64,000 bases of DNA, taken from NCBI GenBank assembly GCA_947259525.1, contig CAMYLN010000007.1, forward strand, positions 58,417 to 122,416. The letters are read 5' to 3'. Positions 1 to 64,000 of the stretch are shown piece after piece. Position numbers and translations under genes: made by a program. The DNA is from Parvibaculaceae bacterium. Lineage in GTDB: Bacteria; Pseudomonadota; Alphaproteobacteria; Parvibaculales; Parvibaculaceae. The stretch's first letter is position 1; each line of letters begins with the position of its first letter. The notes beneath the pieces are model-generated. The model was given only the letters and a program-made list of their open reading frames with translations, was not told where the DNA came from and did not search any database.

Positions 1-507
1 ATTCCCCAGCAGTTTGACAATCCGGCCAACCCGGACATTCACCGGCGCACGACGGCTGAAGAGATCTGGAACGATACCGGCGGCGCGGTCGACTATGTCA
101 TCTCAGGCGTGGGTACAGGGGGCACCTTTACCGGTGTTGGCAGCGTTCTGAAACAGAAGAAATCGTCGGTCCAGATGATTGCAGTTGAGCCGGAAGACAG
201 TCCTGTCCTTTCCGGTGGCACACCAGGTGCTCACAAAATTCAAGGCATTGGCGCTGGTTTCATCCCAGGCAATCTGGAACGTGATCTGGTGGACGATGTC
301 CTTACCATCGGCAATGAAACAGCTTTCGAAACGGCACGCCGCGCCGCCAAAGAAGAAGGCATTCCGGTCGGGATTTCTTCGGGTGCGGCTATCGCTGCCG
401 CAATTGAGCTGGGTTCAAAGCAGGGCATGGACGGCAAAACGATTGTCGTCATTATTCCATCCTTTGCGGAGCGCTATCTCTCCACGGCGCTTTTTGACGG
501 GCTTTAA
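1..507 (+). CDS. cysK: Cysteine synthase A, 3' part (5' end outside window)
   Basis: Frame 1 is open from base 1: [13 protein letters not shown]...GVGTGGT...[12 protein letters not shown]...GISSGAA...AERYLST, typical CysK motifs. Confidence 0.95.
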
Positions 508-986
508 GACTTAGATCTGGATTGCGGTCGGGGGTCGGTAAAACCGGGCCCCGCCACCGCCTCCACCGCACGTGCATCAAGCAGCTCCCCACACTCGGAA
601 CAGACAAGCGCGCCATGCATCTGATGCCCGCATGTTTTGTGGCGATGCACGATGGGCGCACCACGTGCGTCGGCCCGGTGATTATCTCCCCAGTGCACAA
701 TCGACATGATAACGGGGTAGAGATCGAACCCTTTCTCCGTCAACCGGTATTGATAACGCACCGGCGCTTCACCGTATGGCTCCTTGCGCAGGACATCTTC
801 GCTCACCAGTTTCTTCAAACGGTCCGACAGAACATGCCGGGTGATACCAAGGCTTGCCTCAAATTCCTCAAAACGACGCAGGCCCAGAAAACAGTCACGC
901 AGGATCATCAGCGTCCAGCGGTCGCCGATAACGGCAAGGGTCCGTGCGACCGAGCAGGTTTCGCTCCCTAAATCATCCCATCTCAT
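504..986 (-). CDS. HxlR/DUF24-family winged-helix transcriptional regulator
   Basis: [32 protein letters not shown]...LSDRLKKLV...Y.LTEKG; N-terminal Cys and C-terminal CxxC; RBS GAAGGAG; divergent from the SDR gene. Confidence 0.9.
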
Positions 987-1041
987 GTGACGTCTCCTTC
1001 ACGATTTCCATTTCGTGACTTTTGACAAAATACATTGACAA

Positions 1042-1056
1042 GTTCCAAATTGGAAC
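1042..1056. promoter_or_regulatory. Palindromic operator 1 (GTTCCAA-A-TTGGAAC), probable HxlR site
   Basis: Perfect 7-1-7 inverted repeat directly after TTGACA (1035-1040) in the divergent intergenic region. Confidence 0.75.
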
Positions 1057-1073
1057 CCATTTTACAGATGTAA

Positions 1074-1088
1074 GTTCCAAAATAGAAC
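1074..1088. promoter_or_regulatory. Palindromic operator 2 (GTTCCAAAATAGAAC)
   Basis: Second near-identical copy 32 bp downstream of operator 1, just before the SDR RBS (AAGGAG). Confidence 0.7.
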
Positions 1089-1108
1089 CTTAATAAGGAG
1101 ACTCGCGG

Positions 1109-1837
1109 ATGGCGGAGAAACAAGCAGCCCTGGTGATCGGCGCGGGAGACGCGACCGGCGGAGCGATTGCCAAACGTTTTGCGCGAGAGGGTTTTGAAAC
1201 CTGTGTCGTGCGACGCCATGCTGACAAGCTGCAACCCCTGGTGGACGAGATTTCAGCAGCCGGCGGTGCGGCCCATGCCTTCGGCACCGACGCGCGCAAA
1301 GAAGAGGAGATGATCGCCCTGATCGACCAGATTGAAACAGATATCGCCCCACTGGGGGTTGCTGTTTTCAACATCGGGGCAAACGTCAACTTTCCCATCA
1401 CGGAAACAACGTCACGGGTTTATTTCAAGGTATGGGAGATGGCTGCCTTTGCCGGTTTTCTGACGGGACGCGAAGCTGCGCGCAAAATGACACCGCGCGG
1501 ACGCGGCACCATCATTTTTACGGGCGCGACGGCAAGCGTTCGCGGCGGGTCCGGCTTCTCCGCTTTCTCCGGCGCCAAACACGCCCTGCGCGCGCTGGCA
1601 CAAAGCATGGCGCGCGAGCTTGGGCCCAAAGGCATCCATGTCGCGCATTCCATCATCGACGGTGCGATCGACACGCAATGGATTGCAGAAAATTTCCCCG
1701 ACCGGTATGCCACGAAATCTGACGACGGAATTTTAAATCCGGATCACATTGCTGATGCTTACTGGTGGCTTCACACACAGCCACGCGATGCCTGGACCCA
1801 TGAACTTGACCTGCGGCCGTGGGCTGAAAAATTCTGA
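1109..1837 (+). CDS. Short-chain dehydrogenase/reductase (SDR)
   Basis: ALVIGAGDATGGAIA Rossmann motif, VFNIG, IIFTGATAS, FSGAKHALR. Confidence 0.92.
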   Translation: MAEKQAALVIGAGDATGGAIAKRFAREGFETCVVRRHADKLQPLVDEISAAGGAAHAFGTDARKEEEMIALIDQIETDIAPLGVAVFNIGANVNFPITETTSRVYFKVWEMAAFAGFLTGREAARKMTPRGRGTIIFTGATASVRGGSGFSAFSGAKHALRALAQSMARELGPKGIHVAHSIIDGAIDTQWIAENFPDRYATKSDDGILNPDHIADAYWWLHTQPRDAWTHELDLRPWAEKF

Positions 1838-1897
1838 CCATCCGCATCTCAACAAAGCACCGCGAACCTAAATTTCAAAGCCACCAAGGGGATAATC

Positions 1898-2494
1898 ATG
1901 AGCAAGAATGTAGACTTTATTTTCGATTTCGGCAGTCCCAACGCCTATCTCTCGCACAAGCTTGTCGGCGAGATTGAAGAGAGAACGGGGGCGACATTCA
2001 ACTACATACCCTGTCTTCTGGGGGGCCTGTTCAAACTCACGAATAACCAGCCCCCCATGCTTGCGTTTGGTCCCGTCAAAGGGAAACTTGAATATGAGCA
2101 GCTTGAAACCAAGCGCTTTATTGAAAAACACAAACTGACAAAGTTTAAATTCAATCCGCATTTTCCGGTCAACACACTTCTCATTATGCGTGGCCTGATT
2201 GCAGCCGAAATGAGCGGTGCCAAGAAAAAATATATTGACCTCGTATTGAAAGCCATGTGGGAAGAAGGGCTCAAAATGGATGACCCGGACGTTGTGAAGC
2301 AAGCCCTCACTAAGGGTGGGCTTGATGGCGATGACATCCTTGCCCGCACGCAAGATCCGGTCGTCAAACAGAAGCTTATGGACAATACCGAAGCGGCGGC
2401 GGCACGCGGCGCCTTTGGCATTCCTACCTTCTATGTCGGCGATGAAATGTTTTTCGGGAAAGATCGCCTTGCCCAGGTTGAGGAGCTTTTATAG
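1898..2494 (+). CDS. 2-hydroxychromene-2-carboxylate isomerase / kappa-class glutathione S-transferase (DsbA-like)
   Basis: VDFIFDFGSPNAYL and RGAFGIPTFYVGDEMFFGKDRL motifs. Confidence 0.9.
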   Translation: MSKNVDFIFDFGSPNAYLSHKLVGEIEERTGATFNYIPCLLGGLFKLTNNQPPMLAFGPVKGKLEYEQLETKRFIEKHKLTKFKFNPHFPVNTLLIMRGLIAAEMSGAKKKYIDLVLKAMWEEGLKMDDPDVVKQALTKGGLDGDDILARTQDPVVKQKLMDNTEAAAARGAFGIPTFYVGDEMFFGKDRLAQVEELL

Positions 2495-2540
2495 ACCGCG
2501 GCCCCTCGGGCACCCGCTATCGCGCAATATGACTTGCGAA

Positions 2541-2568
2541 ATTGGGCGCTTCCGCGGGAGCGCCCAAT
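2541..2568 (+). terminator. GC-rich stem-loop (possible terminator or mRNA stabiliser)
   Basis: ATTGGGCGCTTCC-GC-GGGAGCGCCCAAT inverted repeat; lacks a U-tract. Confidence 0.35.
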
Positions 2569-2658
2569 GTCTATTTGGTGCCCAGCCACGCCCGTCTATT
2601 GGGTCTCGTCCGGACGGGCCCACGCCTTTATGTTCTCTGCGTATACAGGAAGATCATC

Positions 2659-3453
2659 ATGAATATCGCCTCCCCCACCCCCGTTTTCAGCCGACAGAAC
2701 CAGTTGTGGCACCCGGAGCCCCAAGCCATGGGGCCTTTTGGCGGCCTGCATGGAGGCGCGGTCTCGGGATTGCTGACCGGGGAGCTGGAAACGCTGGCGG
2801 CAGACGCAGGACATGGCACCGCAATCTCCGCACAGGTCTATCTCCTGCGCCCGGCACCGCTGGTCGCGAGTGAGACAAAGCCGGTTGCGGTGCGGGAAGG
2901 TGGTCGCGTCGCGGTTTACGAAAATGAATTATGGGCCAATGGCAAATTGCAGGCCAAAGCCTCCATGTGTTTCCTGAAGGGCGTCCCTGCCGGCAAGGAG
3001 ATTGCCGGGATCGCTCCCGTGCTTCAGGGAAGCGAAGTGAGCGAAGCTCAGGTCAACCCGGACGAGTTGCCTGTCTGGCAGTTTGAGGGAAAAACTTTCG
3101 GCACATCCTACCTCAGCGCTGTTGATGTCCGGGAAGCCCCGGACGGGCTTATCTGGCTCAGGGCGGTACAACCCTTGTTCAATCGGGCCACCCCTTTTGC
3201 CTCGACCATGAGTTTTGCCGATTTCTCGACCCTGTTTTCAGTGGTCGCCGCCGGACGCCGCCCGGCGGCAGGTGGCTGGCCCAATGCCGACATCGGCCTT
3301 CACCTCTCCCGCCTGCCCGTCGGACCCTGGATTGGCCTGAAAACCCGGTCAGACTGGTTTGCCGACGGTCGTGGCGTCACGGAAAGCCAGATTTACGATA
3401 TCTATGGCCGGATGGGCCGCTCAACCCAGGCAGCTGTCCTCGCCCCGCTCTGA
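2659..3453 (+). CDS. Thioesterase family protein (double hot-dog, TesB-like)
   Basis: GPFGGLHGGAVSGLL, FADFS, WPNADIGLHLSRLPVGPWIGL, GRGVTESQIYD; start moved to ATG 2659 after AGGAAG. Confidence 0.8.
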   Translation: MNIASPTPVFSRQNQLWHPEPQAMGPFGGLHGGAVSGLLTGELETLAADAGHGTAISAQVYLLRPAPLVASETKPVAVREGGRVAVYENELWANGKLQAKASMCFLKGVPAGKEIAGIAPVLQGSEVSEAQVNPDELPVWQFEGKTFGTSYLSAVDVREAPDGLIWLRAVQPLFNRATPFASTMSFADFSTLFSVVAAGRRPAAGGWPNADIGLHLSRLPVGPWIGLKTRSDWFADGRGVTESQIYDIYGRMGRSTQAAVLAPL

Positions 3454-3528
3454 ACGCCCCCGGTGCCGGTTTGACTTTTCGGGCGGGGCATGGCGGATTG
3501 TCCCCCCACCCGGTGCGAGGAGGTTTAA

Positions 3529-4344
3529 ATGTCGTTCTCCGACGATGAGCTTGAGCGTTATGCCCGACATATTGTGTTGCGCGAGATTGGCGGCCCCGGG
3601 CAGCAGAAACTTCTGCAAGCCCGCGTGCTCGTGATCGGGGCCGGGGGGCTCGGCTCTCCGCTCCTGCTTTATCTTGCCGCAGCAGGTGTCGGCACAATCG
3701 GCATCATTGATGATGATCATGTTTCACTCTCCAACCTGCAGCGACAGGTTGTGCATGGCACAAAGGATGTGGGACGCCCCAAGGTCGAGAGCGCGCGCGA
3801 CGCGATCCTCGATATTAATCCGCATACAAATGTTGTGATACATGAAGAAAGGCTGAACGCCACCAATGCACAGGCGCTGATCTGTCAGTACGATATTGTC
3901 GCAGACGGGTGCGATAATTTCTCGACACGTTTTCTGGTGAATGATGCCTGTTATTTTGCCCGGGTGCCGCTTGTGTCTGCGGCCGTTGGCCGGTTTGACG
4001 GACAGCTTTCAACCTTCAAAGGATATGAGCGCGACGCCGACGACGTACCACTGCCCACCTATCGCGATTTCATCGCAACCATGCCACCCGATGGCAGCAT
4101 CCCCACATGTGAACAGGCAGGTGTCCTGGGCGCGCTTACAGGCGTGATGGGCTCACTCCAGGCGCTTGAGGTTATCAAGGAAATTACCGGGGCGGGCACC
4201 GGGCTTGCGGGCAAGCTTCTTATCTATGATGCACTGGACGCGCGCGTACGCACCATCACGCTTCGTCATGATCCCGCCAATCCGCTGACCGGGACAAGCC
4301 CCAGTATTACGGACCTATCGGGCCATCCCGCTGCTACAGAATAG
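3529..4344 (+). CDS. moeB: Molybdopterin-synthase adenylyltransferase MoeB/ThiF family
   Basis: ERYARHIVLREIGGPGQQKL, VLVIGAGGLGSP, SLSNLQRQ, DGCDNFSTRFLVNDAC; RBS GAGGAGG. Confidence 0.9.
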   Translation: MSFSDDELERYARHIVLREIGGPGQQKLLQARVLVIGAGGLGSPLLLYLAAAGVGTIGIIDDDHVSLSNLQRQVVHGTKDVGRPKVESARDAILDINPHTNVVIHEERLNATNAQALICQYDIVADGCDNFSTRFLVNDACYFARVPLVSAAVGRFDGQLSTFKGYERDADDVPLPTYRDFIATMPPDGSIPTCEQAGVLGALTGVMGSLQALEVIKEITGAGTGLAGKLLIYDALDARVRTITLRHDPANPLTGTSPSITDLSGHPAATE

Positions 4345-5332
4345 CGGGTATGACCCGGTCGGGGGGCTTGTGCCCGTCGGCCCAGGTGCGAATATTGATC
4401 AACACTTTCTCCCCCATCTCGATCCGGCCTTCGACGGTCGCCGACCCCAGATGCGGTAACAACACAACATTGTCGAGGTCCAGCAGCCGGGGGTTGATCA
4501 GCGGTTCCTGCTCAAACACATCAAGCCCGGCGCCTGCCAGCTCGCCTGCCTCCAGAGCCCGGGCCAGGGCGTTTTCGTCAATGACCTCGCCACGTGATGT
4601 GTTGACAATGTAGGCGTCATTTTTCATCAGCTTGAGCCGATTGGTGTTCATCAGATGGTATGTTGCCGGGGTGTGCGGGCAATTGAGTGAAAGAATATCG
4701 ATATGGGCAAGCATCCCGTCGAGGCTTGGCCAGTAGGTTGCCTTCAGTTCCTGCTGGGTTGCCTGATTGACGGGATGGCGATTGTGATAGTGGATCTCAA
4801 GGCCGAATGCCGCAGCACGGCGTGCCACCGCCTGGCCGATGCGCCCCATCCCGACAATACCGAGTTTTTTGCCACGCAGACGGCGCCCCAGCATCCAGGT
4901 CGGCGACCAGCCGGTCCAGAGTGATCCGCGCTCCCGGATGAAACGGGCCCCCTCCGCAATGCGGCGTGGTACCGCAAGGATGAGCGCCATCGTCATGTCG
5001 GCTGTGTCTTCTGTCAGAACACTGGGTGTATTCGTTACCGTAATGCCGCGGGAGACCGCCGTTTCCACATCAATATTATCGACACCGGTACCGAATTGCG
5101 CAATCAGCCGGAGGTCAGGTCCCGCCTGCGCCAGCAGGCGGCCATCAATCCGGTCTGTCACCGTGGGAACCAGCACACTGGCTTCCCGCAAGGCGGCAGC
5201 GAGTGCTGCCTGGCTCATCGGTTCGTCCGTCGCGTTCAGCTTTGTATCAAACAGTTCGCAGAGCCGCGCTTCGATGGAAGCGGGTAGTTTGCGCGTCACG
5301 ATGACCCGCGTTTTATCTGCGTTTGCCGCCAT
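4334..5332 (-). CDS. D-isomer 2-hydroxyacid dehydrogenase (glyoxylate reductase/D-glycerate dehydrogenase-like)
   Basis: GTGVDNID, LGIVGMGRIGQAVARRA, IVNTSRGEVIDE, GAGLDVFEQEP, LLPHLGSAT. Confidence 0.92.
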   Translation of the reverse strand: MAANADKTRVIVTRKLPASIEARLCELFDTKLNATDEPMSQAALAAALREASVLVPTVTDRIDGRLLAQAGPDLRLIAQFGTGVDNIDVETAVSRGITVTNTPSVLTEDTADMTMALILAVPRRIAEGARFIRERGSLWTGWSPTWMLGRRLRGKKLGIVGMGRIGQAVARRAAAFGLEIHYHNRHPVNQATQQELKATYWPSLDGMLAHIDILSLNCPHTPATYHLMNTNRLKLMKNDAYIVNTSRGEVIDENALARALEAGELAGAGLDVFEQEPLINPRLLDLDNVVLLPHLGSATVEGRIEMGEKVLINIRTWADGHKPPDRVIPAIL

Positions 5333-5399
5333 TCTTTTTCCTTCCGGCTCACAAGGCCTGTCGTGCCCGCCTCAACTGTTCCCTGACTGTCCTGAATGG

Positions 5400-5449
5400 T
5401 CTTGACCACTTGGATATCTTGACCACTCGGATGTCTTGACCTCTGATGG
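5400..5449. repeat. Three tandem ~17-bp direct repeats (TCTTGACCACTyGGATr)
   Basis: TCTTGACCACTTGGATA / TCTTGACCACTCGGATG / TCTTGACCTCTGATGG in a divergent intergenic region. Confidence 0.8.
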
Positions 5450-5691
5450 TCCTGTCGACCGGCGGATCGACTTTCTGGAGAGCACTGTCCGGCAAGAACG
5501 GTAGCACACCTGATGCCGGGATACACAGGATCAAGTGGCGCTGCCACCGGTACGTGCCGGGATGCGCCTGAATGTGCTTTGGGCCATGCCGGATCGAAGG
5601 CTTGACCCTTCGCCACCTCGCTTGTCATAACGGAGTATCAGATTCGCCCTTTTCGCTCAGACGCGCCCCAAAGCCCGACTTGAGGATATTC

Positions 5692-6264
5692 GTGATCAAA
5701 ACTATCGCGTCCTGCACACCTTGCCACCGCATCGCGCTTCGGGCGCCGGGGCTTCCGGTTGCCCTGCTTGCGATATTGTTGCTTGTAATGATCGCTCCTG
5801 GCACCTTTCCGGCACAAGCGGCCGAGCTGACGGGGGTTGAAACCGGCCTTCCGCTACCCCGCTTTGTGAGCCTCAAATCATCCAAGGTAAATGTGCGGGT
5901 GGGCCCCAGCCGCAACCATGCCGTTGTCTGGGTCTATCAGCGCAAGGGATTACCGGTTGAGGTGATTGCCGAATTTGAGCATTGGCGACGCATCCGTGAC
6001 GCGGACGGCGAAACCGGGTGGATTTTTCACTCATTGCTGGATGGCGACCGGACAGCCATTTTGCGCCCGCAGCGGAACGAGGAAACCGTACCGCTCTATC
6101 GGCTACCCGACATGAGAGAACTGGTTGCCGCAGCGGAAGACGGGGTCATCGGACGTGTTGATGCGTGTTCTGTCCGTCTTTGCCAGCTTGTTGTCGGTGA
6201 CTATTCCGGCTGGGTGCTGAAAGGCAATCTCTGGGGCGTTTATGGCGATGAGATATTTGAGTGA
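5692..6264 (+). CDS. Exported SH3-domain protein (tandem bacterial SH3 repeats)
   Basis: Signal peptide ...FPAQA, then GLPLPRFVSLKSSKVNVRVGPS, GLPVEVIAEFEHWRRIRDADG..GWI; GTG start after GAGGA. Confidence 0.85.
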   Translation: MIKTIASCTPCHRIALRAPGLPVALLAILLLVMIAPGTFPAQAAELTGVETGLPLPRFVSLKSSKVNVRVGPSRNHAVVWVYQRKGLPVEVIAEFEHWRRIRDADGETGWIFHSLLDGDRTAILRPQRNEETVPLYRLPDMRELVAAAEDGVIGRVDACSVRLCQLVVGDYSGWVLKGNLWGVYGDEIFE

Positions 6265-6293
6265 TCTCTTCTTCGTCTGACACCCAAGACCTT

Positions 6294-6899
6294 TCAGGCC
6301 AGATCGCCACTCAGTGCCGCCCGCACAGACGGGGTCAGACCTGCCTGATGCGGATATGCATCGTGAGCAATGCCCAGTGACACTGGCACGGTGCCCGCTT
6401 TGAAAGCGCTCGCATCTTCATCGCTCAGGTCGAAATGCAGAAAATGGATGGAAGAGGTTTTCCCGTCTTCTTTGGTTCTCTCCACCTCGTCTTCTGCACG
6501 CGCGGCAATACGTTTGCCCCCGATGTCCAGATAGACCGTGTTTTCAACATGGGTCAGCTGCCGCAACATACGATCCCGGCGAACTTCATCATCAATTTCA
6601 AACATCAAGGTTGCGACCAGGTCGCGCCCTTGCGGGATCAGCGGATTATAGGCTGACAACTCCTCCAGCAATTGTTCGTCGCCACCTTTTTCGATGCGCA
6701 GCATTTCGTGCACCTGATGCAGCATCGTATCGTAACTTTCGAAATAGAATGTGGCGCAAGGTCCGACTTCCACGCGACGATTTCGTTTTATTTCCCGAAG
6801 GCGGGCACGGCGCTGCGGCCGCTCCACCTCATAGGTTTCAAGGTCCAGAATATCGTCGCGGGTTATGGTTTTGCGAAGCGCGGTCATGGTGGCTCTCAT
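6294..6899 (-). CDS. DUF3501 family protein
   Basis: R.K.NRRVEVGP, FESYDTMLHQVHEMLRIEK, AYNPLIP, ATLMFEIDD, TSSIHFLHF; third gene of the rubrerythrin operon. Confidence 0.85.
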   Translation of the reverse strand: MRATMTALRKTITRDDILDLETYEVERPQRRARLREIKRNRRVEVGPCATFYFESYDTMLHQVHEMLRIEKGGDEQLLEELSAYNPLIPQGRDLVATLMFEIDDEVRRDRMLRQLTHVENTVYLDIGGKRIAARAEDEVERTKEDGKTSSIHFLHFDLSDEDASAFKAGTVPVSLGIAHDAYPHQAGLTPSVRAALSGDLA

Positions 6900-6909
6900 T
6901 CTTTCCGTG

Positions 6910-8277
6910 TCAGTCGATCAGACCGTAGGCACGCGCCATGATCTCGATCGGATGATGTGCCTTCGGCAGGGGCTTTGCCTCGCTCTCGCCATTCAGCGTC
7001 TCGATTTCATGAACCAGATGCTTGGCCGCAAGCGGACAATCCGACGTTACATACTTGTTTTCTGTTTTGGCGACATTGCGTGCCGCTGTCTTGCCTACCT
7101 TCATGGCAAGATCAAAGGTCTCTTTCATCACGCCAAAGGTTCCGCCATGGCCTGAACAACGCTCGACCACATCCACTTTCGTGTCGGGGATGAGGCGCAT
7201 CATTTCCGCCGATTTGGGTCCCATGTTCTGCGCGCGTGCATGGCAGGCAAGATGCGCTGTCACGCCACCATCAACGGGCTTCAGCCCGTCCGCAAGCCCC
7301 TCTTTCTTCGCAATGTCGACGACATATTCATCGATGTCGAACGTCGCCTGCGCGAGGGCCTTCACGTACTCATCCTCCGGCAGGATAAGTGGCCATTCAA
7401 ATTTCAGCATCAACCCGCACGAGGCGGTGAGCGCGAGGATATCGTAGCCCTCGTCGATCAGGGGTTTCAGCTCACGTGAAACTTTGCGCGCCTGCTCCGC
7501 GACCTTTTCAATATTGCCGCTTTCCAGATGGGGCATGCCGCAGCAGCCAGGATAAGCGGGCTTCGTTTCTACCCCGTTATGGGCCAGCACTTTGCGCGCC
7601 GCGATCCCTGCATCCGGATTATTGTAGTTCACAAAACAGGTCGCGAAGATGGCAACCTTGCGCCCGTAAGCAGGCGCTGCGGTGTTCACCATCACAGTAC
7701 CGGATGCGTCATCCGCCTTGGCGCGCATCATGAAGGTCTTGCCAGCAAATTTTGGCAGTTCGGCGCGTGCATCGATCCCGGCCACTTTCTCCATGACGGG
7801 ACGCGTGAGCTTATTGGAACGTTTTGAGCCCCAATTGGCGAGACCTGCGACAGGTGCGGCCATAGTTCCGTTCCGGTCCATCTTCGCAAGCTGCCCCTGC
7901 ACAAATGGAAAGCCGCCTTTCGCTTTTGCTTCAGCGGCGCGGTATCGCAGCATCAGGTGCGGGAAGTCGAGGTTGAATTCGTGGGGGGGCACATAGGGAC
8001 ACTTGGTCATGTAGCACATGTCACAAAGCGTGCAGGCGTCCACAACCGGCCCAAAATCCTCACTGGATACAGTGTCCAGTTCGCCGCTTTCCGCTTCGTC
8101 CACGAGATCGAACAGGCGTGGAAAGCTGTCACACAGATTAAAACAGCGCCGACAGCCATGACAGATGTCAAAGACGCGACGCAGTTCTGCATCCAGATTT
8201 TCAAGATCGTAGAATGAGGGGTCCTGCCAGTTCAGCGGATGGCGGGTTGGCGCCTCAAGACTTCCTTCACGGCTCAT
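6910..8277 (-). CDS. Rubrerythrin-associated Fe-S oxidoreductase (GlpC/HdrB-like, CCG domains)
   Basis: CHGCRRCFNLC and CTLCDMCYMTKCP 4Fe-4S motifs, plus GCCGMP and CSGHGG cysteine-rich domains. Confidence 0.88.
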   Translation of the reverse strand: MSREGSLEAPTRHPLNWQDPSFYDLENLDAELRRVFDICHGCRRCFNLCDSFPRLFDLVDEAESGELDTVSSEDFGPVVDACTLCDMCYMTKCPYVPPHEFNLDFPHLMLRYRAAEAKAKGGFPFVQGQLAKMDRNGTMAAPVAGLANWGSKRSNKLTRPVMEKVAGIDARAELPKFAGKTFMMRAKADDASGTVMVNTAAPAYGRKVAIFATCFVNYNNPDAGIAARKVLAHNGVETKPAYPGCCGMPHLESGNIEKVAEQARKVSRELKPLIDEGYDILALTASCGLMLKFEWPLILPEDEYVKALAQATFDIDEYVVDIAKKEGLADGLKPVDGGVTAHLACHARAQNMGPKSAEMMRLIPDTKVDVVERCSGHGGTFGVMKETFDLAMKVGKTAARNVAKTENKYVTSDCPLAAKHLVHEIETLNGESEAKPLPKAHHPIEIMARAYGLID

Positions 8278-8302
8278 GTTTTCTCCCCCGTCAAAAGGTG
8301 CG

Positions 8303-8335
8303 TGAGGGGCCCTGTGGTGGCGACAGAGCCCCTCA
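8303..8335 (-). other. Intercistronic 13-bp stem-loop between rubrerythrin and Fe-S oxidoreductase
   Basis: TGAGGGGCTCTGT-CGCCACC-ACAGGGCCCCTCA; fully paired (one G-U) only on the transcribed minus strand. Confidence 0.55.
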
Positions 8336-8346
8336 AACCGTTCTGA

Positions 8347-8766
8347 TTAGTCGTTGAGGGCGTCAAGCGCCTTCTGGAAACGACCGGCATGGCTTTTTTC
8401 AGCCTTGGCCAGGGTTTCAAACCAGTCCGCGATCTCGTCAAAACCTTCATCACGGGCCGTGCGGGCCATGCCCGGATACATGTCTGTGTATTCGTGGGTT
8501 TCGCCCGCGATGGCGGCCTTGAGGTTGAGATCTGTGCTACCGATCGGCTCGCCCGTTGCCGGGTCGCCTACGGCTTCAAGAAATTCCAGATGACCATGAG
8601 CATGGCCGGTTTCGCCTTCCGCCGTTGAGCGGAAAACAGCCGCCACATCATTGTAGCCTTCAACATCTGCCTTCTGTGCAAAATACAGATAGCGACGGTT
8701 GGCCTGGCTTTCGCCCGCGAAAGCGGCCTTGAGATTGTCTTCGGTTTTGGAACCAGCTAGCGACAT
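8347..8766 (-). CDS. rbr: Rubrerythrin, short aerobic type lacking the rubredoxin domain
   Basis: [45 protein letters not shown] di-iron ligands; ATG 8766 after AGGAGA. Confidence 0.93.
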
Positions 8767-8908
8767 GTGCGTTCTCCTCGCCTGTTGTCTTTGAGAGCCG
8801 TCGGAGATCAGCAAAGCCCATTATGGTCGGCTTTTACCCGATCACCGGTGCGCATCTTGGCGGATGCGTTCCTATTAACCTAAGTTAGATCAACAGGTTC
8901 GTCAACAG

Positions 8909-8925
8909 GTTATAATTATTCTAAA
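8909..8925. promoter_or_regulatory. ICE/Per-box-like palindrome upstream of rubrerythrin
   Basis: GTTATAA-TTA-TTCTAAA; ends 3 nt upstream of a minus-strand TTGACG-N17-TAGGTT promoter. Confidence 0.65.
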
Positions 8926-8939
8926 GAGAATGAGTTGCA
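8925..8939. promoter_or_regulatory. Fur-box-like 7-1-7 site abutting the ICE box
   Basis: AGAGAAT-G-AGTTGCA resembles the alphaproteobacterial Fur box (TGAGAAT-n-ATTTGCA type). Confidence 0.4.
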
Positions 8940-8955
8940 ACTGGCAAAAAGCCGG

Positions 8956-9444
8956 TCAGTCGCTCGCGCGGACCCGGATAACGATGTCCACGCGTGAAAC
9001 ACCAGTACCGGCAGGCGCATCCGGCAGGCCGGATACTTCTATTTTTGCGCCATCAATATCCATCAACCGTCCTTCTTCCTCGTGGAAGAAGTGATGATGA
9101 TCACTCACATTTGTGTCGAAATAGGTACGGGAAGAATCCACGACAACCTCACGCAGCAGCTTGGCATCTGTGAACTGGTGCAATGTGTTGTAGACCGTCG
9201 CCAAAGACACAGAGACACCGGCCCCTTGCGCCTGCTCGTGAAGACGTTCCGCTGTCACATGCTGGTCACCGCCCTCAAACAGGAGACGGCCAAGGGCAAG
9301 ACGCTGACGGGTCGGCCGCAACCCGGCCTCACGCAAACGGGCAAGCGTCTGGCTGTAGGGACGTGCCCCCATTTCCATTTCAATCTTGTCCAATTTGGCG
9401 TCCATGCCGACCGTTCCTTCAAGCACATCCCGAAACCCTGCCAT
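8956..9444 (-). CDS. irr: Iron response regulator Irr (Fur family); start may be 9405
   Basis: LREAGLRPTRQR, HVTAERLH, SLATVYNTLHQF, YFDTNVSDHHHFF; divergent from fabA as in rhizobial irr loci. Confidence 0.88.
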   Translation of the reverse strand: MAGFRDVLEGTVGMDAKLDKIEMEMGARPYSQTLARLREAGLRPTRQRLALGRLLFEGGDQHVTAERLHEQAQGAGVSVSLATVYNTLHQFTDAKLLREVVVDSSRTYFDTNVSDHHHFFHEEEGRLMDIDGAKIEVSGLPDAPAGTGVSRVDIVIRVRASD

Positions 9445-9469
9445 TCGGGCAGAACCGGGTCTTCGCTAC

Positions 9470-9486
9470 TTTGTAATCATTACAAA
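9470..9486. promoter_or_regulatory. Perfect palindrome TTTGTAAT-C-ATTACAAA upstream of irr (ICE-like)
   Basis: 8-1-8 perfect inverted repeat just downstream of a putative minus-strand TTGACA (9518-9523) promoter. Confidence 0.65.
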
Positions 9487-9760
9487 CAACTATACAATGT
9501 GGGAAGGCCGGGGCTTTTGTCAAGTCACGAGCTGCCGCACACCATCACAGAACAGGGGCCCCGCGACAGGGGCGCAGGAGTTGGCCTGGTCATTTTCCGG
9601 TGAAATTCAAGGGTTTGCGCGTGAGGCCGGGTGTGTTACGAAGCGGCGGGACATATATTAAGTAACGAGAACCGGGATTAACATCCGGCGGTTACGGGAT
9701 AATTGGCGCGGATGGAAAGCACCATCTGCTGCCCTTAGGGATGCGGAGCAGGCAGACAGG

Positions 9761-10270
9761 ATGTCAGAACCAAAATCAAGCTATAGCTACGAAGATCTGA
9801 TTGCCTGCGGGCATGGACAATTGTTCGGCCCCGGGAACGCTCAGCTTCCCCTCCCTCCCATGCTGATGATGGATCGCATCACCCATATTGCCGACACTGG
9901 CGGCGCCTTCGACAAGGGCGTGATCCGCGCTGAATATGAAATCAATGAAGACCGGTGGTTTTTCCCCTGCCATTTTGAAGGGGACCCGATCATGCCCGGT
10001 TGTCTGGGGCTGGACGGCATGTGGCAGCTGGTTGGCTTCTATCTCGGCTGGATGGGCGCAAAAGGCAAAGGCCGCGCCATCGGCGTGGGTAATCTGCGTT
10101 TCTCAGGCATGGTGACACCAAAAGTGAAACTGCTTGAATACGAGATCGACCTGAAGCGCGTGATCAACCGGAAAATCGTGATGCTCACTGCGGACGGCGT
10201 TTTGAAGGCCGACGGAGAACCTATTTACAAGGCAGAAGATTTGCGCGTAGTGGTAGAAGGCGCAGCCTGA
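9761..10270 (+). CDS. fabA: 3-hydroxyacyl-ACP dehydratase/isomerase FabA
   Basis: [46 protein letters not shown]. Confidence 0.97.
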
Positions 10271-10460
10271 TCCGGGTTTGCGACATCACCACGACAGCAA
10301 GGCAAGTTCTTGAACCTTTCCGGCACCGTTGCCGATTTTGTGTAACGGTTCTTGTCACAGTTCTTGGAATTGCCGCATTCTTCGGCCAAAAGATTTGAAC
10401 TAAGCTAATGCTTAAATTCGCTCTGGTGGGAATGCTCCCGCCCAGCCATGGAGAATAGCC

Positions 10461-11678
10461 ATGAGGCGTGTCGTAGTAACCGGTTTGGGCGTTGTTTCCA
10501 GCCTCGGCAATAATTCACAGGAAGTGCTTGCGAGCCTGCGTGAAGCAAAGTCTGGGATTGTCAAATCCGATGAGTATGAAAAGCTTGGCTTCCGCAGCCA
10601 GGTGCACGGGTCTATCAAACTTGACCTGGAAGAAGTGCTTGATCGCAAAACCCGCCGGTTTATGGGAGATGGTGCCGCTTATGCCTATCTTTCGATGGAG
10701 CAGGCCATCCGCGATGCCGGGCTGGAAGAGGCTGAAATCAGCAACGACCGTACGGGTGGTATTCTGGGGTCAGGTGGTCCATCGACCCTTGCGATTGTAC
10801 AAGCTGCGGATATCACCCGCGAAAAAGGCCCCAAGCGCATTGGCCCGACCAGTGTGCCCAAAGCCATGTCGTCCACGATCTCTGCCAATCTCTCGACATT
10901 GTTCAAGCTCAAAGGACCGACCTATTCGATCAGTTCGGCCTGCACGACATCGACACACTGCATCGGCAATGCAGCGGAACTCATTCAGTGGGGCAAACAG
11001 GATCGCATGTTTGCCGGCGGGGGCGAGGAGCTTGCCTGGTCGCTTTCCAACTTGTTCGACGCCATGGGTGCCATGTCTTCGAAATATAATGACAATGCTG
11101 CTGTTGCTTCGCGTGCGTATGACGCTCATCGCGACGGGTTTGTGATTTCCGGTGGCGGCGGCATTCTTGTTCTTGAAGAGCTGGAAGTTGCCAAGGCGCG
11201 CGGCGCCAAGATTTATGCAGAAATTGTCGGCTATGGCGCGACATCTGACGGCGCGGACATGGTTGCGCCATCCGGCGAAGGCGCCGTTCGGGCAATGAAG
11301 CTTGCTCTTCAGAACGTGAATGAGAAGATCGACTACATTAACCCGCATGCCACATCGACACCGGTTGGCGATATTCCGGAGATCAATGCGATCACCGAGG
11401 TCTTTGGCGAAGATATGCCTGCCATTGCTGCCACCAAATCGCTCAGCGGCCATGCGCAGGGTGCCGCCGGGGTGCATGAAGCGATCTACTCTCTGCTGAT
11501 GATGCAGAACAGGTTCATTTGTGAATCAGCCAATATCACCGAGCTTGATCCCGCTGTTGCTCACGCCAACATTGTGCGGAAACGGATCGATGATGTTGAG
11601 CTCAACCATGTTCTATCCAACAGTTTCGGCTTTGGCGGGACCAATGGATCGTTGGTTTTCAAGCGGTATGACGGTTAA
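10461..11678 (+). CDS. fabB: Beta-ketoacyl-ACP synthase I
   Basis: [51 protein letters not shown]. Confidence 0.96.
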
Positions 11679-11832
11679 CAGGGGAAACGGTTCAACCATC
11701 ATATGACGTCAGGTATGGCATTTGCTGTGTTTGACAGGTGAGGGGACCTGTTGTCCCATAATGATACAGGTATTCGCTACCTGCCCCTTTTCACGGGTGC
11801 AGCCGGGCGTGAGACAGAACGGATCTTGAAAG

Positions 11833-12696
11833 ATGGCTACGGGGACCACACGCGGAAGCGCATTTCAGTCAGGCGAACTTTTAGCCGGTCGACGCGGCCT
11901 TATCATGGGCGTCGCAAACGACCACTCGATCGCCTGGGGTATTGCCAAAGCCGCCGCAGCGCATGGTGCTGAACTTGCCTTTACCTACCAGGGAGATGCA
12001 TTCGGGCGGCGGGTGAAACCACTTGCAGAGAGTTTGGGCTCCAATCTGCTGATCCCGTGTGATGTCCTGGATGAAGCCAGCCTTGACGATCTCTTTGCCA
12101 CGCTCAAGCGTGAATGGGGCAGCATCGACTTTATCGTTCATGCGGTCGCCTATTCCGACAAGAATGAGCTGAAAGGCCGCTACCTCGACACGACGCGAGA
12201 CAATTTCCGCCAGACGATGGAAATCTCCTGTTATTCCTTCACCGACATTGCCCGTCGGGCCGCAGACATGATGAGCCCCGGTGGCTCTATGATTACGCTG
12301 ACTTATGCCGGCGCTGAACGGGTGATGCCGAACTACAATGTTATGGGTGTTGCCAAAGCCGCACTGGAAGCCAGTGTCAGGTATCTGTCTGTTGATCTGG
12401 GTCGTATGGGCATTCGGGTCAACGCCATTTCAGCCGGCCCCATGCGCACGCTCGCGGGATCGGCTATCGGATCGGCGCGCCATGTTTTCAAATGGAACAA
12501 GGCACACGCCCCCATCAAAGAAACAATCGAACTGGATGATGTAGGCGGGGCCGCGCTTTATCTGCTCTCCGACCTTGCCAAACGTGTGACTGGTGAGGTG
12601 CATCACGTTGACAGCGGTTTCAACATTGTCGGCATGCCACAATGGGAAGATTTGCAGGCTGAAGAGGCCGCGCAGAAAAAGAACGCAGCGGAATAG
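11833..12696 (+). CDS. fabI: Enoyl-ACP reductase FabI
   Basis: GLIMGVANDHSIAWGIA, PNYNVMGVAKAALEASVRYL, RVNAISAGPMRTLA. Confidence 0.96.
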   Translation: MATGTTRGSAFQSGELLAGRRGLIMGVANDHSIAWGIAKAAAAHGAELAFTYQGDAFGRRVKPLAESLGSNLLIPCDVLDEASLDDLFATLKREWGSIDFIVHAVAYSDKNELKGRYLDTTRDNFRQTMEISCYSFTDIARRAADMMSPGGSMITLTYAGAERVMPNYNVMGVAKAALEASVRYLSVDLGRMGIRVNAISAGPMRTLAGSAIGSARHVFKWNKAHAPIKETIELDDVGGAALYLLSDLAKRVTGEVHHVDSGFNIVGMPQWEDLQAEEAAQKKNAAE

Positions 12697-12753
12697 TTTT
12701 GTACCCGCCGATACAGACCTGACGCCAGACCGGTATGGTCAACCGGGATACCA

Positions 12754-13422
12754 TCAGTCCGGCTGCCAGCCGTTCGGTCGTTTCAACTCCAGAATGTCAT
12801 AGGTACTTTCCAGCACCGACCAGGGAAAGATGACCCGGAGACGGCCGTCTTCCAACTCCGTCAGGACGCCCAGCTTGTCCTGTTTCTGCGGGTCAATGAT
12901 CCCGCCTTCCGGCCCGGAATAGTCCCGCTGCGGCTCGTCATTATATGTCGGGGCTGCCAGCAGGATGCGCCGTTCAGCGCCGTCTTGAAACAATCTGCCG
13001 GAAAGACGTTGCGAGCCGGAGCGCTTTTCAAAGAACAGAAAACCGTCGCGCACCGAGACCCGACAATCAAACCAGCTGTAAACAACGAGACCTGCAAACT
13101 TGCCGCCCACCTTGATTGTCCGGCAGGCCCACCATCCCAGAAGGTTCTCATCATCCACCGGCTTCGCCCTGGCGTTCATGACTTTGTGGAACGCGGCTCG
13201 CTCTCCAATGGTTGCGGAGGCTGCGTAGCTTTCCTCGTTCCCCAGCGCAATCGCCTCGTCCATACGTGCCAGCCGGTCCCGATCGAAATCCGTGATGACA
13301 TTCTCCCAGTTAAACTCCGGCGCCAGTCCTTTGTCCGTCTCCTCAGCTGTCCAGGCAGACATCGGACTTAACAAGAGAGTGCCAACCAGTGCGGCGGCAA
13401 GAGAAGCGAAACGAGAAGCCAT
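12754..13422 (-). CDS. Exported DUF4893-like protein
   Basis: Signal peptide MASRFASLAAALVG...AWT; DRDRLAR, WACRTIKVGG, LVVYSWFDCRV, FEKRSGSQRLSG. Confidence 0.7.
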   Translation of the reverse strand: MASRFASLAAALVGTLLLSPMSAWTAEETDKGLAPEFNWENVITDFDRDRLARMDEAIALGNEESYAASATIGERAAFHKVMNARAKPVDDENLLGWWACRTIKVGGKFAGLVVYSWFDCRVSVRDGFLFFEKRSGSQRLSGRLFQDGAERRILLAAPTYNDEPQRDYSGPEGGIIDPQKQDKLGVLTELEDGRLRVIFPWSVLESTYDILELKRPNGWQPD

Positions 13423-13462
13423 TTTCTTTCCTTCAATCCGGTTTTGAGCCCGGTTGTGACTC

Positions 13463-13497
13463 AAAAAGAAAGGGGCCCGAGACGGGCCCCTTATTTT
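13463..13497 (-). terminator. Intrinsic terminator after pnp
   Basis: GGGGCCCG-TCT-CGGGCCCC stem with T-rich tails on both strands. Confidence 0.85.
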
Positions 13498-13555
13498 GTC
13501 CTGTCATCAGCGTTCCGCCAAGGCTTGAACGCTGAAATTGTTTGCCAGGTGCTGA

Positions 13556-15775
13556 TTAATCTTCAGCTGGCTTGCGACGACGCGGGCGACGTGGCTTCTC
13601 GCCTGCATCACCATCGGATGACTTTTCAGCCCGGTTTTCGGACTTGTCATCAGCTTCGCCTTCCTCGCGCGGAATCTCTTCACCGGTTTCCTGGTTGACG
13701 ACTTTCATCGACAGACGAACCTTGCCACGGTCATCAAAGCCCAGAAGTTTTACGAAAACTTCCTGACCCTCAGACACCACGTCGGAGACTTTCGCCACCT
13801 TGCGCTGTTCCAGCTGGGAAATGTGGACCAGACCATCTTTCGGGCCAAAGAAGTTCACGAAGGCGCCGAAATCGACAACTTTCACGACCTTGCCCTTGTA
13901 GATCTGTCCCACTTCAGGCTCTGCAACAATACCTGTGATCCAGTCCATCGCTGCCTTGATGCTGGCTGCGTCGGACGAAGAGACCTTGACGATGCCTTCG
14001 TCGTTAATGTCGACTTTGGCGCCTGTCTCTTCGACGATCTGACGAATGACCTTCCCGCCCGACCCGATAACTTCACGGATCTTATCGGTTGGGACCGTCA
14101 TGGTTTCGATGCGTGGCGCATATTCGCCCAGCTCTTCGCGTGCGCTGGTGAGCGCCTTGCCCATTTCACCGAGGATATGCAAGCGCCCGCCCTTGGCTTG
14201 CGCCAGTGCGGTTTCCATGATGTCCTTGGTGATACCTGTAATCTTGATATCCATCTGGAGAGAGGTAATCCCCTCTTCCGAGCCGGCCACCTTGAAGTCC
14301 ATGTCGCCCAGGTGATCTTCATCACCGAGAATGTCAGACAGAACGGCAACGCCCTCCGGTTCCTTGATCAGGCCCATTGCAATACCAGCAACAGGACGTA
14401 CCAGCGGCACGCCAGCATCCATCATTGCCAATGATGAACCGCAGACGGTTGCCATGGAAGAGGAGCCATTGGATTCCGTAATTTCGGAAACCAGGCGAAT
14501 TGTGTACGGGAAGCTTTCGCGGGTTGGCAGTACCGCACGCAGCGCGCGCCAGGCAAGCTTACCGTGACCCACTTCACGACGGCCGGTAAACCCGACACGA
14601 CCCGTCTCCCCCACAGAGAAAGGCGGGAAGTTGTAGTGAAGCAGGAAATGCTCTTTATACGTACCTTCCAGCGCGTCGATGAATTGCTCATCATCGCCAG
14701 TCCCCAGCGTTGCCACAACCAATGATTGTGTCTCGCCGCGCGTGAAGAGCGATGACCCGTGCGTACGCGGCAGGATCCCGACTTCTGAAACGATCGGACG
14801 CACGGTGTCGAGATCACGACCATCGATACGTTTTGACGTTTTCAGGATAGAGCCACGAACGATTTTCTTTTCCAGGCTCTTGAACGCACCACCAACCTTT
14901 TGGGCGGGGTAAGCGTTTTCATCTTCTTCATTCGCCAGCGCCGCCATTACCTTGTCGCGCGCATCAGCCACCTTTGACTGACGTTCCATCTTGTCTGCAA
15001 CCTGATAGGCCGCCACAAGATCGGCTTCAGCGAGAGCTGCAACCTTACCGTCGATCTCGCTCGTATCTTCTTCTGAGATCGCACGCGGTTCTTTCGCTGC
15101 TTTCTCAGCCAGACGGATGATCGCGTCGATCACGGGCTGAAAACCTTCATGGCCGAACATGACCGCGCCGAGCATGATTTCCTCAGACAGTTCTTTCGCT
15201 TCTGATTCAACCATCAGCACGGCATCTTCGGTGCCCGCCACGATGAGATCAAGATCGCTGTCTTTCTGGTCGTCGATGGACGGGTTCAGGACGTATTCAC
15301 CGTTGATGTAACCCACGCGAGCGGCACCGATCGGGCCCATGAACGGGATACCGGACAAGGTCAGGGCAGCGGATGTCGCCACCATTGCCACGATGTCCGG
15401 GTCGTTTTCCATGTCATGAGAAATGACGGTCGCAATGATCTGGGTTTCGTTCTTGAAGCTCTTGTGGAAGAGCGGACGAATGGGACGGTCGATCAGGCGG
15501 GAGACGAGGGTTTCTTTCTCGCTCGGACGGCCTTCACGCTTGAAAAAGCCGCCGGGGATTTTACCCGCAGCATAGGTCTTTTCCTGGTAATTCACGGTCA
15601 GCGGGAAAAAGTCCAGGCCGGGCTTCGGCTGACGTTCTGCCACTGCGGTTGCGAGCACTGTTGTCTCGCCATATGTCACCATCACGGCCCCGTCGGCCTG
15701 ACGAGCCACTTTGCCCGTTTCGATGATGAGGGGCTGACCGCCCCATTCGATTTCCTCGCGGAAGATATTGAACAT
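13556..15775 (-). CDS. pnp: Polyribonucleotide nucleotidyltransferase
   Basis: [43 protein letters not shown] and S1 domains. Confidence 0.98.
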
Positions 15776-15949
15776 TTCTATTTCCTAATACGCGCCGCAC
15801 ATTACTCTCTATCGTCACATCCGGATCGGTCTTGTCTGGCCGGATGCGTGGCGCTTCGGTTATGCCGCTTCAATTTTGCGGCCGGATAAAGATCCGGGGT
15901 CGAAATTCGGGGTCACTTTACACTCGCCTCCCCTTCGAGACCAAAGAGA

Positions 15950-16077
15950 GGCAAAGACCCTATTCCGCCGGATCGAACGGACATGTCTCTATCGGCGCAA
16001 CCCGTCTGAACGGGAGGCCTTTTACGTTTACGCGACTCAACATCGTCGAACTGGTTGAGCTTACACAAGGGTCTGCC
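15950..16077 (-). ncRNA. Putative structured RNA element in the rpsO-pnp intergenic region / pnp leader
   Basis: Closing stem GGCAGACCCT...AGGGTC(TT)TGCC enclosing three hairpins (CTCAAC/GTTGAG, CCCGT/ACGGG, CGCCG/CGGCG). Confidence 0.5.
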
Positions 16078-16154
16078 AAACACGAAAAGCGTCCGGTCCA
16101 TTGTGAGGATCGAACGCCTTTCCGAGAGCCGGAGAAGCCAAAAGCCTCCCCCGA

Positions 16155-16424
16155 TTAGCGGCGAATGCCCAGACGCTTGATCAGGTCTTCATAGCGTGCC
16201 TGGCTCTTGCCCTTTACGTAATCGAGCAGACGGCGACGCTGGCTGACCATCTTCAACAGGCCACGACGGGAATGGTTATCCTTGTTGTGGGATTTGAAGT
16301 GTCCGGTCAGGTTGTTGATCCGCTCTGTCAGGATGGCAACCTGTACTTCCGGTGACCCGGTATCACCGGCACCTTGAGCGTATTCTTTGATCAGTTCTTG
16401 TTTACGATCAGCTGTGATCGACAT
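16155..16424 (-). CDS. rpsO: 30S ribosomal protein S15
   Basis: [24 protein letters not shown]...[19 protein letters not shown]; 89 aa. Confidence 0.99.
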
Positions 16425-16478
16425 CGTGTACTCCTTAATGCGCCGCGAACCATTGTTCGTTGCACTATCTGGTAAGTG

Positions 16479-17417
16479 TCAGCCGTTTGAGAGGTCTGAC
16501 AGATTGAATACGCGGACCGGCTTCAATTCACCCCGTTCATACTCGGTCAGGGCGACCGGTGTGCCGTTTTCGACGGTCAGGGCAAGCCCTTCAATGACCG
16601 GCGCATCACGGCCGCGCAGTAAAATCGCCTGCCCCTGTCTTAACCGGTGCGCATCTGAGGTGCTCACGGCCACCGCCGGGATGTCGTCCAGCGCGGTCTC
16701 AAGCGGGTGCAGATGCGCCCACAGGGATGGGCGAGCGGGCGCACTATTGCCGAACTCTTTGATTTTATCCAGCAAAATCGACCCTTCTTCACTAAAAGGG
16801 CCCGTCGACAAGCGTCTTAAGCGGGTTACATGGGCTTTCGTGCCCAAAGCCTCACCCAGATCGCGGGCAAGGGAGCGGACATAGGTCCCTTTTGAACAAC
16901 AGATTTCGAAAGAGGCTGCGTCCGGCCCTTCAATGTTCAGCAGTTCCGCCTCGTAGATCGTTACTGTTCGTGCCTTGAGGGCGACGGTTTCACCCTCGCG
17001 GGCGAGGTCATACGCCCGTTCGCCGTTCACCTTGATCGCGGAAAACTGGGGGGGGACCTGCTCGATCGGACCCAAAAATCCCTGAAGCGCGGTTTCGATC
17101 CCGCTTTCGGTCGGGCGGACAGGGCTTTCGCCCACAATTTCGCCTTCGCGATCATCGGTCGAGGTAGCCTCGCCCCATTTTACCGTGAACCGGTAGGTTT
17201 TCTCGCCATCCATCACAAAGGGGATGGTTTTGGTGGCCTCGCCGAGTGCGATCGGCAAAATGCCCTCCGCCAGTGGATCAAGTGTCCCGGCATGTCCGGC
17301 CTTTTGCGCATTGAACACGCGACGCACGATGCTCACGACCTGCGTGGAAGTGGGTCCGACAGGCTTGTCGACAATCACCCAGCCGGAAACCGGGTCGCCC
17401 TTTTTACGCCTGCCCAT
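16479..17417 (-). CDS. truB: tRNA pseudouridine(55) synthase
   Basis: VDKPVG, KAGHAGTLDPLAEG, PPQFSAIKVNG, CSKGTYVRSLARDLG. Confidence 0.98.
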   Translation of the reverse strand: MGRRKKGDPVSGWVIVDKPVGPTSTQVVSIVRRVFNAQKAGHAGTLDPLAEGILPIALGEATKTIPFVMDGEKTYRFTVKWGEATSTDDREGEIVGESPVRPTESGIETALQGFLGPIEQVPPQFSAIKVNGERAYDLAREGETVALKARTVTIYEAELLNIEGPDAASFEICCSKGTYVRSLARDLGEALGTKAHVTRLRRLSTGPFSEEGSILLDKIKEFGNSAPARPSLWAHLHPLETALDDIPAVAVSTSDAHRLRQGQAILLRGRDAPVIEGLALTVENGTPVALTEYERGELKPVRVFNLSDLSNG

Positions 17418-17420
17418 GGA

Positions 17421-17891
17421 TCAATCTCGGTCTTCATCTTCTGTCGGTGTGATATCCGGCTCATGCGGCCTTGTCGGCTCACTCGGCGCCAGATCACGCG
17501 CAACCCGGGGTGACGCCAGCATGGCATCAACGCTTTGTGCATAGTCGAAAGTTGTGTCCGCGCGAAACGTCAGCTCCGGCATGAATTTCAAATTCACACT
17601 CCTGGCGATTTCACCCTTGAGATATTTTTTGACCCGGTTCAGCGCTTCGATGACGGCCTTCTGGTCCACATCACCCAGCGGCACGATGAAGACATTCGCA
17701 TTGCGAAGGTCAGGGCTGGCCCGGACTTCCGACACTGTAATGATCGTCGTCTGCAGGATCGGGTCCCGCACGTCACGGCGGGTCAGAATTTCAGACAGTG
17801 CCGCACGCAGCAACTCGCCAACGCGCAATTGGCGCTGACTTGGCATGCGGCCCTCAACAGGCCTGCCTGATCCTTTGCCGCGTGATGCCAC
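17421..17891 (-). CDS. rbfA: Ribosome-binding factor A
   Basis: RQLRVGELLR, VSEVRASPDLRNA, LKFMPELTFRADTTFD. Confidence 0.96.
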   Translation of the reverse strand: MASRGKGSGRPVEGRMPSQRQLRVGELLRAALSEILTRRDVRDPILQTTIITVSEVRASPDLRNANVFIVPLGDVDQKAVIEALNRVKKYLKGEIARSVNLKFMPELTFRADTTFDYAQSVDAMLASPRVARDLAPSEPTRPHEPDITPTEDEDRD

Positions 17892-17972
17892 GGTTCCAGC
17901 CTTCTCTTGTGCTTGTTCGAACGGTTAATGCCGTGCAAAGAGATCGCCCGTCTCAACTCATCAAATCTTTGA

Positions 17973-20750
17973 TCAGTCCAGACTGCGGGCGATTTCCTCT
18001 ACATTGAAACACTCGATCACGTCACCTGCACGCATGTCCTGATAGTTTTCAAAGGCCATACCGCATTCCTGACCGCTCAACACTTCTTTCACTTCATCCT
18101 TGAAGCGTTTCAGTGTTGAGAGTGTGCCTTCATGGATCACCACATCATCACGGATAAGGCGAACCTTGGCCCCACGGCGGACATTGCCCTCCGTGACACG
18201 GCAACCCGCGACCTTGCCCACCTTGGAAATGTTGAACACTTCCAGGATCTGCGCATTACCAATAAAGGTTTCACGCAGTTCCGGCGAGAGCAGGCCGGAC
18301 ATGGCTGCCTTCACATCATCGACAAGGTCGTAGATGACGGAATAGTAGCGGATTTCAATTCCCGTCTGACGGGCTGCATCACGCGCCTGCGCATTGGCAC
18401 GCACGTTGAAACCGATCACCGGTGCGCCGGAAGCATCTGCCAGTGTGATATCTGCTTCGGTGATACCGCCGACACCAGAGTGAATGACCCGTGCTGACAC
18501 CTCGTCGTTGCCCAGCTTCTCCATCGCCTGAACGATAGCTTCCGCGGAGCCCTGCACATCGGACTTCACGATAATCGGCAATTCCTTGCGCTCGGATGCC
18601 TTCAGCTGCAACAACATCTGGTCCAGCGAGGTCCGGCCAGCGCCGCCCACACGCTTGTCACGACGCAGACCCTGACGATAGCTCGCCACTTCACGCGCAC
18701 GCGCCTCGTTTTCCACTACGACAAAAACATCGCCCGCTTCGGGTGTGCCGTTCAGGCCCAGAACCTCAACCGGCTGTGATGGACCGGCTTCCATGACATT
18801 CTCGCCGCGATCATTGATGAGCGCGCGAACGCGGCCCCATTCGGCACCGGCAACCAGAATATCCCCGACGCGCAGCGTCCCACGCTGAATGAGCAACGTG
18901 CCCACTGGCCCACGGCCCTTGTCGAGCTTGGCTTCCACGATAACACCTTCGCCCGCCCGGTCTGGATTGGACTTCAATTCCAGAATTTCAGACTGAAGGA
19001 TGATGGCTTCTTCCAGCGTATCGAGACCGGCCCGGGTGTGGGCTGACACTTCCACTGCCTGAATTTCACCACCCAGGTCTTCCACGAAAATTTCGTGCTG
19101 GAGCAGTTCGTTCTTCACACGCTGTGGTTCAGCGGCTGGCTTATCGCATTTGTTGATCGCCACGATGATCGGCACTTCTGCCGCCTTCGCGTGATTGATT
19201 GCCTCAATCGTCTGCGGCATAACGCCATCATCGGCGGCCACGACAAGGATCACGATGTCTGTGGCTTTCGCACCACGGGCACGCATGGAGGTGAAGGCTT
19301 CGTGGCCCGGCGTATCCAGGAAAGTGATCTTGTCACCGGAGGCCATTGTTACCTGATAAGCACCAATATGCTGCGTGATGCCACCAGCTTCGCCCGACAC
19401 AACGTCGGTCTTGCGCAGGGCGTCGAGCAGAGAGGTCTTACCATGGTCAACGTGACCCATGACCGTGACAACCGGCGCACGTGGACGTTTTGTTTCTTCA
19501 GGGTCGTCGTCGGTAACGAGACCGGTTTCCACGTCAGCAGCGGACACACGCTTCACCGTGTGACCCATCTCTTCCGCGATAAGCTGTGCGCTGTCGCTGT
19601 CGATCACGTCGTTGATCTTTACCATCTCGCCCTGTTTCATCAGGATCTTGATGACGTCAACGGCACGTTCCGCCATACGGTTTGCAAGCTCCTGCACCGT
19701 GATGGCTTCAGGGATCACAACTTCACGGACCACCTTGGCCTGTGGCTCCATCCCGCCCATGGCCTTCTTGCGTTCACGCTCGGCCCGACGGCGCATTGAG
19801 GCCAGTGATTTCTGACGCGCCTCGTCCGGCCCGCGCAGGGCGCTGTCGATTGTCAGCTTGCCTGTACGGCGACGCTGATCACCGCGACGTGGTGTCGGGG
19901 TTGGTCGCGCAACCTCGCCGGCACGTGATGGCGCGCGCGTTTTGCGTGCCTCCTCATCGTGGTCTCTGTCTTTGGCCGCCACTTTTGGCGTCGACTTGGT
20001 GGATGGTTTCGTAATTTCGTCCGCCGGTGTTGCCACTTTAGCGCCTGCGGGCGCAGGTTTGGCATCCATGCGCTTGCGCGCTTCCACTTCGGCGGCACGC
20101 TTTTGCTCTTCTTCCACTTTCAGGCGTGCGGCTTCTTCCGCCTCACGCTTTTCGGCTTCTGCTTTCTCTTTGGCCCGGCGCTCGTCCTCTGCTGCCTGGC
20201 GAATGGCATCTTCGGCGGCCTGCCGGCGCTCTTCCTCTTCGCGAATACGCGCCATGTCGAGCGCCCGCCCGCGGGCAGCTTTTTCCTCTTCGGTCAGGGT
20301 GCGCAACACCATGCCGCCGCGATCTTTCCTGGCGGGCTTTTCAGCTTTCGCAGGCGCGGCCTTTGCAGCGGCTTTCGGCGCAGCCTTGGCGGCGGCCTTT
20401 GGTGCGGCTGCGGGTGTTGCCTTGGCAGCCCCTTTTGCTGTTTCCGCCGGTGCTGATTTGGGCGCTGCCGCAGATGCAACCTTCGGTGCAGCCGTTGGCG
20501 CAGCTGAGGACGCAGCCTTGGATACGGCCGGCGCTACCTTTGGCTGCGGTGTTGGCGTGGCTTCAGCAGCCTCGTCCGCGCCGCCAGGCTTAATTGTGCG
20601 CTTGCGTTTGGTTTCAACAACAACGGATTTCGACCGACCATGCGAAATGTTCTGGCGTACAGAGCCAGACTCGACCGTCCGCTTCAGGCTGAGGGTCTTC
20701 CCGCCCGATGCTTTCAGTTTGCGTTCGCCACCTTCCGTCTGATCGCTCAT
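17973..20750 (-). CDS. infB: Translation initiation factor IF-2
   Basis: [43 protein letters not shown]; Ala/Lys/Pro-rich N-terminal linker. Confidence 0.99.
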
Positions 20751-20874
20751 TCTTTTCCTTTACTTGGCCTCGCCTTACGGGTTTTCCACCCGCTGGCATA
20801 CAACCACTTCGTTCTTTTTAGCGCCCGGCGATCTGCGTTTCATACCCAGCACTACCCTTCAAGGTCGTGCTGTT

Positions 20875-21549
20875 TCAGGCATCGTCGCGGCGCCAAGCCG
20901 ACAGTCTGGCAAAATCGGCCAGTACCTTTTCCTGCATGCGTCCCTTTTTCAGGGCAGCATGTACCACATTTAACCGTCCCAATGCCAAACCCATTTGGCC
21001 TGAGGTTAACTCTTTCAACAGGGGCAGACCGGTCAGGTCTGCCGCCTTCAGTTTTGCATGGAAGCGTCTGCTTCCATCTCGCCCGGCGTCTGTTGCCTCG
21101 ATCAAGGCAGCAACCGGTTCGCGGTCCAGGGTCTCAAACACCCTTTCAAGACCCATAATCAGTTCGCCGGACCGGCGGGCAAGACCCAGCGTTTCTGCGG
21201 TTCTTGCCTCCAAAAGCCGTTCCACCAGGTCTGCCAGGCCCTCTGGAACCTGAACCTGCTGTTTTGCCGAACGGGCAAACGCCTTTTTGGCGATTGCCTG
21301 CTCCAGGGCCTCACGCGTCCCTGTCACCCAAATACCGCGCCCAGGCAGTCTTTCAGCGAGGTCCGGGCCAATCTGGCCTTCGGGCCCCACTATAAAGCGG
21401 ATCAAGCCCGCTTTGGGCTGCGTTTCACCAGTGGCGATGCAGCGGCGCTCGGATTCCGGCTTCTTCGACGGTTTTGGCTTACGGGCCGCATTTTCCGGCT
21501 CGACCGCCTCGTCCGTGTCAGGCTTTTGTTCCATCTGCGCCACTATCAA
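20875..21549 (-). CDS. YlxR/DUF448 RNA-binding protein with L7Ae-like C-terminal domain (start may be 21534)
   Basis: ERRCIATG, LIRFIVGPEG, DLAERLPGRGIWV; located between nusA and infB. Confidence 0.9.
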   Translation of the reverse strand: MIVAQMEQKPDTDEAVEPENAARKPKPSKKPESERRCIATGETQPKAGLIRFIVGPEGQIGPDLAERLPGRGIWVTGTREALEQAIAKKAFARSAKQQVQVPEGLADLVERLLEARTAETLGLARRSGELIMGLERVFETLDREPVAALIEATDAGRDGSRRFHAKLKAADLTGLPLLKELTSGQMGLALGRLNVVHAALKKGRMQEKVLADFARLSAWRRDDA

Positions 21550-21566
21550 GGTCAGGAAAACAACGC

Positions 21567-23186
21567 TTAAGCGTCGTCGCCTTCAACCTCTTCCTCACCC
21601 TCTTCAACTTCTTCCACGGCCGGTGCCAGATCTTCTTCTGTCACCCAACCTGCTTTCAACCGAGCTGACATAATAATGGACTGCGCTTCACTGGCATCGA
21701 TCTCGAAGCCATCCAGAATGCCCGCCATGCGGGTGCGCTCACCTTTTACGTGCTCGTACCAACCAAGCAGATCGTCCGTTACGCAGCCTGCAAGGTCTTC
21801 AACGGTCTTGATATCGTTTTCACCGAAGGCGACCAGCATTGCTGTTGTGACACCCGGCACTTCCGCCACGGCGTCTTCCACGCCCAGCTTGCGACGGGCT
21901 TCATCAAATTCTGCGTTCTGGCGTTCCAGAAATTCAAGGGCGCGGCTCTGAATTTCCTGCGCTGTATCTTCGTCAAAACCTTCAATATTGGCAATCTCGT
22001 CGAGTGCGACATAAGCCACTTCCTCAACGCTTGCAAAACCTTCCGACGCCAGAAGCTGCGCGATCACCTCGTCCACGTCCAACGCTTCCATAAAGGTGTT
22101 GGAGCGCTGCACGAATTCGGCCTGACGACGTTCGCTTTCCTCCGCCTCTGTCAGGATATCAATATCCCAACCCGTCAATTGCGACGCCAACCGAACGTTC
22201 TGACCGCGACGACCAATGGCCAGCGACAATTGCTCATCGGGCACAACAACTTCGATGCGCTGTGCATCCTCATCGAGCACCACTTTGGCGACTTCAGCCG
22301 GTGCCAGTGCATTTACGATGAAACCGGCGAAGTCATCCGTCCACTGGATGATATCAATCTTTTCGCCCTGAAGCTCGTTCACCACGGCCTGCACACGGCT
22401 GCCGCGCATGCCGACGCACGCCCCGACAGGGTCGATGGAATGATCGTTTGATGTTACCGCGATTTTTGCGCGCGAGCCCGGATCACGGGCGACCGCCTTC
22501 ACCTCGATGATGCCATCATAAATTTCAGGCACTTCCTGACCGAAGAGTTTGGCCATGAATTGAGGATGTGTGCGCGACAGGAAAATCTGCGGTCCGCGCT
22601 GCTCGCGACGCACGTCATAGATGTAGGCGCGAATGCGATCGCCGGCCCGGAAAACTTCACGCGGCAGGCTTTCGTCCCGCCGTACAATGCCTTCACCGCG
22701 GCCCAGATCCACAATCACGTTGCCATATTCAGCCCGCTTGACCACACCGTGAATGATTTCACCAATACGGTCCTTGAACTCCTCAAACTGACGCTCGCGC
22801 TCCGCATCCCGTACTTTCTGCACGATGACCTGCTTGGCGGTCTGTGCCGCGATACGTCCGAAATCAACCGGGGGCAGCTCATCTTCAATCAGATCGCCGA
22901 CACGCGCTGCCGGGTTACGGCGCTGCGCATCCACCACCAGAATTTCAGTGGCATCGTTTTCGATGGCGTCTACAACATCCAACAAACGCACCAGGCGAAT
23001 TTCGCCGGTGTTCGGGTCGATCCGTGCACGGATGTCATTCTCTGCGCCGTAACGAGATTTGGCCGCCTTTTGAATGGCCTCCGCCATAGCTTCAAGCACC
23101 AGTTCACGCTCGATCGATTTTTCCCGCGCCACGGCATCCGCAATTTGCAGAAGTTCCAATCTGTTCGCGCTCACAGCCTGAGCCAT
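21567..23186 (-). CDS. nusA: Transcription termination/antitermination factor NusA
   Basis: FGRIAAQTAKQVI, ARDPGSRAKIAV, DPVGACVGMRGSRV, LAIGRRGQNVRLA. Confidence 0.99.
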   Translation of the reverse strand: MAQAVSANRLELLQIADAVAREKSIERELVLEAMAEAIQKAAKSRYGAENDIRARIDPNTGEIRLVRLLDVVDAIENDATEILVVDAQRRNPAARVGDLIEDELPPVDFGRIAAQTAKQVIVQKVRDAERERQFEEFKDRIGEIIHGVVKRAEYGNVIVDLGRGEGIVRRDESLPREVFRAGDRIRAYIYDVRREQRGPQIFLSRTHPQFMAKLFGQEVPEIYDGIIEVKAVARDPGSRAKIAVTSNDHSIDPVGACVGMRGSRVQAVVNELQGEKIDIIQWTDDFAGFIVNALAPAEVAKVVLDEDAQRIEVVVPDEQLSLAIGRRGQNVRLASQLTGWDIDILTEAEESERRQAEFVQRSNTFMEALDVDEVIAQLLASEGFASVEEVAYVALDEIANIEGFDEDTAQEIQSRALEFLERQNAEFDEARRKLGVEDAVAEVPGVTTAMLVAFGENDIKTVEDLAGCVTDDLLGWYEHVKGERTRMAGILDGFEIDASEAQSIIMSARLKAGWVTEEDLAPAVEEVEEGEEEVEGDDA

Positions 23187-23266
23187 TATCTCGTCTCCGT
23201 TGTCCGTTTACCGCCGATTCCAGTCAGGCGGTTCAAGTCTGTCAAATGCGCGACTGCGCCTTATCC

Positions 23267-23842
23267 CTAATTCTTTACGTCTTCCGTACCGTCTGCATTG
23301 TCATTTGCTTGCACAGCGTTCTCGGCAGGTTTCATGCGCCGGGCGCTTTCTTCCACAAGATCGTCTGTGATAACCAGGCGGGCATCTGACACGAGGGTGA
23401 ACGGCAAACCAATTGTCTGCAATTCCTTGTGCCCGTCCACCTGCATCTCCAGCAGCACTTCACCGGCCTCTACGCCCTGCAACGTGCCGCGAAACCGTTT
23501 ACGCCCCGCCAGCATTTCCGAAAGCTCAAGCTTCACTTCAAAGCCGGCCCAATTCTCGAAATCTTTCTCACGGGTCAAAGGCCGACCAATGCCGGGAGAA
23601 GACACTTCAAGCATATATTGGCTCTTGATCGGATCCGCGACATCCATCAGCGCGGAAATCGTCCGGCTCACAGCCTCACAATCTTCAACCAGCATCGTGC
23701 CATCCGGACGCTCTGCCATGATCTGCAGCGTCCCGCCACCATCACCAGACTGACGGACCCGCACAAGCTCATAACCCAGATCATTGATTGCCGGTTCAAT
23801 CAGGTCGGCAATACGTTTTCCGAGCGCGCCATGGGCGACCAT
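23267..23842 (-). CDS. rimP: Ribosome maturation factor RimP
   Basis: LGYELVRV, LQIMAERPDG, VEDCEAVSR, YMLEVSSPGIGRPL; start at MVAHG. Confidence 0.95.
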   Translation of the reverse strand: MVAHGALGKRIADLIEPAINDLGYELVRVRQSGDGGGTLQIMAERPDGTMLVEDCEAVSRTISALMDVADPIKSQYMLEVSSPGIGRPLTREKDFENWAGFEVKLELSEMLAGRKRFRGTLQGVEAGEVLLEMQVDGHKELQTIGLPFTLVSDARLVITDDLVEESARRMKPAENAVQANDNADGTEDVKN

Positions 23843-23946
23843 GGGTGCACGTGTTTTGCCTGTTTCATTGTTCCGTTCGCTCAGCAATCGGCTTCCTTTT
23901 GGCTGATGAGACCGTTCGCCGCTTTCAAGATCAGCGGTCTCCAGAT

Positions 23947-24006
23947 AACAAAAAAAGCGGGGCCCCGGTTTAGAGATCCCACTTTCTACAATCTGACAAA
24001 TGTCAG
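23947..24006 (-). promoter_or_regulatory. rimP leader attenuator/terminator
   Basis: Minus strand: CTGAC-ATTT-GTCAG hairpin, then AAAGTGGGATCTC-TAAACC-GGGGCCCCGCTTTTTTTG hairpin with U7, ~105 nt before rimP. Confidence 0.65.
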
Positions 24007-24097
24007 CTATGTCTAAAGTCAGGGGGACATTACGCCCGAACGCCCCCAATTTTCAAGCTTTTTCTGGACGGAGGCCGGGCCGCCGCCAACGGGGGCA

Positions 24098-24820
24098 TTA
24101 TCGGGGTTTGCGGCGAAATTTGAGATAGACCGGCTGGCGGCCTTCGCGAATGGCCTTCGCCTCGTATCTCGTTCCCGGCCAGTCCGTCCCCCGGACCCGC
24201 CAATCGGACGGCTTTTCCGCAGTCCAGGTGAAAAGGCCGTGGTCGCGGATTTCGCGCAAGGTCCAGCGGCAATAGTGCTTGATGTCCGTTGCCACCCGGA
24301 ATTCTCCCCCGTCCACCATGACGCGCGCCAGCTCGTCGAGCGTTTCCGCGGAGACAAAACGACGTTTATGGTGGCGCTTCTTGTGCCAGGGGTCGGGGAA
24401 CAACAGGAATGCGCGCGCAATCGACGCATCGCCCAGGCGCTCCAGCACGTCGCGCGCGTCGTTGGGGTGAATACGTACATTGGAAAGGCCGCGCTCTTCC
24501 ACCTCACTCAACAGTTTCGCCACACCGTTTACAAACGGTTCGCACCCGATCAGGCCAACCATCGGGTGCGCGACGGCCTGCGCCGCCAAATGCTCCCCGC
24601 CACCAAACCCTATTTCCAGCCAGACTTCCTTCGCGGCATCGTCAAAGAGTGTTTTCGGATCGTCGAGGGGGCCGTTTTCGGGAACCTGAATTTGCGGCAA
24701 AAGGACTTCCATCAGATTGTCATGATGGGCCCGCAGGGTATGGCCCTTGCGCCGGCCATAAAGAAGCCGCCGACGGGGAAATTCCACTGATGGCGGCTTC
24801 TGATCTCGTTCGTCTGTCAC
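24098..24820 (-). CDS. trmB: tRNA (guanine-N7)-methyltransferase
   Basis: LYGRRKG, WLEIGFGGGEHL, IGCEPF, LLFPDPWHKKRHHKRR, TRYEAKA; GTG start inferred. Confidence 0.95.
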   Translation of the reverse strand: MTDERDQKPPSVEFPRRRLLYGRRKGHTLRAHHDNLMEVLLPQIQVPENGPLDDPKTLFDDAAKEVWLEIGFGGGEHLAAQAVAHPMVGLIGCEPFVNGVAKLLSEVEERGLSNVRIHPNDARDVLERLGDASIARAFLLFPDPWHKKRHHKRRFVSAETLDELARVMVDGGEFRVATDIKHYCRWTLREIRDHGLFTWTAEKPSDWRVRGTDWPGTRYEAKAIREGRQPVYLKFRRKPR

Positions 24821-24839
24821 GTCTTGTCCGATAGGCTGC

Positions 24840-26009
24840 TTATGGGAGCGCCTTGTTAATCGCGTCAACCAGGTCTGTCTTCTCCCAGGAGAAGCCGCCA
24901 TCCGCTTCCGGCTCACGACCGAAATGGCCGTAGGCTGCCGTGCGGGCATAGATCGGACGGTTCAATGACAGATGCTCACGAATACCGCGGGGGCTCAGGT
25001 CCATTGCCTTGCCCAACGCAACCTCAAGCGCGGCTTCGTCCACATTGCCGGTACCATGCGTGTCGACATAGATGGACAATGGCTTTGACACACCAATTGC
25101 ATAAGCAAGCTGGATGGTACAGCGGTCTGCCAGATTGGCCGCGACCACGTTCTTGGCCAGATAGCGTGCCGCATAAGCCGCTGAACGGTCCACTTTCGTC
25201 GGATCTTTACCGGAGAAAGCCCCGCCACCGTGCGGTGCAGCCCCGCCATACGTGTCCACGATGATCTTGCGGCCCGTCAGACCGGCATCGCCGTCCGGGC
25301 CCCCAATAATGAAAATGCCGGTCGGGTTCACGTAGAACTCGTCCTCAGGGCACATCCAGCCATCGGGCAGAATGTCCGCCACAACCGGGCGCACCAGCTC
25401 GCGAATGTCGGCCTGGGTCAGGCCTTCATCATGCTGTGTAGACACAACAACAGACGTGGCGCCCACCGGCTTGCCGTCCACATATTTCAGCGTGACCTGG
25501 CTTTTTGCATCCGGCCCGAACCCCTTGACCTTGCCGGAATGGCGAAGCTCCGCCATCCGCTTCAGGATCAGGTGGGAATAATAGATCGGCGCTGGCATCA
25601 GGACCGGTGTTTCCCGGCAGGCATAGCCAAACATGATGCCCTGGTCGCCCGCACCTTCGTCTTTATTGCCTGCCGCGTCCACGCCTTGAGCGATATGGGC
25701 GGATTGCGCATGCAGGTAGACGGATACGTCAGCGTTCTTCCAGTGGAACCCATCCTGCTCGTAGCCGATATCCTTCACCGCATCGCGCGCAACCTGCTCG
25801 ATCATTTCCTTGGTGATGGTTTCAGGGCCGCGAACCTCGCCCGCCAGGACGATACGGTTGGTTGTGGTCAATGTTTCACAGGCCACACGTGCCTGGGGAT
25901 CAGCGCTCAGATAGGTATCAAGCACCGCATCTGAAATACGGTCGCAGACCTTATCCGGATGGCCTTCAGATACGGATTCACTCGTAAAGAGATAGTCTTG
26001 TCTTGCCAC
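24840..26009 (-). CDS. metK: S-adenosylmethionine synthetase
   Basis: [39 protein letters not shown]; GTG start after GGGAGA. Confidence 0.98.
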
Positions 26010-26157
26010 GCTAAATGTCTCCCAGTTATGCAGCCCTTCTGACGGGGCGTGGTGGGGCAAGCGCCAGAACTGACGCGGCCTGAGTTTTTGCAAGGAATAG
26101 CCGAGGCGTCAAGCAGGATGACCCTTTCATCCCCCGCTCTCCTGATAATCTTGGAAA

Positions 26158-26595
26158 TTATGCTGCTCCACCGTCAGGATCGCCGGTTGCGACGGACTGT
26201 TCCGCCATAACTTTCATGAGATCCAACAGGCGTTTACGGATCTCAGGGTCCGCAATCGCAAAAAAAGTACTGTTGAGCTGAATGCCTTCGGACGTCGAGA
26301 GCATATCGAGGTTGAAGCTGCTCACCGGGGCCTCTGAAAAACCGGTTTCCTGATCTGTATCCGCCAGCTCCAGCCCGTCATAAAAATAGTCAACCGGTAC
26401 ATCCAGCGTACGCGCGATCTGATAGAGACGGCTCGCGCCAATACGGTTGGCCCCCTTCTCGTATTTCTGTACCTGCTGGAAGGTCAGACCGAGCTGGTCC
26501 CCCAAACGCTCCTGGCTCATACCAATGAGCATTCTGCGCATCCGAACACGGCTCCCCACATGCACATCAATCGGATTTGGCAATTTACGCGGCAA
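26158..26595 (-). CDS. XRE-family helix-turn-helix regulator (conserved lnt-metK neighbour)
   Basis: PNPIDVHVGSRVRMRR, SQERLGDQLGLTFQQVQKYEKGANRIGASRL; TTG start after AAGGGAG. Confidence 0.92.
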   Translation of the reverse strand: MPRKLPNPIDVHVGSRVRMRRMLIGMSQERLGDQLGLTFQQVQKYEKGANRIGASRLYQIARTLDVPVDYFYDGLELADTDQETGFSEAPVSSFNLDMLSTSEGIQLNSTFFAIADPEIRKRLLDLMKVMAEQSVATGDPDGGAA

Positions 26596-26846
26596 AGTAC
26601 GCTCCCTTAAAATAGTTATTTAGTATTATATTTGAATTTACTTATATGACTACTATACCACTCAAGTATCGAAACGTATGATGCTGAAATTAACCTTGTA
26701 GTTCATGCCAATTCTGAACGTCAAGCTGCACGTTTCATCGCACACCCATCCGAATGAGCGATTCGCAACCAACATACAACTATAAGTTAGTATTTTTTAT
26801 GACTAACTGAAAGCATGAACTCACCCAGCATGACCCGTTGCCGGGC

Positions 26847-28568
26847 TTAGTGCTGGTCTTTCGCGGGCTTCAACACTGGCTGTGAAAAGCCCCACCGCGC
26901 CACACCAAGCGCGACACCGATCAAGAGGAAAAAGAACAGATCACCGATCCGCGCATAAAGCGGGGCGGACAGCGCCGTCGGCAGGCCAGTATCGAGCACA
27001 CCGGCAGTGTTGAGAGGCACCGATGCCAGAACCCGCCCATATGGATCAATCATCGCGGAAATACCCGTATTGGCTGCCCGCGCCACGGGCAGACCTTGCT
27101 CCACCGCGCGCAGACGAGCCTGTGCCAAATGCTGATAGGGGCCGGCAGACTGGCCAAACCAGGCATCATTGGTCACATTGGCCAACCAGCCAGGTCGTTC
27201 GGCCCCCACGGTCCGGCCCGGAAAAATGATCTCATAGCAAATGAGAGGCCCCACGGGCGGCGCCCCGGGAACCTCTAGCGTCCGGGGACCGGGCCCGGCC
27301 TGATAGCCCCCGCGCAACCGGGTCAATTGTTGTAACCCGACGGCCTCCAGCAAGCTTTGGAGAGGCAGATATTCGCCGAACGGAACCAGATGCGCTTTGT
27401 CATAGGTATCGCGGATCTCTCCGTCCGGACCCATCACATAGAACGAATTGTAAAAATGCATGGGGATCCGCCCATTGACATCAGGCGGTCTGGTGGGATC
27501 CGCCTCTCCCCGCACGGATCCCAACATCAGCACACCACCGGGCCTTAAAATACGGGAGATTGCAGACCGGATGACCGGTTCGCGATCCACCAAAAACGGA
27601 AGTGCCGATTCCGGCCACAGAATATGCGTGGGCTCCGGACCCTGCTTCGGCGCTTCATCGCTCATGCGCAAAAAGAGGCCCATGATTTCCTGTCGGTTTT
27701 CAGGCAACCATTTGGCACGTTGCTCCACATTGGGCTGTACGAGGCGCAGCGTCACGCCGTCCACATACTCAACCTCCGAAGCCGCCAGACGCATCGCCCC
27801 GCCGAACCACAAAAGGATCAGGGCCATGTAGGCCACCAGGACCGGGCGACCGACGGAAGCGGTTTTCCAGCTATAGGACTTGTCTTGATGTTTGAGACGC
27901 GGATCGAAAGAGGCAGGCGAAAAAAACACCAACATCAGGATCAGGGTCAGACCATAGACGCCAAACAGGGCCGCGCTTTGTATCAACGGGTCCGACAGCA
28001 CCGCCACCTGGCCCAACAGGTTCCAGGGGAAACCGGTCAACACATGACCCCGCAGCCATTCGGACGCCGCCCATGCCACCGCAAGCACCAGAACGCGTGC
28101 CATGCCTGCGCTCCAGAAGAAGCGCGCGATAGCAAAGGCCATGCCGGTAAAAAGCCCCAGACCCGCCGGCAGGCCCGTCACGGCAAAAGGCAACATCCAG
28201 CCAAAGGTTTCCGCCTCGACCAGAAACGCTTCACCAATCCAGTAAAGCGACGCGAAGAAGTAACCAAACCCGAACCACCAGCCGATTGCACCAGCACGGC
28301 GCGCGGCGCGCCAGTTCTGTTTTGAGGGCTCACCCGTTCCGTCCAGCAACCAGACAAGCGCCGGCAATGTGAACACGAGTACTGCGAAAAGCTCAAAGGG
28401 AGGCTGGGCTGCCACGGAGACAAGACCCAGCCCAAAAGCTGCCGCGAACCGCCGCCAGCCTGTGAGACTATAGAGATAGAGCGCAGCCTGCTCGGCGCGG
28501 GTCAGTATCACATCGAAAAGATTACGGGCACGCTCTTCCAGAGCATTTGACGGCTCATTTTTTTTCAT
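26847..28568 (-). CDS. lnt: Apolipoprotein N-acyltransferase (start uncertain)
   Basis: LTGFPWNL, LWPES, YDKAHLVPFGEY, ICYEIIF, NVTNDAWFG, RAANTGISA. Confidence 0.95.
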   Translation of the reverse strand: MKKNEPSNALEERARNLFDVILTRAEQAALYLYSLTGWRRFAAAFGLGLVSVAAQPPFELFAVLVFTLPALVWLLDGTGEPSKQNWRAARRAGAIGWWFGFGYFFASLYWIGEAFLVEAETFGWMLPFAVTGLPAGLGLFTGMAFAIARFFWSAGMARVLVLAVAWAASEWLRGHVLTGFPWNLLGQVAVLSDPLIQSAALFGVYGLTLILMLVFFSPASFDPRLKHQDKSYSWKTASVGRPVLVAYMALILLWFGGAMRLAASEVEYVDGVTLRLVQPNVEQRAKWLPENRQEIMGLFLRMSDEAPKQGPEPTHILWPESALPFLVDREPVIRSAISRILRPGGVLMLGSVRGEADPTRPPDVNGRIPMHFYNSFYVMGPDGEIRDTYDKAHLVPFGEYLPLQSLLEAVGLQQLTRLRGGYQAGPGPRTLEVPGAPPVGPLICYEIIFPGRTVGAERPGWLANVTNDAWFGQSAGPYQHLAQARLRAVEQGLPVARAANTGISAMIDPYGRVLASVPLNTAGVLDTGLPTALSAPLYARIGDLFFFLLIGVALGVARWGFSQPVLKPAKDQH

Positions 28569-29547
28569 GCGGCGCCGGGGTCTCTGTCGCGGTGGAAGAT
28601 GCGTTTGCCACGGTGCCAGCCTCGGGACTGGTCTCATGTCTGGCGCGCGCATTGGTATCGCGGTGCACACGCAAGCGCTTGATACGACGCGGATCCGCAT
28701 CGCGAACCTCAAACTCGATACCGGCGGGGTGCATAATCAGTTCCCCCCGCTGCGGAATACGCCCGACCAGCTGGAAGACAAGCCCGCCGAGCGTATCGGC
28801 GTCGTCGTCGGTTTCAGGGTCAACCAGGGTCAGACCCAACATATCTTCAAGATCTTCAATCGGGGCACGGGCGAGTGCGTCAATGGACCCGTCCGCGCTT
28901 TCGATCAAGGGTGCGCGTTCCGCCACATCATGTTCGTCTTCAATGTCCCCGACAATCTCCTCGACCAGATCTTCGATGGAAACCAGACCATCGGTGCCAC
29001 CATATTCATCAACCACCAGCGCCATATGAATACGCGAAGACTGCATCTTGAGCAGAAGGTCACTTGCGGGCATGGAAGGCGGGACGAACAGGACAGGGCG
29101 GCGCACCGTGCGCAGGTCGAACGTTTCCCGGTCGTTGCGATGCGAGGTCATCCAACCCAATACATCCTTGATATGGACCATGCCAATCGGCTCATCCAGG
29201 TTTTCGCGATAGAGCGGCATGCGCGAATGGCTCTCCTCCTGCGTGAGCGCCAACACCGCGTCCAGCGATGCGGAAACATCGACCGCGACAATGTCCGCCC
29301 GCGGTACCATCACATCATCGACCCGCAATTCCGCGAACGAGAGAATATTCATAAACATATGACGGGCCTGCGGACCCAGATCTTCCAGCGCCGCCTCATG
29401 CCCGCCTAATGCGGTCTCAATGCTCTCCCGCAATGTCTGGTTTTCCTCGCCTCTGGACAGGAAACCCGTCAAGCGATGCACCAGGCGGGACCATAGACCG
29501 CCGTTTTTCTCCTGTTCCTTCACTTGTGAGCTTACCGCGTCGGTCAT
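28555..29547 (-). CDS. CBS/CorC-HlyC family protein (hemolysin-family, Mg/Co transport-associated)
   Basis: VDDVMVPRADIVA, HSRMPLY, ALVVDEYGGTDGLVSIEDLVEEIVGDIEDEHD. Confidence 0.93.
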   Translation of the reverse strand: MTDAVSSQVKEQEKNGGLWSRLVHRLTGFLSRGEENQTLRESIETALGGHEAALEDLGPQARHMFMNILSFAELRVDDVMVPRADIVAVDVSASLDAVLALTQEESHSRMPLYRENLDEPIGMVHIKDVLGWMTSHRNDRETFDLRTVRRPVLFVPPSMPASDLLLKMQSSRIHMALVVDEYGGTDGLVSIEDLVEEIVGDIEDEHDVAERAPLIESADGSIDALARAPIEDLEDMLGLTLVDPETDDDADTLGGLVFQLVGRIPQRGELIMHPAGIEFEVRDADPRRIKRLRVHRDTNARARHETSPEAGTVANASSTATETPAPHEKK

Positions 29548-30164
29548 TTCGTCTTATCCGTGCCTGTAGGCATGTCTTCCAGTTCGTGTTCTGCTGCGTA
29601 AGGATCCGCAATGTCAAAACGCGCCAATACAGCCCGCTCCATCGCCTCCATCTCTTCCGCTTCCTCTTCGCTTTCCTCGTGATCGTACCCCATCAGATGG
29701 AGGACGCCATGGGCCACGAGATGCGCCAGATGATTTTCAAATGTCTTATGCTGTTCATGCGCTTCGCGCACCAGCGTTTCATAAGCTAAAACTATATCAC
29801 CCAATGGCAAAACACTGCCAAACTGTGGGGCAGCCGGATCTGTGCTGTGGTTGGCTAAATTTTGGTTGGCCAAATTGTGGTCAACCGCATTCTGATAAAC
29901 CGCGGTTTGGGGAAAAGACAGAACATTGGTCGGCTTGTCCTGATGCCGGTATTTGCGGTTGAGGGTACGGACAAACTCATCATCCGCCAGCAGAATGCTC
30001 AACTCGGCCGCGCCAGCGCGTGCAGACGCACCCAGTTCATAGGTCATCTGTGCCACACGAAGCATGACCTCTTCAGCCGCAATATCCCACGCGCCGCCAC
30101 CCTTTGATATTTCCACCGCCAGATAACGCGCGCGCGCGTTGCCCGTTGTCCCATCCGTGCTCAC
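29544..30164 (-). CDS. ybeY: rRNA maturation endoribonuclease YbeY
   Basis: LNRKYRHQDKPTNVLSFP, LGDIVLA, HLVAHGVLHLMGYDH. Confidence 0.96.
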   Translation of the reverse strand: MSTDGTTGNARARYLAVEISKGGGAWDIAAEEVMLRVAQMTYELGASARAGAAELSILLADDEFVRTLNRKYRHQDKPTNVLSFPQTAVYQNAVDHNLANQNLANHSTDPAAPQFGSVLPLGDIVLAYETLVREAHEQHKTFENHLAHLVAHGVLHLMGYDHEESEEEAEEMEAMERAVLARFDIADPYAAEHELEDMPTGTDKTK

Positions 30165-31195
30165 GAGGATGGTTCCTCTTTTTTGGGCGCAACACGATCA
30201 AGCAACCCTTTTTCGCGCACCCCATAGGCCTGCACAATCCGGGTCACGAGCGGGTGACGCACGACATCCTTGTCGGTGAAGCGAATGGTCTGCACCCCGT
30301 TTACGCCTTCCAGCACACTCAGCGCATCGGCCAGACCGGACTTCGCACCCATCGGAAGATCGACCTGGCTGGGGTCACCGGTAATGGCCATACGACTGTT
30401 CTCCCCCAGGCGGGTCAGGAACATTTTCATCTGAACCGGGGTACAGTTTTGTGCCTCATCCAGAATGACAAATGAATTGGCGAGTGTCCGCCCTCGCATA
30501 AAAGCAAGAGGTGCCACTTCAATTTCGCCGCTTTCGATTGAGGCCATCACCTGTTCACCCGGCAATGTGTCGTACAGCGCGTCATAAAGCGGGCGCAGAT
30601 AAGGATCGATTTTCTCCCGCAGATCACCCGGCAGAAAGCCCAGCCGTTCCCCTGCTTCCACGGCGGGTCGCGACAGGATGATCCTGTCCACTTTCTTCTG
30701 GATCAGCATGGATACGGCGACCACGACGGACAAATAGGTTTTGCCGGTTCCGGCAGGGCCCACCCCAAATACAAGTTCATTATCCATCAGCGCTTCGATG
30801 TATGCGCCTTGTGTCGGTGAGCGGGGCGAGATGACACGCTTGCGCGTCGTGACCTGCAATTTCTTGTTTGCGCCCGACCCGCGCGCCTGTTCCCTCTTTG
30901 GCGCATTCGCCATGCGGACCGCTCCTTCCACTTCGGCTGCTGTCACTTCGAGCCCCGACTTCAATCGTGCATAAAGATCTTTGATAACAATCTCGGCGCG
31001 GGCACGCGCATCTGCTGTGCCGGTGACAACGAGTTCATTTCCGCGAGAATTGGCTGTCACGTCGAAAGCGCGCTCAAGCCTGGCCAGGTGGCTGCCATTG
31101 GAGCCGAACAATTCACTCAGCAGATGGTTGTCATCAAAGCCAATAATGAGGCTTGCAGGTTCCTCGTCACGACGTCCTCTGCTCGACTGAGTCAA
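30161..31195 (-). CDS. PhoH-like ATPase (YbeZ)
   Basis: [43 protein letters not shown]. Confidence 0.96.
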
Positions 31196-32757
31196 GAGTG
31201 GTGGGCTCCTTCTGATCGGGGCTGTTTCCCGTCAATGAGGACAGCCTCCAGTGAGTTGGCAAATCCGTTGATGACACGCACATCTGCAAAGGCCCCGAAA
31301 AGGGTCTCCGGCGCGGTCACATAGACCGATTGCAGATAGGGGCTTCGTCCCACCAATTGGCCATCGCGCTTACCGCGACGATCAAACAGGACGCGCATGG
31401 TTTCGCCTTCACATTTTTTGTTGAAACCCAATTGATGCGTGGCAATACGCGCCTGCAGACGCGCCAGGCGTTCGGTCTTTACGTCTTCCGGTACCTGTTC
31501 ACCGTTGCCGGCAGCGGGGGTGCCGGGGCGCGGCGAATATTTAAATGAATAGGCTTGCGCGTATCGTACTTCGTCCACAATGGCGAGTGTCGCTTCAAAG
31601 TCTTCTTCCGTCTCGCCGGGAAAGCCGACAATAAAGTCGGAAGACAGTGCGATATCGGGCCGGGCCTTGCGGATACGTTCAATCAGCTTGAGATAGGTTG
31701 CCGCATCATGCTGGCGGTTCATCGCATCGAGAATGCGGTCCGAGCCGGCCTGCACCGGCAGATGCAGATAAGGCATCAGCTTTTCAATATCGCGATGGGC
31801 CTCGATCAGTTCGTCATCCATGTCGCGGGGGTGACTGGTTGTGTAACGAAGCCGCTCCAGACCTTGAATATCCGCCAGTGCGTGCAACAGACGGCCCAGC
31901 GACCAGTCTTCACTGTCTGTACCCTGCCCATGATAGGCATTGACGTTCTGCCCCAAGAGGGTCATTTCGGCAACCCCTCCCTCAACCAGGGTCCGGGCTT
32001 CACTCAGCACGCGGGAAACGGGCCGGGAAAACTCGGAACCACGCGTGTAAGGCACTACGCAGAAGGCACAGAACTTGTCGCATCCTTCCTGTACAGTCAG
32101 GAAGGCTGTGCGCCCTCTGGCGATGGTTTTTTTCTTCTCTGCGGCCGGCAAGGCATCAAACTTGTCTTCAACGGGAAAGTCGGTTTCGACAATCCCTCTG
32201 GCACCGTTTGATGTGCGCGCCAAAAGCTCCGGCAGGCGATGATAGGATTGCGGGCCGAAAACCAGATCGACCACCGGCGCCCGCCGCACCATCTCTTCAC
32301 CTTCGGCCTGGGCAACACACCCGGCCACCCCGATAAGCAGTTTGCCGCCTGCCGCTTCTTTTTGGTCACGCAGTTTGCGCAGACGCCCGAGTTCTGAATA
32401 GACTTTTTCAGCGGCCTTTTCGCGAATGTGGCACGTGTTGAGAATGACGAGGTCAGCATCTGCCACCTCATCCGTTTCACTATAGCCTGCCGGCGCCAGA
32501 ACATCGGCCATACGACCGCTGTCATAGACGTTCATCTGGCACCCATAGGTTTTTATGAAAACTTTCCGGGATGTGTCATCGATCGTTGATGCAGCGCCGC
32601 TTTCGCGCATCGCCGACGGTCGCGCAGGTTCGCGAACCCCGGATTTGATATCCCGATGGCCGTCCTGACTTTTATTCTGGTCTCTGTCCAGGGTCTCACT
32701 CACTTGCTCAGCCACTGTTGGCGCTTTCAACTCCGTTTGGTTTGCCCCAAATGTCAT
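31192..32757 (-). CDS. miaB: tRNA-2-methylthio-N6-dimethylallyladenosine synthase (true start possibly downstream)
   Basis: [39 protein letters not shown] radical-SAM motif, TRAM domain. Confidence 0.97.
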
Positions 32758-32816
32758 TGCGGCTCATATAGAGCTATTGCGACAAGATTACCATGGGGGA
32801 CGCCATTCGCTCATAC

Positions 32817-33719
32817 CTATTCGGCGTTGAGAGAGGCTTTCTCGCCACCCGGCACCGATGGTGACCGGACGGGTGGTAAAACAGGTATTGCGACTGGATC
32901 AGGGGCTGTTTCCGCCAATTTAGGGGAAGAAACCTCCCCCAGCAGGGCGCGGGACACCCCTTCGGCGGAGCGGGCTTCACAATAGGCCGCCAGTTTTTTC
33001 CGGTCACCATGGTGGTCCAGCGTGACCGGTTCATGAAATTCCACCACCACGTCGAACGGCCCCAGGGTAAACGCCTCCCAGAGGTGCGGTCCCAGATCCA
33101 TATCACCATACCAGGCAAAATAGGGCCGGAACTGACGCCCCATGGGCATGCCGCAGAGCTTTGTATAGGTCACGGACAAGGGCTGAACAATAACGGGTTT
33201 TGCGTTTGCCCCCCCGCCGGCCGCCATTTGGGCGACCACCATAAGCGCACTCTTGAAAGGCAAAACCCGATTGCCGTCGCTTGATGTCCCCTCGGGAAAC
33301 AGGACCAGCGTATCCCCACCGGCAATGCGCTGATGGATCTCGTTGGCGGTATGGACTGCTTTGGTGCGCCGCTCCCGGTCTACAAAAACCGTCTGTTGCA
33401 AGCGGGCCAGTGTGCCGAAAAAAGGCCAGGCCGCGACTTCCTTCTTGGCGACGAAAGAAAGGCGCGGCTTGACCGAGCCCAAAACCGGAATGTCGAGATA
33501 GGAATTATGGTTTGACGCAAGAAGGCAGGCCCCTTCAAAGGGGGTGCCCCGTACAACCACTTTGATGCCAATGATCGCACAAAGATATTTGTGGAAACGG
33601 ATCGGCAGTTTTTTTGCGTAAGGCAGATTGAGTTTCAACCCTACCCACTGGATCGGGATAAGGAGCAATGCGCCCAGAACGAACGCTGCCAGTTTTGCCC
33701 CTGCCCGTACATTTTTCAC
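32817..33719 (-). CDS. olsA: Lysophospholipid acyltransferase, probable lyso-ornithine-lipid acyltransferase OlsA
   Basis: NHNSYLDI (HX4D), FVAKKEV, FPEGTSSDG, WYGDMDL; position upstream of miaB matches rhizobial olsA as I recall it. Confidence 0.8.
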   Translation of the reverse strand: MKNVRAGAKLAAFVLGALLLIPIQWVGLKLNLPYAKKLPIRFHKYLCAIIGIKVVVRGTPFEGACLLASNHNSYLDIPVLGSVKPRLSFVAKKEVAAWPFFGTLARLQQTVFVDRERRTKAVHTANEIHQRIAGGDTLVLFPEGTSSDGNRVLPFKSALMVVAQMAAGGGANAKPVIVQPLSVTYTKLCGMPMGRQFRPYFAWYGDMDLGPHLWEAFTLGPFDVVVEFHEPVTLDHHGDRKKLAAYCEARSAEGVSRALLGEVSSPKLAETAPDPVAIPVLPPVRSPSVPGGEKASLNAE

Positions 33720-33770
33720 CGGGGTTCGCCTTTCACCACGCGACGCCAGACCATGCTCATCCCTTTGTGA

Positions 33771-34250
33771 TTACTTGGTGCTGGGGGCTTTTTTGCTATC
33801 CACCAAAGGGACGCCATAAAGCTCCAAACGGTGATCCACCAGATTGAACCCGAGTTCCCGCGCAACGATTTTCTGCAGGCGTTCAATGTCATCATTGTGG
33901 AACTCGATCACTTCCCCGGTCTGGAGGTTGATCAAATGGTCATGATGTTCTTCCGTCACCTGCTCGTACCGGGAACGACCATCGCGGAAATCATGTCGCT
34001 CCAGAATGCCTGCTTCCTCAAACAGCCGTACCGTACGATAGACAGTTGCGATGGAGATCTTGTTGTCCACAGCCGACGACCGCCGATACACTTCTTCGAC
34101 ATCGGGATGATCCGCCGCCGTCGAGAGCACGCGTGCGATCACGCGACGCTGATCTGTCATCCGCATGCCCTTTTTGACACACAGATCTTCAATCCGATCC
34201 GGATTGGTATCAACAGGATTTACACGTTCTGTTTCGGTCATCACTTCCAT
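33771..34250 (-). CDS. fur: Fur/Mur family metal-uptake regulator
   Basis: RMTDQRRVIA, DHPDVEEVY, SIATVYRTV, EHHDHLI, DHRLELYG. Confidence 0.93.
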   Translation of the reverse strand: MEVMTETERVNPVDTNPDRIEDLCVKKGMRMTDQRRVIARVLSTAADHPDVEEVYRRSSAVDNKISIATVYRTVRLFEEAGILERHDFRDGRSRYEQVTEEHHDHLINLQTGEVIEFHNDDIERLQKIVARELGFNLVDHRLELYGVPLVDSKKAPSTK

Positions 34251-34346
34251 TCCAGACTTTGGCCGCCCACCTTCGGGAAATCAGTGTCACATTAAAGCAA
34301 TTCCAGCTTCTTCGGAACCGCCTGCCGCCTGTTTCGCCGCAAAATC

Positions 34347-34874
34347 TCAGGCAAAATCGCGCCGCATGGTGAGGCTGTCGACGAAGACCCCATTTGGCTT
34401 GCGGTAATAGGCTTTTCGCCGTCCCACCTGCTTATATCCCGCCTTTGCATAAAGGGCGAGTGCGGGTTGGTTGTCCGCAGCCACATCCAGCAAAAGGCCC
34501 GGCGCAGACGTCTTTTCCCGCACAAGGGCATGGAGCCTGTCCAATAACGCCATCCCCGTGCCACTGCCCCGGGCGGCCGGCAACACCCCGATACTCAATA
34601 TTTCCGCCTCGCCAGCCACAAACCGCGCCAGCAGAAAGCCTTCCGGTGCGTCCCGCTGCGTTGCAAGCAGGGCGATCAGGCCCGGCACGTCAAACATCGC
34701 CGCGATGGCTGCGGCTGACCACGGGTCCTCAAAACTCGCCGCGTGAAGCCCGGACAAGACCGCCGCATGGGTTTTATCAACCTGCTCGATACGAGATATC
34801 TTGCGCGTCTGTGCCCGGTTCATCGGCACGGGCTCACACGGGCCTGCGCAGAGGGTTGGTCTGCACTTTTGCAT
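34347..34874 (-). CDS. rimI: RimI-like GNAT acetyltransferase
   Basis: EAEILSIGV, ARGSGTG, LDVAADNQPALALY, GRRKAYY; sits between tsaB and fur. Confidence 0.85.
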   Translation of the reverse strand: MQKCRPTLCAGPCEPVPMNRAQTRKISRIEQVDKTHAAVLSGLHAASFEDPWSAAAIAAMFDVPGLIALLATQRDAPEGFLLARFVAGEAEILSIGVLPAARGSGTGMALLDRLHALVREKTSAPGLLLDVAADNQPALALYAKAGYKQVGRRKAYYRKPNGVFVDSLTMRRDFA

Positions 34875-35532
34875 CAGGTGCCCTCAGGTAAAGCGGGCTT
34901 GGCGGCAGCGCCTTGTCAGCCGCGCGCGCGCTGGCAATTGCGGCAACGCTTCTGGCATCCGGCAAAGGCGCAGCCCCGGCGCAGCGGACACGGGAGCCTG
35001 CATGGTCCTGCACAAGATGCGCCCCGGTCCCCACGGCCAGAAGCGGCGCACCGGACGCTGTGTCCAGGATGCCAGACAGATCATCAAGGGAAACAAGAGC
35101 GGGCGCCGTGACGGGCGAAAGGTCACTGCCAAACACTTGCAGATAAGCCTCGTTCCGACGAGCATCAAAACAGGCCGCAATCAACTCATGCGCCGCCGCT
35201 TCCTGCGCGGCCGGATGGGCAATCGCTTCGAGGCTGGTCACGCCCAGGCATGGCTTGTCCATCGCCACGGCAAAACCGCGCGCCGTGGCCAACCCCACAC
35301 GCAACCCGGTAAAGGTGCCTGGCCCCACAGTGACCGCAAAGGCATCCAGACGATCAAAGCTGAAATCCAGCTCGTCCCGCATTTCGTCCAACATCGGGAT
35401 CAGCGCTTCGGCATGCCCTTTGGGCATATCGCGATATCGATAGCCAGCAAGCGCACCGTCACGCCACAGCGCAACCGAACAGGCCGCCTGACTTGTATCG
35501 ATGGCAAGCAGGCAGGGGGCGGAATGGGTCAT
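34834..35532 (-). CDS. tsaB: tRNA threonylcarbamoyladenosine biosynthesis protein TsaB
   Basis: LAIDTS, GHAEALIP, VGPGTFTGLRVG, DARRNEAY, PLYLRAPDA. Confidence 0.95.
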   Translation of the reverse strand: MTHSAPCLLAIDTSQAACSVALWRDGALAGYRYRDMPKGHAEALIPMLDEMRDELDFSFDRLDAFAVTVGPGTFTGLRVGLATARGFAVAMDKPCLGVTSLEAIAHPAAQEAAAHELIAACFDARRNEAYLQVFGSDLSPVTAPALVSLDDLSGILDTASGAPLLAVGTGAHLVQDHAGSRVRCAGAAPLPDARSVAAIASARAADKALPPSPLYLRAPDAKVQTNPLRRPV

Positions 35533-35553
35533 GGGAAAGATATGCTTACCAGA

Positions 35554-36147
35554 TCACACGATCTGACATGCATCCTTGAAAGCCAGGCGCGGCGAGCGCT
35601 CAAACAGGTCACGGGTCGCATCACCATAGCCGATTGAGCAGATGAAATTTGACTTCACGCTGGTACCTGTAAAGAACAGCTCGTTGACGGCGTTCTGGTC
35701 AAAGCCGGACATGGGGCCACAATCAAGGCCGAGCGATCGTGCAGCGATCATGAAGTATGCACCCTGCAGGGTTGAATTGCGGAACGCGGTTTCCTGGATC
35801 AGCGGGTCATTGCCTGCAAACCAGTTCCGCGCGTCGGGATTGTGGGGGAAGAGCTCCGGAATCTTTTCATAGAATTCCAGATCATATCCGATGATCGCGG
35901 TCACCGGCGCTTCTTTCACCTTCGGCTGATTGCCGGGCATAAGAGCGGGAAGAAGTTTTTCCTTTGCCGCATCCGATGTCACAAACACGATCCGCGCCGG
36001 TGAACAATTGGCACTTGTCGGGCCAAACTTCATCAGATCATAGAGCGCGCTCAACGTTGTCTCCGACACAGGCTCGGGCTTCCACGCATTGAAGGTGCGT
36101 GCTGTTCTGAAAATTGTGTCGAGGCTCTTGTCGTCGAGCTTTGTCAT
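35554..36147 (-). CDS. Nitroreductase family, RutE/malonic-semialdehyde-reductase-like
   Basis: [47 protein letters not shown]. Confidence 0.9.
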
Positions 36148-36199
36148 GTTCGTTCCTTGATCGTTTACAAAGTGGGCAGGGCAGATCAGCTTGGCGATG

Positions 36200-36757
36200 T
36201 CAGACCGCGCGAACTTCTTCGATCTCGGGCACAAAGTGTTTCAGCATCTTTTCAACGCCCTGTTTCAATGTCTGGGTTGAGGCGGGGCAGCCTGCGCAGG
36301 CACCCACCATGTTGAGGTACACAATGCCCTGATCGAACCCGTGAAAGGTAATGTCGCCGCCATCCTGTGCGACGACGGGGCGCACGCGTGTGTCGAGCAG
36401 ATCCTTGATCTGCGCCACAATCTCTTCGTCCTCCGCCGCTACAGCCGGGCCAGCCTCGCCGCCGCCGTCCTGCGCGTTCAGGATCGGCGCACCCGATGTG
36501 AAGTGCTGCATGATCGCTCCCAACAGGGCCGGTTTGATATGCTGCCATTCAACATCACCTTTGGTGATGGTGATAAAATCTGCCCCGAAAAAGACCCCCG
36601 TCACCCCGTCTACATCGAACAGTGCGCGCGCCAGCGGGGAGCGGTTGGCCGCTTCATCGTTCGGGAAATCTGCCGCGTGGCCTTCACCCAGCACATCTTT
36701 TCCCGGCAAAAATTTGAGCGTGGCGGGATTGGGGGTCGATTCTGTCTGAATGAACAT
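36200..36757 (-). CDS. nfuA: NifU/NfuA Fe-S cluster carrier
   Basis: [36 protein letters not shown]. Confidence 0.93.
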
Positions 36758-36862
36758 GGGACACCTTCCTCGTGTGTCTGAATTGAGGGTGGAGGGCCGC
36801 CGTTCGGCACAAAACATTGCGGGCCGTCCATCCCTTAAATGGCGGATTTTGCACGTGTTTTC

Positions 36863-36887
36863 AAGTCCGACTAAAAAGGTAGGGTTT
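36863..36887. promoter_or_regulatory. IscR(Rrf2)-type-1-like box upstream of nfuA
   Basis: AAGTCCGACTAAAAAGGTAGGGTTT matches 18/25 positions of ATASYYGACTRWWWYAGTCRRSTAT by hand count. Confidence 0.5.
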
Positions 36888-36937
36888 GCGACGCATTGCC
36901 TCGCACTCGCTAACCGGTCTTACATCCCGTATTTTGC

Positions 36938-36970
36938 GCGATACGTCCGCAATACGTCTGCAATACTGGG
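36938..36970. repeat. Three tandem 11-bp direct repeats (GCrATACGTCy)
   Basis: GCGATACGTCC / GCAATACGTCT / GCAATACTGGG. Confidence 0.6.
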
Positions 36971-37016
36971 GGTTTTACGGGGGTGTTAATGCCTGACGGT
37001 CACGCCCGGGCCTACG

Positions 37017-37526
37017 TCAAGGGTGACGGTCCGGCTCGATACCTGATGTTTCGAGCCGGTATTTCAGAAAACTTGCCCCGCCATAAGAGGTTTCACCAAC
37101 GCATTGCGCACCTATGCGCGCCAGGGCACCGAGGTTTTTGCGCGACGGAGGCAACAGACAGGTGACATGCGGGATACGCACATCTGCCCGCGCGAAATCG
37201 AGCGCCTTGGCAGTCACCCTCAGACCCAGGCCAAAACAATCCGGCTTGAGAACCAGACCATAGTCCCAGTCATCACCTTCTTTTTGAAAACCACCCCAAC
37301 CGATATATTGCCCGTCGTGCAGGATGGCCCAATGGCCGAGCCCGTCGCGAGACCAGTTTTCCTCCTTGGCGGCAATGAAATCTGACACGCGCGCCAGATC
37401 CCACCGTCCCTTGAGCAGGGGCATATGGTCACGCAAGCGCGGATGAGACATGTGGGCTGCAATGTCTTCCGGCGCCACATCCTTAAGCCTTACAAAAGCC
37501 AGATCGCAATTTTTCGAGGTCGGCAT
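37017..37526 (-). CDS. GNAT (RimJ/RimL-like) N-acetyltransferase
   Basis: GLGHWAILHDGQYIGWGG, DYGLVL..DCFGLG; start at ATG 37526 inferred. Confidence 0.75.
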   Translation of the reverse strand: MPTSKNCDLAFVRLKDVAPEDIAAHMSHPRLRDHMPLLKGRWDLARVSDFIAAKEENWSRDGLGHWAILHDGQYIGWGGFQKEGDDWDYGLVLKPDCFGLGLRVTAKALDFARADVRIPHVTCLLPPSRKNLGALARIGAQCVGETSYGGASFLKYRLETSGIEPDRHP

Positions 37527-37666
37527 GTTACTTGTCTTGGTGAATTGTTGCGCGCCCGACGGGCCAGTGGCCGCCGCATACACCCCGTTTCGCGCCTGCA
37601 TCAAGTGACTTGCACTCATATGCCTTCACGTTCACGTGTGGCGCGATTCCGCTCTCTCCATCAGCG

Positions 37667-38185
37667 TCACGCCAGGTCGTGCAACTCATCATCGGTGAGT
37701 GAACCCGGCACAACGGTTACGGGGATCGGGAAGCCCGATGCGGCACCGCCGGCCACCAATTGCACCAAGGGGCCAGGCCCCTCCTTACCCGTGCCCGCCG
37801 CCAGCACAAGAATGGAAATCGCCCGGTCTTCCTTGATCAGTGCCTTGATCGTGTCGGCCTTCTTGCCTTCGCGGATTTCAAGCTCAGGAAACGTTCCCGC
37901 AATTTCGTTTACCCGCGCGGCATGCTGGTGCAGCACCTTTTCGGCTTCGGCGCGGGCCTCCTCCTTCATCAGGTTTTCAACACCCAGCCAATGTTCAAAG
38001 CCACCCGGTTCCAGCACGGCGAGCAAGACCACACCGCCCTTGGTGTGTTTTGCACGTCGGCTCGCAAAATGGATAGCCACTTCACATTCCGGGGTTTCGT
38101 CAACAACCACGAGAAGTTTGCGCCGTTTGATCGGCGTGATCTCGGACTGTGTTGCAGGCTGTGCATTAGATGCGTGTTCTGTCAT
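37667..38185 (-). CDS. Universal stress protein
   Basis: RKLLVVVDETPEC, AISILVLAAG, GPGPLV, IPVTVVPG. Confidence 0.9.
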   Translation of the reverse strand: MTEHASNAQPATQSEITPIKRRKLLVVVDETPECEVAIHFASRRAKHTKGGVVLLAVLEPGGFEHWLGVENLMKEEARAEAEKVLHQHAARVNEIAGTFPELEIREGKKADTIKALIKEDRAISILVLAAGTGKEGPGPLVQLVAGGAASGFPIPVTVVPGSLTDDELHDLA

Positions 38186-38236
38186 GCACCCATGCTGCCC
38201 GGTTTCACCGCTTTCGTCTATGTGGAAAACGCGTCT

Positions 38237-39289
38237 CTATTTCAGCAATATATTTGTAATTTCGCGCAGCTGGGTGCGGGCACGAAGCAGATAAAAGCCC
38301 TGCGCTGCCAAATGGTTAGGCAGAAACTGGCCATCGGGCGTGCCGTTGACGACGACAAGCGGATCCAGCATGGCGGCTTTCAACAGACTGTCTTGCATCT
38401 GGTCCCAGGCCCCGGTCAGCCCGCGCTCCGCAATCAACGTCTCGAAATCTTTACCGAGCGCGCCCAGGAGCATGTAATAGGCGTAAAGCTGCCCCTTCAC
38501 ATTGTAGAAATTATCATCAGCGGTGGGGTCGATCAGGCGACCGGAATTCTCCACGACCGAGCCGACCAGAACCGCCGATGACGAGCCCAGATCAAGCGCG
38601 ATCCGGTCGAGCGTTGCCATGAGATTATCGCCGCGACGCTCAAAGACAGCCTCACCCGACGCGAGGCGTGTATTGTATTTCAGAAGCGCATCGCGCGCGG
38701 CGCGGTATTGCGCTTCGGACGATGCCCGGGGCATGAGAGAGACTTTCGGATCCCAGATCCAGACATCCCCTGCATATTGCAGCAGGCCTGAGGCCGATTG
38801 CAGATCCGGGTCCGCCTGGCTGGAACCGCGCGTGCGGCCCAGTTGATCTGTCATCTCAAACGAGAAGCGCGCCAGTGCGGAAATAATGCCCTGCTGATAG
38901 TTGGGCATATTGTCCAAAAAGGCGGAGGGGACAAACCAGGGGTCATTGGCTGTCCACCGCTTGTCCTCCACCTCGCGCTCAATAAGTGCGGCCGTCATGG
39001 CCACAACGTGCGAACCGCCAGGCTGATTAAACTCGGCCGCGGGCCGGAAATCCGGATCATCATCAATGGAATGAATAATCCAACCGCCGATAAAATAGTA
39101 GAAAACAAGGAAAACGAAAAAGCCAAGCAGGCCCTTGCGCGCACGACTGCCTGAGATTTTGCCCCGCAAGGCTCCAAGCTTCGGGAGGCCCGGCATACTC
39201 ATGCCAGCGCCCGTGCCACTCCCCTTCCGGTACATCCAGCGATGACGTTGACGGTCATACCAGCCGGTCAGCCTGTCGAAGAGGGCCAT
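38237..39289 (-). CDS. DUF2333 family membrane-anchored protein
   Basis: Single TM helix, NDPWFVPSAFLDNMPNYQQG, DDNFYNVKGQLYA, HLAAQGFYLLRA. Confidence 0.8.
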   Translation of the reverse strand: MALFDRLTGWYDRQRHRWMYRKGSGTGAGMSMPGLPKLGALRGKISGSRARKGLLGFFVFLVFYYFIGGWIIHSIDDDPDFRPAAEFNQPGGSHVVAMTAALIEREVEDKRWTANDPWFVPSAFLDNMPNYQQGIISALARFSFEMTDQLGRTRGSSQADPDLQSASGLLQYAGDVWIWDPKVSLMPRASSEAQYRAARDALLKYNTRLASGEAVFERRGDNLMATLDRIALDLGSSSAVLVGSVVENSGRLIDPTADDNFYNVKGQLYAYYMLLGALGKDFETLIAERGLTGAWDQMQDSLLKAAMLDPLVVVNGTPDGQFLPNHLAAQGFYLLRARTQLREITNILLK

Positions 39290-39373
39290 GCATTTTCCTT
39301 TTTATTTAACAAATGCTCCGAGTGAAATGTGGGCACTCTTCCCACCAGATTCAAGCGGGGATAAGTCCCGGCC

Positions 39374-40213
39374 TTAATTCCCCGACAGCATCGGTTTCAC
39401 CAGTTCATCCACCCGTTTTACCTGATCAAGGAATTTTGGCAGTGCGGCAAACGGCAAGGCGCTTGGGCCATCGCATTTTGCCTGGTCGGGGTCTTCATGG
39501 GCTTCCAGAAAAAGCGCCGAGATACCGGCCGCAACACCTGCACGGGCCAGCTCATAAATCTGTTCGCGGCGACCGCCCGAGGCTTTCGATCCCGGCGACC
39601 GCTGTTGGAGAGAATGAGTCACATCGAACACAAGCGGGATATTGTCATTCTCGTTTTTCATGACACCAAAGCCCAGAATGTCCACCACGAGATTGTCGTA
39701 ACCGAAAGACGATCCCCGCTCGCAGACCATGATCCTGTCATTGCCACAGGATTTGATCTTGTCGACGATGTTGCCGATCTGCTGCGGGCTCAAAAATTGT
39801 GGCTTCTTCACATTGATGATCGCGCCGGTACGGGCAATCGCCTGCACCAGATCAGTCTGGCGAGCAAGGAAGGCCGGGATCTGCAGAATGTCGAGCACTT
39901 CGGCCGCCGGCTTTGCCTGTTCAATTTCATGCACGTCTGAAATGACCGGCACGTTGAAGGTCTCTTTCACCTCGGCAAGGATCTTCAATCCTTCTTCCAG
40001 ACCCGGACCTCTGAAACTGTCGATGGAGGAGCGGTTCGCCTTGTCATAGGAAGCCTTGAAGATCAGCGGCAGGCCTGCGCTTTCAGCCTCGCGGACGAAA
40101 GTCTCTGCTGCCTTCAACGCCATGTCCCGGCTCTCAATAACATTGACGCCACCAATCAGTACCAGCGGCTTGTCGTTGGCGAGATCGATCTCACCGATTT
40201 TGATATCGCTCAT
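39374..40213 (-). CDS. kdsA: 3-deoxy-8-phosphooctulonate (KDO8P) synthase
   Basis: [61 protein letters not shown]. Confidence 0.96.
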
Positions 40214-40228
40214 GAACCCATTCCCCGA

Positions 40229-41245
40229 TCAGATAAAGCCGACAATTTCTTTCACTTTTGCCAGTACGGGCCGCGCGATGGCTGCCGCACGGTCCGCGCC
40301 GTTCTGCAAAACGCTGTCAATATAGGCCGGATCATCCATGAGACGGGCCATTTCGCTCGTAATGGGTGTGAGTTTCTCGATCGCCAAATCCGCCAGTGCC
40401 GGTTTGAATTTGGAGAATTCGGCACCGCCATACATCGCCAGAACGTCTTCCTTGGTTTGCCCCGACAGGCTTGCATAGATGCCGACGAGATTGTGCGCTT
40501 CGGCCCGCTCTTTCAATCCTTCAAGCTCTGACGGGAGCGGTTCAGGGTCTGTCTTTGCCTTGCGGATTTTCTTGGCAATGTCATCGCCTGAGTCTGTCAA
40601 TGTGATCCGGCTCATGGCGCTGGGGTCTGACTTCGACATTTTCGAGGTGCCATCGCGCAAGCTCATGATGCGGGTGGCCGGCCCCATGATGAGCGGCTCA
40701 GGCAGCGGGAAAAAATCCGCACCGCCATGGTCTGCAAAATCATTGTTGAATTTCTGCGCCACGTCTCGTGCCAGTTCCAGATGCTGTTTCTGATCATCGC
40801 CGACCGGCACATGGGTGGCCCGATAGGTGAGAATGTCTGCTGCCATCAAGACCGGATAATCATAGAGACCCACCGACGCGTTCTCACGGTTCTTGCCCGC
40901 CTTTTCCTTGAACTGCGTCATGCGGTTCAGCCAGCCAATGCGTGCCACACAGTTCAAAATCCAGGCAAGTTCCGCATGGGTGGAAACTTTCGACTGGTTG
41001 AAGATGATCTGTTTCTCAGCATCCACACCGGCGGCAATGTAGGCTGCAGCCACTTCGCGCGTGTTGCGTGCAAGCTCTTTCGGGTCCTGCCAGATTGTGA
41101 TTGCGTGCATATCGACCACGCAATAGACGCATTCGTGGGTATCCTGAAGCCCCACAAAATGGCGAATGGCGCCCAGATAATTGCCCAGATGAAGGTTACC
41201 GGTGGGCTGAACCCCCGAAAATACGCGATTTTTTGGCTGTTCCAT
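40229..41245 (-). CDS. trpS: Tryptophanyl-tRNA synthetase
   Basis: [42 protein letters not shown]. Confidence 0.98.
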
Positions 41246-41376
41246 GATTTCTCTTACCTCTTAAAAGCCGCCGGTTTGGACGCGGCGGTCGGACAGTGAG
41301 GGTATGCGCTGAAGTGCTTCAGCTTTCAATCCCTCGCATCCTGAAAAGAGCCCCGATCCCGGTCCTCTTTCAATAG

Positions 41377-41393
41377 ATTAGAATTTTTCTAAA
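41377..41393. promoter_or_regulatory. ICE-like box 1 upstream of catalase
   Basis: ATTAGAA-TTT-TTCTAAA; ends 4 nt before TTGACA (41398-41403)-N17-TACTTT. Confidence 0.75.
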
Positions 41394-41423
41394 CTACTTG
41401 ACACATGTGTGCAGATACATTAC

Positions 41424-41440
41424 TTTTGAATTGTTCTAAT
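41424..41440. promoter_or_regulatory. ICE-like box 2 overlapping the catalase -10/+1
   Basis: TTTTGAA-TTG-TTCTAAT. Confidence 0.65.
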
Positions 41441-41454
41441 TTATGGAGGGCCCG

Positions 41455-42891
41455 ATGGCTGATACACCCAAACGCATGACCACCAATGCCGGCATCCCTG
41501 TCGGCGACAATCAAAACAGTTTGACGGCAGGTGCGCGCGGGCCGCTTCTCGTTCAGGACTGGCAGCTTTTTGAAAAGCATGCGCATTTCAATCGGGAGCG
41601 GATCCCCGAGCGTGTTGTGCATGCGAAGGGCTCAGGCGCTTATGGCACTGTGAAAATTACCGGCGATATCAGCGCCTTCACAAAAGCCAAAGCCCTGCAG
41701 CCTGGGGCGGAGAGCGAGTGCTTTTTGCGTTTCTCTACCGTTGCGGGCGAAAGCGGCGCCGCGGACGCGGAACGCGACGTGCGTGGTTTCGCGCTCAAGG
41801 TTTATACAGATGAGGGCAATTGGGATCTTGTCGGCAACAACACACCCGTCTTCTTTGTGCGGGACCCTTACAAGTTTCCCGATTTCATCCACACGCAAAA
41901 GCGTGACCCCCGCACCAATCTGCGCAACCCTGTTGCGATGTGGGATTTCTGGTCCCGGTCTCCGGAGTCCATGCACCAGATCACGATCCTGTTTTCAGAC
42001 CGTGGCCTGCCGACAAGCTACCGGCATGTGAACGGCTATGGCTCGCACACCTATTCTTTCATCAATGCGAAGAATGAGCGCTTCTGGGTGAAGTTCCACT
42101 TCAAGACCAAACAGGGCATCAAAACCCAGTCCGGTGATGACGCCGCCAAAGCGATTGGTGAAGATCGCGAGACCCACCAGCGCGACCTTTATGATGCGAT
42201 TGAGGCTGGCGATTTCCCGAAATGGCGTTTCTGCGTACAAGTCATGCCAGAGGCGGATGCGACCAAGACGGACTATGATCCGTTTGATCTCACCAAGGTC
42301 TGGCCGCACAAGGATTATCCGCTGATTGAAGTGGGTGAACTTGAGCTGAACCGCAACCCGGAAAACTACTTTGCGGAAGTTGAGCAGGCGGGGTTCACGC
42401 CCGCCCATGTTGTGCCCGGTATTGGTCACAGCCCGGACAAGATGCTGCAATTCCGCATTGCATCTTATGGTGACGCCCAACGCTACCGGCTGGGCATCAA
42501 TCACCTGAGCCTGCCCGTCAACAAGCCACGCTGCCCGGTGCATTCCTACGCACGCAACGGCCAGATGCGCGTTGACGACAATGGTGGCGGGTCAGTGAAT
42601 TACGAACCCAACGGGTTCAGCGGCCCGGTTGAAGACCCAAGCGTTGTCGAACCGCCCCTCGCCATTGATGGCGCGGCTGATCGTTATAATCACCGCGATG
42701 GAAATGATGATTATGGGCAGGCGGGCGATCTCTTCCGTCTGATGCCTTCGGACGAACAGAACCGTCTGATGGATGCCATTGCCGGTGCAATGAAAGACGT
42801 GCCGCGCGACATTCAGGAGAGACAGGTCGCGCATTTCACAGCCGCAGACAAAGCCTATGGCGCGGGTATTGCCCAACGTCTCGGGCTTTAA
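41455..42891 (+). CDS. katA: Monofunctional small-subunit heme catalase
   Basis: [46 protein letters not shown]; RBS GGAGG. Confidence 0.96.
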
Positions 42892-42902
42892 GCTCGGAAA
42901 AC

Positions 42903-42959
42903 TCAAGCGCGCCGGAAGGCGCGTTCCGAAACTGAAGATCAAGCGCGCCGGAAGGCGCG
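42903..42959. repeat. Exact 21-bp direct repeat duplicating the murJ 3' end
   Basis: TCAAGCGCGCCGGAAGGCGCG at 42903-42923 and 42939-42959; the second copy lies in the hairpin TCAAGCGCGCC-GGAA-GGCGCGCTTGA. Confidence 0.9.
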
Positions 42960-44480
42960 CTTGAGATCGTTCATGTGGGTCGCACCCGTAACGAGTGCCG
43001 CACCCCCAAAAAGAACGGCACCACTGACGACCAGAACCAGAAGGGCCAGAACGCCTTCGATGAACGACGCTGCCAGATAAGGGGCCGCGCCCGCAGCCCC
43101 CGCCCAGAGCCCCGCTCCCATGATGAGGCAGGCAAGCGCCAAACGGGGCAGACGTGACTTCAACCGTGCATCCGGCACATAGAAGCCGCGCTTCATCAAG
43201 GTTGCACCCAGAAGGCTCGCATTCACCCAGGCCGCGGCCGAGGTTGCCAGCGCAATGCCCACATGTCCCATCCAGAAGAAGAGAACAAGCGAGCCAAGGA
43301 TGTTTACAGCGATCCCGATGGCGGCAAACCGCATCGGCGTCATTGTGTCTTCGCGTGCAAAAAAGCCCGGCGAAAAAACCTTTGTCAGGACGAAAGCAGG
43401 CAGGCCAATGGCAAAGGCGGCCAGCGCCATGGCCGCACCATACGTGTCGTCACTTGAAAAAGCGCCACGCTCAAACAGAACCTGAATGATCGGCACCGGT
43501 ATGACGGCGAGAGCGACGGATGCCGGTACGGTCAGAAACATGGAAAACTCAAAGGCACGGTTCTGTGCATTGTCGGCGCCGGTCTCATCCCCCGCGCGCA
43601 GACGGCGGGAAAGATCCGGCAGCAGGACAATCCCGATGGCGATCCCAACGACACCCAGTGGTAATTGGTAAATTCGGTCCGCATAATAAAGAAGTGAGAC
43701 CGCACCATCCTGCAGGCTTGCGATGATGGACCCTACCAGCAGGTTGAACTGGGTGATGCCACCGGCAATCACGCCAGGTATGCCAAGCTTGATGAGGCGG
43801 CGGACGCCCGGCGTCAGGCGTGGCAGGCGCAGCCGGAGCGAAATGTCCGCGCGCTTGACGGCAATGAGCAGCATCACGAACTGGGCCGCGCCCGCGATCG
43901 CCACACCCCAGGACAGGACCAGCCCCGGGTTATCCGTGTGCGGGGCCACAAACCACAGAGCCGCAATCAGGACCAGGTTCAACAGTACGGGCGCGGCCGC
44001 CGCGGCGGAGAAACGACCGAGCGAGTTCAACACAGCAGACAGCAAGGCCACCATGGACATGAACATGAGATAGGGAAAAGCGATCCGTGTGAAAAGGACG
44101 CCCATCTCGAACTTGTCCGGCGTGTCGGCAAAGCCCGGTGCGATGAGATACATGGCCCAGGGCATGGCAAGTTCCGCGATGGCGGTGAAAGCGATCAACG
44201 TGAAAAGCAGAACAGAGAGCGCTTCCTCCGCAAAACGACGGGCTGCGGTCTTACCATCTCCTTCCAGCGCCTTGGCAAAAAGCGGCACAAAGGCGGAGTT
44301 GAACGCACCTTCAGCAAACAATCTGCGAAAGAGATTGGGAAATTTGAACGCGACGAAAAACGCATCCGCCATAGGTCCGGTACCCAGTGCGCCTGCAATC
44401 AGAATGTCACGCATGAAACCCAGCACACGGCTAACAAGCGTCATGCCGCCCACAGTCATCGCAGATTTAACGAGGTTCAT
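42939..44480 (-). CDS. murJ: Lipid II flippase MurJ (MviN)
   Basis: SRVLGFMRD, PNLFRRLFAEGAF, LYYADRIYQLPLG; multi-TM. Confidence 0.97.
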   Translation of the reverse strand: MNLVKSAMTVGGMTLVSRVLGFMRDILIAGALGTGPMADAFFVAFKFPNLFRRLFAEGAFNSAFVPLFAKALEGDGKTAARRFAEEALSVLLFTLIAFTAIAELAMPWAMYLIAPGFADTPDKFEMGVLFTRIAFPYLMFMSMVALLSAVLNSLGRFSAAAAAPVLLNLVLIAALWFVAPHTDNPGLVLSWGVAIAGAAQFVMLLIAVKRADISLRLRLPRLTPGVRRLIKLGIPGVIAGGITQFNLLVGSIIASLQDGAVSLLYYADRIYQLPLGVVGIAIGIVLLPDLSRRLRAGDETGADNAQNRAFEFSMFLTVPASVALAVIPVPIIQVLFERGAFSSDDTYGAAMALAAFAIGLPAFVLTKVFSPGFFAREDTMTPMRFAAIGIAVNILGSLVLFFWMGHVGIALATSAAAWVNASLLGATLMKRGFYVPDARLKSRLPRLALACLIMGAGLWAGAAGAAPYLAASFIEGVLALLVLVVSGAVLFGGAALVTGATHMNDLKRAFRRA

Positions 44481-44495
44481 TTACAGATCTCAATC

Positions 44496-47273
44496 TCAAG
44501 CGCCGACGGTTTCGCGCTTTTGGGGTCTCGCCTTTTTCATCGGATTGTCCAACGCCTCCAGAAGCTGACGCTCGACCGCCTTTTTCTTGTTGGTGTTTGT
44601 CACTTTCTGCCCGATCAGGTCTTTCACATAGAACACATCAACAGCGCGTTCACCAAAGGTTGCGATATGCGCGGAGCCGATGGTGAGCCCCAGATGGAAG
44701 AGCGTGCGGGTCAACGCGTGAAGAAGGCCTGGCCTGTCGAGCCCGTTGACCTCGATCACGGTAAAAACATTGGAGGCTTCATTATCGATATAGACATTGG
44801 GTGCGACCGTAAAGGCGTTGATACGCGCCTGCTTCTTGGTTCGCTGTTCGATCGCGTCGGGAGGCAGAATCTCCCCCGACAGTACTTTGCGGATCGTGCT
44901 TTCCAACCGTTCCAGACGGCGTTGCTCGCGCAGCGCGCTGCGCGTGTCGTCCTGCACCCAGAGCGTGTCAAGCGCCATGCCGTCGCGGGTTGTGAAAATC
45001 TTCGCATCCACAATCGAGACACCTGCCACCGCGCAGGCCCCGGCGAACCGGGAAAAGAGGCCGGGATGGTCCTGAGTGAAAAGCGTGATCTCCGTTACCG
45101 AGCGGAACGCGTCGGGACGGGCCTCCACGATGAGCGGTTCTTCGCGGCGATCCCAGATCAGTTCGGCATGTCGCCTGTGTGTTGCCAGATCAAAACCCAG
45201 CCAATAGGCCGGCATGTGACGACGCAGATAGGCATCCAACCGTGACTTGGGCCAATCGGCCAGTGCGTCGGTCAAGGCTTCTTTCGCCGCCAGGACCCGG
45301 TTGGACCGATTGACCTGAGTCTCGCCTGACAGGACGGCATCGGTTTCAAAATAAAGCTGACGCAGCAATTGCGCCTTCCAACCATTCCACGTGCCGGGGC
45401 CGACCGCTTTGATGTCGGCCACGGTCAGTACCAGCAGGAGTTTCAACCGTTCCGGGCTTTGCACGATCCCCGCAAAATCCTGAATCGTTTTAGGGTCCGA
45501 AAGATCACGCTTCTGCGCCACATCCGACATGAGGAGGTGGTTCTGGACCAACCAGGCCACTGTCTCCGTATCACCGTCACTCATTCCCAATCGCGGACAG
45601 AGCTTGCGGGCAATGGCGGCACCGGCGTCGGAATGATCCTCCGGCCTTCCCTTGGCAATGTCATGCAGGAACATCGCCACATAGAGCACTTCGCGTTTGG
45701 TGGTCTTTGCCATCAGTTCATGGGCGAGCGGGTGTTCTTCTTTCAGAATGCCCTGTTCGATTTCAGACAGGATCCCCATGGCACGGATCAGATGCTCGTC
45801 TGCCGTGTAATGATGATACATGTTGAACTGCATCAGTGCGACGATGCGGCCGAAGTCGGGTACAAACCGCCCCAATACCCCCGCCTCGTTCATTTTGCGC
45901 AGGATGGTTTCAGGGTCCTTGCGCGATGACAGCAGGTCGAGGAAGAGCCGGTTTGCCTCCTCGTCCTTGCGCAAATTGTTATCAACCAATTTCAAAGAGC
46001 GCGTCATCAATTGCAGGGCTGTCGGGTGAATGTGCAGTTGGTGCTGATCGGCGACATGAAACAGGCGCAGGATGTTGACCGGGTCTTTCTCGAAGAAATC
46101 GTCGGACTTCACGGACAGGCGGCCCCCGGCAACCTCGAAGCCCTTGATCACTTTCTTGCGCTTCAGGGCTGCCATGAAACGACCAATGCCCGGCGTTTTC
46201 TTTTTTTCCTGTTCTTCAAGGATGGCGCAGAAGATACGGGTGAGGTCGCCCACATCCTTCGCCACCAGGAAGTAGTGCTTCATGAAGCGTTCAACGCCCT
46301 TGAGACCACGATGGGCGTGGTAGCCGAGTTGCGCCGCCATCTCTGTCTGCACATCGAACGAGATGCGTTCTTCCGCCCGACCGGTGAGAAAGTGCAGCTC
46401 GCAGCGCACAGCCCAGAGGAAGTCTTCGGCCTTGCGGAAAAGGTTATACTCTTTCCGGGTAAAAACCCCTGCCTTGACGAGGTCGCTCGGGCGTTTCACC
46501 TGGTAGACATATTTGGCGATCCAGAAAAGCGTGTGGAGATCCCGCAGGCCGCCCTTTCCCTCTTTCACATTGGGTTCAACCAGATAGCGGGATTGGCCGC
46601 TTCTCTTGTGCCGCTCATCGCGTTCGGCAAGTTTGGCTTCGACGAACTCGTTCGCCGTTCCTTCGACAACCTGCTCGTCATATGCTTTTTCAAGCTCGTT
46701 AAAGAGGGGCAGATCGCCACAAAGATAGCGCGCCTCCAGCAATGCGGTGCGAATGGTCATGTCCTCGTGGGACAGACGCACGCACTCCGAGACAGAGCGC
46801 GTCGCGTGACCGACCTTCAGCCCCAGATCCCAAAGCGCGTAGAGAATGAACTCCGCGAGGCTTTCTCCCCAAGGGGTCTGCTTGTAAGGCAACAAAAAGA
46901 GAAGATCGACGTCGGAACCGGGCGCGAGCGCGCCGCGCCCATACCCGCCGGTCGCCACCAGGGTCAGCCGCTCTGCATCTGTGGGGTTGGTTGCACGAAA
47001 CAGGGTCCGGGTTGCGAAGGCAAACAGCTCGCGAATAATCGTATCCTGCAAATAGGAAAGGCTTTCCGCACAGGCGCGCCCGCGATGCGCACCCTGTTCC
47101 AGCCGCTCCTGCGCCTTGGCCCGCCCGAGGGCCTGAAATTTTTTCAAGGTCGTGATCATCGCCGCCCGTGCGGCCGTGTCGTTGCCCGCATTATCTGCAT
47201 GTGCCGCATCCAGCGCATCCGCGATGGCGGCAGGATCAGCGATCTCAAGCAAGCTTGGCAGCATTCGGCCCAT
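44496..47273 (-). CDS. glnD: Bifunctional [protein-PII] uridylyltransferase
   Basis: ATGGYGRG, SDVDLLFL, EPNVKEGKGGLRDL, HHYTADEH, FLHDIAKG, two ACT domains. Confidence 0.98.
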   Translation of the reverse strand: MGRMLPSLLEIADPAAIADALDAAHADNAGNDTAARAAMITTLKKFQALGRAKAQERLEQGAHRGRACAESLSYLQDTIIRELFAFATRTLFRATNPTDAERLTLVATGGYGRGALAPGSDVDLLFLLPYKQTPWGESLAEFILYALWDLGLKVGHATRSVSECVRLSHEDMTIRTALLEARYLCGDLPLFNELEKAYDEQVVEGTANEFVEAKLAERDERHKRSGQSRYLVEPNVKEGKGGLRDLHTLFWIAKYVYQVKRPSDLVKAGVFTRKEYNLFRKAEDFLWAVRCELHFLTGRAEERISFDVQTEMAAQLGYHAHRGLKGVERFMKHYFLVAKDVGDLTRIFCAILEEQEKKKTPGIGRFMAALKRKKVIKGFEVAGGRLSVKSDDFFEKDPVNILRLFHVADQHQLHIHPTALQLMTRSLKLVDNNLRKDEEANRLFLDLLSSRKDPETILRKMNEAGVLGRFVPDFGRIVALMQFNMYHHYTADEHLIRAMGILSEIEQGILKEEHPLAHELMAKTTKREVLYVAMFLHDIAKGRPEDHSDAGAAIARKLCPRLGMSDGDTETVAWLVQNHLLMSDVAQKRDLSDPKTIQDFAGIVQSPERLKLLLVLTVADIKAVGPGTWNGWKAQLLRQLYFETDAVLSGETQVNRSNRVLAAKEALTDALADWPKSRLDAYLRRHMPAYWLGFDLATHRRHAELIWDRREEPLIVEARPDAFRSVTEITLFTQDHPGLFSRFAGACAVAGVSIVDAKIFTTRDGMALDTLWVQDDTRSALREQRRLERLESTIRKVLSGEILPPDAIEQRTKKQARINAFTVAPNVYIDNEASNVFTVIEVNGLDRPGLLHALTRTLFHLGLTIGSAHIATFGERAVDVFYVKDLIGQKVTNTNKKKAVERQLLEALDNPMKKARPQKRETVGA

Positions 47274-47739
47274 GGGGCACTCCTTCTACGGTCGGTCGGC
47301 ACATCGGGCCTGATGCACGAGAACAAATGCAGTTTTCAGGCCAGTAGCACATCTTGGAGAGACTTCCTATCGGGTGGTGAAATCCTTTTGCGCCTGTACC
47401 GATTTCAGCAGCGCACCATGAAGAGCACGGCTTGTCCAGCAGACCGTCCGCCATCTTCTCACACCTCGCGTCACCTGGCGCGAAAACGAACAAAAAGAGT
47501 CCAAGATTGCGGGCGATCGCGCGAGAACGCCCGCGCTACCTGCGAGGCCACGAGCGCTGATCTGGATAATATATCTATTTCAATGGCTTAGGTTATATTC
47601 TTGAAATTTGCTTCCAGCAAATATGAACATCTGTAAACCATATGCTGAGCTTGCGACCACAAGAGTATGACTCCAATAGCGAATCCCGCGTTCTGCAAAA
47701 ATCAGATTCCAGCGAATCCTGGTCAGCCAAGCTATTGAT

Positions 47740-50478
47740 TTACTTAGGTGAATCCGCAAGTTTCGCTTTCAATGCGTAGAGAACCTCCAGCGCTTGCTTT
47801 GGCGAAAGATCGTCGGGATTGATGGCCAGTAGTTCGGCTTCCACGACACTCTCGCCCTTGCCCGCTCCCGCGTCACGCGAACCGGATTGCGGTCGCGGTG
47901 CTGCGGAAAAAAGAGGCAGATCGTCCACCAAAGTGGCACCGCCGCGGGCATCGGCCCCCTCCTCCAGCGCCGTGAGAACTTCATGCGCGCGGGCGATGAC
48001 CGCTGGCGGCAAACCAGCCAGCTTGGCAACCTGGATACCATAGGATCTGTCGGCGGCCCCCGGCGCCACCTCATGCAGGAAGACCACATCGCCCTCCCAT
48101 TCCTTGACCTTCATGGTTGCGTTCGCCAGATGGTCAAGCTTTTCGCTCAAGGCCGTCAGCTCGTGATAATGGGTGGCAAAGAGCGCCCGGCAGCGATTGA
48201 CGGCATGGAGATGCTCCACTGCCGCCCATGCGATGGACAGGCCGTCAAACGTGGCTGTCCCCCGCCCGATCTCGTCCAGAATGACAAGTGCGTGCGGGCC
48301 TGCCTGGTTGAGGATTGCAGCGGTCTCGATCATCTCAACCATGAAGGTCGAACGTCCGCGGGCCAGATCGTCCGCCGCCCCCACACGCGAAAAGAGCCTG
48401 TCCACAATGCCGATATGGGCGTGGCGGGCCGGCACATAAGCCCCCGTCTGCGCCAGGATCGCTATCAGTGCATTCTGCCGCAAATAGGTCGATTTACCTG
48501 CCATGTTGGGACCGGTCAGCAACCAAAGAGACCGCGCATCCCCCTGGTCTGCCGTCAGATTGCAATCATTCGCCACGAAGGGGCCAGAACCTGCCTTTTC
48601 CAGCGCTGCCTCCACAACCGGATGACGCCCGCCCTCAATCTCGAAGGCCAGAGATCCATCCACCTGCGGACGCGTCCACCGCTTTTCGGCCGCCAGCTCT
48701 GCCAGCGCTGCACCGACATCGAGCACCGCAAGCGCATCCGCCGCGGCAGCGATTGTCGGGCCATCATCCAAAACAAGGCGGGTCAACCTGGAGTACGACT
48801 CCAGTTCAAGTTCCAACGCCTGCGCACCGGCGCGGGACAGTTTCTCCGCCAGCTCTGAAAGCTCCATCGTTGTGAAGCGCACCGCGTTTGCCATGGTCTG
48901 GCGATGGATGAAGGTCTCGTTCAACGGGGCCGCCATCAGCGCGTCGCCATGGCGCGGCGCGACCTCGATAAAGTAGCCCAGCACATTATTGTGCTTGATC
49001 TTCAGCGCCTGGATCCCGGTTTCGCCCGCATATTTGCTTTGCAGGCCTGCAATCACACGGCGGCTCTCATCCCGAAACAGGCGCATTTCGTCGAGTGGAG
49101 GATGATAACCCTTGGCGATAAAGCCACCATCGCGTACCATCAACGGCAGATCCACGCCCAATGCCCGCGCCAGTTCGTCCTTCACACCCGCAGCGCAATG
49201 CGCAAGGGCTTCAAGTGCGATTTCAATTTCCGCCGGGAGGTCGCCTCTGTCTACCTTCTCGGCGACGAACCGATCCGCGATTTCGTGGGCGGCATCCAGC
49301 CCGTCGCGTATAGCGGCAAGATCACGCGGGCCGCCTCTCTCCACCGACAGGCGGGAAAGCGCGCGTGCCATATCCGGTGCCCGGGCCAGGTCTCGCCGCA
49401 ATGTCGCGCGCACAGGCTCGCGCTCCAGGAAATAAGCGATCGTGTCCTGACGCGTGCGAATGTCGGGGGCATTTGTCAGCGGTGCGGCCAGCCGGGTGGC
49501 AAGCTCCCGCGCGCCCGCGCCTGTCACGGTTCGGTCAATCGTTGCCAGTAATGCGCCTTGTTTTTCGCCGCTCATCGTTCGCGTCAGCTCAAGGTTGGCG
49601 CGCGTCGCGGCATCCATGGCAAGCGTTGCCCCGTCATTTTGATGGACGGGCGGCTTCAGGACGGGCAAGCGTCCCACCTGTGTCAAATGCAGATAGTCGA
49701 CCAGCGCCCCCGCCGCACCCAGCTCAGCGCGACTGAACGCCCCAAAGGCATCAAGCGCACCGACTTCCAGCACTTCTTTCAGGCGGCGTTCGGCGCGGGT
49801 TGAATCAAACCGCTCCCCCATCAAGGGCGTTACTGCTTTTTGTGACGCAAGTGCCGTACTGATGGCGTCGTCCGCCAACAGGGCCTGGGGCAGAATCAGC
49901 TCACTCGCGTCGAGCCTGGCAAGGGCGGCGCCTAACGCGTCCACCGCAATCTCCGTGACGACAAAATCACCGGTTGAGACGTCTGCATAAGCCAGACCGA
50001 GCGCGCCGCCCGCCGCCGTTCGTGACAAGGCGGCCAAGTAATTGTGGGCGCGGGCATCGAGCAAAGTATCTTCGGTCAGGGTACCGGGTGTTACCAACCG
50101 CACCACTTCCCGGCGCACAACAGACTTGGAACCACGTTTTTTGGCCTCAGCCGGGTCTTCCGTCTGTTCGCAGACCGCCACGCGAAACCCTTTGCGGATC
50201 AGACGCTCCAGATAGGCATCTGCGGCATGGACCGGGACACCGCACATGGGAATGTCTTCCCCCAGATGCTTGCCCCGTTTGGTGAGTGTAATATCGAGCG
50301 CGGCCGCAGCGGCGACGGCGTCATCAAAAAACAACTCGTAAAAATCGCCCATCCGGTAGAGAAGCAGACTATCTGTCTGGCTCGCCTTCAATTCCAGATA
50401 TTGCGCCATCATCGGCGTGACGGCGGCCGGTTTGTCGTCTGATGAAGGGGTTTGGGCCGTCGCCATGGGCTTGCTCAT
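47740..50478 (-). CDS. mutS: DNA mismatch repair protein MutS
   Basis: [57 protein letters not shown]; start trimmed to MSKPM. Confidence 0.98.
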
Positions 50479-50622
50479 GTTCCTGCGGTCACGATGGGGC
50501 AAAGAGCCTTGCAATCTAACAGATTTCCCTCGCACGCCAATGTCGCGCGCTCGAAAATTCGGGTAAACTTGTCCGGATCTCCTTTCCACAAAGCAGCCAC
50601 ATTCGAAAGCCATAAGACCTTT

Positions 50623-51225
50623 ATGACCTTCTGTTCTACTTTTTATCTTTTCCGCCCCGCGACCCGGCTTGCCTGTGTGAGTACCCTCGTCTGCGCGGGG
50701 ACGCTCGCCTTTGCCCTGCCCTTTATACCGGCTTCGGCGCTGGCTGAAGAAGCAACGCCCCCTTCCATCAATCTTGCACCGACGGAAGAAGAACTGAACT
50801 GGGCGGAAAACCTGACCGGATCCGGCGGCAAAAGCGGGCTCAACGGCGATATTGCCGCCCCGCTTGATGCGCCACAGACAACCACTTTGCTTGAGCGCAA
50901 TGGTATTACGCCCGACATTCGCGCTGGTGCAGCCAGTGTCGGGGCCACCCAACGCATTGAACTTGGTTCCCAGGGTTTTGCTGATCAGCGCGGCAAGCTC
51001 ACACCCTATGTCGAGCTTGGTGCCGACGTCGCCAAGTCAGGTGACGAACCGCTCGTCACCGGCAGCACGGTCAATGCGGATGTCACCACCGGTATCGGCG
51101 GGGGTACGACTGTCAGTGTCAACGATCAGGTTGACTTTAAAATCGGCGTTACACGGCAGGACACGCTCGGCCAGGACCGGGACGCTGAAAACAAGGTGGA
51201 AAGCGGCGTCTCGATCAAGTTCTGA
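50623..51225 (+). CDS. Hypothetical exported protein with outer-membrane beta-barrel-type C-terminus
   Basis: Signal peptide ending ASALA; alternating-pattern strands ([26 protein letters not shown]) and terminal Phe. Confidence 0.7.
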
Positions 51226-51333
51226 CGCGCCAACCTTCCGTTTTAGGCACGCCGCCCTGAATGACCTTCTGAATGGTCTGGTCTTTGTTGTCTTGTGGCC
51301 TTGCGGGACTGTGCCCTCTTTACCGCCAGCAAG

Positions 51334-52152
51334 TCAGCGCTTCAGCCGCTCTGCGAAGAAATCGAGAATTTCATCGCGCGCCTTGATCGTCGGCTCCCCT
51401 GCCTCGTCGATCAGATGAACTGTGACCACGCTATGTGGTGTTGTGACGAACTTTTCGTGAAAAGGGCTCACATTCTTGTTGGCAGCACTGTCTGGCAGAA
51501 CCCGCCCCACGAAACGATCCCCCAGCGCGTCCGAGTAGGCCTTGAACCTTTCCGCACGGCAGAAACTGTCTCCCTCGAACCGGTAGGCCATTACGGTCAG
51601 ATCATCCTTGTCGAGACGCGCTTTTACCGCCGTCATGTCGTCTGGAGAAATCTCAAGCCCTGCCGGTTCGTCCAGCGGCAATGAGGGTTGCGACAGGACC
51701 GGCGCCAGCATGGATGGTTCCAGCATCATGGTCAGTGCAAAATTGCCGGTGAAACACATGCCGATCGCGCCCACACCGGGATCCCCGCATTCTTCGTGGG
51801 CAAGACGGGCCAGCGCACGGAGCCACTGGGTGACAGGGCTGGATTTGTTGGCCCCGAAGGCGCGAAACTCTGCGCGGACACAGGCCCGTTGAAAAACTTC
51901 CGCCCCTTCGTCGCCCGTGGGAGAGGCGCCGTCCCGTCCGAAGAGGGATGGCATATAGACAGTAAAACCAGCATCGCGCACCCACCGCGCGAAGCGGGCG
52001 ACATGAGGGCTGATCCCCGGCATTTCTGTCATGACGATCACGCCGGGCCCTTCTCCCATCACGTATACGGTTTTTTCCACGCCGTTCAACGTGATGGCGC
52101 GGGCAGTGAAATCGTCCAGGGGATCGTCGACGGTCAGGTCACGCTGGGTCAT
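51334..52152 (-). CDS. Dienelactone hydrolase family protein
   Basis: GPGVIVMTEMPGI, GAIGMCFTG nucleophile elbow, PHSVVT. Confidence 0.88.
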   Translation of the reverse strand: MTQRDLTVDDPLDDFTARAITLNGVEKTVYVMGEGPGVIVMTEMPGISPHVARFARWVRDAGFTVYMPSLFGRDGASPTGDEGAEVFQRACVRAEFRAFGANKSSPVTQWLRALARLAHEECGDPGVGAIGMCFTGNFALTMMLEPSMLAPVLSQPSLPLDEPAGLEISPDDMTAVKARLDKDDLTVMAYRFEGDSFCRAERFKAYSDALGDRFVGRVLPDSAANKNVSPFHEKFVTTPHSVVTVHLIDEAGEPTIKARDEILDFFAERLKR

Positions 52153-52155
52153 GAT

Positions 52156-52836
52156 TTATCCTTTTGAGGGCGGTGATACGGTCTCTCCCGCGCTCGCAAA
52201 GCGCTGGAGGAGCGGCGACAAGAGGGCGGCGAGGGTCTGGCGCTGGCGCTCTGCATCCCAGAGGTCGGGATCGAGCGTGGCGCGGGTGCCGATCCCGTCA
52301 ATTGCGGCAATAACAGCATCTGCACATTCTCGCGCCATCGCCATTTCTTGCGCAGATGTGGCCTGGGTCACGCCACGCGCAGGAGGTGACGGGCGAAGCG
52401 TGAGGAGAGAAATGGTCAGCTTGTCGGTGAAGGCGCGATAATAATCCTGGTGCATCTTGCGAAGCACAGGGTCCGCGATGGCGCGTCCCCAAAAGGAAAG
52501 CCAGACGCGCCATTCCCGCCGTCCTTCCTCATCTACCGGGATATAGGCCGACATGCGCGCCACAAAGGCATCCACATCGCCCGGCTGATTTTGTGCCATG
52601 CCCTGATCAATCCGGTCGAGGGTGTTCTGCACAACTTCTTCAAGGGCAGCGACCAGAACCGCGTCCTTGCTATCGAAATAATGGGTCACGGCACCGGTTG
52701 TCACGTTGGCGACACGCGCCACGTCGCGCAGCCTTGTCCCTTCCAGACCCGCCTGATGAATGACGGAGATGGCCGCATTGGCGATCACCCGGCGTTGTTC
52801 CCTGTTCTTTTCGCTGATCTTTTTAGTTTTCAACAT
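52156..52836 (-). CDS. TetR-family regulator (BetI-type C-terminal domain)
   Basis: AAISVIHQAGLEGTRLRDVARVANVTTGAVTHYFDSKD HTH; WRVWLSFW. Confidence 0.92.
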   Translation of the reverse strand: MLKTKKISEKNREQRRVIANAAISVIHQAGLEGTRLRDVARVANVTTGAVTHYFDSKDAVLVAALEEVVQNTLDRIDQGMAQNQPGDVDAFVARMSAYIPVDEEGRREWRVWLSFWGRAIADPVLRKMHQDYYRAFTDKLTISLLTLRPSPPARGVTQATSAQEMAMARECADAVIAAIDGIGTRATLDPDLWDAERQRQTLAALLSPLLQRFASAGETVSPPSKG

Positions 52837-52871
52837 AACAGTGATTATGTTTTTTCTCGGCCGGTCGTCAA
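52832..52871 (-). promoter_or_regulatory. Leaderless-type promoter with overlapping palindromic operator for the TetR gene
   Basis: TTGACG-N16-CATAAT-N7-ATG with no SD; AACATAA-N6-TTATGTT palindrome (52832-52851) covers the -10 and the ATG. Confidence 0.65.
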
Positions 52872-52905
52872 GTCGGTACGCGACGCGATCACCCGACTGT
52901 GAAGA

Positions 52906-53697
52906 TCAGGGTTTTCGCCAATATTGGTAATCGTAGAGCGTGACTCCAAATCCCAATCGTCGGTAGAGCGCGATCGCCGGTTCATTCTCCGCCATGACCT
53001 GAAGACACGCATGTTGGGCGCCCTCAGCCCGGCCCCAGGCCATGAGCGCGGCCACAAGCTCACCTGCAAAGCCCTTGTTCCGATCTTCCTCACGGGTGAC
53101 GACCGCTTCAATCACCAAAAACGGTGCCACATAAACCCCGTAAGCGAGCGAGCGGCCCCGGTTGTCCGCCACCTTGCGGGCAAAACAGGCCGGATGCGTG
53201 ATATCCGCCAGCATGGCGCGGAAAATTTCCGCCTCTGCCTCAGACTGGCTGGAGAGCTCTTGCTTGTCCGCAAGCCAGGCCGGTGAAGGCGCCGGCTCAA
53301 GCTGAAGCCCGGAGACTGACCCGGAGACTGGCCCGACTGATGGCCTGCTTGCCGAACTTGTCTGAGCTTCCATCTCCACAAGGTCTGCCAATAATGTGTG
53401 CGTTGCGCCCTCCGGCCGGTAGCCGCGCGCGGAAAGCGCGTGCGCAAAGGCTGGCTGAAAGGACAGAAGCCGGAAGAGCGCCGGGCTGCCACCCCGCTTT
53501 TCAAAATAAGCGTCGGCGCCAGGGATCACGTCGCGCACGGCCCCTGCTCTCGGCGTTGCATTGACGGAATTTGCCCGTCGCGTGGTCCCGCCGGACGACC
53601 GGCAGAGCCAACCGTCAATCTCACGCTGAGTGGCCACAGGCCATGCTGACCAGCACGCCTTTTCGACACACCAGCAAAATTCGACATCCGTCTGCAT
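52906..53697 (-). CDS. GNAT family N-acetyltransferase
   Basis: ACWSAWP, GGTTRRANSV, VVTREEDRNKGFA, LQVMAENEPAIALYRRLGF, YDYQYW. Confidence 0.85.
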   Translation of the reverse strand: MQTDVEFCWCVEKACWSAWPVATQREIDGWLCRSSGGTTRRANSVNATPRAGAVRDVIPGADAYFEKRGGSPALFRLLSFQPAFAHALSARGYRPEGATHTLLADLVEMEAQTSSASRPSVGPVSGSVSGLQLEPAPSPAWLADKQELSSQSEAEAEIFRAMLADITHPACFARKVADNRGRSLAYGVYVAPFLVIEAVVTREEDRNKGFAGELVAALMAWGRAEGAQHACLQVMAENEPAIALYRRLGFGVTLYDYQYWRKP

Positions 53698-53902
53698 GGA
53701 AGGTTCCCCAAAGCCCGAAAATATGACGGGATATTTTTTCTGGCAAGGTTTACGACGATCAGGAAGAGGCCCGTTTCCCACCCGAATTCCCTTGCGGATC
53801 AAGCTTTTCACGCAATTTTCGCACTTTCGGGGTGGTATTTCCGCGCAATATGCGGTACGCCTACGCGCCGTTTTAGTTCATTTGTTGCGCGAAAGGCCCG
53901 AG

Positions 53903-56182
53903 ATGGGAAAGAAAACACACCTGAGCGATGAAGAAGCGCTCCGCTTCCATGCCCACGGCAAGCCAGGCAAGCTGGAAATCACCCCTACCAAGCCGATGGC
54001 CACCCAGCGCGACCTGTCTCTTGCCTACTCCCCCGGTGTCGCGGTGCCCGTTCGCGCCATAGCGGAAAACCCGGACGCGGCTTATGACTATACGGCCAAA
54101 GGCAATATGGTCGCCGTTATTTCCAACGGGACGGCAATCCTGGGCCTTGGCAATCTGGGGGCCCTTGCCTCCAAGCCGGTGATGGAAGGCAAGGCGGTTC
54201 TGTTCAAGCGTTTTGCCGATGTGGATTCCATTGATCTGGAAGTGGATACCGTAGACGTCGATGAATTCGTCAACGCCGTGCGCTATCTCGGACCGACCTT
54301 TGGCGGCATCAATCTGGAAGATATCAAGGCGCCGGACTGCTTCATCATTGAAGAACGTCTTCGCGAGCTGATGAATATCCCGGTTTTTCATGATGACCAG
54401 CATGGCACGGCGATTATTTCCGCTGCGGGCCTGATCAACGCCCTGCACCTGACGGGGCGCGACATCAAAGACATCAAAGTCGTCGTCAACGGGGCCGGGT
54501 CCGCCGGGATTGCGTGTCTGGAACTGATCAAGGCCATGGGCCTGCCCCACGAGAACGCGCTTCTGTGCGATACGAAAGGCGTGATCTATCAGGGACGCGC
54601 TGAGGGCATGAACCAGTGGAAAAGCGCACATGCCGTCGCGACCGATGCGCGGACACTTGAAGATGCGATGAAGGATGCAGACGTGTTCCTTGGTCTGTCT
54701 GTCAAAGGGGCGCTGACCCCGCGCATGGTCGAAAGCATGGCAGCTCAACCGATCATTTTTGCCATGGCCAATCCCGATCCGGAAATTACGCCGGAAGAAG
54801 TATCAACCATTCGCGACGATGCGATTGTGGCAACCGGGCGTTCGGACTATCCGAACCAGGTGAACAATGTTCTGGGCTTTCCCTACATTTTCCGCGGGGC
54901 GCTTGATGTACGCGCCACCACCATCAATGAGCAGATGAAAATCGCCTGTGCGGAAGCGCTGGCAAAACTTGCACGGGAAGACGTGCCCGACGAAGTGGCT
55001 GCGGCCTATCAGGGCGAACGCCCACGCTTTGGACCAAGCTACATTATCCCCGTTCCTTTTGACCCGCGCCTGATCAGCGAGATCCCGCCAGCGGTTGCCA
55101 AGGCGGCCATGGATAGCGGCGTTGCCCGCGCGCCCATTGTTGATATGGACGGTTATCAACGCCAGCTTTCCGCACGACTTGATCCGACAGCTGGATCGCT
55201 GCAGGTCATCTTTGAACATGTGAAGCGCGACCCCAAACGGGTCGTCTTCGCCGAGGGTGAAGAAGAGCGGGTTATCCGCGCGGCGATCAGCTTCCGCGAC
55301 AATGGACTTGGCACACCGATCCTGATCGGCCGGGAAGAGGTCATTCGCGAAACGCTGACCTCTATCGGTCTTGATGCCGCCACAGATCTTCAGATCGTTA
55401 ATTCACGCCTGTCTGACCGGGCACCCACTTATGCGCAATTCCTCTACAAGAAATTGCAGCGCAAAGGTTTTCTGCTGCGCGACTGCACCCGCATGATCAA
55501 CAATGAGCGCAATATTTTTGGCGCGGCGATGGTTGAGCATGGTGATGCGGATGCAATGGTGACCGGTGTCACCCGCAATTATGCGGTCGCGCTGTCTGAA
55601 GTCAGAAGCGTCATTGATCCGCTGCCCGGCAAGCGCCCCATGGGTGTCACGATGGTTATTTCACGCGGACGCACTGTGCTTGTTGCTGACACGAATGTGC
55701 ACGACATGCCTGAAGCACATGAACTGGCTGATATCGCTGAACAATCAGCGGAAGTTGCCCGTCGTCTCGGGTATGAACCACGGGTGGCGCTGCTGGCTTA
55801 TTCCACCTTTGGTCGTCCGACCGGTGAGCGATCAACCAAAGCCCGTGCAGCAGTTGAAATTCTTGACTCGCGAAATGTGGATTTTGAGTATGACGGGGAG
55901 ATGGCCGCAGATGTAGCCCTCAACCGTGAAGCCATGGCTCTCTATCCGTTCTGCCGCCTGTCCGAGCCTGCCAATGTGTTGGTGATGCCCGCCATTCATT
56001 CTGCATCCATCTCGACAAAGATGCTGCAGGAGTTGGGCGGTGCTGACCTGATCGGACCGCTGCTGACCGGTCTCTCGCGGCCTGTGCAGATTGTCACAAT
56101 GGGTGCAACCGTTTCAGACCTCGTGAATATGGCTGCCATCGCCGCCTACGACCTCGATCAAACCTACAAGCTCATTCGCTAG
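53903..56182 (+). CDS. maeB: NADP-dependent malic enzyme with C-terminal PTA-like domain
   Basis: [57 protein letters not shown]; adjacent to mutS like rhizobial tme. Confidence 0.96.
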
Positions 56183-56239
56183 GCTGAAAATACTTGTGTC
56201 CCGCTGCCATATGGGGTGACATAGCGGAAAGCAGGGTTT

Positions 56240-56276
56240 TGTGCTCACCAATACATGTTGGTGAGCACATTTATTA
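56240..56276 (+). terminator. Perfect 12-bp inverted repeat after maeB (terminator or operator)
   Basis: TGTGCTCACCAA-TACATG-TTGGTGAGCACA followed by TTTATTA. Confidence 0.65.
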
Positions 56277-56291
56277 TGTGAGGAGGATATG

Positions 56292-56789
56292 ATGGCTGGG
56301 ACAGGATCAAAAACCGGAGCAGGCACTGCAATGTTCAAGGCGAACGCAGTCGGGGGGAAAACGAGCAGGCTTATGATGGCGATTCCTTTTCTGCTGGCCG
56401 CCACAATGATGAGTGTCTCCGCCGGTGAAACACCTGCCCCTGAAGGCGCTCGTGTCTACTTCATCTCACCGGAAGACGGTGCCACAACCTCCAGTCCCGT
56501 GAACGTCGTCTTTGGCCTTCAAGGCATGGGTGTCGCCCCTGCCGGTGTCGCCAAGGAAATGACGGGTCATCATCACCTGCTGGTCGATACCCCGATGCTG
56601 GAGGGGGAAGAGCTCGACTATTCCATTCCCGCTGACGAACATCATGTGCATTTCGGCGGTGGTCAGACGGAGACACGTATCGAGCTTGCACCGGGAACAC
56701 ATACTCTCCAATTGCTGCTTGGTGATGAGAACCACATTCCCCACAACCCGCCTATTGTATCGGACGTGATTACGATCACGGTCGAATAG
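56292..56789 (+). CDS. Exported DUF4399 domain protein (His-rich)
   Basis: Signal peptide; VYFISPEDGA, VAPAG, TGHHHLLVD, HVHFGGGQTE, LAPGTHTLQLLLGD..H.PH; RBS GAGGAGG. Confidence 0.85.
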   Translation: MAGTGSKTGAGTAMFKANAVGGKTSRLMMAIPFLLAATMMSVSAGETPAPEGARVYFISPEDGATTSSPVNVVFGLQGMGVAPAGVAKEMTGHHHLLVDTPMLEGEELDYSIPADEHHVHFGGGQTETRIELAPGTHTLQLLLGDENHIPHNPPIVSDVITITVE

Positions 56790-56800
56790 GTTTTTCGATC

Positions 56801-57565
56801 GTGATCAGAAAACTCCTGTCTCGCATCGACATTGGCATGCGTGCACGGCGTATTTTCAAGCAGAGCCTTGGCGGGCATGGGGAGATTGAACTCAGTCTGC
56901 TGTCGGTACTGATGCGCGCCAATTCCCTTTCCATTGATATTGGCGCCAACAAGGGCGTCTATACCTATCAGATGAAAGAATGGGGACGGACGGTTGCCTT
57001 TGAACCGATCCCGGAGCTGGCGAACAATCTGTCCGCCGCCGCATACCCCGACTTGACGGTCGAACAATGTGCCTTGTGCGAGAAGCCCGGCATGACCGTT
57101 CTGCATGTGCCTTATCATGCCAAGAAAAAGGGCAAGCTCAATACGCCGTCTGCCACGCTTCGTGACGACAGCACATCCAACCCGCTCGGATTTCGCGAGA
57201 TACACGTGCCGGCGAAGACGCTCGATTCATTTCAGTTTGAAGATGTGGGCTTTGTCAAAATCGATGTTGAGGGCTGGGAAGAAAATGTGCTGATGGGCGG
57301 ACGCGAAACCATCAGGCGCAACCAGCCGATTGTTATGGCCGAGCTGGTCGAGACATATACGCCGGGCATTCTGACCCGTGTTCCCGCTTTCTTTGCCGAT
57401 CTGAATTATCAAGGCTTTTGCATCGACGCTGCCGCCCTGAAGCTGATGAAGATTGAAGATATTGACCCTGCACAGCCCGTGACGGAGAACTATATTTTCG
57501 TGCCCGGACATGATGCGGAGGCATTCAGGTCCCGATGTCAGGCGCTGCTGCGACAGCGGGCCTGA
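56801..57565 (+). CDS. FkbM family SAM-dependent methyltransferase
   Basis: IDIGANKGVYT, VAFEP, TLDSF, FVKIDVEGWEENVLMG. Confidence 0.9.
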   Translation: MIRKLLSRIDIGMRARRIFKQSLGGHGEIELSLLSVLMRANSLSIDIGANKGVYTYQMKEWGRTVAFEPIPELANNLSAAAYPDLTVEQCALCEKPGMTVLHVPYHAKKKGKLNTPSATLRDDSTSNPLGFREIHVPAKTLDSFQFEDVGFVKIDVEGWEENVLMGGRETIRRNQPIVMAELVETYTPGILTRVPAFFADLNYQGFCIDAAALKLMKIEDIDPAQPVTENYIFVPGHDAEAFRSRCQALLRQRA

Positions 57566-57577
57566 CACGGGTCGGGT

Positions 57578-58561
57578 TCAGTCCTTTTTGAACTTGGATG
57601 AGTAGCGCTCGTTGATTTCCGAGACAGGGAAGAGAATAAGCACATCGGTTGTCCCGAACTGCTCATCGACAACGGCACCATCCCCGATAAAACAACCGGC
57701 GCGAATATAGCCTTTGATCATGGGAGGCATGGCACGCAGTGCCGCCCGAAGCTCTACCTCTTCTTTAGGTATCCGGTTCATTGGCACGTGGCGCGCCGCA
57801 TGCGCCCGCACATACCAATTCTGCGGTGTCAGGTGATGGTGGTAGAGATAGGCCAGCGGTACCACGAGCTCGGCGGGATCCGTATTTTCAAATGATGCAC
57901 AACCAAACATGACATCAAGCTTGTGTAGCGCGACATAGTGCATGATGCCGTGCCAAAGAAGTTCTACCGTGCGCTTGTCGCGATAAGGTGCCAGAACGCA
58001 CGAGCGACCCAGTTCCAGAAACCGGACGTCAGGCCCTGCCCGTTTCAACAAGGGTTCGATATCAAACTCACCGGCTGTATAAAATCCACCATTCTGCTCA
58101 GCCACCTCCTGGCGCAGCAGACGATAGCACCCCACCACCGCTTCAACGGGTGGATTGTCTTCCTGCCCGGCGGGTACCAGCTCGTGGTCGATCACGAGCA
58201 GATGATCGCAGAAGGCATCAAACCGGTCGACGTCGCGTTTGGTCGCGAGTGCCGCTGCATCCGGCGTCGCTGACATCTCTTCATAGAAAACGTGATACCG
58301 CAGCGCCTGAGCGGCCTCGATTTCTTCCTTCCGGCTCGCGAGCCGCACCTCCAGCGTGCCCCGGCGCCCGAAACTCACAGGCGTCGATGCGGGTGTGACA
58401 TTTGTGTCTGGTTGGGACTGGGTCAGCAGACTGGTCTCACTTCTCGTTTGCTCGACATCCGGCATACCCACAGGTACATCCAGTGTCGATCCACCCCATG
58501 TGGGGCCCTCACTCAAGACTTCAATTCCTGAACGCATCATCCTTGCCCCTTCGCGGCTCAA
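57578..58561 (-). CDS. olsB: Ornithine-acyl-ACP N-acyltransferase OlsB (GNAT_5); start uncertain
   Basis: AQALRYHVFYEEM, DVDRFDAFCDHLLV, VGCYRLL, LELGRSCV, LWHGI, FGCASF, PPMIKGYIRAG, DEQFGTTD. Confidence 0.88.
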   Translation of the reverse strand: MSREGARMMRSGIEVLSEGPTWGGSTLDVPVGMPDVEQTRSETSLLTQSQPDTNVTPASTPVSFGRRGTLEVRLASRKEEIEAAQALRYHVFYEEMSATPDAAALATKRDVDRFDAFCDHLLVIDHELVPAGQEDNPPVEAVVGCYRLLRQEVAEQNGGFYTAGEFDIEPLLKRAGPDVRFLELGRSCVLAPYRDKRTVELLWHGIMHYVALHKLDVMFGCASFENTDPAELVVPLAYLYHHHLTPQNWYVRAHAARHVPMNRIPKEEVELRAALRAMPPMIKGYIRAGCFIGDGAVVDEQFGTTDVLILFPVSEINERYSSKFKKD

Positions 58562-58645
58562 ACTGCAAGGTCAACCGACCTTTACCCTGCTTGTGGGCCG
58601 TTTTTGTGACAAGCTTGTGTCGCATCCAACCTATTGATTTTCCTG

Positions 58646-59995
58646 TTACTTTTCTACTGTCTTGAGCGGGTTCACAAAATCCATCCGGTTTGTGCGCGAC
58701 AACCAGACGAGCAAAATGAGCCCCGGCAGAGCCGCAACGCTCGTGGCGACAAAAAAGAGTACCCATCCAAGCTCGATCGCCACAAAGCCCGCACTAGCCG
58801 AAAGTATTGTCCGCCCGACAGCGGCAAGCGCCGAGAGAAGGGCAAACTGGGTTGCCGTGAAGGTCCGTGCGGAACACAGGCCAGACAGATAGGCCACGAA
58901 GATGACGGTGCCCATGCCGCCGGCGAAACTCTCAACGGCCACACTCACGGCAAGCGCCGTTGCATCCGGCCCCACCCAGGCCAACCAGCAGAAAACGAGA
59001 TTGGAGACAAGCTGCAAGATGCCGGTGATCCACAAGGCCGCTTTCAGCGGAACCAAACGCCCCAACAGACCGCCGACAAACCCGCCCGCTATCACGGTCA
59101 TCAGACCGACCAGATTTGCGATATAGGCATACGTTTCTTTATCGAAGCCGATATCCAGAGCAAACGGTCCGACCATGGCACCGGCAAAGGCATCACCAAA
59201 CTTGAAGAAAATGACAAATGCGAGGATCCATATCCAGCCCGGCTTTGCCGCAAAATCCAGGAACGGGTCCACCACGGCCTGACGAAACCGGGCAACGTAG
59301 TCGAGGGCGGCCTGCGCGTTTTCTACCTGCCTGCTTTCAGCTGGCTCCCGCGCAAAGAACGACGCCAGCAGACCAATCCCCATCAGGCTCGCCATCAGTG
59401 CGTAGGCATAGGCCCACAACTCGGCAGGCGGAAACCCCAGTGCTTCAAAAAGACCGGTCGCCCCCACAGCACCCGCGCCGGCCACAAGAAGTGCAACCCG
59501 GTAGGCCGCCACATAATTGGCCATGCCGGCCGCATATTGATCTTCACCGAGTGTTTCAACCCGAAACGCGTCAATCACGATATCCTGGGAGGCAGAGAGA
59601 AAGGCAACCAGGACCGCCGCGAACGCCATGACACCGGGAGCCCGCACCGGATCAACCAGTCCCATGCCAAGGATGGCACACAGAAGCAGCACTTGTGTCA
59701 GAACCAGCCAGGCGCGCCTGCGCCCCAACCAGCGAGACAGGCCAGGCAGGCGTGCCGCATCAATCAGCGGCGCCCAGAGAAATTTCAAAACATATGGCAA
59801 ACCCACCAGGGAAAAGAGGCCGATCGTGCCCAGATCCACACCTTCGTCCCGCATCCAGATCGACAGGGTTGAGCCGGTAAGCGCCAAAGGCAGACCTGAG
59901 GAAAAACCCAGCAGCAGAATAATCAGGACCTGCCGGTCCCCATAAACGCGAAACGCACGCAGAAGCCGCGCTCGGTTTAACAGCTGCGTGTTCAT
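58646..59995 (-). CDS. ampG: AmpG-family muropeptide MFS transporter
   Basis: LLGFSSGLP, KFLWAPLID, SASQDIVIDA, FKFGDA, ATQFALLS. Confidence 0.93.
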   Translation of the reverse strand: MNTQLLNRARLLRAFRVYGDRQVLIILLLGFSSGLPLALTGSTLSIWMRDEGVDLGTIGLFSLVGLPYVLKFLWAPLIDAARLPGLSRWLGRRRAWLVLTQVLLLCAILGMGLVDPVRAPGVMAFAAVLVAFLSASQDIVIDAFRVETLGEDQYAAGMANYVAAYRVALLVAGAGAVGATGLFEALGFPPAELWAYAYALMASLMGIGLLASFFAREPAESRQVENAQAALDYVARFRQAVVDPFLDFAAKPGWIWILAFVIFFKFGDAFAGAMVGPFALDIGFDKETYAYIANLVGLMTVIAGGFVGGLLGRLVPLKAALWITGILQLVSNLVFCWLAWVGPDATALAVSVAVESFAGGMGTVIFVAYLSGLCSARTFTATQFALLSALAAVGRTILSASAGFVAIELGWVLFFVATSVAALPGLILLVWLSRTNRMDFVNPLKTVEK

Positions 59996-60073
59996 GCCGC
60001 CCCTTCACACCATGTTCTTTTCATCTGTCTTGCTAACACAGGCACCCAAGGGACGACAGAAGGAAGTGGGCGC

Positions 60074-62200
60074 TCACGCCGCGGCTTCAGAACGGCGACC
60101 GCGCCATTTCTCAAGCATGGCTGCAAGGTCTGCCGGGTCCACCGGTTTGGACAGATAGTCATCCATGCCCGCTGCCTGACAACTTTTCTTATCCTCTGCC
60201 ATGACGTTTGCGGTCAGGGCAATAATGGGAAGGTCGCCTCTTAAACCTTCGAGCGCCCGGATCTCGCGCGTGGCTTCATAGCCATCCATCAAGGGCATGT
60301 GCAGGTCCATAAAGATCAGATCATAGGTACCGGGCTCACTGTCTTTCATTGTCTCCAGCGCTTCCAGCCCGCTCTCGACCATATGCGGAATATGTCCGGC
60401 ACGCTCCACCATCATTCGGGTCAATGTTGCGTTCAGCTCATTGTCTTCCGCGACCAATACGTTGAGCGCGTCGGGGCCGGGCTGCAATGCGGGCGGTGTG
60501 GTTTCTGATATGTCCGCCCCGGTGTCTTCGTTGAGCAGGCCATCCTTAGATGGTCCGTCCCTAGAATGGCTATCCTCGGCGCTCCCGGTCTGGGTCAGTC
60601 GCGCAGCCAGAGAGGCCGCCCGGACGGGACGTACAAGATATCCCTGATAGGGAAGCGCCTGTTGGTCCGGCAATGTCTCACCGGGGGCCGTCAACAGGAA
60701 GAGGTCGAGATCACCGGTCACTTCGTGCCGGGCGATGCATCCTGTCTCCGCCACGATGAGGTCGTGCGGTGTACCGTTCGCATCCTCCTCCAGCAGAACC
60801 GTCGCACCATGATCCTCCAACAACGCGCGGACGGCCCGAGCCGTTACAGGTGATGTGATTTTCAGGCGCGCGGTTCGCCCTTTCAGATGGCGGTGCTGCT
60901 GTACTTCTGCCGGCTCGACCACCTGTAGCGGCAAAGAGAGCGTGAAGCAGGACCCCACACCCTTTTGGCTTGTTACTGTGACGTCACCGCGCATGGCGCG
61001 CGCCAGACGGCGCGTGATTGTCAGGCCCAGTCCTGTTCCCTCGTAACGGCGGGCATGACCTTGTTCGGCCTGCGCAAACTCGGTGAAGATGGCCGCGCAT
61101 TCCTCCTCGGTTAACCCGATCCCTGTATCTTCCACACAGATCTGAAGACGCTGATCTTTCACATCCATGTCCACGGTTACGAAGACACCGCCCTCGTCTG
61201 TAAATTTTACCGCGTTGCCAACCAGGTTGATCAGGATCTGCCGGATACGCGCATCATCACCCATCAGTTTGATCGGCACATAGGGTGCGACGTAGCTTGC
61301 AATGTCGATCCCCTTGTCAAACGAATGGGGCGCCATCAGTTCGCACACCTGTTCAACCAGGGGGGTGATGCGAAACGGTTCTTCACACAGATCAACTTTA
61401 CCGGATTCAATTTTGGAGAAGTCGAGAATATCGTTGATGATCGTCAGCAGCGCTTCTGCGGAGCGCTGCACCGCACGCGCGTGGGAGCGCTGTGCGGGCG
61501 AGAGTTCCGTTTCCAGCAGAAAGCGGATCATACCCAGAACGCCGTTCATTGGTGTACGGATTTCATGGCTCATGGTGGCCAGAAACTGGCTCTTGGCCCG
61601 GTTGGCACTTTCCGCCTGCTCCAGCGCCTGCGCCAGATGTTCTTCAGTTTCCTTCCGGTCCGAAATGTCACGCCCGACGGTCTGGACTTCACACAGTCTG
61701 CCGTCATCATCCCGGATGGCGAAATCTTCCCAGACAAACCAGCGCGGCCCGCGGATTGTCATGATGCGCTGATCGTAGCGCACCCGGTAGGGCGGCAAGG
61801 AGAGCCCGGTAAACGTACCCAGCATGCGCGGCGTTTCCCCGTCCGGCAAGGTCGGGGTGAAGGGCGCGCCAAGCGCTTCGTCCCGGCGAAGCGCGAACGT
61901 GTCACAAAAAACCTGGTTAACGAATGTCAGGCGGCCTTCAAGGTCTTTTCGCAGGATGATGTCACCCTGATTGGCCACAAGATCACGGTAACGCTCTTCG
62001 CTTTCCTTCAGCTCCCAATTGGCGTCCCGCAGATGTTCCAGCTCAACATGCAGGTTCTGGATTTCCGACGCCTGCTGCCGCGACCGCCGCTGGAAGAAAA
62101 GCACTGCCAGGCCGCCACCCACCGCCAGGGTCAACAGATAAAAAAGGACAGAAACAGGCTCCAGCAAGGTCCACTCCGGCAAAAGGCGCGTGAAAAACAT
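60074..62200 (-). CDS. Hybrid sensor histidine kinase (TM-coiled coil-PAS-HisKA-HATPase-pseudoREC-REC)
   Basis: AKSQFLATMSHEIRTPMNG, QILINLVGNAVKFT, DTGIG, GTGLGL, VLVAEDN...FMDLHMPLMDG...KP. Confidence 0.95.
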   Translation of the reverse strand: MFFTRLLPEWTLLEPVSVLFYLLTLAVGGGLAVLFFQRRSRQQASEIQNLHVELEHLRDANWELKESEERYRDLVANQGDIILRKDLEGRLTFVNQVFCDTFALRRDEALGAPFTPTLPDGETPRMLGTFTGLSLPPYRVRYDQRIMTIRGPRWFVWEDFAIRDDDGRLCEVQTVGRDISDRKETEEHLAQALEQAESANRAKSQFLATMSHEIRTPMNGVLGMIRFLLETELSPAQRSHARAVQRSAEALLTIINDILDFSKIESGKVDLCEEPFRITPLVEQVCELMAPHSFDKGIDIASYVAPYVPIKLMGDDARIRQILINLVGNAVKFTDEGGVFVTVDMDVKDQRLQICVEDTGIGLTEEECAAIFTEFAQAEQGHARRYEGTGLGLTITRRLARAMRGDVTVTSQKGVGSCFTLSLPLQVVEPAEVQQHRHLKGRTARLKITSPVTARAVRALLEDHGATVLLEEDANGTPHDLIVAETGCIARHEVTGDLDLFLLTAPGETLPDQQALPYQGYLVRPVRAASLAARLTQTGSAEDSHSRDGPSKDGLLNEDTGADISETTPPALQPGPDALNVLVAEDNELNATLTRMMVERAGHIPHMVESGLEALETMKDSEPGTYDLIFMDLHMPLMDGYEATREIRALEGLRGDLPIIALTANVMAEDKKSCQAAGMDDYLSKPVDPADLAAMLEKWRGRRSEAAA

Positions 62201-62276
62201 ATTTCACGCGATCTTGAAGGGGGGGACTTGAGAAATGGTTACCTGTTTGTCAAAAGCCGGTTTATCCCTCGCATTG

Positions 62277-63821
62277 TCAGGCGGCCACCCCAAGGGCAGC
62301 GCCGTTCTGGTTGCGATATGAGAGGGCTTCGGCCGTGTGCAGCCGGGAAATGGTTTCGGCCTCATCAAGGTCGGCCAGGGTTCGTGCCACACGAATAATC
62401 CGGTGATAACCCCGTGCGGTGAGACGAACACGGTCTGCAGCCTCCATCAGAAAGGCACGCGCCTCCTCGCTCAGGTGCGCTGTGCGTTCCAGCAGATCCC
62501 CATCCGCATGGGCATTCACCCGAATATGGGGAGCGCCTGCCGTCTCAAACCGTGCCACCTGCCGGGCCCTCGCTGCCGCGACCCGGATCGCCACCTCCCG
62601 GCTCCCTTCTGCCGCTGGTGGCAATGCCAGATCCCGGGCACTGACCGGCGGCACATCAATATGCAGATCAATCCTGTCGACGAGCGGACCGGACAGTTTG
62701 GCCTGATAGTCCAACACGCATTTGGGCACCCGGGCACAGGCGCGGGACGGATCACCAGCATAGCCGCAGCGACAAGGGTTCATGGCAGCGATGAGCTGAA
62801 ACCGCGCCGGGAAGGTGACATGGGCATTCGCCCGCGCGACCACGGCCTCGCCGGTCTCGATCGGCTGACGCAGACTGTCCAGTACGGCCCGGGCAAACTC
62901 CGGCAATTCATCGAGAAACAGCACACCGGTATGCGCGAGCGAGACCTCTCCCGGTCGCACACGCAGGCCCCCGCCAATCAACGCGGCCATGGACGCAGAG
63001 TGATGCGGTGCCCGGAACGGTCGTGTCCGCGAGAGCCGACCCTCGCTCAATTCTCCCGCAATGCTGGCAATCATTGAGGTGTCCAGCATCTCGCGGGGTG
63101 AAAGCGGCGGCAGGATGGACGGCAAGCGCGCCGCCAACATGGACTTGCCGGCACCAGGCGGCCCGACCATCAGCATATTGTGTCCCCCGGCGGCAGCCAC
63201 TTCGAGGGCCCGCTTGGCACTTTCCTGCCCTTTGATGTCCGCGAGGTCCGGCAGGGCGGTTTCCACCTCCGCCCTGAGGGGTTTTGGTTCCGACAGCAGC
63301 TGCGCGCCTTTCAGGTGATTGATGAGCTGGATCAGGTTTTCAGGCGCGAGGACGCCTGCTGTCTCCGCCCCGAACCCGGCCCATGCTGCCTCTGACCCAC
63401 TGGCGGCAGGGCAAATGATGCCACGCCCACGGGCATTCGCCGCCATCGCAGCGGGAAGCGCACCCGCAACCGCGCTGATTGATCCGTCGAGCGAGAGTTC
63501 GCCCAGCGCGACATAGCGATCCATATCAGCGGCGGCAATCACATCCATTGCCACTAACAGTCCCAGCGCGATGGGCAGATCAAAATGTGAGCCTTCCTTG
63601 GGCAAGTCAGCCGGCGCCAGATTGACCGTGATCCTCTTGGGCGGCAGACCCAGCCCCAATGCAGTGAGGGCGGCCCGCACCCGCTCCCGGCTTTCGCCGA
63701 CAGCCTTGTCAGGCAGGCCAACAATCGTGAAGGCCGGGAGTCCGCCTGAGATCTGGACTTGCACATCCACTGATCTTGCGTCGAGCCCCAGAAAGGCGAC
63801 CGTTTCAATATGCGCGACCAT
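62277..63821 (-). CDS. comM: ComM/YifB Mg-chelatase-like AAA+ ATPase
   Basis: NLAPADLPKEGSHFDLPIA, GPPGAGKS, RAPHHSAS, GVLFLDELPEF, AAMNPCRCG, SGPLVDRID. Confidence 0.95.
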   Translation of the reverse strand: MVAHIETVAFLGLDARSVDVQVQISGGLPAFTIVGLPDKAVGESRERVRAALTALGLGLPPKRITVNLAPADLPKEGSHFDLPIALGLLVAMDVIAAADMDRYVALGELSLDGSISAVAGALPAAMAANARGRGIICPAASGSEAAWAGFGAETAGVLAPENLIQLINHLKGAQLLSEPKPLRAEVETALPDLADIKGQESAKRALEVAAAGGHNMLMVGPPGAGKSMLAARLPSILPPLSPREMLDTSMIASIAGELSEGRLSRTRPFRAPHHSASMAALIGGGLRVRPGEVSLAHTGVLFLDELPEFARAVLDSLRQPIETGEAVVARANAHVTFPARFQLIAAMNPCRCGYAGDPSRACARVPKCVLDYQAKLSGPLVDRIDLHIDVPPVSARDLALPPAAEGSREVAIRVAAARARQVARFETAGAPHIRVNAHADGDLLERTAHLSEEARAFLMEAADRVRLTARGYHRIIRVARTLADLDEAETISRLHTAEALSYRNQNGAALGVAA

Positions 63822-63892
63822 GAACCTGCCCGTCCGCAGCTATTTCCCCAAAACTTGTGTTTCAGCTTGTCGAAGCCATTGCCCCGCGTCAA

Positions 63893-63907
63893 GAACAAAA
63901 AAAGAAC
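63893..63907 (-). promoter_or_regulatory. Alphaproteobacterial LexA (SOS) box upstream of comM
   Basis: Exact GTTC-N7-GTTC on the comM strand (GAAC-AAAAAAA-GAAC on +), 72 nt upstream of the ATG. Confidence 0.8.
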
Positions 63908-63969
63908 GTGATATGAGCGAAGCAAATCTGCTAAGCGTGAGGGATCGGCATTTTTGGGGAGAGAAGATA

Positions 63970-64000
63970 ATGTCTGGGATACGTGCAATCGGGTTTGTGA
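63970..64000 (+). CDS. Possible start of a gene running out of the window (MSGIRAIGFV...)
   Basis: ATG preceded by GGGGAGAG; only 10 codons visible. Confidence 0.3.
   Translation, partial: MSGIRAIGFV

Follow-up and report, generated by a model that had tools for sequence, protein, structure and literature searches.

The 64,000-nt stretch of Parvibaculaceae DNA analysed here (the window) contains three sites which, on their sequence, are true Iron Control Elements (ICE), one at the promoter of a rubrerythrin gene (rbr) and two at the promoter of a catalase gene. It is probable that these boxes are operators of the Fur-family regulator Irr, encoded at 8956-9444 of the same window, and that Irr represses the rbr operon and the catalase under shortage of iron or heme. 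What the analysis shows directly is where the sites lie, that their occurrence is not random, that they are conserved with a fixed geometry, what the genes encode and which sensor residues the regulator has. The system is a real and largely ordinary example of the Irr regulation described since 2006, and it mostly confirms a comparative-genomics prediction of that year in a new lineage.

ICE-type boxes in the window

The earlier note on this DNA had listed four palindromes, beginning at 8909, 9470, 41377 and 41424, as copies of the Irr ICE motif. Their letters and coordinates are all exact:

8909..8925, minus strand: ICE, or Irr box, at the rbr promoter, GTTATAATTATTCTAAA, read on the minus strand as TTTAGAATAATTATAAC
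9470..9486, minus strand: operator palindrome of irr, TTTGTAATCATTACAAA, of the form TTTGTAA-N3-TTACAAA
41377..41393, plus strand: catalase ICE box 1, ATTAGAATTTTTCTAAA, 4 nt 5' of the -35 element
41424..41440, plus strand: catalase ICE box 2, TTTTGAATTGTTCTAAT, over the -10 element and the predicted start

All four boxes are intergenic and lie beside -35 or -10 elements, with irr encoded in the same window. Relative to the consensus TTTAGAA-N3-TTCTAAA, catalase box 1 has one mismatch whereas the rbr box and catalase box 2 have two each. Three sites with at most two mismatches are thus observed in the 64-kb window against 0.052 expected per shuffled window, and at least three such sites were reached in 0 of 500 shuffles. 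A weight matrix trained on 44 orthologous rbr boxes from other genomes, the window itself excluded, places the four boxes at ranks 1 to 4 (catalase box 1, 29.8; catalase box 2, 25.0; rbr box, 23.2; irr box, 17.6), with the next-best site at 13.5. Maxima obtained with the same matrix on shuffled windows range from 6.9 to 17.9 (n=30), so the score of the irr box is borderline. This box has four mismatches to the ICE consensus, a level at which 9 sites are observed and 8.1 expected, which is not significant; it is taken as real because it is a perfect palindrome and is conserved in seven related genomes. Consensus match, matrix and conservation therefore support the description of the boxes as putative Irr operators of the ICE type.

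The rbr copy had also been said to match the Bacillus Per box TTATAATnATTATAA at all but one position, and it does so (13/14). The irr box matches at 12/14 positions whereas the catalase boxes match at only 10-11/14. The Fur box of alphaproteobacteria, defined by experiment as TTG[C/A]GAA-N3-TTC[G/T]CAA (PMC2724300), needs G at position 3 of the half-site together with a GAA core, whereas all four boxes of the window carry T at that position. On account of this difference they were rejected as Fur boxes, and the closest Fur-box-like sites in the window, with three mismatches, are located elsewhere.

Promoters of the rubrerythrin operon and the catalase

The box at 8909-8925 is located upstream of a cluster of three genes read on the minus strand:

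8900..8905, minus strand: rbr -35 element, TTGACG, 3 nt 3' of the ICE
8877..8882, minus strand: predicted rbr -10 element, TAGGTT, after a 17-nt spacer, with the predicted start near 8870
8347..8769, minus strand: aerobic-type rubrerythrin (rbr), 140 aa, without rubredoxin domain (Pfam Rubrerythrin, 109.6 bits)
6910..8277, minus strand: Fe-S oxidoreductase (RFO; Pfam CCG), of a family described in PMC5114695
6294..6899, minus strand: DUF3501 protein, encoded third in the rubrerythrin cluster (Pfam DUF3501, 205 bits)

The order of box, CTG, TTGACG, 17 nt and TAGGTT on the minus strand is as previously proposed. About 45 of 53 loci, drawn from many alphaproteobacterial orders, have an ICE between irr and rbr, and in 47 of 54 irr-rbr loci across the Alphaproteobacteria TTGAC is no more than 14 nt away from the box. 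The distance between the two is 3 nt in 31 loci and 4 nt in 8 (together 39 of 47), with an overall range of 1 to 7 nt, and a TATA-like hexamer follows 17 nt past TTGAC in most rbr orthologues. A promoter scanner called a different promoter, TTGCCA-18-TAGAAT, whose -10 element would lie inside the box. It was rejected as the main promoter because it is not kept in the closest relative (locus L003), while the arrangement of TTGAC, 17 nt and -10 element recurs in the 47 of 54 loci.

Rubrerythrin is 86-95% identical across the Alphaproteobacteria. The RFO gene comes next after rbr in 47 of 53 loci, and the DUF3501 gene is kept downstream in 39. The rbr box therefore most likely controls a putative three-gene operon, rubrerythrin-RFO-DUF3501. 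RNA contigs cover the rubrerythrin gene, and that of run X25 (8115-8836) crosses the rbr-RFO junction; irr contigs end at 9449-9453 and catalase contigs start at 41453 or later. These contigs, which are too coarse for start sites, agree with irr, rbr and catalase each having a transcript of its own and with rbr and RFO sharing one. An RNA-type contig of run X26 reaches 8916, beyond (5' of) the predicted rbr start, and counts against the proposed rbr promoter model.

The catalase promoter is located on the plus strand and has two boxes:

41398..41403, plus strand: catalase -35 element, TTGACA, 4 nt after box 1
41421..41426, plus strand: predicted catalase -10 element, TACTTT, after a 17-nt spacer (a simple promoter scanner made no call here)
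41455..42891, plus strand: monofunctional heme catalase, 478 aa (Pfam Catalase, 619 bits), between trpS and murJ

The layout of box 1, CTAC, TTGACA, 17 nt and TACTTT agrees with the earlier description. Box 2 covers the last 3 nt of the -10 element and the predicted start, which is the position of a repressor, and the centres of the two boxes are 47 nt apart. This dual-box promoter is known in the window, in Parvibaculum sedimenti, where the trpS-catalase-murJ context is also found, and in one metagenome contig (loci L095 and L405). Among the three, TTGAC is invariant and the boxes are kept while the spacer sequence has diverged; single catalase boxes are present in loci L089, L126 and L410. 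A metagenome search for closer relatives of the catalase gave none above 75% identity among the matches listed, and yielded the dual-box promoter of L405. Conservation of the boxes in orthologous promoters, on which the proposal depended, was found at rbr, catalase and irr alike, and the shared architecture of box followed by -35 element at rbr and catalase is real and phylogenetically conserved.

Irr and alternative readings of the promoters

Two Fur-family genes are relevant to the interpretation of these promoters:

8956..9444, minus strand: irr, with a likely start at M14 (9405) giving 149 aa
9518..9523, minus strand: irr -35 element, TTGACA, invariant in a seven-genome alignment
33771..34250, minus strand: second Fur-family regulator, of Fur/Mur type (NCBIfam Fur, 104.9 bits, below the cut-off of 146; public copies are named Fur)

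The regulator adjacent to rbr passes both curated NCBIfam cut-offs (IrrA, 214.7 bits, cut-off 150; Irr, 192.6 bits, cut-off 170) and matches Pfam FUR. By these cut-offs it is Irr, as had been proposed, and most members of its cluster are likewise annotated with 149 aa. The HxH heme-binding motif described for Irr (PMC7762939) is present as H116-H117-H118 in DHHHF. There are zero cysteines, so the Cys4 zinc site of Bacillus PerR is absent, and so is the N-terminal Cys-Pro heme regulatory motif of Bradyrhizobium type. This motif is not universal, and Irr of Rhizobium and Brucella type also lacks it (PMC1698941). Residues H62, D110, H116, H118 and D129 align with the regulatory ligands His37, Asp85, His91, His93 and Asp104 of PerR, which are found throughout the Irr family (PMC4700492), while C96 and C99 of PerR (2FE3) align with H and E. 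The best match among solved structures is B. subtilis PerR and the second is Leptospira PerRA (PDB 5NL9). All PerR models score below their cut-offs (PerRB, 69.5/250; PerRA, 60.8/200; PerR, 52/180 bits).

From these features we infer the binding protein, the sign of control and the signal. At low iron or heme, Irr would be a metal-bound, heme-free dimer able to bind DNA. It would occupy the ICE abutting the rbr -35 element and, at the catalase promoter, two ICEs, one abutting the -35 element and one over the -10 element and start. Bound Irr would hinder RNA polymerase, and the rubrerythrin-RFO-DUF3501 operon and the catalase, whose products need iron or heme, would be repressed. Heme at the conserved HxH motif would release repression, and oxidation of the conserved His/Asp metal site by peroxide may aid this release, such that the cell would make its peroxide scavengers in the presence of both cofactor and oxidant. 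Through the variant palindrome at its transcription start, irr would be under negative feedback, most likely exerted by Irr. Among 120 sampled loci, the design of an ICE abutting the -35 element occurs at rbr (35), at the Fe-S scaffold gene Nfu (24), at KatG (8) and also at Bfr and SdhC. Its presence at iron-dependent Nfu, Bfr, SdhC and KatG fits classical Irr repression of proteins requiring iron or heme. Such repression of iron- and heme-requiring enzymes has been predicted (PMC1698941), and in Rhizobiales Irr reportedly keeps bfr repressed when iron is low (PMC7762939). In Rhodobacter sphaeroides, Irr binds the Irr boxes of mbfA and ccpA, and mbfA, whose mRNA 5' end lies inside the box, is 8-fold higher in an irr deletion mutant (PMC3413700).

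The irr box covers the predicted transcription start of irr, directly after the -10 region, and its variant TTTGTAA-N3-TTACAAA is conserved in seven Parvibaculales genomes. At the variant position the irr box has T, whereas rbr boxes have G in 86% and T in 5%. The conserved T could mean that a different protein binds here. Hybrid half-sites are seen at some rbr operators (TTTGTAA in L080; TTATAA in the window and in L003), which suggests that Irr may tolerate the irr-type half-site. Neither the rest of the window nor the comparison loci examined contain a further copy of the irr-type variant. A search of a genome collection for TTTGTAANNNTTACAAA gave, among the matches listed, chance sites in AT-rich genomes, and the one GC-rich alphaproteobacterial match inspected is inside a coding region. 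The irr box thus appears to be a distinct, lineage-conserved variant which may be bound by Irr or by the protein encoded at 33771-34250.

It is possible, though on the unlikely side, that this Fur/Mur protein rather than Irr binds 9470-9486 and places irr under iron or manganese control. A Fur-family gene is indeed present in the window, both half-sites of the irr box keep the variant in the seven genomes while the rbr and catalase boxes there keep the GAA core, and the variant T is rare among rbr boxes. In Bradyrhizobium, Fur reportedly acts at the irr promoter. Mur/Fur-like sites have been reported 5' of irr (PMC1698941). However, the irr box agrees with the alphaproteobacterial Fur box (PMC2724300) at only 8/14 positions and with the ICE at 10/14, and both the hybrid half-sites at rbr operators and the lack of another variant copy in the window or comparison loci speak against Fur as the binder; Brucella Irr is reported to control its own expression. 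The sign of control could also be reversed at rbr, with Irr activating it from the site 5' of the -35 element, so that the non-heme peroxidase system would rise when heme is scarce, and repressing the heme catalase through box 2. A spacing as tight as 3-4 nt, seen in 39 of 47 loci, is like that of activators; in Caulobacter, Fur acts as an activator from positions just 5' of the -35 element (sdh, nuo, acnA; PMC2724300), and Irr is known as an activator of some genes (PMC7762939). Pelagibacter rbr, moreover, rises 1.57-fold under iron limitation (PMC2864753), the reverse of what simple low-iron repression would give. We nevertheless consider activation distinctly unlikely: catalase box 1, with identical geometry, is accompanied by the clearly repressive box 2, low-iron induction of Bfr, Nfu and SdhC from the same geometry would make little sense, the distance to the -35 element varies from 1 to 7 nt, and rubrerythrin-like mbfA is repressed by Irr (PMC3413700). 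That the boxes serve no dedicated regulator and are AT-rich promoter-proximal sequence such as UP elements is extremely improbable. The right half-site does lie where a proximal UP element would be, and the halves of an ICE look like -10 hexamers. However, both halves of the palindrome are kept over dozens of genomes while the flanks diverge, the boxes strictly co-occur with irr, and none of the 500 shuffles reached the observed ICE count.

The signal is a separate matter. The earlier note had held that all visible targets are peroxide-defence genes plus the regulator, which is borne out for the rubrerythrin operon, the catalase and irr, and that this Irr may be a PerR-like regulator rather than mainly a heme or iron one. 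The evidence upholds the latter only in part. In its full form, the claim would be that Fur runs iron in this Fur-containing lineage, while Irr is in effect the peroxide sensor, with a small scavenger regulon, and is taken off DNA by H2O2 rather than in response to heme or iron supply. The window does contain a Fur gene, and each strong ICE of the window in the matrix scan is on a peroxide scavenger. In Fur-containing lineages, the predicted Irr regulon consists of only a rubrerythrin-like protein or ccpA (PMC1698941), and SAR11 loci have ICE at rbr and katG. B. subtilis PerR is the best structure match, with 5/5 regulatory ligands aligned, His63 of B. japonicum Irr, the one Irr with such an oxidation shown, is oxidised like His37 of PerR (PMC4700492), and irr mutants of Rhodobacter, Brucella and Agrobacterium are more resistant to H2O2 (PMC3413700). 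We still regard this reading as rather unlikely. Since rubrerythrin and catalase themselves depend on iron and heme, the classical logic of iron sparing accounts for them just as well; the HxH motif is kept and the Cys4 zinc site is absent; Nfu, Bfr and SdhC elsewhere are under the same architecture; and the irr box is a different conserved variant which may belong to the Fur at 33771-34250. In the annotated parts of the 64-kb window no bfr, hem, suf, mbfA, iron-uptake gene or OxyR was found, so the breadth of the regulon cannot be judged there. A broader proposal, which we offer only tentatively and consider less likely than not, is that in Fur-keeping alphaproteobacteria (Parvibaculales, Rhodospirillales, SAR11 and others) Irr is the equivalent of PerR, of cysteine-less PerR ancestry, switched off by peroxide. 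Its compact scavenger regulon may comprise the rubrerythrin-RFO-DUF3501 operon with catalase, KatG or CcpA, peroxide may act at the conserved PerR-type His/Asp site, and the broad iron role of Irr in Rhizobiales and Rhodobacterales may be a later expansion.

Relation to known Irr and PerR systems

The idea of a PerR-like Irr is not new, since rubrerythrin-only minimal Irr regulons were predicted in 2006 (Rodionov et al., PMC1698941), work on R. sphaeroides tied Irr to oxidative stress (PMC3413700), Irr was found to have PerR-type ligands and to undergo His oxidation (PMC4700492) and the overlap of Irr and PerR has been explicitly discussed (PMC8638967). The minimal regulons predicted for Rhodospirillum, Magnetospirillum and Pelagibacter (PMC1698941) resemble the window in their 17-bp TTTAGAA-N3-TTCTAAA site and in having both irr and Fur. 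There too a rubrerythrin-like gene is the core and sometimes the only predicted target, and the heme peroxidase genes katG and ccpA were already found to be preceded by an ICE. Unlike in those predictions, the catalase of the window has two ICEs flanking the core promoter, seen otherwise only in P. sedimenti and one metagenome contig, the probable target unit is the three-gene rubrerythrin-RFO-DUF3501 cluster, and irr has a distinct variant box. R. sphaeroides Irr (Peuser et al. 2012, PMC3413700) likewise has a small regulon in which the box-bearing genes mbfA (rubrerythrin-like) and ccpA are related to oxidative stress; the irr mutant is more peroxide-resistant and manganese favours Irr binding. 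However, R. sphaeroides katE has no Irr box, is unbound by Irr and is controlled by OxyR, whereas the catalase promoter of the window has two strong boxes.

B. subtilis PerR is, like Irr, a repressor of the Fur family with five aligned ligands (H37, D85, H91, H93, D104) and related palindromes, and its targets, as in the window, include catalase and the regulator's own gene. In contrast to it, Irr of the window has no Cys4 zinc site, carries HxH and is assigned by NCBIfam to Irr and not to PerR. Leptospira PerRA (PDB 5NL9; PMC8638967) shares the absence of CxxC motifs, its targets include catalase and peroxidases, and its autoregulatory sequence is reported to be similar to Irr boxes. It is, however, from another phylum and has no heme sensing described, and its sequence similarity to Irr of the window is low, with scores of 60.8 bits (cut-off 200) and 69.5 bits (cut-off 250).

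The aerobic-type rubrerythrin cluster of Cardenas et al. 2016 (PMC5114695) consists of the same three genes with the same co-localisation. A text search of that paper found no mention of the regulation of the cluster; here, it is located directly 3' of irr, behind a unit of ICE and promoter, in about 47 loci. The present analysis ties a widespread, uncharacterised cluster to Irr across many alphaproteobacterial orders and provides a testable regulatory handle. It would also add a monofunctional catalase, with an ICE-bearing two-operator promoter, to the genes that Irr putatively controls in one marine lineage. Were the peroxide reading true, it would change the view of Irr in the large group of Fur-keeping marine and soil alphaproteobacteria and bear on the origin of Irr from PerR-like proteins. 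In Desulfovibrio vulgaris, Lumppio et al. are said to have described in 1997 an operon of a fur-like gene (perR), rbr and rdl, with a Fur-family gene immediately 5' of the rubrerythrin gene, as here. That rubrerythrin is reportedly of the anaerobic type, with a rubredoxin domain, and co-transcribed with its regulator, whereas rbr of the window has its own promoter and box. Members of the cysteine-less PerR lineage from which Irr may descend still adjoin catalase genes in Acidobacteriota and Planctomycetota, and near-identical boxes are located 5' of Fur-family genes in Verrucomicrobiota.

Predicted Irr operators at irr and the rubrerythrin operon

Four 17-nucleotide palindromes shared by the rubrerythrin (rbr), irr and catalase promoters had been reported in the earlier note, and the coordinates prove exact for all four. 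They are given below (+ strand sequence) with their scores in a weight matrix built from 44 rbr boxes of other genomes and applied to the window.

Predicted Irr boxes and matrix scores
8909–8925, rbr box, GTTATAATTATTCTAAA, 23.2
9470–9486, irr box, TTTGTAATCATTACAAA, 17.6
41377–41393, catalase box 1, ATTAGAATTTTTCTAAA, 29.8
41424–41440, catalase box 2, TTTTGAATTGTTCTAAT, 25.0
Next best window site (within an ORF), 13.5
Maxima of 30 shuffled windows, 6.9–17.9

Only the rbr box and both catalase boxes match the Iron Control Element (ICE, TTTAGAA-N3-TTCTAAA) of the Fur-family regulator Irr with at most two mismatches; 0.052 such sites are expected per shuffled window, and three were reached in 0 of 500 shuffles. 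The irr box has four mismatches and is by this measure no better than chance (9 sites with at most four mismatches observed against 8.1 expected). Sequence and conservation confirm the boxes as real, conserved predicted Irr operators. The Irr/ICE system itself is already known, and the boxes fit the known kind.

Genes of the irr-rubrerythrin region
9444..8956, minus, irr (curated NCBIfam models: IrrA 214.7 bits, cut-off 150; Irr 192.6, cut-off 170)
8769..8347, minus, rbr, 140-aa rubrerythrin without rubredoxin domain, directly 3' of irr on the same strand
8277..6910, minus, RFO, 455-aa Fe-S protein with CCG domains
6899..6294, minus, DUF3501, third gene of the cluster

The last three genes form the "aerobic-type rubrerythrin - RFO - DUF3501" cluster of Cardenas et al. 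2016 (PMC5114695). Rubrerythrin follows irr in 53 of 80 Irr loci from other genomes, with RFO next in 47 of the 53 and DUF3501 in 39, and one RNA contig crosses the rbr-RFO junction; the unit under control is probably the three-gene operon. Across these genomes rubrerythrin is unusually conserved (86–95% identity, against 56–79% for Irr).

The rbr promoter reads on the minus strand, as previously described, box, CTG, TTGACG, a 17-nt spacer and TAGGTT. Orthologous promoters keep the box, an ICE-like sequence with at most three mismatches lying in the spacer of about 45 of the 53 irr-rbr loci. With the window counted, TTGAC follows within 14 nt in 47 of 54 loci (gap of 3 nt in 31, 4 nt in 8), and in most orthologues a TATA-like hexamer stands 17 nt after TTGAC. 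Because this spacing recurs in Parvibaculales, Rhodospirillales, Kiloniellaceae, Stellaceae, Dongiaceae and others, phylogenetic footprinting supports the promoter assignment.

A tandem direct repeat (TCAACAGGTT twice, 12-nt period, 8890–8911; AACCTGTTGA on the minus strand) spans the rbr -35 and yields two TTGA(C/T) elements. A contig of sequencing run X26 (type guessed as RNA; 8285–8916) passes the predicted rbr start by 46 nt on the upstream side; transcription reading through from irr, an additional promoter or the presence of DNA in the run could account for this. Three Parvibaculum MAGs carry an extra box 5' of the rbr ICE, e.g. TTGAGAATTCTTCGCAA (L004, ~2925–2945; L005, 2924–2940; L006, ~2900–2920); its match to the alphaproteobacterial Fur-box consensus suggests that rbr may be controlled by both Fur and Irr in these MAGs.

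irr probably starts at M14 (9405), which makes a protein of 149 aa, like most public copies; fabA and fabB lie divergently on the opposite strand. Public copies of the proteins described here belong to MAGs of marine Rhodobiaceae or Parvibaculaceae. The irr box is a perfect palindrome of TTTGTAA half-sites. This variant precedes irr in six Parvibaculum/Rhodobiaceae genomes (L001–L006) and on a metagenome contig with an identical Irr (L161), within a conserved order of invariant TTGACA, ~18 nt, -10 region, TTGT and box, which places it over the predicted irr start site, a repressor position. RNA contigs of irr have ends at 9449–9453. Since T occupies the fifth half-site position in 5% of rbr boxes only, the irr box is a distinct, selected variant.

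The protein binding this box is probably Irr itself, in autoregulation. Some rbr operators have hybrid half-sites, namely TTTGTAATTATTCTAAA in L080 and a TTATAA half in the window and in L003; canonical ICEs precede irr in other lineages, and the box matches the ICE at 10 of 14 positions against 8 of 14 for the alphaproteobacterial Fur box defined by experiment. The window's own Fur is a less likely binder, favoured by the strict conservation of the variant and by reported Mur/Fur-like sites 5' of irr (PMC1698941).

Catalase promoter and the ICE-abutting -35

The monofunctional heme catalase gene (41455–42891) lies between trpS and murJ. As already noted, its promoter consists of box 1, CTAC, TTGACA, a 17-nt spacer and TACTTT; box 2 begins within this -10, the box centres being 47 nt apart. 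Among 80 related catalase loci from genomes, the two-box layout is found only in Parvibaculum sedimenti (L095), which has the same trpS-catalase-murJ context, and among the matches listed it occurs on at least one metagenome contig (L405). A three-way alignment of these with the window shows box 1, CTAnC, TTGAC and box 2 kept and the inter-box spacer diverged. Among the catalase loci compared, a single box is present at a few other alphaproteobacterial ones (L089, L126, L410), and most alphaproteobacterial and nearly all non-alphaproteobacterial ones have none; this distribution argues that the predicted direct ICE control of the window's catalase is a lineage-specific recruitment. Catalase RNA contigs start at 41453 or beyond and none crosses a box, as a predicted start near 41433 would allow.

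A genome-collection scan for TAGAA-N3-TTCTAA-N(3-5)-TTGAC gave at least 120 loci, classified by the first downstream gene.

Downstream genes, among the matches listed
Aerobic-type rubrerythrin, at least 35–36 loci
Nfu Fe-S scaffold, at least 24, all Rhodobacterales
Fur-family genes of Verrucomicrobiota, at least 12
KatG, including SAR11, at least 8
Alpha/beta hydrolase, at least 3
Bfr, SdhC and P-type ATPase, at least 1 each
Unclassified, ~36, of which ~16 in AT-rich genomes are likely chance

The presence of Nfu, Bfr, SdhC and KatG marks the ICE-abutting -35, as a predicted element, as a general Irr promoter form for iron-needing or iron-storing proteins, not a peroxide-specific one. The design is most likely repressive, since inducing Bfr, Nfu, SdhC and KatG at iron scarcity would hardly be sensible and since Irr is reported to repress bfr (PMC7762939) and mbfA (PMC3413700). 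A slight rise of rbr at iron limitation is reported for Pelagibacter (PMC2864753), and activation by Fur from sites 5' of the -35 for Caulobacter (PMC2724300).

In the Rhodobacterales Nfu loci (L290, L294–L296, L298, L301, L302, L305 and 16 more) the gap between ICE and -35 is mostly 2 nt; no such box was found at the window's Nfu orthologue (36200–36817, minus). KatG genes with ICE-then-TTGAC (L285, L291, L310, L330, L352, L380, L394, L400) belong to SAR11, Caulobacterales, Micropepsaceae and other alphaproteobacteria.

Irr sensor and mode of control

The closest solved structure to the window's Irr is the peroxide regulator PerR of B. subtilis (2FE3, E = 2.7e-12), followed by the cysteine-less Leptospira PerR (5NL9). 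The PerR regulatory ligands H37, D85, H91, H93 and D104 align with H62, D110, H116, H118 and D129. An HxH heme motif is present and there is no cysteine, so that both the Cys4 zinc site and the Cys-Pro heme regulatory motif are absent. These features are typical of Irr proteins and already published: B. japonicum Irr has the same ligand conservation, with His63 oxidised (Kitatsuji et al. 2016, PMC4700492), and Irrs and PerRs have metal-site and DNA-helix residues in common and both regulate catalases and peroxidases, one PerR autoregulatory sequence resembling Irr boxes (PMC8638967).

A second Fur-family gene, of Fur/Mur type (33771–34250, minus, 159 aa, HHDH motif; context plsC-like, fur, rimI, tsaB), indicates that the organism has both Fur and Irr. 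Palindromes of either box type were looked for upstream of this fur and none was found.

The mechanism is most likely classical Irr control, in which heme-free Irr on the ICEs would repress the rubrerythrin operon and catalase, heme would lift the repression, possibly helped by peroxide-driven oxidation, and irr would be under negative feedback. The earlier note had proposed a PerR-like peroxide regulator rather than mainly a heme/iron one. The presence of Fur, the predicted minimal Irr regulons (a rubrerythrin-like protein or ccpA) of Fur-containing lineages (Rodionov et al. 2006, PMC1698941) and the ICEs at rbr and katG in SAR11 loci are compatible with this proposal, which we consider rather unlikely. 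The annotated parts of the 64-kb window hold no classic iron/heme target genes, so the window itself does not decide between the two. Our analysis makes two modest additions, the dual-ICE catalase promoter of this lineage and the predicted tie of Irr to the rubrerythrin-RFO-DUF3501 operon.

ICE-like boxes beyond Alphaproteobacteria and other regulators

In Verrucomicrobiota, an Akkermansia muciniphila MAG among them, TAGAATTATTCTAAATCTTGAC or an almost identical sequence stands in front of Fur-family genes (L311, L314, L333, L340, L341, L349, L358, L359, L372, L375, L377, L392). The box is ICE-identical and abuts the -35, and CxxC motifs are present in both of the proteins inspected. Judged by this sequence identity, ICE-like operators exist beyond Alphaproteobacteria.

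In Acidobacteriota, Planctomycetota and Chitinivibrionia MAGs, catalase is preceded by small genes of the Fur family that lack cysteine motifs (HHHF[I/V/L]D; L088, L091, L092, L101, L108 and, at ~1000–1400, L130). The two regulators scanned (L088, L108) score similarly against Leptospira PerRA and Irr (87–89 and 76–81 bits). In several such loci the interval separating regulator and catalase contains ICE-like palindromes, e.g. GTTAGAAAACTTCTAAG or TTTGGACATAGTCTAAA. In L085, L086, L100 and L112 the gene 5' of catalase encodes a Cys4 PerR-like protein instead.

A small winged-helix regulator encoded in the window (504–986, minus), divergently from an SDR oxidoreductase gene (1109–1837), is weakly similar to RrpB, a redox-responsive MarR-type regulator, with a score (55.6 bits) under the cut-off.
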